IMG/VR virus record: IMGVR_UViG_2778261571_000009
Location: 1 to 4,372 of that record
DNA: 4,372 nt
Strand: one strand, 5' to 3'
Source: a virus
Taxonomy: Duplodnaviria; Heunggongvirae; Uroviricota; Caudoviricetes
Shown here: piece after piece, positions 1 through 4,372 of the stretch
Layout: every line of letters begins with the position of its first letter
How positions within the stretch are numbered: the first letter of the stretch is position 1
Translations under genes and position numbers: made by a program
The notes under the pieces: generated by a model
What the model was told of the DNA's origin: nothing
Seen by the model: the letters and a program-made list of their open reading frames with translations, nothing else
Database searches by the model: none

Positions 1-171
1 ATGTCACTTGCAACCACAGTGAAGGAGAGCAAGTTACAGAGACGCATGTACACGCAGAAAGCTCTCTGGTATCGCCATAATGGTGACCGCGAAGGAATGC
101 GGGTATGCCTTAATTTGTCCAGAGTCGAAGTATTAAACCAGCGTTATTTCCTTGGGCCATGTCCATTCTGA
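1..171 (+). CDS. small ORF (56 aa) directly upstream of erf; possibly an Arf-like accessory recombination protein; may extend upstream of the window
   Basis: ATG at position 1, in-frame TGA at 169-171 (MSLATTVKESKLQRRMYTQKALWYRHNGDREGMRVCLNLSRVEVLNQRYFLGPCPF). Below the size cutoff of the supplied ORF track. Position just 5' of erf matches where arf sits in P22-type left operons (recollection, not sequence-verified). Upstream context is not visible. Confidence 0.4.
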   Translation: MSLATTVKESKLQRRMYTQKALWYRHNGDREGMRVCLNLSRVEVLNQRYFLGPCPF

Positions 172-181
172 GAACAAACAT

Positions 182-787
182 ATGAGCAAAGAATTTTACG
201 CAAGACTGGCAGCTATTCAGGAGAATCTGAACGCGCCAAAAAATCAGTACAACTCATTCGGTAAATATAAATACAGAAGCTGCGAAGATATTCTTGAAGG
301 CGTTAAGCCGTTACTGAATGGTCTGTTTTTATCAATCAGCGATGAAGTTGTGTTGATTGGTGATCGGTATTACGTGAAAGCCACGGCAACTATTACCGAT
401 GGCGAAAACAGTCATACGGCAACCGCTCTTGCACGAGAGGAAGAAAGCAAGAAAGGAATGGATTCTGCACAAGTTACGGGAGCTACAAGCTCTTATGCAC
501 GCAAGTATTGCCTCAATGGTTTGTTCGGCATTGATGATGCGAAAGATGCAGATACAGACGAGCATAAACATCAGCAGAACGCAGCAGCAAAGCAATCAAA
601 ACCATCACCTACACCTGAACAGGTTCTAAAAGCATTCACTGACGCAGCATTGCAGAAAAACACCGTAGAAGAGCTTAAACAGGCGTTCGCCAAAGCGTGG
701 AAGATGCTCGAAGGCACACCGGAGCAGCACAAAGCGCAGGACGTTTACAACATCAGACGAGACGAATTAGAAGGAGCGGCTGCTTAA
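182..787 (+). CDS. erf: Erf-family single-strand annealing protein (essential recombination function), 201 aa
   Basis: ORF 152-787 on the track; I prefer the ATG at 182 (MSKEFYARLAAIQENLNAPKNQYNSFGKYKYRSCEDILEGVKPLL...), which matches my recollection of the P22 Erf N-terminus. The TTG at 152 would only add a 10-aa extension. Stop TAA 785-787. Confidence 0.85.
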   Translation: MSKEFYARLAAIQENLNAPKNQYNSFGKYKYRSCEDILEGVKPLLNGLFLSISDEVVLIGDRYYVKATATITDGENSHTATALAREEESKKGMDSAQVTGATSSYARKYCLNGLFGIDDAKDADTDEHKHQQNAAAKQSKPSPTPEQVLKAFTDAALQKNTVEELKQAFAKAWKMLEGTPEQHKAQDVYNIRRDELEGAAA

Positions 788-1170
788 TGGCACATTCGAT
801 TACTGTAAGACTAAACAAGCCCGCAAGAGAGTTTCAGGCCGGGGAAAATATCGGATTCAACATCCGTGCTGGAGTTCAGTATTACGATCGCCAGACAAAA
901 AAGAAAGAATGGACAAACTACAGCGCCGTTGTATTTGCCAAGCCGGGAGCGCAAGCGGATTACTACCGTAGTGTTCTTGTTGAAGGTGGCATTGTGGAAA
1001 TTACCGGAGAAAACATCAGGGTTGATGTTTATCAGGGGCAAAATGGTCAATCAATCACTCTTGAATTACTGAATGCAAAGATTGGATTTGCAGCTTCAGG
1101 AAATGGCCCGCAGCAGCAAAGTAGTAACCAGCAGAACACTCCTGTATACGACGATTCCATCCCATTCTGA
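787..1170 (+). CDS. ssb: short phage SSB-like single-stranded DNA-binding protein (127 aa) with acidic C-terminal tail ...YDDSIPF
   Basis: ATG at 787-789 overlaps the erf stop (TAATG), with AGGAG at 772-776. The translation ends in DDSIPF, close to the canonical bacterial SSB tail (DDDIPF) that recruits host replication and repair proteins. The central EW...VVFAK...VEGG.VEI.G pattern fits an OB fold. The track start at 697 is an in-frame extension through the erf 3' end and is unlikely. Confidence 0.75.
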   Translation: MAHSITVRLNKPAREFQAGENIGFNIRAGVQYYDRQTKKKEWTNYSAVVFAKPGAQADYYRSVLVEGGIVEITGENIRVDVYQGQNGQSITLELLNAKIGFAASGNGPQQQSSNQQNTPVYDDSIPF

Positions 1171-1193
1171 TTTAGAAAAATAAGGATTTAATT

Positions 1194-1490
1194 ATGCCAG
1201 CGCCTCTGTATGGTGCGGATGACGCGCGCCGCTGTTCCGGCAATTCCGTATCGGAGGTGCTGGATAAATTCAGAAAAAACTACGATCGAATAATGTCTCT
1301 ACCGCAGGAAACGAAAGAGGAAAAGGAATTTCGCCACTGTATATGGCTTGCAGAGAAAGAAGAACGCGAGCGAATTTACCAGACATCAATCCGACCATTC
1401 CGCAAAGCCACATATACCCAATTCCCTGAATATATCGACCCGCGCCTGCGTAATTACCGCTCACGCTATGGCGCTATCAGTAATGACTGA
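1194..1490 (+). CDS. hypothetical protein (98 aa), lambdoid early-left small protein
   Basis: ORF on track. AAGGA at 1182-1186, 7 nt before ATG 1194. Stop TGA 1488-1490. Co-directional and tightly packed with neighbours. No family recognised. Confidence 0.6.
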
Positions 1491-1500
1491 GGAATTTACC

Positions 1501-1668
1501 ATGAGAGGACTTGCATACAATCCCGGCATTCTTCCGGCAGAAATGATTATTCGCCAACGCGTAAAGCCAATGCCATCGAGAGAGGAATTGCTTAAGAGAA
1601 AGAGTTTCGGTTCTGTTAATGACAACAAATATCTGAATGCGATGTTGCGCAAAGGAGGCAACCGGTGA
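1501..1668 (+). CDS. hypothetical small protein (55 aa)
   Basis: GAGGAA at 1489-1494, 6 nt before ATG 1501 ([15 protein letters not shown]...). The track lists a longer 1348-1668 ORF, but its 5' part overlaps the previous gene in another frame and lacks an RBS. Stop TGA 1666-1668. Confidence 0.55.
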
Positions 1669-1748
1669 CTGGACATGCAGCGATCCTCGACATGTGCTGT
1701 GGCAGCCGCATGTTCTGGTTAGATAAGAATGACGAACGGGCGAGATAA
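1665..1748 (+). pseudogene. 27-codon remnant resembling the N-terminus of a class I SAM-dependent (DNA?) methyltransferase; probably a truncated gene
   Basis: Strong AGGAGG at 1653-1658, 6 nt before GTG 1665 (overlapping the upstream stop as GTGA). Translation [27 protein letters not shown] then TAA at 1746-1748. 'ILDMCCGS' resembles SAM-binding motif I (hh-D-x-x-x-G-x-G region) at the start of methyltransferases. The ORF ends after 27 codons just before the next gene. Confidence 0.35.
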
Positions 1749-1798
1749 GCGATCGGTTAAGTGCTATAGTAATGCGCTTTTGTATTTATGGAGTGAAT

Positions 1799-2497
1799 AT
1801 GAAAAATATCCTACTGGCATCATTGTTAGTGGCATCGCCGGGTGCATTTGCAGCCAGCTTTGACTGCCAAAAGGCTTCGACAGCAATCGAACATAAAATC
1901 TGCGATAACGAACGTCTGTCAAAATTAGACGAACAGCTTAGCTCTGCCTATTCTAGTGCCCTCAAAGAAAACCCAGAGAACGCAGACACCATAAAAATGG
2001 TTCAACGTCAGTGGGTAAATATGCGTGGAAAACTCACTGATAATAAGGCTCTGGAGCTGGCTTATCTTATCCAAATTAATGGCCTCAAAGGTTTGGGGAG
2101 TTCAGTCAGCGTAACAGCGGCCAATGAGATACCCACGTCGACGCAGAAACATTCTGAAGAGCAGGAAGAAACAAGTAAGGCAGAAGTTAAGTCGGTCAAG
2201 AACGGCAATAAGCTAACCTTAGAGTCATTCCGAGCTAAATATGTAGAAGTAGATGGTGAGTATTACAGCACGACATCCATTCCTAGAGGCAGTTCGTTCT
2301 TGTTCACTTGCGCCAGTCGTATTGCTGATGACCAAGTGAATGTTTGGAAGAAACATGCAGCCAAAGAGGGCAAAATCGACCTATTCTTTGAGGTTGAGAA
2401 TCACTTACACACTGCTATGTTGAACGCCAATTTCCAGAAGTTGAATTCAGACCCTGCCAAAAGAGGTATTTGTAATCTGATTAACGCAGTGCCGTAA
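1799..2497 (+). CDS. secreted (Sec signal peptide) protein with N-terminal DUF1311/LprI-like domain, 232 aa; candidate moron
   Basis: GGAG at 1790-1793, 5 nt before ATG 1799. N-terminus MKNILLASLLVASPGAFA/AS has a basic n-region, hydrophobic core and AxA cleavage motif. The mature N-terminus SFDCQKASTAIEHKICDNERLSKLDEQLSSAY...QRQWVNMR matches the DUF1311 (LprI/YecT-like) pattern sFDC.kA.t..E..IC.d..L..LD..L...Y...QR.W as I remember it. Followed by a hairpin terminator. The track start at 1772 lacks an RBS. Confidence 0.75.
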   Translation: MKNILLASLLVASPGAFAASFDCQKASTAIEHKICDNERLSKLDEQLSSAYSSALKENPENADTIKMVQRQWVNMRGKLTDNKALELAYLIQINGLKGLGSSVSVTAANEIPTSTQKHSEEQEETSKAEVKSVKNGNKLTLESFRAKYVEVDGEYYSTTSIPRGSSFLFTCASRIADDQVNVWKKHAAKEGKIDLFFEVENHLHTAMLNANFQKLNSDPAKRGICNLINAVP

Positions 2498-2507
2498 GTA
2501 AATTTAG

Positions 2508-2537
2508 GGCCACAGTTGTGGCCTTAAATATTTTTTC
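2508..2537 (+). terminator. putative intrinsic terminator after the DUF1311-like gene
   Basis: GGCCAC (2508-2513) / GTGGCC (2518-2523) stem with loop AGTT, followed by TTAAATATTTTTTC containing a T6 run (2531-2536). The T-tract is 7 nt from the stem, so efficiency is uncertain. Confidence 0.5.
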
Positions 2538-2555
2538 AGCCTTTTCTTATTTGTA

Positions 2556-2580
2556 ATAAGCAGTACTTAGTAGTGCTTAT
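2556..2580. promoter_or_regulatory. imperfect 25-bp palindrome in an AT-rich intergenic region upstream of the TGT-like gene; possible operator or regulatory hairpin
   Basis: ATAAGCAGTACTTAGTAGTGCTTAT has perfect 7-bp outer arms ATAAGCA/TGCTTAT and a partly symmetric core. It lies in the roughly 200-bp visibly AT-rich gap 2498-2703. No convincing sigma70 -35/-10 pair could be assigned by eye. Confidence 0.25.
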
Positions 2581-2703
2581 AAAACAGAATAAAAAACATA
2601 TGACTTTGGCGATTACCCAGTAAAGATATTCGAAATAAATGTAAATATCGGCAATGAATAACAATCCTCGCACTCGCGGGGATTTCTTTTATATGGGGAT
2701 AAT

Positions 2704-3504
2704 ATGACCATCCACTTTCACGGCAGCCCAATATGGGGGGATGAGCATGCCCCTACAGATATGCTGATTAAAGCCCTTTACCGTGATGGTGGGGCTTTTG
2801 TTTCATTTGCCAGACCAGAGCAGATGAAAAAGATTGCCATGTTCCCTTGTGATATACGCCTTGATAACGGCGCTTTTAGCGACTGGATGAAAGCATTAAA
2901 GAAAGGCACTCCGGTAGACTGGAGTAAGAGGCGAGCAAAATTCTACGACTTTGTTGGGAAGTGGTTCAGCAGAATTGAATGGTTTCTTATACCTGACGTT
3001 ATCGAAGGGACAGAGGCAGAAAACGACGAGCAGATTGAGTTGGTTCCTGATTGGCTAAAATCAAAAGCGGTTCCGGTCTGGCATACCGACGAATCAATTG
3101 AACGTCTTTTACGCCTTTCTGGCAAATTTGAATGGGTGGCGATTGGATGCTGCGGCCCACACAGGCACATACGCTCTAAATGGTGGGAACAGAGAATGGA
3201 TGAAGTTTTCACTGAGCTTTATATCAATCGTAATTTGAAAGTGAAAATTCATGGTCTTCGAATGCTCGACGTGAGAGTTCTTGGTATGTATCCGTTCGCC
3301 AGTGCGGATTCTACTAATGTTGCTGTTAACGTACCGAAGACAGAGAAGCGATTTCCTGAGATTACTGACAAACTGGCACGTACAGCTGTACTTCGCGCTG
3401 CTATTGAAAAGGTGCACCCGCCATCGATATCAGCATGGGTAGACAGAAAGATGAGAGAGCCGGCGCAAGCCGGTTTTTTATTTGAATTCACCGACGCCGC
3501 TTAA
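2704..3504 (+). CDS. TGT-like (tRNA-guanine transglycosylase fold) protein, 266 aa, lacking the C-terminal zinc subdomain; candidate DpdA-like DNA 7-deazaguanine transglycosylase
   Basis: GGGG at 2695-2698 before ATG 2704. Colinear motif matches to TGT as I remember it: FVSFARPEQ (TGT FHLWLRPGQ), IRLDNGAFS (ILTDSGGFQ), WFLIPDVIEG (IVMIFDEC), FEWVAIGCCG (FDGYAVGGL), MYPFASADSTNV (DMFDCVMPTR). There is no CxCxxC...H cluster after the last motif. Confidence is for the gene being real; the functional call is inference (about 0.5). Confidence 0.7.
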   Translation: MTIHFHGSPIWGDEHAPTDMLIKALYRDGGAFVSFARPEQMKKIAMFPCDIRLDNGAFSDWMKALKKGTPVDWSKRRAKFYDFVGKWFSRIEWFLIPDVIEGTEAENDEQIELVPDWLKSKAVPVWHTDESIERLLRLSGKFEWVAIGCCGPHRHIRSKWWEQRMDEVFTELYINRNLKVKIHGLRMLDVRVLGMYPFASADSTNVAVNVPKTEKRFPEITDKLARTAVLRAAIEKVHPPSISAWVDRKMREPAQAGFLFEFTDAA

Positions 3505-3522
3505 TGCGGATTTCTTTTATCT

Positions 3523-3549
3523 GAACTCGCTACGGCGAGTTTTGTTTTA
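3523..3549 (+). terminator. putative intrinsic terminator after the TGT-like gene
   Basis: Stem ACTCGC (3525-3530) / GCGAGT (3535-3540), loop TACG, extendable by A3524-T3541, followed by TTTGTTTTA. A weaker CCGC/GCGG hairpin spans the stop codon at 3497-3509. Confidence 0.55.
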
Positions 3550-3561
3550 TGGAGATGATAA

Positions 3562-3729
3562 ATGCACTTCCGAGTAACAGGTGAATGGAATGGAGAACCA
3601 TTCAACAGAGTTATCGAAGCAGAGAACATCAACGACTGCTATGACCACTGGATGCTGTGGGCGCAGATGGCACATGCAGACGTAACCAATATTCGAATTG
3701 AAGAACTGAAAGAACACCAAGCCGCCTGA
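3562..3729 (+). CDS. hypothetical small protein (55 aa)
   Basis: GGAG at 3551-3554, 7 nt before ATG 3562. MHFRVTGEWNGEPFNRVIEAENINDCYDHWMLWAQMAHADVTNIRIEELKEHQAA, stop TGA 3727-3729 inside the loop of the following terminator. Not on the ORF track because of size. No family recognised. Confidence 0.5.
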   Translation: MHFRVTGEWNGEPFNRVIEAENINDCYDHWMLWAQMAHADVTNIRIEELKEHQAA

Positions 3730-3742
3730 TGGCGGTTTTTTT
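3719..3742 (+). terminator. intrinsic (rho-independent) terminator
   Basis: AAGCCGCC (3719-3726) pairs with GGCGGTTT (3731-3738): five G-C pairs, one G-U and two A-U. Loop TGAT, then a T-run through 3742 (GGCGGTTTTTTT). Confidence 0.7.
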
Positions 3743-3756
3743 ATTGGAGACAAGAA

Positions 3757-4101
3757 ATGTCAGATTTGGCTATGAAGGTTTTGAAATGGCAATCGACTGG
3801 CGATGTCGGCATCAGTAGCGCAACTCTTGCCTCAATCGCATGTGGACTGAAAAAGAATATCTATGGTCATCACTTCGGCGCTCCACATGACGTAGCCGAT
3901 TTCCGGCGATGCGTTGCACTTGTTGAGCAGATTCCAGAAATCAGAGATTCATTCGACAAGGTTGCAAAGCGCGTTCCGGCATTCAAAGGAATCCTCAACG
4001 AATGGGATTCCCTCGTTGCTCTGTTGAAGTCTGAAATGAAGACGTACGGGAACAAAGCACCAGAGACTTACAGAAGAATCAGCGAGCTACGCAAGGACTA
4101 A
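3757..4101 (+). CDS. hypothetical protein (114 aa)
   Basis: GGAGA at 3746-3750, 6 nt before ATG 3757. ORF on track. Contains a His-rich segment GHHFGAPHD. No family recognised. Stop TAA 4099-4101. Confidence 0.65.
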   Translation: MSDLAMKVLKWQSTGDVGISSATLASIACGLKKNIYGHHFGAPHDVADFRRCVALVEQIPEIRDSFDKVAKRVPAFKGILNEWDSLVALLKSEMKTYGNKAPETYRRISELRKD

Positions 4102-4140
4102 CCCGCCTCACACTCGATGAGGCCTGTTCATATCTGATAG

Positions 4141-4166
4141 AGCCGCAGTATGGCGGTTTATTTTTG
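4141..4166 (+). terminator. possible weak intrinsic terminator upstream of the AlpA/Xis-like gene
   Basis: GCCGC (4142-4146) / GCGGT (4153-4157) stem with one G-U, loop AGTATG, followed by TTTATTTTTG. A separate 6-bp hairpin GCCTCA/TGAGGC at 4105-4123 has no U-tract. Confidence 0.35.
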
Positions 4167-4180
4167 CCTGGAGAATTAAG

Positions 4181-4372
4181 ATGACCGATACCAGCCTGAT
4201 TCCTGAGAAAGAAGTGATGAACAAGCTCGGTGTTTCATCACGTCAGACAATCTGGAACTATACCAAACGGCACGGATTTCCGAAGCCAGTCAGAACCCAC
4301 CCCAAATCATACCTTCGTGAAGCTGTTGAAGGGTGGATTCTTAACGGTGGCGTTAATCAGAAATGCTCCTGA
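4181..4372 (+). CDS. AlpA-family helix-turn-helix DNA-binding protein; putative prophage excisionase (Xis) or regulator, 63 aa
   Basis: GGAGA at 4170-4174 before ATG 4181. ...EVMNKLGVSSRQTIWNYTKRHGFPKPVRTHPKSYLREAVEGWI... matches the AlpA/Xis-type pattern (L.s.stiy.....g.FPkPv.....s..W...ev..W). Location at the 3' end of the left arm is where xis sits just before int. Confidence 0.8.
   Translation: MTDTSLIPEKEVMNKLGVSSRQTIWNYTKRHGFPKPVRTHPKSYLREAVEGWILNGGVNQKCS

Follow-up and report, generated by a model that had tools for sequence, protein, structure and literature searches.

[quoted passage not shown] We put the probability of this explanation as a whole, module identity and tip-mediated docking together, at about 60%. 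The Erf-SSB pair is real but has already been described, and it is an ordinary cassette of HK97/HK022-type E. coli prophages.

Table 1. Features located in the window, with the matches or readings that identify them
Feature	Positions	Strand	Evidence
Small ORF at arf position, 56 aa	1–171	+	phrog_1723, E = 9e-36; HK97 gp42 / Sf6 gene 29-like family
erf, Erf-family single-strand annealing protein, 201 aa	182–787 (ATG 182, TAA 785–787)	+	PF04404, E = 2e-44; phrog_155, E = 2e-57
Erf C-terminal domain, predicted three-helix bundle	617–784	+	AF2, pLDDT 88
Shine-Dalgarno-like AAGGAG within the 3'-terminal part of erf, 10 nt before the ssb ATG	771–776	+	read from sequence
TAATG, erf stop (785–787) and ssb start (787–789), one shared base	785–789	+	
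ssb, phage SSB of the HK97 gp40 / 'SSB-1b' family, 127 aa	787–1170 (ATG 787–789, TGA 1168–1170)	+	phrog_44, E = 3e-27
SSB tip YDDSIPF, aa 121–127	1147–1167		
abc2, anti-RecBCD protein 2, 98 aa	1194–1490	+	PF11043, E = 3e-61; phrog_656, E = 6e-56
DUF2737 gene	1501–1668	+	
LprI-like secreted protein (accessory gene)	1799–2497	+	
DpdA/TGT-like protein (accessory gene)	2704–3504	+	
AlpA/Xis-like gene	4181 to window end	+	

The module and its counterpart in P22

All recognisable genes of the window lie on the same strand. By megablast the window matched, in mosaic blocks of 95–98% identity, the early-left operon of lambdoid phages (HK97, HK022, HK106 and Stx-type phages), and E. coli prophages were also found by sequence search to match it. 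The annotations of HK97 and HK106 give the same order of genes (N, cIII, kil, small ORFs, erf, gp40, abc2, gp38 ... xis, int), and the arf position is filled in both of these phages as well. Nearly all close relatives carry abc2, as third member of the module, 3' of ssb. Within positions 1–1690 nothing resembling a promoter or a terminator was found; the first terminator-like hairpin, at 1698, is weak (5-bp stem), and an Rfam search of the whole window returned no RNA family. Further small ORFs are present among the accessory genes of the window. An ORF of 27 codons after the DUF2737 gene was considered as a counterpart of HK97 gp37 and rejected, having no similarity to it.

The first-pass annotation had called the product of the upstream gene Erf, and the searches bear this out. 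The protein scored 151.6 bits over aa 5–143 against the PF04404 curated cut-off of 25, is 75% identical to P22 Erf over 205 columns (BLASTP, E = 9e-111), and is 100% identical to the Erf of HK542. These matches showed the gene product, as judged from homology, to be a bona fide Erf-family annealase. An ERF domain (aa 5–143) leads through a low-complexity linker into a C-terminal domain (~aa 146–201), which was predicted with confidence by AF2 in a 62-aa construct, with helices at residues 6–19, 23–37 and 42–61. The domain is recognised by the motif ...L..FT..A....LK.AF...W..L.....KA..VY.IR..EL, and domains bearing this motif end the Erf proteins of Yersinia, Vibrio, Serratia, Rahnella and Raoultella. 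The same type of domain also ends Sak4-like AAA_24 ATPases of a Leminorella prophage and of Erwinia phage EhrS_59, the Leminorella gene overlapping an SSB-1b gene by 1 nt. Related C-terminal domains on P22 Erf and on the EhrS_59 Sak4-like protein have no recognised phage SSB gene adjoining, which is consistent with use of the host SSB tail. When the 62-aa domain alone was the query, fragments and only 18 representatives were returned, too few for a census of domain architectures. Homology of the domain to the C-terminal domain (CTD) of Redβ or to λ Orf was considered as well and was not supported (hhalign probability 0.1% against λ Bet; best Foldseek E against the PDB, 1.9).

The first-pass annotation had also set this module apart from the arrangement of P22, a statement that stands only in part. 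abc1 and the C-terminal domain of Erf are indeed replaced, but the locus is not far from that of P22, with abc2 directly downstream of ssb. The two Erf proteins are ~92% identical over their first 120 residues, the abc2 genes are homologous, and the junction at the end of erf is the identical GCTTAATG. In contrast, the C-terminal ~45 residues of Erf are only ~30% identical, ssb stands in place of abc1 (Abc1 is 94 aa long), and the ORF at the arf position is unrelated to P22 Arf; descent from an Arf relative was considered for this ORF and rejected, as BLASTP found no similarity between the two. Identity of the erf DNA to that of P22 is ~76–87% up to nt ~590, 62–71% at nt 572–661 and 44–51% from nt ~650, and this drop indicates a mosaic joint at ~nt 640–660, where the C-terminal domain of Erf begins. 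By these alignments, the cassette exchanged relative to P22 comprises the C-terminal domain of Erf and the gene that follows erf, Abc2 being retained. In ES18 a C-terminal domain of the P22 type is combined with something other than abc1 downstream. The idea that P22 Abc1 is a degenerate SSB was rejected (hhalign probability 0.3%).

The 127-residue protein and its C-terminal tip

The protein encoded downstream of erf is labelled 'hypothetical protein' in RefSeq. It is 94.5% identical to HK97 gp40 and 95.3% identical to the HK022 homologue. Standard searches do not place it in a curated SSB family (PF00436 or TIGR00621): no Pfam entry matched at E ≤ 0.1, the NCBIfam model TIGR00621, whose cut-off is 53.95, gave 13.5 bits, and phmmer and profile searches of the PDB returned E ≥ 0.45. 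The relationship to SSB was recovered only by PHROGs, hhalign and fold search. An AF2 model built with 41 homologues has a mean pLDDT of 83.7, with means of 80–96 for 10-residue blocks over residues 1–100; it shows OB-type strands, a helix (residues 55–63) between strands, and disorder from about residue 107, pLDDT being below 50 at residues 107–121 and 125–127. The protein can accordingly be divided into an OB-fold core (~aa 1–105), a Q/N-rich disordered linker (~aa 106–120) and the tip. When the model was compared with the PDB by Foldseek, the 50 matches listed were all bacterial SSB, PriB or mtSSB (best E = 4.5e-5, probability 1.00); among these matches, ranks 1–21 were SSB chains only, and the first PriB chain appeared at rank 22. 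Similarly, the family profile was aligned with E. coli SSB by hhalign at a probability of 88% (E = 3e-6), and in this alignment Y32/Y33, W42, F50 and Y82 fall on the stacking residues W40, W54, F60 and W88 of the E. coli protein. The family alignment shows no variation at Y32, Y33 or F50, and at least 90% of its sequences keep W42.

Judged by the predicted structure, the protein fits best as an OB-fold SSB of bacterial type that has diverged very far; we infer its ssDNA binding and oligomeric state. The first-pass annotation had proposed an OB-fold SSB with a host-like tip, naming a profile search as the check, and the proposal withstood it: although the scores for Pfam and TIGR00621 stayed below threshold, PHROG 44, AF2, Foldseek and hhalign agree, and the conservation of the tip described below points the same way. 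The modelled likeness to E. coli SSB comprises the OB fold, the aromatic residues at the four stacking positions, and a disordered linker ending in an acidic I-P-F tip. E. coli SSB chains are only 16–18% identical to the window protein in the Foldseek alignments, however, and the host protein is longer (178 against 127 aa), mainly on account of its linker (>50 residues in the host, ~15 here).

That the phage protein is much shorter than the host SSB and still keeps an acidic YDDSIPF end, as first noted, was confirmed by direct reading of the sequence. It ends ...NTPVYDDSIPF, and E. coli SSB, whose sequence agrees with PDB entries 1EQQ and 4MZ9 over residues 1–178, ends ...PMDFDDDIPF; compared with the host tip, that of the window has Ser for the third Asp and Tyr for Phe. 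The terminal P-F is a key determinant in SSB-Ct biology. A census of tips was made on 108 full-length cluster representatives of the SSB-1b family, and 86 of them were found to end in PF (IPF in 69, PPF in 12, VPF in 3, APF in 2). Most of these have two or three acidic residues, with an aromatic residue, just before the end, giving a consensus of [FYW]-D-D-x-[IP]-P-F that is conserved beyond a hypervariable linker; sequence varies freely along the Q/N-rich linker, and the region after the OB fold ranges from 14 to 118 aa in length. Retention of the tip beyond so variable a linker is a signature of selection on the tip. Relatives from Yersinia and Leminorella end in PMDFDDDIPF, precisely the last ten residues of the host SSB, and prophage SSBs of Serratia and Rahnella end in W-D-D/E-x-P-P-F. 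In one metagenomic subgroup of the family the acidic IPF tip is wholly absent. The deposited sequence of HK97 gp40 contains one extra A, by which its end becomes ...DDSNPILI, so that the tip is hidden there; it is intact in the window.

Roles for the tip and for the gene overlap

The explanation we favour runs as follows. The module would be transcribed within the early-left (pL) operon; Abc2 would turn RecBCD into a resection machine, and the phage SSB would coat the ssDNA delivered by the Abc2-modified enzyme. The tip of the SSB would then dock Erf onto the coated ssDNA and so stimulate annealing, the docking site on Erf probably being the three-helix C-terminal domain. As the tip carries the host motif, host SSB could serve the same Erf as well, and proteins that bind host SSB may be engaged by the phage SSB, either incidentally or as a second function. 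Several observations count against this explanation: the scores of the curated SSB models below threshold, the C-terminal domains of P22 Erf and of the EhrS_59 protein that have no recognised phage SSB gene adjoining, the combination seen in ES18, and the metagenomic subgroup of the family without the acidic IPF tip.

Recruitment of Erf by the SSB tail is suggested as the most likely role by analogy with two pairs, Sak4/SSB of HK620 and Redβ/SSB of λ. The HK620 module consists of hkaM, sak4 (hkaL), ssb (hkaK) and abc2 (Hutinet et al., 2018, PMC5928155), and the last six residues of its SSB, NDYPPF, are needed for loading of Sak4 on SSB-covered ssDNA and for stimulation of recombineering (PMC5928155). 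The window shares with it the four-slot architecture, with an SSB in the 'abc1' slot between annealase and abc2, and a host-like tip (x-D-x-P-P-F in HK620). The annealases differ, that of HK620 being the RecA-like Sak4 and that of the window the Rad52-like Erf; the SSBs differ too, since the HK620 protein, 'SSB-2', is reported as non-homologous to bacterial SSB (PMC12315714), whereas the window protein is modelled as a diverged bacterial-type OB fold. In λ, the SSB-Ct peptide of E. coli is bound by the three-helix CTD of Redβ, an interaction abolished by the substitution F177A (Caldwell et al., 2019, PMC6393309). In both Redβ and Erf, a Rad52-like annealing domain at the N-terminus is joined through a low-complexity linker to a small C-terminal domain of three helices (predicted in Erf), and in λ as in the window the end of the annealase gene runs into the start of the partner gene; the C-terminal domains, however, have no detectable sequence similarity or specific structural similarity. 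Consistently, SSAP/SSB compatibility was reported to be determined by the 7 C-terminal residues of the SSB (bioRxiv 2020.04.14.041095). The HK620, Redβ-CTD and compatibility results make tip-mediated hand-off to Erf the most economical reading, and on the same analogies we hypothesise an Erf-tail contact.

A bolder version is conceivable, in which the three-helix C-terminal domain (~55 residues), carried by both Rad52-like Erf and RecA-like Sak4 upstream of SSB-1b and exchanged relative to P22 along with the downstream gene, would be a portable SSB-Ct docking module co-evolved with the phage tip. In that case a self-contained, host-portable recombination kit would be formed by Erf, SSB-1b and Abc2, and the tail of the SSB would also compete for the host SSB interactome. 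We regard this version as possible but, on balance, doubtful. When tail variants (IPF or PPF) were compared with the annealase C-terminal domain for co-variation, a PPF tail went with a divergent domain in Serratia and Rahnella loci, and in Yersinia loci the divergent domain stood beside the canonical DFDDDIPF; the independent pairs are too few, and the comparison is confounded by phylogeny.

Two other roles for the SSB have to be weighed against recruitment of Erf. The DDSIPF tip might serve mainly to draw interaction partners (ExoI, RecQ, RecO, PriA, χ and others) away from host SSB, either bringing them to recombination intermediates of the phage or keeping them off host or phage DNA. The closeness of YDDSIPF to the host's FDDDIPF speaks for such a takeover, as do the Yersinia and Leminorella ends identical to that of the host, the terminal P-F as the best-conserved part of the tip, and the adjoining abc2, which itself hijacks a host enzyme. 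On the other hand, tips that depart from the host motif, WDDEPPF in Serratia and Rahnella and NDYPPF in HK620, are nonetheless kept, the HK620 tail acts on the phage's own annealase (PMC5928155), and ssb is tightly linked to the annealase gene, not to replication or nuclease-inhibitor genes. We therefore consider it unlikely that takeover is the main role of the tip; the phage SSB may, as a second function, titrate or recruit partners of the host SSB. Far less probable still is a role other than that of an SSB, with the OB-fold protein acting in the primosome in the manner of PriB, as an accessory to replication, or as a decoy or trigger for host defence systems, and the adjacency to erf being incidental. 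Such a role might be read from the PriB chains among the Foldseek matches, from the absence of any curated SSB model above threshold, and from the report that phage SSBs trigger Retron-Eco8 (bioRxiv 2025.11.11.687766). Against it stand the SSB chains that fill the 21 top ranks of the fold search, the aromatics at the four E. coli stacking positions, and the adjacency to an annealase that is conserved across genera. The SSB-1b family, moreover, has a disordered linker and an SSB-Ct tip, and PriB, to our knowledge, has neither.

The remaining alternative concerns the overlap of the two genes rather than the tip. The first-pass annotation had read the erf stop and the ssb start as overlapping in TAATG, which direct reading confirmed, and had taken the overlap to imply coupled translation and a fixed stoichiometry, which our results do not support. 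A dependence of SSB synthesis on translation of erf, with the ratio of the proteins set in this way, is favoured by conservation of the junction: the overlap of 1 nt is kept in 86 related loci, including prophages of Serratia, Rahnella, Yersinia, Leminorella and Raoultella. It persists across Enterobacterales where Erf is down to 29% identity or undetected (tblastn, E ≤ 1e-5) and the flanking codons differ; in Serratia and Rahnella, whose Erf proteins are 66% and 29% identical, respectively, the ATG lies one codon later and the overlap is still 1 nt. It is found, too, where the upstream gene encodes a Sak4-like annealase. However, ssb has a good Shine-Dalgarno sequence of its own, AAGGAG, and AAGGAG or AAGGGG occupies that site in all close relatives, so that the downstream gene does not lack an independent ribosome-binding site as the second gene of a coupled pair should. 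Furthermore, GCTTAATG also joins P22 erf to abc1, whose product is unrelated to SSB, λ bet and exo overlap by 4 nt, and 27 of the 61 same-strand junctions of HK106 overlap (6 by 1 nt, 9 by 4 nt and 12 otherwise). Two Vibrio-phage relatives keep the order erf-ssb with gaps of 11 and 47 nt. An overlap permits re-initiation and does not alone set a stoichiometry. We conclude that the overlap is neither specific to the Erf-SSB pair nor required, and is the usual compact junction of such operons; that it allows some ribosome re-initiation is plausible, but obligatory coupling with a fixed protein ratio is quite improbable.

Occurrence and significance

The module and its SSB have precedents. In a study of 325 lambdoid phages (Genome Research 2025, PMC12315714), HK97 gp40 was named 'SSB-1b' from its AlphaFold 3 fold, and a class of modules comprising an anti-RecBCD protein, an SSB and an annealase (SAP) without a nuclease was defined, with 27 phages and HK75 as its prototype. 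The window has the same gene, in the same order erf-gp40-abc2 and in the same pL-operon context, with no difference in kind; we found no mention of the C-terminal tip in the main text of that paper. Recent recombineering papers also report that phage SSBs are often paired with annealases (PMC12054835). The order annealase-then-ssb holds in phages of Escherichia, Salmonella, Citrobacter-like hosts, Serratia, Rahnella, Yersinia and Vibrio, and also where a Sak4-like AAA_24 ATPase takes the place of Erf. The SSB-1b gene is present in 579 of 5,426 complete E. coli genomes (~11%) and, at ≥90% identity, in 49 phage records. Given the SSB-1b naming, the earlier reports of annealase/SSB pairing and this wide occurrence, the finding is already known.

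What is added here is small: the conserved SSB-Ct-like tip of the SSB-1b family, the C-terminal domain that its annealases have in common, and the extra A in the HK97 reference. Correct annotation of the SSB would be useful because the gene, present in ~11% of complete E. coli genomes, is still a 'hypothetical protein' in RefSeq. Erf and its cognate SSB are a plausible recombineering pair of modest practical value; matching an SSAP with an SSB tail has been published to improve portability (bioRxiv 2020.04.14.041095, PMC12054835). For the biology of these phages the locus opens no new question; it is a further example of an established theme, in which phage annealases travel with an SSB whose tip mediates the hand-off.

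Erf C-terminal domain on other annealases

The Sak4-like AAA_24 ATPases of a Leminorella prophage and Erwinia phage vB_EhrS_59 (see table) both carry at their C-terminus a domain of ~55 aa with ~50% identity to the Erf C-terminal domain. In the Leminorella prophage, the Sak4-like gene overlaps the SSB-1b gene by one base, the same overlap as between erf and SSB-1b. Given its presence on these ATPases, the domain moves between annealases of unrelated fold. The match of mEp234 (H220/H221) to the window covered only the Erf C-terminal domain plus the first ~146 nt of ssb and diverged beyond, which suggests that the C-terminal half of the mEp234 SSB is recombinant or different. In ES18 (H182) the match to the P22 probe was limited to its first 149 nt, which correspond to the P22-type Erf C-terminal domain and leave out abc1.

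Features of the window and of two compared loci
Feature	Locus	Coordinates	Strand	Remark
27-codon ORF	window	1665-1748	+	GTG start overlapping DUF2737 stop (GTGA)
LprI-like protein (lysozyme-inhibitor family)	window	1799-2497	+	PF07007, E=8e-5
DpdA / queuine tRNA-ribosyltransferase-like protein, 266 aa	window	2704-3504	+	phrog_887, E=1e-102
Sak4-like AAA_24 ATPase, 287 aa	L094, Leminorella prophage	696-1559
Sak4-like AAA_24 ATPase, gp42, 287 aa	L097, Erwinia phage vB_EhrS_59	1805-2668

Accessory genes downstream of DUF2737

A strong terminator-like hairpin (2502-2529) comes after the LprI-like gene, whose product has an N-terminus resembling a signal peptide; the gene is missing at the corresponding position in HK97 and HK106. 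It has the look of a moron insertion, with DUF2737 on one side and the DpdA-like gene on the other, and the 27-codon ORF may be the leftover of a longer gene cut by this insertion; its product showed no similarity to HK97 gp37, the occupant of the slot in HK97. The DpdA-like gene, also found in HK106, is solitary within the accessory region, and genes for 7-deazaguanine synthesis could not be recognised anywhere in the window; Pfam and NCBIfam gave no match for its product. Terminator-like hairpins were in excess over the whole window (13 observed, 3.7 expected from shuffles), the majority lying on the + strand within 2500-4160, between small accessory genes. This excess is consistent with a series of independently acquired, N-antiterminated morons.

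C-terminal tips of SSB-1b proteins

Among homologues of window 787-1167, the tip variants named were P0090, P0092-P0095, P0097, P0098, P0101, P0102 and P0107. A metagenomic SSB-1b subgroup (150-170 aa) lacks the acidic IPF tip and ends in ...NFQQPR or ...FPQHQG; a few further homologues end in DDDWV or DDGWV. Partners of variants without the IPF tip, if any, must be recognised in another mode.

Deposited HK97 gene 40 (L001, AF069529, 3370-3390; GATTCCAATCCC) contains a single additional A relative to window 1147-1170 (GATTCCATCCCA), and its product is therefore 129 aa long, ending in ...YDDSNPILI rather than ...YDDSIPF. The additional A reflects either an error in the 1990s sequencing or a genuine tail-destroying mutation of the reference phage; whichever its origin, the SSB-Ct motif is concealed from users of the HK97 record.

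Follow-up and report, generated by a model that had tools for sequence, protein, structure and literature searches.

The window (the whole stretch of 4,372 nt that was analysed, positions 1 to 4,372 of IMG/VR record IMGVR_UViG_2778261571_000009) comes from an HK97/HK022/HK106-like lambdoid prophage of E. coli and represents the distal part of its early-left (pL) operon, with the features collected in Table 1. The recombination genes are followed by a small DUF2737 gene, by an open reading frame of only 27 codons, which we call the stub, and by a cassette whose one gene, the cargo, encodes an LprI-family protein. The best complete-genome match is E. coli 2018-01-1CC, which is 99.4% identical across 1-3746 and whose PGAP annotation is empty between the DUF2737 and LprI genes; none of the RefSeq records examined has a feature annotated at the stub. 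In no record of an isolated phage does the match reach 80% of the window; for HK97, HK022 and HK106 it is only 40-63%. The comparison of the 266-aa protein with PDB sequences gave nothing usable, and an Rfam search of the whole window at E<=1 returned a single sub-threshold match (AbsR28, 18.6 bits against 50, at 2624-2703), which was taken as noise.

Table 1. Features of the window, in order of position, with the two intact methyltransferase homologues (positions in their own loci) in the last lines.
Feature	Position	Strand	Basis or remark
erf	182-787		ORF list and family matches; Erf recombinase, 900 nt upstream of the cassette
ssb-like gene	787-1170		
abc2, anti-RecBCD	1194-1490		
DUF2737 gene, 55 aa	1501-1668	+	Pfam PF10930, E=1.9e-30; annotated DUF2737 family protein in a near-identical E. 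coli prophage
Generic gene-boundary linker GCAAAGGAGGCAACCGGTGA	1648-1668	+	SD AGGAGG 1653-1658, GTG 1665, overlapping TGA 1666-1668
Stub ORF, 27 codons	1665-1748	+	
Crossover interval, shared CGA	1741-1743	+	Alignment of four methyltransferase genes and three donor-type sequences
Cargo 5' flank	1744-1798	+	Conserved in SSU5 (L006), pEC21Z137-115K (L009) and pFJMB80005_2 (L037)
LprI-family cargo gene, 232 aa	1799-2497	+	
Intrinsic-terminator-like hairpin (12 pairs, 2502-2529) and T run	2502-2536	+	Terminator scan; cassette 3' end
AT-rich non-coding stretch	2535-2695	+	
266-aa gene	2704-3504		
Two small genes	3562-3729 and 3757-4101		
AlpA/excisionase-type gene	from 4181		
Intact methyltransferase homologue, 161 aa	L010 3518-4003		E. 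coli NRZ14408 prophage
Intact methyltransferase homologue, 164 aa	L005 4018-4512		Stx2c phage EH0430; in the same early-left region as the stub, there after an ead/Ea22-like gene

The start signals of the stub can be read directly from the DNA, and they are as an earlier note on this sequence had described them. AAAGGAGG occupies 1651-1658 and ends in the Shine-Dalgarno (SD) sequence AGGAGG, which a spacer of 6 nt (caaccg, 1659-1664) separates at good distance from the GTG of 1665-1667; the stop codon of the DUF2737 gene overlaps this start as GTGA, and the frame closes after 27 codons with TAA at 1746-1748. The SD used by the stub frame is contained in the last codons of the DUF2737 gene (..LRKGGNR and stop). 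The note had also seen in the first residues a resemblance to motif I of a methyltransferase, and database searches bear this out. The 27-aa peptide matches three PHROG families of DNA methyltransferases (phrog_11564, E=1.4e-11; phrog_7811, E=1.7e-10; phrog_954, E=3e-9), aligning with positions 1-26 of phrog_11564 and, through residues 3-26, with positions 50-73 of phrog_954. Motif I in such enzymes is of the ILDPFxGSG type, and the stub has ILDMCCGS. At the DNA level, 1648-1753 shares 89.7-92.5% identity with the beginnings of intact methyltransferase genes (blastn against whole collections, E=1e-34 to 2e-31), with 92.5% for the gene of NRZ14408, 91.6% for O157:H7 prophage copies and 89.7% for the Stx2c phages EH0430 and EH0474; the gene of Qin-like prophages is 83% identical.

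Intact homologues with the same N-terminus are found in the NRZ14408 prophage and in phage EH0430, and their first 26 codons are 92% identical to the stub in protein and about 92% in DNA. In these and in the other copies compared above (O157:H7, EH0474, Qin-like), the annotated or evident start is the same GTG, which again overlaps a stop as GTGA and is preceded by AGGAGG. The 161-aa protein matches the PADLOC models MTase_II (E=2.6e-73) and oMTase (E=4.6e-50) from end to end, and phrog_954 with E=9e-88. When motif IV was scored with the pattern (D/N/S)PP(Y/F/W/H), the intact homologues were found to carry VVFDPPH or VIFDPPH at about residues 67-73, DPPH being the form in this family, at 70-73. 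The assignment to a methyltransferase family rests on PHROG and PADLOC, as searches of Pfam and NCBIfam gave sub-threshold matches only; in one of them, residues 7-69 of an intact homologue align with Pfam Methyltransf_25 from its position 1, that is from motif I, weakly and below the cut-off (E=0.0098). The comparison with PDB sequences gave nothing usable. Members of the family are roughly 150-165 aa long and occur in 251 phage records from many bacterial phyla, 244 of which match at least 80% of the query, and some of these records are annotated as N4-cytosine enzymes.

Of this enzyme, the window holds a fragment. With tblastn, residues 1-26 of intact enzymes match 1665-1742 at 88-92% identity, and no trace of the residues beyond 26 of two intact enzymes was found in the window; the body of the gene is therefore gone, not mutated. 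Neither the 3' part of the methyltransferase nor the DNA that lies 3' of intact copies has a significant match elsewhere in the window. Since the frame has 27 codons against 161-164 residues in intact members, the stub is a gene fragment and not a member enzyme. It resembles the phage orphan type II-like methyltransferases (PHROG 954, PADLOC MTase_II/oMTase; 'class I SAM-dependent methyltransferase' in PGAP), in that its 26 residues align to their N-terminus, and differs from them in lacking motif IV (DPPH) and the remainder of the Rossmann fold. With 16% of the protein present and motif I only, it cannot be an enzyme. That the 27 codons arose by chance as an ORF, or that a nonsense mutation alone inactivated a complete methyltransferase gene, is suggested by nothing more than the shortness of the frame and can be dismissed as next to impossible, being refuted by DNA and profile matches of E=1e-34 or better and 1e-11, by the missing residues 27-161, and by the different, identifiable origin of the DNA past 1744.

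Homology to the methyltransferase stops, and homology to the LprI cassette starts, within a few bases at 1741-1744. Alignment places the switch at the CGA of 1741-1743: G1738 and G1740 agree with the methyltransferase genes and disagree with the donor-type sequences, whereas G1744 and the following GATAAGC agree with the donors (pFJMB80005_2) and disagree with the methyltransferase genes. Similarity to the methyltransferase can be extended by blastn to 1753 with a gap of 1 nt, resting on a chance AGCGAT, and the uncertainty of the breakpoint is for this reason about 10 nt. According to the alignments, codons 1-26 of the stub (1665-1742), with ILDMCCGS among them, are the 5' end of the methyltransferase, and codon 27 and the TAA come from the cargo flank. 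The Enterobacter plasmid pFJMB80005_2 has exactly GAGATAAGC here, upstream of its LprI gene, and the TAA of the stub is therefore cargo-flank sequence and not a decay mutation. SSU5 has GAA in the place of this codon, where SSU5_100 ends in ...SREAVG. The junction preserves the reading frame of this tail, so that the flank holds the last codons of the phrog_3451-type gene upstream in the donor, with its native stop, TAA 1758-1760, in the frame of the stub. The evidence thus supports a reading of the 27-codon frame as the 5' remnant of a methyltransferase gene at a cargo-exchange junction, much as the earlier note had proposed, except that its 'decayed' start is better described as that of a gene cut by recombination. 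The two parent sequences, that of the methyltransferase and that of the gene before LprI in phage-plasmids (at its 3' end), also share the microhomology TGACGA.C.G.CGA (1730-1743). With 12 of 14-16 positions matching, it is short and may be a coincidence; it would be consistent with illegitimate or very short-homology recombination and is too short to serve as proof of it.

The strong ribosome-binding site in front of the stub belongs to a linker, GCAAAGGAGGCARCCRGTGA, of roughly 20 nt that lies partly inside the last codons of the upstream gene. An exact-pattern scan found this linker in at least 120 IMG/VR contigs. It joins DUF2737 to DUF7446 genes, DUF2737 to ead genes, and ead, eae or hypothetical genes to the methyltransferase, and a close variant is found between the methyltransferase and the ead gene behind it. 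Among the matches listed, the genes that start after it have 32 distinct 10-residue N-termini, representing at least 10 clearly unrelated proteins, and the upstream genes have about 37 different tails, nearly all ending ...(R/S)KGG(N/S)Q. Some DUF2737 genes end ...RSGKK and stop instead, and the DUF2737 tail therefore looks exchangeable. The SD is thus kept as coding sequence of the upstream gene (its RKGGN(Q/R) tail) and as a generic coupling signal. The earlier note had taken the intact ribosome-binding site as a mark of exchange; as part of a generic linker that is found at many unrelated gene junctions, it is uninformative on the stub.

Blocks of homology end at 1648 and at 1668, the two ends of the linker, and homology to phage ev099 and strain CT30, in which the upstream gene is ead/Ea22, starts at 1648. 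It can be taken as the left mosaic boundary of the module formed by stub and LprI cassette in this backbone and, to judge by such comparisons, may be a recombination site. Recombination at short conserved boundaries is a classical idea for phage mosaics, which the end-points of the linker would fit. A similar arrangement is described for T4-type phages (PMC2839356), where mobile regulatory cassettes mediate modular shuffling and short conserved boundary sequences with expression signals lie at the end-points of insertions, deletions and replacements. The GCAAAGGAGGCARCCRGTGA linker behaves in the same way at gene boundaries; unlike the T4-type cassettes, which carry a promoter and a stem-loop, the lambdoid linker combines an SD with a start codon and an overlapping stop, and codes for a protein tail as well.

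The cargo gene begins 50 nt past the stop of the stub, and not immediately after it as the earlier note had it, and has its own SD (GGAG, 1790-1793). Its 5' flank contains an extended -10-like sequence, TGCTATAGT, at 1762-1770, with TGnTATAGT in three donor sequences, which is a pattern match only; a consensus scan of 1400-2800 found no sigma-70-like -35/-10 pair upstream of 1799. The protein has a Sec-type signal peptide (MKNILLASLLVASPGAFA/AS), read from its sequence, and matches phrog_4675 with E=6.8e-95. The match to LprI/DUF1311 (Pfam PF07007) is marginal, at 23.4 bits against a cut-off of 22 for residues 23-78, and partial, covering model positions 1-70 of 106. PGAP names the protein 'lysozyme inhibitor LprI family protein'. 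In the LprI of M. tuberculosis, however, lysozyme inhibition was attributed to an MliC domain; it has been shown for that domain and not for LprI domains, and ScwA of Salmonella, a protein with an LprI domain, was found to have no role in lysozyme resistance (PMC7933661). Since Pfam finds no MliC domain in the cargo protein, the label of lysozyme inhibitor is only putative here. The comparison of this protein with PDB sequences gave nothing usable.

Relatives of the cassette are found in phage-plasmids. The segment from 1730/1742 to 2534 is 82-84% identical to the cassette of Salmonella phage SSU5 and of 127 plasmids of Enterobacter, Escherichia and Citrobacter, most of them about 105-120 kb in size. 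Of the plasmids, 126 cover the cassette, and in every one of these the match breaks off at 2534, just past the terminator, which lies within the segment common to the plasmid relatives. In the three annotations inspected (SSU5, pEC21Z137-115K and pFJMB80005_2) the LprI gene follows a phrog_3451-type gene or a remnant of one (SSU5_100) and precedes ydfZ. The nearest of these relatives being only about 83% identical, the true donor of the cargo lies outside the sampled sequences. To the right of the cassette, 2535-2602 has no match outside ev099-type prophages, after which the lambdoid backbone resumes (2603-2695, with 87% identity to 933W, ST104 and others). The cargo therefore has its right junction between 2534, where plasmid homology ends, and 2603. 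A compositional signature at the left junction was looked for and rejected: sliding GC, per-gene GC and GC3 show no meaningful shift. The signal-peptide gene, which the earlier note had judged by eye to be more AT-rich, has 43.9% GC against 46.0% for 1-1741 and 46.6% for 2704-4372, and its GC3 of 45.5% is inside the 42-50% of its neighbours. What is truly AT-rich is the non-coding DNA at 2535-2703, with 32.5% GC.

When the junction was searched for as a pattern with its variable positions left open, it was found in 22 IMG/VR contigs and was identical base for base in all of them. Upstream of about 1648 the contigs differ, with no fewer than four sequences among them (two variants of DUF2737, ead/Ea22, and a further one). 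The junction has no match in a set with one genome per species, in which the E. coli representative also lacks it, and was thus seen in E. coli-type prophage collections only; it occurs in 107 of 5426 complete E. coli genomes, behind DUF2737 or ead/Ea22 genes. The order ead/Ea22, stub and LprI is seen in phage ev099 and strain CT30. Among isolated phages, ev099 alone carries the junction and the start of LprI, and no other has a near-identical cassette. The earlier note had reasoned that conservation of the 27-codon ORF in related phages would speak for a real micro-ORF. The ORF is indeed kept, in the 107 genomes and 22 contigs, but a micro-ORF is not implied, for the flank is equally conserved: in related prophages the ORF is 98-100% identical with the adjacent non-coding DNA included. 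Because of this, the kept frame probably reflects a single recent origin and not selection on a micro-ORF.

The methyltransferase itself is far more widespread. About 940 of the 5426 E. coli genomes match the methyltransferase part of the stub only (the 1046 that match at all, less the 107 that have the junction). The statement of the earlier note that methyltransferases are common at this position of lambdoid phages is thus true in part: the matches examined lie at several places in prophages (early-left, after replication genes, Qin-like), and among isolated coliphages the family is rare.

From these observations we consider it highly probable that the stub is the stump of a methyltransferase gene cut by recombination at 1741-1743, that its ribosome-binding site was kept in the linker, and that the fused module then spread over several backbones. 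The source would be a small (about 161-164 aa) orphan DNA methyltransferase gene from the accessory regions of lambdoid prophages. One recombination at 1741-1743, with the crossover inside the 14-nt microhomology patch, would have joined codon 26 of the methyltransferase to the last codons of a phrog_3451-type gene, either by a deletion within one phage or by a replacement between two elements, and about 135 methyltransferase codons, the catalytic DPPH motif among them, would have been lost. With the cassette came a 5' flank, a ribosome-binding site, the gene and a terminator, all of its own, and it is this flank that supplies the stop of the stub. The AGGAGG/GTGA start would survive because it is part of the linker that doubles as the RKGGN(Q/R) codons of the upstream gene. 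The fused stub and LprI cassette would then have spread as one module, including onto this Erf/Abc2/DUF2737 backbone, by homologous recombination in or near the linker, probably aided by Rad52-like recombinases such as the Erf of the window. Recombinases of the Erf/Red-beta (Rad52-like) type have been found experimentally to recombine diverged sequences efficiently, and about a third of temperate-phage mosaics have flanking traces of homologous recombination (PMC3945230). An intermediate with an intact methyltransferase, a phrog_3451-type gene and LprI was not found among the E. coli matches listed (a spread sample of 1,050 matching records) or among the phages, plasmids and IMG/VR loci examined. 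Among the E. coli matches listed, LprI without the stub occurs on a plasmid only. Genes of phrog_3451 type do follow the linker in the lambdoid contigs L080 and L115, with a different 3' end and no LprI.

It is also possible that the cargo was acquired in situ, the body of a DUF2737-linked methyltransferase being replaced at 1741, in which case the copies linked to ead/Ea22 would be secondary recombinants. Since DUF2737 genes with the RKGGNQ linker precede many alternative genes, a methyltransferase behind DUF2737 is plausible, and 33 E. coli genomes have the order DUF2737, stub and LprI. However, the intact methyltransferases examined follow ead/eae-like or other genes and never DUF2737. The ev099-type allele, moreover, has in common with the contexts of intact methyltransferases the extra upstream bases GCCCAGCTTCGC and the two synonymous states (GCA and AGT), whereas the allele of the window carries derived changes; by identity band the ev099 allele is also the commoner, with 81 genomes against 26. 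For these reasons we regard acquisition in situ as unlikely. The resemblance of the ev099 allele to the intact contexts leads us to infer that the truncation took place behind an ead/eae-type gene and that the module came to stand behind DUF2737 later. The stub, then, probably reached this backbone already fused to the cargo, and the exchange point of this particular phage would therefore be the linker at 1648-1668 and not 1741.

Whether the stub does anything in its present place can be considered separately. Given its SD, spacing and coupling, it is probably still translated. One could imagine that stub and GCAAAGGAGGCARCCRGTGA linker make up a portable 'adaptor', the linker being a dedicated recombination and translation-coupling cassette by which any accessory gene could be set behind any other and an RKGGNQ tail added to the upstream protein, and the stub being kept to bring ribosomes near the LprI start. 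This seems to us improbable; if it were true, the LprI cassette would be expressed from the antiterminated pL transcript as well as alone. We think it about as improbable that the stub is kept as a leader or spacer ORF, by which ribosomes coupled to DUF2737 termination would be carried to within 50 nt of the LprI start, shielding the pL transcript from Rho-dependent polarity or adjusting the translation of LprI. The near-consensus SD 6 nt from the GTG and the GTGA overlap do make translation likely, none of the 22 IMG/VR copies and neither E. coli allele has lost the frame, and in the donor context, too, a translated gene ends at a similar distance from LprI (stop at 1758-1760). Against this, the non-coding DNA at 1749-1798 is equally invariant (identical in 22 of 22 contigs), so that the conservation is that of recency; SD and start are explained by the generic linker; and LprI has its own SD, with the same 5' flank in plasmids without the stub. 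One of the three variable sites in the ORF is nonsynonymous (A6T, the other two being synonymous), and the stub has F19L at a position that is invariant in the intact enzymes aligned. RNA structure at 1735-1805 did not differ from that of shuffled sequences (z=-0.44). We infer that the stub is functionless; the copies, at 98-100% identity, are too similar for a test of selection.

Both morons and mosaic junctions are reportedly familiar from comparisons of the lambdoid phages HK97 and HK022. Like a moron, the cassette is self-contained (5' flank, one gene and strong terminator) and sits between conserved early-left backbone genes; it is present or absent among relatives and has sharp homology breakpoints at or near gene boundaries. 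Of the marks by which morons are recognised, presence/absence polymorphism with sharp boundaries (1741-1744 and 2534-2603) and an own terminator were both found. A further mark is an own promoter with expression from the repressed prophage, for which the cassette has as candidate the pattern match at 1762-1770. Unlike morons, the cassette has its left breakpoint inside a resident gene, of which a stump of 26 codons is left, and its relatives are in SSU5-like phage-plasmids and not in other lambdoid phages. Morons are the subject of 'The moron comes of age' (PMC3594210). The locus is ordinary lambdoid mosaicism with a moron-like cassette, and involves no new mechanism. Less usual are the breakpoint inside a resident gene, the phage-plasmid relatives of the cassette, and the presence of the same scar on several backbones.

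For annotation, the value of the analysis is that an unannotated pseudogene stub has been identified and a mosaic junction placed to within a few bases. The cassette is common to SSU5-like phage-plasmids and lambdoid prophages, and offers a clean case of a single module that has reached several backbones by way of a short linker conserved at gene boundaries. It also calls for caution, as a perfect ribosome-binding site before a dead gene may mean nothing when it lies inside the coding sequence of the upstream gene.

The methyltransferase family has been inactivated repeatedly in E. coli prophages. Examples are a 118-aa truncation in Qin-like prophages and PhiR42_1, an internal stop in O157:H7 strain 2159, a frameshift in strain H15, and the 'methyltransferase' of PHROG 7811, which has 41 positions. 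The stub resembles these other decayed copies in that the same family is inactivated; most of the gene is still present in those copies, which point mutations or 3' truncation have inactivated, whereas in the stub everything after codon 26 was lost by recombination.

The linker GCAAAGGAGGCARCCRGTGA (window 1648–1668; loci L038–L115 of the compared contigs), which spans the end of the DUF2737 gene and the start of the 27-codon methyltransferase stub, is present in more than 120 IMG/VR contigs. Among the IMG/VR matches listed, it is preceded by at least about 37 different protein tails, nearly all of which end in (R/S)KGG(N/S)Q, and the proteins encoded after it have at least 32 different 10-residue starts; no fewer than 10 of these proteins are clearly unrelated. 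Within the ea/nin accessory regions, the linker appears to be a portable sequence for gene boundaries and recombination. In the lambdoid early-left regions of IMG/VR contigs L080 (4682–5227) and L115, the gene right behind this linker is of the phrog_3451 type and homologous to SSU5_100 of Salmonella phage SSU5, which represents the gene found ahead of LprI in phage-plasmids. The 3' end of these lambdoid genes differs from the phage-plasmid version and they are without LprI. Evidently, an accessory gene pool is common to SSU5-like phage-plasmids and lambdoid phages.

The protein encoded at 1799–2497 owes its PGAP name, "lysozyme inhibitor LprI family protein", to a Pfam match that is marginal, partial and confined to the LprI domain. 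Lysozyme inhibition has been assigned to the MliC domain (PMC7933661), which this protein does not contain.

The distal pL region is a row of terminator-bounded cassettes. Between 2400 and 4372 we counted 11 intrinsic-terminator-like sites, versus 1.9 ± 1.2 in shuffled sequences, and a repeat family recurs in the same part of the window (see table). A cassette flanked by direct repeats carries a 266-aa gene (2704–3504) that matches PHROG 887, "queuine tRNA-ribosyltransferase", with E = 1.4e-102; its product has no match in Pfam, NCBIfam, PADLOC or PDB sequences. The product is a Tgt/DpdA-like protein, encoded here in a lambdoid early-left operon. The cassette is absent from phage ev099 and E. 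coli strain CT30, in which position 2695 is joined directly to 3508.

Repeats and terminator-like sites of the distal pL region
Feature	Positions	Strand	Remarks
16-nt direct repeats GGATTTCTTTTAT(A/C)TG	2680–2695 and 3508–3523		flanking the 266-aa gene (cassette 2680–3523)
Intrinsic-terminator-like sites	2502, 2663, 3454, 3523, 3719, 4140	plus	near small-gene ends
Repeat family AGCCGC..GGCGGTTTTTTT	copies at 3458, 3495, 3720, 4141

The non-coding stretch at 2535–2703 has the lowest GC content of the window (32.5%). Its first 68 nt (2535–2602) have no match beyond ev099-type prophages, and an Rfam search of the whole window returned only AbsR28, far below threshold (18.6 bits versus 50). A further mosaic boundary lies at about 3741–3746, directly 3' of the terminator at 3719–3738, where the match to the window ends in both HK106 and the closest E. 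coli genome, 2018-01-1CC; past this point the latter has torI where the window has a 114-aa gene and one of AlpA type.

The methyltransferase family of the stub has been inactivated repeatedly in resident E. coli prophages (L011, 3518–3991; L004, 3019–3463; L003, 3001–3357). The copy in O157:H7 strain 2159 has an internal stop, that in strain H15 has a frameshift and a stop, and in Qin-like prophages and phage PhiR42_1 the gene is 3'-truncated, encoding 118 aa.

Follow-up and report, generated by a model that had tools for sequence, protein, structure and literature searches.

A stand-alone, Zn-less DpdA homolog in the early-left operon of a lambdoid prophage and its probable role in low-density 7-deazaguanine modification of DNA

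The window, i.e. the whole stretch of 4,372 nucleotides analysed here (positions 1 to 4,372 of the IMG/VR record IMGVR_UViG_2778261571_000009), resembles the DNA of lambdoid phages and prophages. Its best phage match is HK106, in the part of the PL operon lying between the recombination genes and xis/int. The window sequence contains a dpdA-like open reading frame at 2704-3504 on the + strand, which starts with ATG, encodes 266 amino acids and is located between abc2/DUF2737 and an AlpA/Xis-like gene. The ORFs around it match Erf, an SSB-like protein, the anti-RecBCD protein Abc2, DUF2737, an LprI-like secreted protein, two small phage ORFs and an AlpA/Xis-like protein. The same order was found in a near-identical E. 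coli prophage: repressor, N, Ral, Erf, Abc2, DUF2737, LprI, the dpdA ORF, a small ORF and TorI. The early-left placement proposed in the original prediction is thus confirmed by the neighbours, by the HK106 layout and by the gene order of the E. coli prophage.

The dpdA-like gene belongs to a module shared with HK106. According to blastn, window positions 2657-3741 correspond to HK106 7530-8614 with 98.2% identity, which gives a common block of 1,085 bp. Homology between the window and HK106 ends at 1649 and restarts at 2657, 47 bp ahead of the dpdA start. The 5' end of this mosaic module (2657-2703, + strand) carries a hairpin followed by a T-run (2663-2684) and then a GGGGA ribosome-binding site. 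Downstream of dpdA, still inside the HK106-homologous block, the hairpin search found a terminator-like structure at 3523-3542 (+). It is followed by a 55-aa ORF at 3562-3729 (+), which belongs to phrog_676, is similar to lambda p35 and accompanies dpdA in HK106. HK106 has the same module, including the upstream hairpin and the 55-aa ORF, and there too it is located in the PL operon, upstream of xis/int. The genes preceding the module are different: gp33, gp32, a DUF4752 gene and gp30 in HK106, a methyltransferase stub and the LprI-like gene in the window. Beyond the 55-aa ORF, another conserved small phage ORF of 114 aa (phrog_1229) lies at 3757-4101 (+).

The stub is a 27-codon ORF at 1665-1748 (+) corresponding to the N-terminus of class-I SAM DNA methyltransferases, which are intact in related temperate phages and 73-88% identical to it. 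Its start overlaps the DUF2737 stop codon, and phage ev099 has an identical one. The LprI-like secreted protein is encoded at 1799-2497 (+) and was identified by Pfam PF07007 (8e-5) and phrog_4675 (6.8e-95); PGAP names the product 'lysozyme inhibitor LprI family'. This gene has its own strong terminator at 2502-2529 and an AT-rich tail at 2498-2656 (GC 0.34). As it is absent from HK106, it can be regarded as a separate moron-type insertion, and since HK106 homology resumes only at 2657, the stub and the AT-rich tract go with this insertion and not with dpdA. Judged from these homology boundaries, the stub, the LprI-like gene, its terminator and the AT-rich tract are one insertion separate from the dpdA module, and it was probably the LprI-like insertion that truncated the methyltransferase. 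The decayed methyltransferase start reported beside dpdA is therefore real, but it abuts the LprI-like gene instead of dpdA. The proposal built on it, that one anti-restriction strategy replaced another at this locus, is not supported, because the genes in front of the same dpdA module are entirely different in HK106. Displacement of the methyltransferase by dpdA was rejected on the same grounds.

The tract of low GC content (0.335-0.35 at 2401-2700 as against ~0.45 elsewhere) had been taken as the gene's own upstream region, and a terminator had also been assigned to dpdA. The tract and the terminator-like hairpins at 2663-2684 and 3523-3542 do exist, but the AT-rich sequence at 2498-2656 belongs to the LprI-like insertion. 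Terminator-like hairpins are enriched in the window as a whole, 13 being found against 3.7 +/- 1.9 expected, and they occur in nearly every intergenic gap of the + strand. Hairpins of this kind on the + strand are located at 2502, 2663, 3523, 3719 and 4140. No sigma70-like promoter was found directly upstream of dpdA; the single promoter-like site is inside the LprI-like gene. This pattern fits transcription from PL by N-modified polymerase, in which case each accessory gene would depend on N antitermination. It offers no support for dpdA expression in a repressed lysogen, as far as hairpins and promoter-like sites can indicate.

Five TGT-type motifs had been recognised in the product, and all of them are found at colinear positions of the 266-aa ORF: RPEQ (37-40), LDNGAF (53-58), IPD (96-98), VAIGCCG (145-151) and FASADS (198-203). 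The RPxQ motif is specific to the stand-alone clade to which the window DpdA belongs. Across 68 aligned homologs, the most distant at ~45% identity, residues D54, A57, P97, D98, G102, N107, P124, W126, H127, H183, P197, D202, R226 and E235 are invariant (68/68). The aspartates of LDNGAF (D54) and ASADS (D202), whose conservation the original prediction had proposed to examine, are thus retained in every sequence. Conservation across the 68 homologs means that the motif resemblances are not due to chance.

Comparison with the near-identical E. coli and HK106 copies gave a dN/dS of ~0.08, calculated from few substitutions. Orthologs at 85% identity or less gave no usable ratio because dS was saturated; dN was 0.10 against the ortholog at 85% amino acid identity. 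Purifying selection acts on the dpdA-like gene, which is intact. Within the final 50 nt of the ORF there is a hairpin with an 11-bp stem followed by T6 (3454-3479, +), which encodes the low-confidence C-terminal tail REPAQAGFLF. The last 12 residues (QAGFLFEFTDAA) are identical in the 85%-identical relative.

The family of the window protein was established by profile search. It belongs to phrog_887 with E = 1.4e-102; the same profile scores the validated DpdA of phage 9g at 6.9e-98 and also matches the DpdAs of phages 7-11, MED16 and SfI. Alignment of the window family profile to 9g DpdA by hhalign gave a probability of 95.5% and E = 1.3e-8 over 153 columns, and the two proteins are related in BLASTP at E = 6e-5. 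The residues common to both are L53-D54-x-G56-A57-F58, G102, N107, P124, H127, G148, H183-G184, P197 and D202-S203. The AlphaFold2 model, built on the 68-sequence alignment, has pLDDT 93.6 and pTM 0.89 and shows eight beta-strands alternating with helices. When the viral structure library BFVD was searched, 27 matches were obtained at E <= 1e-3, and all that bear a name are annotated as queuine/queuosine tRNA-ribosyltransferase; unrelated folds start only at ~8e-3. The profile membership, the hhalign result, the model and the BFVD matches bear out the originally suggested DpdA-type barrel of the TGT superfamily.

Several searches were negative. Foldseek of the model against the PDB gave no distinction between TGT and other TIM barrels. 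The window ORF had no match in Pfam, NCBIfam or PADLOC, a Pfam scan of the 68 homologs gave no TGT match (PF01702 was not among the families matched), and phmmer and the family HMM found only chance matches among PDB sequences. The Pfam and PDB negatives carry no weight, as the validated 9g DpdA is equally undetected: it has no Pfam match, and its search against PDB sequences returns chance matches only. No match was obtained by hhalign of the family profile to E. coli Tgt, which was represented by one single sequence and not by a TGT profile.

The conserved histidine that sets DpdA/DpdA1 apart from DpdA2 (Hutinet et al. 2019, PMC6884629) is found in the window protein as H127, invariant in 68/68 homologs and aligned with the CFH histidine of 9g DpdA. 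The absence of preQ0 pathway genes, which characterises the stand-alone 'group 3', was observed as well, partly via HK106, as the window covers 4.4 kb. On profile, motif and gene-content evidence, the window ORF is a stand-alone DpdA of gamma-proteobacterial phages, i.e. a member of group 3 of Hutinet 2019 and of the 'DpdA/TGT_1' cluster of the MED16 paper. The product can be described as a Zn-less (beta/alpha)8 homolog of DNA-guanine transglycosylases.

The active site can be proposed by comparison with bDpdA of the S. Montevideo Dpd restriction-modification system (PDB 7UI4). In bDpdA, Asp95, located before the beta3/alpha3 insertion, is the general acid/base, and Asp256, which opens the beta8/alpha8 insertion, is the nucleophile; the base is read by Asp130 and His181, while Phe99 and Leu236 stack on it. 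Substitutions D95A and D256A abolish activity. In the window protein, the proposed general acid/base equivalent to Asp95 is D54 (codon 2863-2865, +), the last residue of beta3, aligned to LDSGAF of 9g; F58, at +4 from it, is the proposed equivalent of Phe99. The proposed nucleophile equivalent to Asp256 is D202 (codon 3307-3309, +), the last residue of beta8, aligned to YSCDSS of 9g. Base recognition is attributed to H127 in VWH (codon 3082-3084, +), the last residue of beta5, as the counterpart of His181, and to D98 in IPD (codon 2995-2997, +), just after beta4, as the counterpart of Asp130. The register of D98 against 9g DpdA is the least certain of all, the 9g aspartate being three residues later. 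In the AF2 model, D54, D98, H127 and D202 are placed at or just past the C-termini of beta-strands, and H183-G184-L185 is at the end of beta7. The three active-site aspartates assigned to acid/base catalysis, base recognition and nucleophilic attack are thus all among the invariant positions. The match of these four residues to the catalytic residues of bDpdA is proposed from topology and from the alignment with 9g.

In bDpdA and TGTs, a CxCx2Cx22H Zn site pins the large beta8/alpha8 insertion. As noted originally, the Zn-binding subdomain is absent from the window protein: CxCxxC is missing, and its only cysteines are C49, C149 and C150. Between beta8 and alpha8 there are ~20 residues without a CxCx2C...H motif. 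Since CxCxxC is also missing from the active 9g DpdA, lack of the Zn motif is not unusual. Judging by these sequences, the absence of the subdomain characterises phage DpdA1-type enzymes and does not set this gene apart from them, and the Zn site marks TGT and bDpdA.

The gene is already known through its ortholog. The window DpdA is 98.9% identical to HK106 gp29 (YP_007151699) over all 266 residues, and Supplementary Data 1 of Hutinet et al. 2019 (PMC6884629) lists HK106 YP_007151699 under DpdA, next to phage SfI, with no other pathway gene. The HK106 ortholog was therefore catalogued as a singleton DpdA in 2019. A full-text literature search for DpdA together with HK106 returned no paper, HK106 appearing only in the supplementary table. 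According to Hutinet 2019, singleton DpdAs of gamma-proteobacterial phages form a cluster of their own, for which functional divergence is possible, and the MED16 paper assigns the MED16 protein to it as well.

The DpdAs of phages 7-11 and MED16 are 57.8% and 42.8% identical to the window protein, respectively, belong to phrog_887 and are likewise unaccompanied by phage pathway genes; the hosts of these phages are also enterobacteria making preQ0. Unlike the window, which is part of a temperate lambdoid prophage, these phages have no integrase annotated near dpdA, and the authors of the MED16 paper found no integration genes. DpdA1 of 9g and CAjan also falls into phrog_887, and 9g DpdA shares with the window protein LDxGAF, the histidine, HG and xDS. 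It differs in its identity of ~22% and its length of 317 aa, with extensions at both the N- and C-termini. Moreover, the 9g gene lies inside a folE-queD-queE-(gat-)queC cluster, and its product modifies 25-32% of G. The bacterial enzyme bDpdA is more distant: it is 14% identical, has 413 aa against 266 aa, contains Ins1-3 and an Ins8 of 128 residues in the place of the ~20-residue segment, and needs the ATPase DpdB. No DpdB or DpdC neighbour was found in the window, where phage recombination and xis genes surround the ORF. The tRNA TGTs (bacterial TGT and ArcTGT; PF01702) differ from the window protein in having the Zn subdomain, a beta-sheet lid at the N-terminus and the tRNA-binding C-terminal domains.

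As stated in the original prediction, the window contains no folE, queD, queE or queC; tblastn of the 4.4-kb window revealed no homolog of these genes, of VUT or of Dam (all E > 0.07). No FolE, QueD, QueE, QueC or amidotransferase is annotated in 12.6 kb of HK106 around dpdA. Furthermore, 80 IMG/VR loci with dpdA homologs at 35-100% identity were scanned locally, and tblastn with the 9g proteins FolE, QueD, QueE as well as Gat-QueC and with QueD of DMCA found none of them in the 80 loci with flanks of up to 10 kb. As pathway genes are missing, a host precursor pool would have to be used. This agrees with the earlier claim of dependence on the host and with the explanation already put forward for the stand-alone group, namely that phages without pathway genes rely on host preQ0 or uptake (Hutinet 2019, PMC6884629).

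In 20 of the 80 loci, a YhhQ/VUT-type gene is located on the same strand as dpdA at a distance of 0-679 bp, in both gene orders. It is upstream of dpdA in closer relatives, including 6/6 loci at 59-85% identity, and downstream in most relatives at 36-40%. The loci with this cassette lie within L022-L027, L062 and L071-L091 of the IMG/VR set. Pfam Vut_1 was confirmed for one of the dpdA-adjacent genes (4.7e-10). YhhQ is described as a preQ0 transporter. In Hutinet 2019 (PMC6884629), YhhQ was not correlated with any phage group, so the close DpdA-YhhQ association in the stand-alone clade may be previously undescribed. Another linkage is to Dam: an ortholog with 76% identity forms an in-frame fusion with a Dam DNA adenine methyltransferase domain (460 aa, PF05869 4.3e-58; L011-L013, 5540-7383). 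The fusion gene occupies the equivalent early-left position in another prophage, integrated next to fliE, and the gene ahead of it, which overlaps it, is of the Vut_1 (YhhQ-like) type. A DpdA homolog of 32% identity comes directly after a QueD-like gene in Caulobacter phage DMCA. These gene associations support a 7-deazaguanine precursor as the substrate and DNA as the target. No VUT or Dam remnant is present in the window, and the E. coli/HK106 dpdA clade has neither a VUT gene nor its remnant; this clade would therefore depend on the host's own pathway and transporter.

Modification has been measured in several relatives. Phage 7-11 virion DNA contains 50 dADG per 10^6 nt, i.e. 0.02% of G. 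In virion DNA of MED16, 354 dADG per 10^6 nt (0.13% of G) were found together with traces of dPreQ0, and the DNA was cut by the G-containing restriction enzymes tested. The group 3 phage Orion, whose host makes no preQ0, shows no modification. When 9g DpdA was the only phage gene supplied in E. coli, plasmid DNA acquired 790 dPreQ0 per 10^6 nt from the host pool (Hutinet 2019, PMC6884629). CAjan deprived of queC or folE continues to modify its DNA with preQ0 from the host, but the level falls 12-fold and protection is lost. The trace dADG of 7-11 and MED16, the cleavage of MED16 DNA and the drop in CAjan point to sparse modification and not to a restriction shield.

The window protein is most likely a DNA-guanine transglycosylase by which preQ0 from the host is inserted at low density, as dPreQ0 and/or dADG. 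Of the preQ0/preQ1-type bases named in the original prediction, a preQ0-derived product (dPreQ0 or dADG) would be expected and a preQ1-type one would not. During lytic growth or induction, dpdA would be transcribed from PL by N-antiterminated RNA polymerase. The base donor would be preQ0 produced by host FolE-QueD-QueE-QueC or imported by host YhhQ. By homology, D202 would attack C1' of the target deoxyguanosine to give a covalent intermediate of enzyme and DNA, D54 would act as the general acid/base, D98 and H127 would read the base, and F58 and L185 would stack on it. Judging from relatives, the 7-deazaguanine base would be put in after replication at tens of sites per genome, yielding dPreQ0 and/or dADG.

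Several points speak against low-density preQ0 insertion. DpdA1 of phiSM was inactive in E. coli, and Orion is unmodified, albeit on a host that lacks preQ0. The ATPase requirement of bDpdA has no evident counterpart in the window, where no partner for the enzyme was found. No DpdC-like enzyme that would account for the dADG is known in stand-alone DpdA phages. Attribution of the dADG of 7-11 and MED16 to their DpdAs is putative.

The original prediction, read as true anti-restriction hypermodification, would mean that a large fraction of G is replaced by preQ0/preQ1-type bases as a shield against Type II/IV restriction. Replacement of 25-32% with restriction resistance is indeed achieved by DpdA1 of 9g, CAjan and Rosebush, and in a related prophage Ral and other anti-host functions are encoded in the same PL operon as dpdA. 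However, all highly modified phages have a preQ0 pathway of their own, which is the case neither for the window nor for the 80 related loci. CAjan left with host preQ0 is unprotected, and the closest measured relatives carry only the trace dADG given above, with cleavable DNA in MED16. Evasion of restriction by hypermodification is thus not supported and is considered unlikely.

Still less probable is a diverged or repurposed barrel, which would be either an inactive relic or a protein benefiting the lysogen, for example by removing 7-deazaguanines from superinfecting Queuovirinae DNA or by sequestering preQ0. The functional divergence raised for singleton clusters in Hutinet 2019 (PMC6884629), the location of the gene among mosaic accessory genes beside a moron and the modification levels of relatives, too low to protect, are compatible with it. 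In addition, glycosylases targeting 7-deazaguanine DNA are a known type of defence, and a few E. coli copies of the gene are split into two ORFs. The invariant catalytic residues and the low dN/dS argue against a relic. Expression in a repressed lysogen is not expected for a gene that has terminator-like hairpins on either side and lacks a promoter-like site immediately upstream, and phages without signs of lysogeny, with no integrase annotated nearby (e.g. 7-11, MED16, Rogunavirinae), commonly carry homologs; a defence role in the lysogen was therefore given low weight. The linkage to a precursor importer is in keeping with base insertion but not with base removal. Action of a TGT-like enzyme on RNA, for example to re-tune the queuosine status of host tRNA in infection, is highly improbable, as the name 'queuine tRNA-ribosyltransferase' on phrog_887 and on the RefSeq record is inherited from the superfamily whose fold the protein has, phrog_887 also holds the DNA-modifying 9g DpdA, neither the Zn subdomain nor the C-terminal domains found in tRNA TGTs are present, one ortholog forms a fusion with a DNA adenine methyltransferase, and 7-deazaguanines are present in 7-11 and MED16 DNA.

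The low-density insertion of host-derived preQ0 can be extended to a more specific, rather doubtful proposal: that the minimal Zn-less DpdA of temperate lambdoid phages might write a sparse, sequence-specific 7-deazaguanine mark (dPreQ0/dADG at tens of sites per genome) from a scavenged host or imported precursor, instead of serving bulk anti-restriction. Candidate roles of such a mark would be evasion of a single defence system, signalling in self/non-self distinction or in packaging, and regulation. If this were true, the recurrent DpdA-YhhQ cassette, together with the fusion of DpdA to Dam, would represent a phage epigenetic module with two marks. What lone DpdAs do is asked both in Hutinet 2019 and in the MED16 paper. 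HK106 as a culturable lambdoid phage and the E. coli genomes carrying the gene, with a tractable host that makes preQ0, provide a convenient system for studying this role.

The dpdA ORF was found in 82 of 5,426 complete E. coli genomes (1.5%), always on the chromosome. All 82 copies are annotated by PGAP as 'hypothetical protein', and their annotation as DpdA-type would be a possible improvement. In Salmonella phage 7-11 (L003, 6001-6729), the tblastn match begins 24 nt upstream of the annotated start of gp032, and the start codon annotated for the deposited 7-11 DpdA may be too late.

Follow-up and report, generated by a model that had tools for sequence, protein, structure and literature searches.

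Two small genes ahead of an AlpA-type xis in a putative lambdoid prophage operon: an Orf55-like gene, an HK022p30-family gene and their relation to a TGT-like neighbour

Orf55 (lambdap35) is among the seven ORFs that make up the exo-xis region of phage lambda (PMC3824215), and the gene has already been named in lambda, 434 and HK022. A model of lambda Orf55 published in 2021 has three strands and a helix, and a role in RNA polymerase modulation was speculated from its likeness to T7 Gp2, phi29 p56 and RNAP epsilon (PMC8614690). Older work, as cited in PMC9239242, implicated the orf73-ea22-ea8.5-orf55 block in inhibiting the initiation of host replication. In the CRISPRi essentiality map of lambda, lambdap35 falls outside the genes tested (PMC10695390).

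This study surveyed two adjoining ORFs, of 55 and 114 codons (hereafter ORF55 and ORF114), within a window of 4,372 nucleotides, which is the whole stretch of DNA analysed. Both were found to be ordinary, already catalogued lambdoid accessory genes. The best explanation of the locus, which is probable when taken as a whole, is that the window comes from an E. coli prophage of lambdoid/P22-like type and covers the distal portion of its early-left (pL) operon, from erf, an SSB-like gene and abc2 to xis, and that ORF55 and ORF114 belong there as non-essential, independent accessory genes of the 'exo-xis / ea-region' kind. The part of this explanation that concerns identity and architecture is very likely to be correct, and a host-directed function of both proteins is suggested only tentatively.

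The window and its two genes

The operon was recognised by Pfam and PHROG matches to ERF, Abc2, SSB-like and AlpA proteins, together with synteny with HK106, HK022 and HK97. Megablast comparison of the window with phage records gave mosaic matches to HK106, HK022, HK97, Sf101, CUS-3 and Stx phages, with no record covering 80% of the window. The counterparts of this pL-distal stretch in lambda and P22 are the 'exo-xis' and 'ea' regions, respectively. The features referred to below are listed here, the genes being taken from the ORF list and family scans.

152-787: erf
787-1170: SSB-like gene
1194-1490: abc2
1772-2497: LprI-like gene, 241 aa
2704-3504, + strand: TGT/DpdA-like gene, 266 aa; match to phrog_887 'queuine tRNA-ribosyltransferase' (E = 1.4e-102)
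3523-3552, + strand: hairpin (8 bp, 4 GC) with T-rich tail (site 3523-3542), between the TGT-like gene and ORF55
3551-3554, + strand: GGAG ribosome-binding site of ORF55, 7 nt 5' of the ATG
3562-3729, + strand: ORF55, 55 aa; phrog_676, orthologue of lambda Orf55 as judged by sequence
3682-3756, + strand: conserved linker of 75 nt, made up of the ORF55 3' end (48 nt), hairpin, T-tract and GGAG
3719-3738, + strand: terminator hairpin with the ORF55 stop codon inside its loop
3746-3749: GGAG ribosome-binding site of ORF114, 7 nt 5' of the ATG
3757-4101, + strand: ORF114, 114 aa; member of the HK022p30 / PHROG 1229 family
4140-4166, + strand: weaker hairpin (7 pairs, 4 GC) with interrupted T-run (site 4140-4159), ahead of the AlpA-like xis
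4181-4372, + strand: AlpA-type excisionase/regulator (xis), 63 aa; PF05930 and phrog_66; xis-int end of the early-left operon

The TGT-like gene had no match in the Pfam and NCBIfam scans, and the PF05930 match of xis (E = 0.0032, 17.8 bits) lies under the 21-bit cut-off.

ORF55 and ORF114 are real genes under purifying selection. Among 71 distinct full-length alleles of each ORF, taken from 221 fetched loci, the variable sites at codon positions 1/2/3 numbered 15/5/25 in ORF55 and 40/30/88 in ORF114, and the pooled Nei-Gojobori dN/dS values were 0.19 and 0.15, respectively. A first-pass annotation of this DNA had given the same coordinates and sizes for both ORFs and had noted their good ribosome-binding sites, all of which was confirmed. 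Conservation as coding sequence, which it had named as a test, is borne out by these dN/dS values and by full-length PHROG matches. Its description of both proteins as unrecognised and not assignable to any family has to be replaced, ORF55 corresponding to lambda Orf55 (PHROG 676) and ORF114 to HK022p30 (PHROG 1229).

Its sequence identifies ORF55 as orthologous to Orf55 (lambdap35) of phage lambda. The phrog_676 match spans residues 1-55 of 55 (E = 2e-39), the 'ORF55' of lambda and of phage 434 is 96.4% identical over 55/55 residues (tblastn), and the gene is noted as 'similar to lambdap35' in the HK140, HK106 and mEp213 records. It was found in 46% of complete E. coli genomes (2484/5426). 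The protein is acidic (pI 4.9), as is its family uniformly (median pI 4.75). Its AF2 model (pLDDT 89.9) shows a beta-beta-alpha-beta arrangement (E2-9, E12-19, H23-36, E41-49), in agreement with the three strands and one helix described for lambda Orf55 (PMC8614690). Scans with Pfam, NCBIfam and PADLOC gave no match for either ORF55 or ORF114, sequence searches against PDB chains returned chance-level matches only, and no functional study of either protein was found in the literature by accession or PHROG number.

The modelled fold raises the question of whether ORF55 might modulate host RNA polymerase in the manner of T7 Gp2, through contacts with the beta' jaw and with sigma70 region 1.1. 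In the structural comparison Gp2 ranked 31st, behind PurS, eL20 and many small, unrelated proteins of the alpha/beta type, so that the likeness appears generic and at the level of the fold only. Furthermore, one of the two arginines critical in Gp2 is an asparagine in Orf55 (PMC8614690); the equivalent positions in Orf55 are N43, which is invariant in the family, and R45, which is nearly so. A Gp2-like activity of ORF55 is, on these models, unlikely.

ORF114 is an ordinary member of the family that includes HK022p30, mEp213 gp26 and PHROG 1229, with a full-length HMM match (phrog_1229, E = 2.4e-51, residues 1-114 against 1-113 of 116). The mEp213 gp26 protein, annotated as 'similar to HK022p30', is 97% identical to it. 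A word-indexed search with ORF114 returned solely enterobacterial 'hypothetical proteins', many of which are chimeric with neighbouring ea genes, and an exhaustive profile search with a cut-off of E <= 1e-3 returned 2808 cluster representatives (clusters counted at 50% identity), of which 624 passed E <= 1e-10. The family thus extends from phages that infect Proteobacteria to those of actinobacteria. The phage collection holds 277 family records, every one annotated 'hypothetical', of which 150 are from Vibrio phages; the others include P22-like Salmonella, Yersinia, Klebsiella, Cronobacter and Mannheimia phages as well as Haemophilus SuMu (Mu-like) and the phages of Gordonia and Arthrobacter. 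The HK022p30 / PHROG 1229 family is uncharacterised and is without a Pfam or NCBIfam model. PHROGs 15291, 4212 and 8038 are related to PHROG 1229.

All of the 56 diverse ORF114 relatives that were aligned also matched phrog_1229, and none of them matched Pfam. Residues W11, S20, P43, D45, D48, R51, C52 and W83 are invariant in this alignment, and all are present in ORF114. The AF2 model of ORF114 (pLDDT 93.5) is all-helical with seven helices; no solved structural relative of this predicted fold was found, nor was any informative structural, domain or neighbourhood partner. ORF114 is basic (pI 9.2), which is not a family trait as the pI of family members spans 4.6 to 10.1. It had been proposed that the His-rich GHHFGAPHD segment could bind metal or a nucleotide. 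The 56-sequence alignment speaks against such a site, with H38, H39 and H44 being variable and located within the most indel-prone loop.

Several apparent leads for ORF114 were discarded. The fusion with a CCA-adding enzyme (P0264) is known from a single 1.9-kb metagenome contig and contains an internal 'MKDKM' start-like sequence, and is probably a two-gene read-through; among the 20 longer ORF114 relatives, no Pfam domain was found in the extensions. The JGI label 'UTP:GlnB uridylyltransferase' (GlnD-like) on another relative (P0359) has no Pfam support. ORF114 equals the P22-type Xis in length and occupies the same slot; BLASTP against P22 Xis and EaC, with E values of 0.13 and 19, led to the rejection of this candidate.

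Relation to the TGT-like gene

Given that both ORFs lie directly downstream of the TGT-like gene, they had been put forward as accessory factors of its pathway, that is, as accessory subunits or regulators of a TGT/DpdA-like DNA-modification enzyme. The copy numbers of the three genes in 5426 complete E. coli genomes do not agree with this proposal. The TGT-like gene was found at 84 places in 82 genomes, against 3211 places in 2484 genomes for ORF55 and 1246 places in 963 genomes for ORF114. At most 2.6% of the ORF55 copies and 6.7% of the ORF114 copies in E. coli can therefore adjoin a TGT-like gene. The junction from TGT to ORF55 was present in 70 of the 5426 genomes, which is 70 of the 82 TGT carriers, and the junction from ORF55 to ORF114 in 346.

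A similar picture was obtained outside the complete genomes. With flanks of 6 kb, a TGT-like gene was found in 6 of the 80 IMG/VR loci seeded with ORF114 and in 8 of the 80 seeded with ORF55. In lambda, 434, HK140, mEp213 and P22-like phages, one or both genes occur in its absence, and the relatives of ORF55 or ORF114 in Mannheimia, Mu-like, Vibrio and actinophages have no TGT neighbour. The link is not a conserved functional pair: ORF55 and ORF114 are overwhelmingly found without the TGT-like gene.

Viewed from the TGT-like gene itself, the association depends on how closely its alleles are related. All of the E. coli copies are 95-100% identical. Of the 28 near-identical alleles in IMG/VR (98-100%) whose downstream sequence is long enough, 27 have ORF55 or an ORF114-family gene behind them, a regularity that favours an accessory role, as does the junction in 70 of the 82 TGT-carrying E. 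coli genomes. At this level of identity there were 17 loci with ORF55 alone, seven in which an ORF114-family gene follows directly (including alleles just 58-63% identical) and two with both genes; one further locus has another gene and one lacks downstream sequence. Among TGT alleles that are 76-88% identical, ORF55 was downstream in none of the ten assessable loci and ORF114 followed directly in one (88% identical); in the remaining nine the next gene, as assigned by sequence reading, encodes a 66-aa protein or is an excisionase-like (AlpA-type) ORF or a methyltransferase-like gene. The adjacency of TGT and ORF55 is thus confined to near-identical TGT alleles, suggesting that a single recent cassette lineage is physically linked within a common genomic slot.

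The gene-neighbourhood check suggested in the first-pass annotation, co-occurrence with the TGT-like gene, accordingly came out against the proposal both in the E. coli census and among the divergent TGT alleles. Neither ORF55 nor ORF114 resembles a protein of the deazaguanine pathway, as Pfam, NCBIfam and PADLOC revealed no homology to DpdB/ParB-like proteins, QueC/D/E, FolE or amidotransferases. The junction between TGT and ORF55 is, moreover, a recombination breakpoint at which 87 homology blocks start. Taken with the copy numbers and the many relatives that lack a TGT neighbour, these results make an accessory role of either protein in TGT/DpdA-like modification very improbable. A one-way dependence of TGT on ORF55 is nevertheless conceivable, because ORF55 lies directly downstream in 70 of the 82 TGT-carrying genomes.

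Hairpin-bounded cassettes ahead of xis

A consensus scan for hairpins followed by a T-tract recognised 13 terminator-like sites in the window, against 3.7 +/- 1.9 in shuffles. The segment 3505-3561 folds with -16.4 kcal/mol (z = -3.3 against shuffles) and the segment 3705-3756 with z = -2.4, and the HK140 record annotates the ORF55 hairpin as a rho-independent terminator. The third hairpin, at 4140, starts 39 nt past the ORF114 stop codon, and the fold z of 4102-4180 is just -0.8. The earlier observation that each ORF is followed by a hairpin and T-tract therefore stands in that all of the sites were found, but the site after ORF114 is weak. The hairpin at 4140-4166 repeats the ORF55 terminator element with 83% identity, and belongs to a repeat family (D1) with copies at 3458, 3495, 3720 and 4141. 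The hairpin at 3523-3552 forms the 5' part of the ORF55 homology block.

BLAST comparison of the window with all loci revealed that homology blocks start and end at a few positions. Starts were concentrated at 3500-3509 (87 HSPs) and 3730-3739 (43 HSPs), and ends at 3740-3749 (88 HSPs) and 4130-4139 (82 HSPs). These breakpoint clusters (3500-3510, 3730-3749 and 4130-4139) coincide with the hairpins, indicating that ORF55 and ORF114 are exchangeable cassettes at the xis-proximal end of the early-left operon. That each ORF occupies its own hairpin-bounded cassette, as had been noted before, is well supported by the ending of the homology blocks at hairpin/T-tract elements. The breakpoint counts also put figures on a clear case in which the seams of lambdoid mosaicism lie at hairpin terminators. 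Copies of a 16-nt direct repeat (D3), GGATTTCTTTTAT[A/C]TG, stand on either side of the TGT cassette, at 2680 and 3508.

At the conserved linker, 3682-3756, the homology block of ORF55 meets that of ORF114. P22, which is without ORF55, carries this linker unchanged between eaG and eaC, and the first seven nucleotides (ATGTCAG) of P22 eaC and ORF114 are in common. In HK140, the ORF55 hairpin is joined straight to the AlpA-xis leader that here follows ORF114. A match to the Rfam sRNA isrK at 3682-3742 was rejected, having scored 18.3 bits against a gathering threshold of 50 bits and covering mostly the terminator hairpin.

The sole sigma-70-like site recognised by the consensus scan within the whole window is at 2394-2421, far upstream of both genes, and none was found directly upstream of ORF55 or ORF114. 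In the light of this, the two are regarded as gene-plus-terminator units inside an (antiterminated) operon rather than as autonomous morons.

While the genes directly upstream are varied (22 different ones for ORF55 and 20 for ORF114), those downstream fall into six classes for each ORF. Downstream of ORF55, 47 loci showed only four types of excisionase-like ORF, ORF114 (eight intact and two frameshifted copies) or an unidentified 71-aa ORF (2/47 loci). In all 55 loci with enough flank, the gene directly downstream of ORF114 was an excisionase-like ORF or an integrase; the excisionase assignments of neighbours were made by sequence reading and not by scan. Both genes adjoin excisionase/integrase genes of any type.

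The constant last place ahead of xis/int would be explained if one or both proteins served the integration/excision module, whether in directionality, in xis/int expression or in the timing of excision. The 55/55 loci of ORF114 are in line with this, as are those of ORF55 apart from the two with the 71-aa ORF, and so is the involvement of at least four unrelated xis types. The same xis-proximal slot is also kept in Cronobacter, Salmonella SF3 and Mannheimia phages, the Mannheimia relative of ORF114 lying directly 5' of xis and between terminators. On the other hand, the slot is not kept in Mu-like, Vibrio, Klebsiella, Yersinia and Gordonia phages, and ORF114 relatives in Mu-like, Vibrio, Klebsiella, Yersinia and actinobacterial phages are far from any integrase. 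In distant phages the neighbourhoods of ORF114 relatives are just arrays of small early genes; the relative in Haemophilus SuMu is in a Mu-like early region, and an early accessory context was also seen in Klebsiella, Gordonia, Vibrio and Yersinia phages. BLASTP gave no homology to P22 Xis/EaC, no HTH was detected, and the position can be accounted for by a conserved terminator/linker beside xis with which the adjoining ORF travels. A role in integration or excision is thus considered improbable.

Possible roles and comparison with known systems

If ORF55 and ORF114 are independent accessory genes of a pL operon, as preferred here, their transcripts would start at pL and be made by antiterminated RNA polymerase. 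The effect of the hairpins would be to halt unmodified polymerase and so to make xis-int expression dependent on antitermination; they may at the same time supply short patches of homology for the gain, loss and swap of cassettes. Reading further from the sequences, both proteins could be early, TGT-independent factors directed at the host. ORF55, small and acidic, would bind or inhibit a host protein, and ORF114 would be a helical protein in which the invariant P-x-D-x-x-D-x-x-R-C segment may form a functional surface. The fallback offered by the first-pass annotation, that these are independent anti-defence or regulatory proteins, is compatible with all of the findings.

A more specific role for ORF55 would be a contribution to the block of replication initiation and the cell-cycle control attributed to the lambda orf73-ea22-ea8.5-orf55 segment. 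Prior genetic work, as summarised in PMC9239242, points in this direction, and the exo-xis region is known to affect lysogenisation and induction (PMC3824215). The effect was, however, never resolved to orf55. Orf73 (TraR-like) and Ea22 already account for much of the phenotype of the region, and ORF55 here does not have ea8.5, ea22 or orf73 as neighbours. Such a contribution is considered improbable.

A bolder proposal is that the ORF114 family represents a new class of early host-takeover/counter-defence protein with P-x-D-x-x-D-x-x-R-C as a new active or binding site, that ORF55 is a second, independent small inhibitor, and that the hairpin linker beside xis anchors both. This is conceivable, if doubtful.

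The present results do away with a tempting but mistaken association of two hypothetical genes with a DNA-modification-like enzyme, and allow one of the genes to be filed as the long-known, still unexplained Orf55 of phage lambda. The other comes from a phage family that is among the larger ones for which no domain model exists, with a confidently predicted and apparently new helical fold. Together with the sharply conserved motif of the ORF114 family, this fold makes the family worth including in anti-defence or host-takeover screens. The residual interest of the locus resides in the size and structural novelty of this family and in the role of lambda Orf55.

The 'moron'-type or linker-bounded cassettes of lambdoid phages are a concept that reportedly arose from the comparative genomics of HK97/HK022 and HK620. 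ORF55 and ORF114 share with them the arrangement of single genes between hairpin terminators and breakpoints at gene boundaries, but morons carry their own promoter whereas none was detected by the window scan for these two genes. T7 Gp2, phi29 p56, AcrIE2 and T4 Dmd have a minimal alpha/beta fold of the kind modelled for ORF55, without sequence similarity, and the non-inhibitors PurS and eL20 match ORF55 better than do these small phage inhibitors.

The closest counterpart of ORF55 is lambda Orf55, with which it shares the length of 55 aa, the predicted fold, a place among the last ORFs ahead of xis in the pL operon and a hairpin terminator overlapping the stop codon. The two differ in their surroundings, as lambda Orf55 sits between ea8.5 and a lambda-type xis while ORF55 here is located between the TGT-like gene and ORF114, with an AlpA-type xis beyond. 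ORF114 fills exactly the slot of P22 eaC, behind the same linker, ribosome-binding site and first codons; there is no sequence homology to EaC, Xis, the TraR-like Orf73, Ea8.5 (homeodomain/zinc-finger fold) or Ea22. More broadly, both genes share their place, between the recombination genes and xis, with the P22 'ea' and lambda exo-xis accessory genes (ea22, ea8.5, orf60a, orf61, orf63, orf73 and eaC), which are non-essential, early, pL-transcribed and highly mosaic.

Gene neighbourhood at the xis/int side

Among loci L004-L083 and L129-L208, an excisionase-like ORF or an integrase was found directly after ORF114 in all cases (55 of 55). After ORF55 (47 loci), only excisionase-like ORFs, ORF114 or, in two loci, a 71-aa ORF were observed. 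At least four unrelated xis types occupy the downstream side of ORF55/ORF114, and at least 20 different genes were found on the upstream side, a pattern of positional anchoring.

The ORF114 cassette is flanked by two copies of one hairpin element that are 83% identical (window 3720-3742 and 4141-4163), and phage HK140 presents an 'empty site' in which the ORF55 hairpin directly abuts the same AlpA-xis leader (L002, about 2715-2770). These flanking copies and the HK140 arrangement suggest that the cassette was gained or lost via recombination between the hairpin copies.

Variant forms of ORF114

Chimeras of ORF114 are frequent, with its N- or C-terminal half joined to Ea22-like, ERF, Kil or dNTP-pyrophosphohydrolase fragments; they were seen in Stx2 phage 86 (L215, 2668-2898) and in many database proteins. 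These joined halves show that recombination or frameshifts are not confined to the borders of ORF114 but occur inside it too.

Other architectures were also recorded. In the relative P0264 (L222), an ORF114-family copy is located at the C-terminus of a CCA-adding enzyme, a doubtful case known from a single contig. The architectures listed for P0264, P0161 (L223) and P0176 further include a 333-aa protein with two tandem family copies, and an N-terminal copy followed by a 170-aa extension. A 123-aa form of ORF114 is annotated in some records; its start lies inside the ORF55 terminator and is out of frame in the window.

Upstream genes

The TGT-like gene is rare, being carried by 82 of 5426 E. 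coli genomes. No Pfam TGT match was obtained for it, and its sole label comes from PHROG. A 16-nt direct repeat, GGATTTCTTTTAT[A/C]TG, is present on both sides of its cassette (window 2680-2695 and 3508-3523), each copy being preceded by a hairpin. A strong hairpin/T-run falls within the 3' coding end of the gene (3454-3479). Further upstream lies:

1772-2497, LprI-like gene, 241 aa, LprI (lysozyme-inhibitor) domain PF07007 (E = 8.5e-5), phrog_4675

This gene is rare among related loci. As read from sequence, its product has a signal-like hydrophobic stretch at the N-terminus, and the gene is followed by the window's strongest terminator (2502-2529, z = -4.9). It is a candidate moron of the lysogenic-conversion type.

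The ORF55 terminator and its counterpart in P22

At window 3682-3742 (+), the Rfam match to isrK, a Gifsy-1 prophage sRNA, was sub-threshold (18.3 bits versus 50) and owed mostly to the terminator hairpin; STnc420 and Trp-leader gave further weak matches there. P22 carries, without any change, the last 48 nt of ORF55 together with the terminator, T-tract, RBS and ATGTCAG (window 3682-3756 versus L227 2501-2581); ORF55 is absent from this phage, and the stretch sits between the early accessory genes eaG and eaC. The P22 stretch marks an old recombination junction and is either what is left of an ORF55 or a linker that has been conserved.

Follow-up and report, generated by a model that had tools for sequence, protein, structure and literature searches.

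We analyzed a 4,372-nt stretch of phage DNA, here called the window. It comes from a lambdoid prophage of the HK97/HK022/P22 type and represents the early-left (pL) arm. Its gene order (erf, abc2, DUF2737, several accessory cassettes, xis) matches that of HK97, HK022, HK106, and Sf101, and all features described below lie on the + strand. A 266-aa gene at 2704 to 3504 (PHROG 887, queuine tRNA-ribosyltransferase-like) forms a cassette that is missing from lambda and most relatives. It is followed by orf55, a 55-aa ORF at 3562 to 3729 that is a homologue of lambda p35 (PHROG 676); by a 114-aa gene at 3757 to 4101 (PHROG 1229, unknown function), which forms a cassette between two hairpin repeats; and by an AlpA-family excisionase gene, which together with its ribosome site, GCCTGGAGAATTAAG, occupies 4166 to 4372 and starts with an ATG at 4181. 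None of the 114-aa, 55-aa, and 266-aa proteins matched a Pfam family, and in PHROGs the 114-aa and 55-aa proteins match only families of unknown function.

A terminator scan detected 13 terminator-like sites in the window compared to 3.7 +/- 1.9 in shuffled sequences. The promoter scan of the whole window returned a single site (2394 to 2421), with no promoter-like site near the hairpins or upstream of the 114-aa gene or orf55. A cII/C1-type TTGC-N6-TTGC box, the sign of a paI/pI promoter, was not found between 3700 and 4372, and the total number of such boxes in the window was at chance level. An Rfam scan of the whole window (E <= 1) reported nothing at the hairpins and a lone chance-level sRNA match at 2624 to 2703.

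Hairpin A, AAGCCGCC-TGAT-GGCGGTTT, is an intrinsic-terminator-like stem-loop at 3719 to 3738 on the coding (+) strand, with eight pairs (five of them G-C), a 4-nt loop, and a T-run, TTTTTTT, at 3736 to 3742. The stop codon of orf55 (TGA, 3727 to 3729) lies inside the loop. In its context the hairpin folds at -13.2 kcal/mol (z = -2.6), and 3 of 200 shuffles were equally stable. At 3743 to 3759, the T-run is followed by ATT, a GGAGA ribosome-binding site (3746 to 3750), a spacer, and the ATG (3757) of the 114-aa gene. This ribosome-binding site also precedes P22 eaC, which starts with the same ATGTCAG as the 114-aa gene.

Downstream of the 114-aa gene lies a conserved linker, CCCGCCTCACACTCGATGAGGCCTGTTCAT (4102 to 4131), which forms a small hairpin with no T-run and is common to units that run on into hairpin B1 or hairpin B2. 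Hairpin B1, GAGCCGC-AGTATG-GCGGTTT (stem-loop at 4140 to 4159, with T-run to 4165), is the left-hand end of the AlpA-xis unit. It has seven pairs (four G-C) and a 6-nt loop on the coding (+) strand, and its T-run, TTTATTTTT (4157 to 4165), is interrupted; GGAGA follows at 4170 to 4174 and the ATG at 4181. The context of B1 folds at -10.6 kcal/mol (z = -0.5), a stability equaled by 51 of 200 shuffles. B1 is a weaker variant of hairpin A, one that may terminate poorly because its folding is no better than that of shuffles and its U-tract is interrupted.

An earlier note on this DNA had described the two boundary segments as sharing one layout (stem-loop, T-run, GGAGA, ATG) and a common core. The sequence bears this out: it reads as quoted, and the core ATGGCGGTTT is present in both segments, at 3729 to 3738 and 4150 to 4159, with the copies 421 nt apart. 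The terminator scan detects both hairpins on the + strand, and a repeat search places both segments in one family, with 83% identity over 23 nt. The consensus of the hairpin family is GCCGC-NNN-ATGGCGGTTT (GCCGC-NNN-ATGGCGG, then the T-run), and A and B1 differ by three loop bases (CTG vs AGT or TAT between GCCGC and ATGGCGG) and one stem base. A shared 10-mer by itself is unremarkable because about nine such pairs are expected in 4.4 kb. The comparison set consisted of 764 non-redundant terminator-like sites from approximately 290 fetched loci. Among pairs of unrelated sites, all 7 nt preceding the T-run were identical in 2.7e-4, and an in-register match at 16/24 positions, the level found for A and B1, occurred in about 4e-4. 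Since the + strand sites of the window make 28 pairs, the chance of the likeness between A and B1 is roughly 0.01, and the likeness exceeds that of a generic GC stem plus T-run. The weight of the case lies in the register and in the comparative data rather than in the 10-mer alone.

A 60-nt conserved block (3682 to 3741) comprises the final 48 nt of orf55, together with hairpin A and the first part of the T-run. It corresponds to lambda 29106-29165 and is 100% identical in lambda, P22, HK620, Sf6, Sf101, and Stx phages. Matches to the block occur in 168 phage records, with 130 at >=99%. The P22 record L06296 annotates both its identity to lambda and the terminator t'I, and the same hairpin is the predicted lambda terminator t5 (ARNold; Bloch et al. 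2014, PMC4195576 Table 4). Hairpin A agrees with lambda/P22 t'I (t5) in sequence, including the 48 nt before it, in strand, in its place at the orf55 end, and in its T-run; what comes after the hairpin differs, being the 114-aa gene in the window, a pI cII box plus xis in lambda, and eaC in P22. B1 resembles t'I/t5 in the hairpin only (16/19 positions) and is not identical to it. The HK97 annotation likewise places a putative terminator upstream of xis. According to the P22 annotation, hairpin A read on the opposite strand also terminates the antisense aI RNA; a literature search on P22 paI returned nothing usable. In the lambda records NC_001416 and J02459 the site of hairpin A is not annotated as a terminator, and the name t'I comes from the P22 record alone. 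A literature search for Term-seq data at this site found none. The proposal that the segments are terminator/RBS units agrees with the t'I and HK97 annotations and with the ARNold predictions for lambda.

The block ends abruptly. Across 53 orf55 haplotypes, diversity per site jumps from approximately 0.03 to 0.39 directly after 3741, and homology breaks at 3741/3742. We considered whether the tail of orf55 is more conserved than the remainder of the gene and rejected this, as diversity is approximately 0.02 to 0.06 across all of orf55. Directly after the T-run of hairpin A we found at least six different downstream units, which include the 114-aa gene, AlpA-xis, a lambda-type xis with the pI cII box, a TorI-type xis, an Sf101-type ORF, P22 eaC, and one more unit. 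For the 128 exact matches of hairpin A, the next unit is the lambda-type xis in approximately 52, TorI in approximately 35, the 114-aa gene in approximately 24, and AlpA in approximately 9, with others rarer, and in every case divergence begins in the T-run. Upstream there are at least three contexts: full orf55, the orf55 tail after eaG, and the orf55 tail after a 99-aa gene. In 23 loci, the orf55 tail and hairpin A alone are retained after unrelated genes. The AlpA unit, in turn, is preceded by hairpin A in approximately 40 loci and by B1 in approximately 67, and these hairpins, A and B1 alike, end in ATGGCGGTTT(C/A)TTTTT. The note had named two observations that would speak against its reading, a merely generic likeness and the absence of the motif from junctions in related phages, and neither was made. 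The motif is present at such junctions with many different neighbors: the hairpins are conserved short sequences between segments that, on both sides, are non-homologous across phages.

Alternative joints occur in many E. coli genomes. We counted full-length matches to each junction among 5,426 E. coli genomes and found the junction of orf55, hairpin A, and the 114-aa gene in 472, and that of the 114-aa gene, linker, hairpin B1, and AlpA in 399. A junction of orf55, hairpin A, and AlpA that omits the 114-aa gene and is joined in the shared core was present in 234. E. coli ST12468 has no 114-aa gene, and in alignment its sequence follows first one and then the other window segment as a perfect chimera, with the joint inside ATGGCGGTTT. 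These junctions in relatives support the suggestion that the boundary segments serve as exchange points for single genes, in which the microhomology may play a causal role.

One alternative is that the repeat is a product of a single event of descent. B1 might be a diverged duplicate of A dating from the insertion of the 114-aa gene, or one deletion might have joined A and B1, with the present variety produced by ordinary homologous recombination in the long flanking genes (orf55, the 114-aa gene tail, and xis) and not at the hairpins. The few base differences between A and B1 fit such a history, as do the long conserved flanks on both sides of most joints, and free assortment of architectures is expected from recombination between flanking genes. 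Assortment is indeed extensive: among 53 loci there are at least 25 architectures, and all six combinations of presence or absence of the 114-aa gene with the three xis types occur. However, one-off descent leaves unexplained the six or more unrelated units next to hairpin A, the similar behavior of two further hairpins, t3 and t4, which occur with many upstream genes, and the result of a four-gamete test of loop type against T-run SNP, which spans the 10-nt core and in which all four classes were found (25, 6, 30, and 23). The four-gamete pattern could instead reflect recurrent C/A mutation in the T-run. Overall, we regard descent from one event as quite improbable. Independent joint-forming events may be few, because homologous recombination in long flanking genes can spread an existing joint.

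Similar repeats bound the neighboring cassettes. The t3 hairpin, AATCCTCGC-ACTC-GCGGGGATT followed by TCTTTTAT (2663 to 2692), and the t4 hairpin, GAACTCGC-TACG-GCGAGTTT followed by a T-run and GGAGA (3523 to 3555), are the predicted lambda terminators t3 and t4 (PMC4195576). The 266-aa gene cassette is closed by a small hairpin, CGCCGC-TTAA-TGCGG plus ATTTCTTTTAT (3495 to 3520), and is bracketed by the direct repeat GGATTTCTTTTAT, with its left copy at 2680 to 2692, in t3, and its right copy at 3508 to 3520. The orf55 cassette is bracketed by TTTTATGGAGA (3545 to 3555) and TTTTATTGGAGA (3739 to 3750), both of the pattern TTTTAT(T)GGAGA, and in at least 16 loci the t4 hairpin is joined directly to the ribosome-binding site of the 114-aa gene. 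Direct repeats flank all three cassettes (266-aa, orf55, and 114-aa), and it is within these repeats that indels in relatives end. Single-gene cassettes with an inverted repeat after each superficially recall integron cassettes, and integron-like sites have been reported in phages (PMC9892861), which raises the question of whether the hairpins are sites of a dedicated site-specific system (integron attC-like, or a homing nuclease target) and not terminators. We give this idea almost no credence. The stems (5 to 8 bp) and loops (4 to 6 nt) are far shorter than attC sites, the elements have no Rfam family match, and they always lie on the transcribed strand and carry a U-tract. Prophage integrases are the sole annotated recombinases at related loci; no integron-type integrase or nuclease is annotated among the flanking genes there, and the window has none. 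The attC reading in particular was rejected on element size and on the absence of an integron-type integrase.

We also mapped breakpoints in a set of erf-anchored loci, chosen independently of the hairpins. Breakpoints cluster at 2695, 3508-10, 3554-64, 3734-47, 4131-35, and 4141. At the edges of the 266-aa gene cassette, HSP right ends fall at 2695 in 41 loci and left ends at 3508-3510 in 45 loci; other HSP ends cluster at 3741-3747 (hairpin A), 4131-4135 (the end of the linker), and 3554-3564 (t4). Hairpin zones, which make up 8% of the window, hold 10 of the 19 breakpoint classes (P = 6e-7). When the null was limited to non-coding positions, 9 of 13 classes fell in hairpin zones compared to 45% coverage, which is marginal (P = 0.07); breakpoint positions alone therefore cannot tell a hairpin from any intergenic spacer, and because significance is lost under this null we do not rely on the enrichment. 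Some breakpoints lie within genes or just beyond hairpins (3678-82, 4051-53, and 4131-35).

This weak enrichment at non-coding positions is in keeping with random illegitimate recombination followed by selection (Hendrix/Juhala). In that view joints arise at any position, survivors are those at gene boundaries where terminator, RBS, and ORFs are left whole, the hairpins are conserved for their need as terminators, their likeness is functional convergence, and microhomology has no mechanistic part. Intragenic breakpoints that leave dead remnants point the same way, such as an orf55 tail behind eaG or the 99-aa gene and, behind HK97 gp37, a 114-aa gene tail, and according to reviews most mosaic joints are without conserved boundary sequences (PMC3029335). 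Random joining does not readily account for direct repeats of 10 to 13 nt exactly at both edges of three adjacent cassettes, for six or more units that all begin directly at the T-run of hairpin A without any change in spacing, with a diversity step within 1 to 2 bases, or for a 7-nt identity that is so rare in unrelated terminators (2.7e-4). We consider random joining unlikely as the main explanation. Our preferred reading, which we hold to be probable, is that the segments are copies of one intercistronic terminator-like hairpin family and that cassettes are exchanged at the short homologies these copies provide.

Several known systems resemble the arrangement described here. Susskind and Botstein in 1978, and Clark et al. 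in 2001 for HK620, reportedly proposed that short conserved sequences at lambdoid module junctions are foci of homologous recombination; Clark et al. are said to have listed seven boundary sequences related to early-transcription control signals. The window hairpins share with these boundary or linker sequences their nature as conserved islands between non-homologous neighbors and their free assortment, but here each unit is an individual gene rather than a functional module, and no more than 10 to 25 nt are shared. Morons, reportedly described by Juhala et al. in 2000, also consist of a single accessory gene with a terminator between two lambdoid genes. However, morons carry promoters of their own, from which they are expressed while the prophage is repressed, whereas the 114-aa gene and orf55 cassettes stand in line in the pL operon with no promoter found; a terminator is present, but we rejected this reading for want of a promoter. 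The PeSLs of T4-like phages (Arbiol et al. 2010, PMC2839356; Comeau et al. 2014, PMC4122927) are repeated regulatory stem-loop terminators around small non-essential ORFs in plastic regions, and recombination between neighboring copies deletes, inserts, or replaces single genes. The three cassettes here are similar in that repeated copies bound small ORFs and indels end in the copies. In contrast to the window hairpins, which are accompanied by no promoter in our scan, a PeSL carries a strong early sigma-70 promoter. PeSLs are also longer, mini-circles have been shown for PeSLs, and the window genes are read from pL by antiterminated polymerase.

We propose that the hairpins would function as intrinsic-terminator-like elements in the N-antiterminated pL operon, each joined to the ribosome-binding site of the gene that follows. 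Without antitermination, leftward transcription would be halted or weakened at them, both between cassettes and ahead of the excision genes; polymerase under antitermination would read through them. They may also stabilize the mRNA upstream. The 10 to 25 nt that recur at every cassette boundary of the arm (3' arm, T-run, and Shine-Dalgarno) could serve as short homologies at which phage recombinases that anneal single strands (Erf here, Red-beta in lambda), or slippage during replication, join, delete, or insert single-gene cassettes. Rad52-like recombinases, an Erf among them, are far better than RecA on short or diverged homologies (PMC3945230). Exchange at the boundary homologies would leave the terminator, the ribosome site, and the reading frames intact. 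Both termination and the mechanism of recombination are what we infer from these patterns, and the microhomology may be causal or may merely mark viable joints. More tentatively, the linkers of the lambdoid exo-xis/ea region (terminator, T-run, and Shine-Dalgarno) may be the functional counterpart of T4 PeSLs, a portable, promoter-less "cassette socket" at which Erf or Red-beta would take up, remove, or swap single accessory genes by way of 10 to 25 nt of homology, perhaps through circular or linear one-gene intermediates, and in which similarity would be partly selected for evolvability; we regard this as possible but doubtful.

The elements are a documented example of an idea already proposed in 1978 and 2001, not a new kind of element. 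For the long-standing debate on the origin of phage mosaics, the locus offers a clean, countable case in which homologous exchange at short conserved linkers can be set against random joining followed by selection. With three adjacent one-gene cassettes, each between direct repeats that combine terminator arm, T-run, and ribosome site, and alternative joints in hundreds of E. coli prophages, it is also a convenient substrate for recombination assays. Finally, the hairpins delimit accessory genes next to xis, which aids their annotation, including that of candidates for defense or modification such as the 266-aa transglycosylase-like gene.

BLAST searches against phage and E. coli collections placed the window in the early-left (pL) arm of lambdoid prophages of the HK97/HK022/HK106/Sf101 type. 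The plus strand carries erf (182-787), an ssb-like gene (787-1170), abc2 (1194-1490), a DUF2737 gene (1501-1668), an LprI-like gene (1799-2497), a 266-aa gene (2704-3504), the 55-aa gene orf55 (3562-3729), a 114-aa gene (3757-4101), and an AlpA-family excisionase gene (4181 onward). The full combination was found by BLAST in 0 complete E. coli genomes; the best genome matches covered 94%, 92%, and 91% of the window and ended at 3741-3746, 4103, or 4131-4135.

We compared the plus-strand segments preceding the 114-aa and AlpA genes, which the earlier note had described as a repeated boundary cassette; on re-reading, the segments it quoted agreed exactly with the window sequence. Hairpin A (3719-3738; AAGCCGCC-TGAT-GGCGGTTT, then seven Ts) is followed by GGAGA at 3746-3750 and the ATG at 3757. 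Hairpin B1 (4140-4159; GAGCCGC-AGTATG-GCGGTTT, then TTTATTTTT) is followed by GGAGA at 4170-4174 and the ATG at 4181. The core ATGGCGGTTT is shared (3729-3738 and 4150-4159), and repeat finding grouped both segments into one family with 83% identity over 23 nt. A terminator scan returned 13 terminator-like sites in the window, both hairpins among them, where 3.7 were expected. Hairpin A gives a good fold (z = -2.6); for hairpin B1, shuffled sequences fold equally well (z = -0.5). As a null for their similarity, we used pairs drawn from 764 terminator-like sites, non-redundant and collected from the fetched loci. The same 7 nt before the T-run occurred in 2.7e-4 of null pairs, and 16/24 in-register identity in approximately 4e-4. 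Because the latter value is approximately 0.01 after correction for the 28 pairs in the window, the likeness goes beyond a generic stem plus T-run, a result that is not overwhelming by itself.

Upstream of the AlpA ribosome site in 107 loci, we detected hairpin A in approximately 40 and hairpin B1 in approximately 67, both terminating in ATGGCGGTTT(C/A)TTTTTGCCTGGAG. The two differ in three loop bases only, GCCGC[CTG]ATGGCGG vs GCCGC[TAT, TGT or AGT]ATGGCGG. Always located 5' of B1 are ATCTGATAGA and a conserved linker, CCGCCTCACACTCGATGAGGCCTGT(T/A)CAT, which also precedes a third hairpin, B2 (CGCCGCATCAATGCGGC), ahead of lambda-type xis or TorI. Loop type (CTG/TAT) and the C/A polymorphism 11 nt away form a four-gamete pattern upstream of AlpA, with all four combinations present (25, 6, 30, and 23).

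The stop codon of orf55 sits in the hairpin A loop. The 60-nt block 3682-3741 recurs unchanged in lambda, where it lies between orf55/lambdap35 and xis, and in P22, HK620, Sf6, Sf101, and many Stx phages, and it matched 168 phage records, 130 of them at ≥99%. In P22 record L06296, the block carries the annotation 'identical to 29106..29165 in bacteriophage lambda' and the label terminator t'I, with 'function inferred from identity ... to the t'I sequence of bacteriophage lambda'. Bloch et al. 2014 (PMC4195576) predicted hairpin A with ARNold as lambda t5, and the window hairpins at 2663 and 3523 are their t3 and t4. In the HK97 record, the corresponding hairpin ahead of xis is labelled a putative terminator. 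The t'I annotation, the t5 prediction, and the HK97 annotation make hairpin A an element already known and named. On the opposite strand, P22 RefSeq record NC_002371 (locus L295, 1538-2060) annotates the same hairpin as terminator of the antisense aI RNA, which is C1-activated and starts inside eaC. The window's minus strand has a weak terminator-like score at 3715-3735, with no cII/C1 box downstream of this site. The orf55-t'I block of lambda also occurs at 100% identity in MW057783.1 ('Campylobacter phage CJLB-4', 48,361 bp), whose size and match suggest that it may be a mislabelled or contaminating lambda sequence.

We then considered what follows the T-run in 128 exact matches to hairpin A among viral contigs: lambda xis with the pI cII box in approximately 52, TorI-type xis in approximately 35, the 114-aa gene in approximately 24, AlpA in approximately 9, and rarer units, including P22 eaC. 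The boundary motif thus recurs at module junctions of related prophages, as the earlier note's proposal of a terminator/RBS unit and microhomology for single-gene swaps implied. In TorI-type units (HK620, L297 1761-1799; L009 6243-6262), an annotated cII-binding site and integration promoter start flush after the T-run (TTGCCTGATTTGC), a layout that parallels lambda pI (TTGCGTGTAATTGC). TTGC(C/G)TG directly after the T-run is common to xis units and lengthens the microhomology. P22 eaC (L295 1562-1585) and the 114-aa gene (3746-3763) have a common ribosome site and first codons (GGAGACAA-AAATGTCAG), beyond which they are entirely different, therefore indicating one mosaic joint just inside the coding start. 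In E. coli ST12468, AlpA directly follows orf55 and hairpin A; in alignment, this junction is a perfect chimera of both window segments that switches within ATGGCGGTTT, equivalent to exact loss of the 421 nt between the repeats. Among 5,426 complete E. coli genomes, full-length matches were found to the orf55-hairpin A-AlpA junction in 234, to orf55-hairpin A-114-aa gene in 472, and to 114-aa gene-linker-hairpin B1-AlpA in 399.

Neighbouring cassettes are bracketed as well. Compared with lambda, the window has an extra gene between t3 and t4, the 266-aa gene, an insertion with GGATTTCTTTTAT at both edges (2680-2692 and 3508-3520); it is absent, with the joint within GGATTTCTTTTAT, in 41 to 45 Erf-anchored loci. 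The edges of orf55 are TTTTATGGAGA (3545-3555) and TTTTATTGGAGA (3739-3750), and t4 is joined straight to the ribosome site of the 114-aa gene in at least 16 loci. The boundary repeat of the 114-aa gene is therefore one of three adjacent examples. At least eight different gene ends occur upstream of t3. The 266-aa product matches PHROG 887 'queuine tRNA-ribosyltransferase' (E = 1e-102), with no Pfam match, and may be a DpdA-like DNA/tRNA transglycosylase accessory protein. A strong terminator-like hairpin (3454-3479) lies within the last 50 nt of its gene, and two more (3495-3511, 3523-3542) lie ≤90 nt downstream. The LprI-like lipoprotein gene looks like a separately acquired insertion. Long spacers (1668-1798 and 2497-2703) flank it; the window's strongest hairpin (2502-2529, 12 pairs) and an A+T-rich region containing a 26-nt inverted repeat (2542-2594) follow it, and in one relative (L007) the upstream spacer holds an annotated truncated SAM-dependent methyltransferase remnant.

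For an unbiased sample, we retrieved 80 loci via the Erf protein, regardless of hairpins, and compared them with the window by blastn. Homology ended at 1504, 1645-49, 1668-71, 2695, 3554-64, 3741-47, and 4131-35 and restarted at 1500, 2603-08, 2655-59, 3508-10, 3678-82, 3734-36, 4051-53, 4103-05, and 4141. Hairpin zones, 8% of the window, held 10 of 19 breakpoint classes (P = 6e-7); when only non-coding positions were considered, this enrichment was marginal (P = 0.07). Across 53 distinct orf55 haplotypes, per-site diversity was approximately 0.03 through 3741 and 0.39 from 3742. The 53 loci reaching a recognisable xis showed at least 25 architectures, including all combinations of 114-aa gene presence or absence with the three xis types. 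The weak breakpoint enrichment within non-coding DNA, together with intragenic remnants, fits the main rival explanation, in which joining is random and selection then keeps intact boundaries; this rival does not easily explain the 10-13 nt edge repeats at three cassettes or the base-sharp junctions. As to gene remnants, the 40-nt orf55 tail and hairpin alone are kept after unrelated genes in 23 loci, and orf55 tails survive 3' of eaG or a 99-aa gene. The final ~50 nt of the 114-aa gene (4050-4101) survive as a non-coding remnant after HK97 gp37 (L004 5193-5290) and HK544 gp28 (L005 5142-5230), unrelated genes; these dead gene ends move together with linkers.

The comparative evidence best supports the two-part reading put forward in the earlier note, terminator plus homology for cassette exchange; the sequences, junctions, and assortment are observed directly, and from them we infer both the termination and the recombination mechanism. 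Each hairpin would be an intercistronic intrinsic terminator within an operon under antitermination, fused to the ribosome site of the gene that follows. Leftward transcription into accessory genes and xis would be held back when N-type antitermination is lacking, and polymerase would read through once it is present. The common 3' arm, T-run, and Shine-Dalgarno sequence would offer 10-25 nt homologies for joining, loss, and exchange of cassettes that leave expression signals undamaged. The phage encodes Erf, and Rad52-like recombinases, an Erf among them, are far better than RecA on short or diverged homologies (PMC3945230).

Mechanistically, these elements come closest to the PeSL cassette of T4-like phages, outlined in PMC2839356 as a promoter plus terminator stem-loop mediating modular shuffling. 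Because the window hairpins lack a promoter, they are only partly PeSL-like in their working and fall outside that family; for the same reason they are not morons. Identity as attC sites was also rejected. Hairpin A already has a name as a terminator, and the idea that short conserved boundary sequences serve as recombination foci in lambdoid phages is an established one, for which PMC3029335 cites Susskind & Botstein 1978 and Clark et al. 2001. What the window adds is a well-resolved instance in which hairpin B1 is a variant copy and three cassettes are bracketed.
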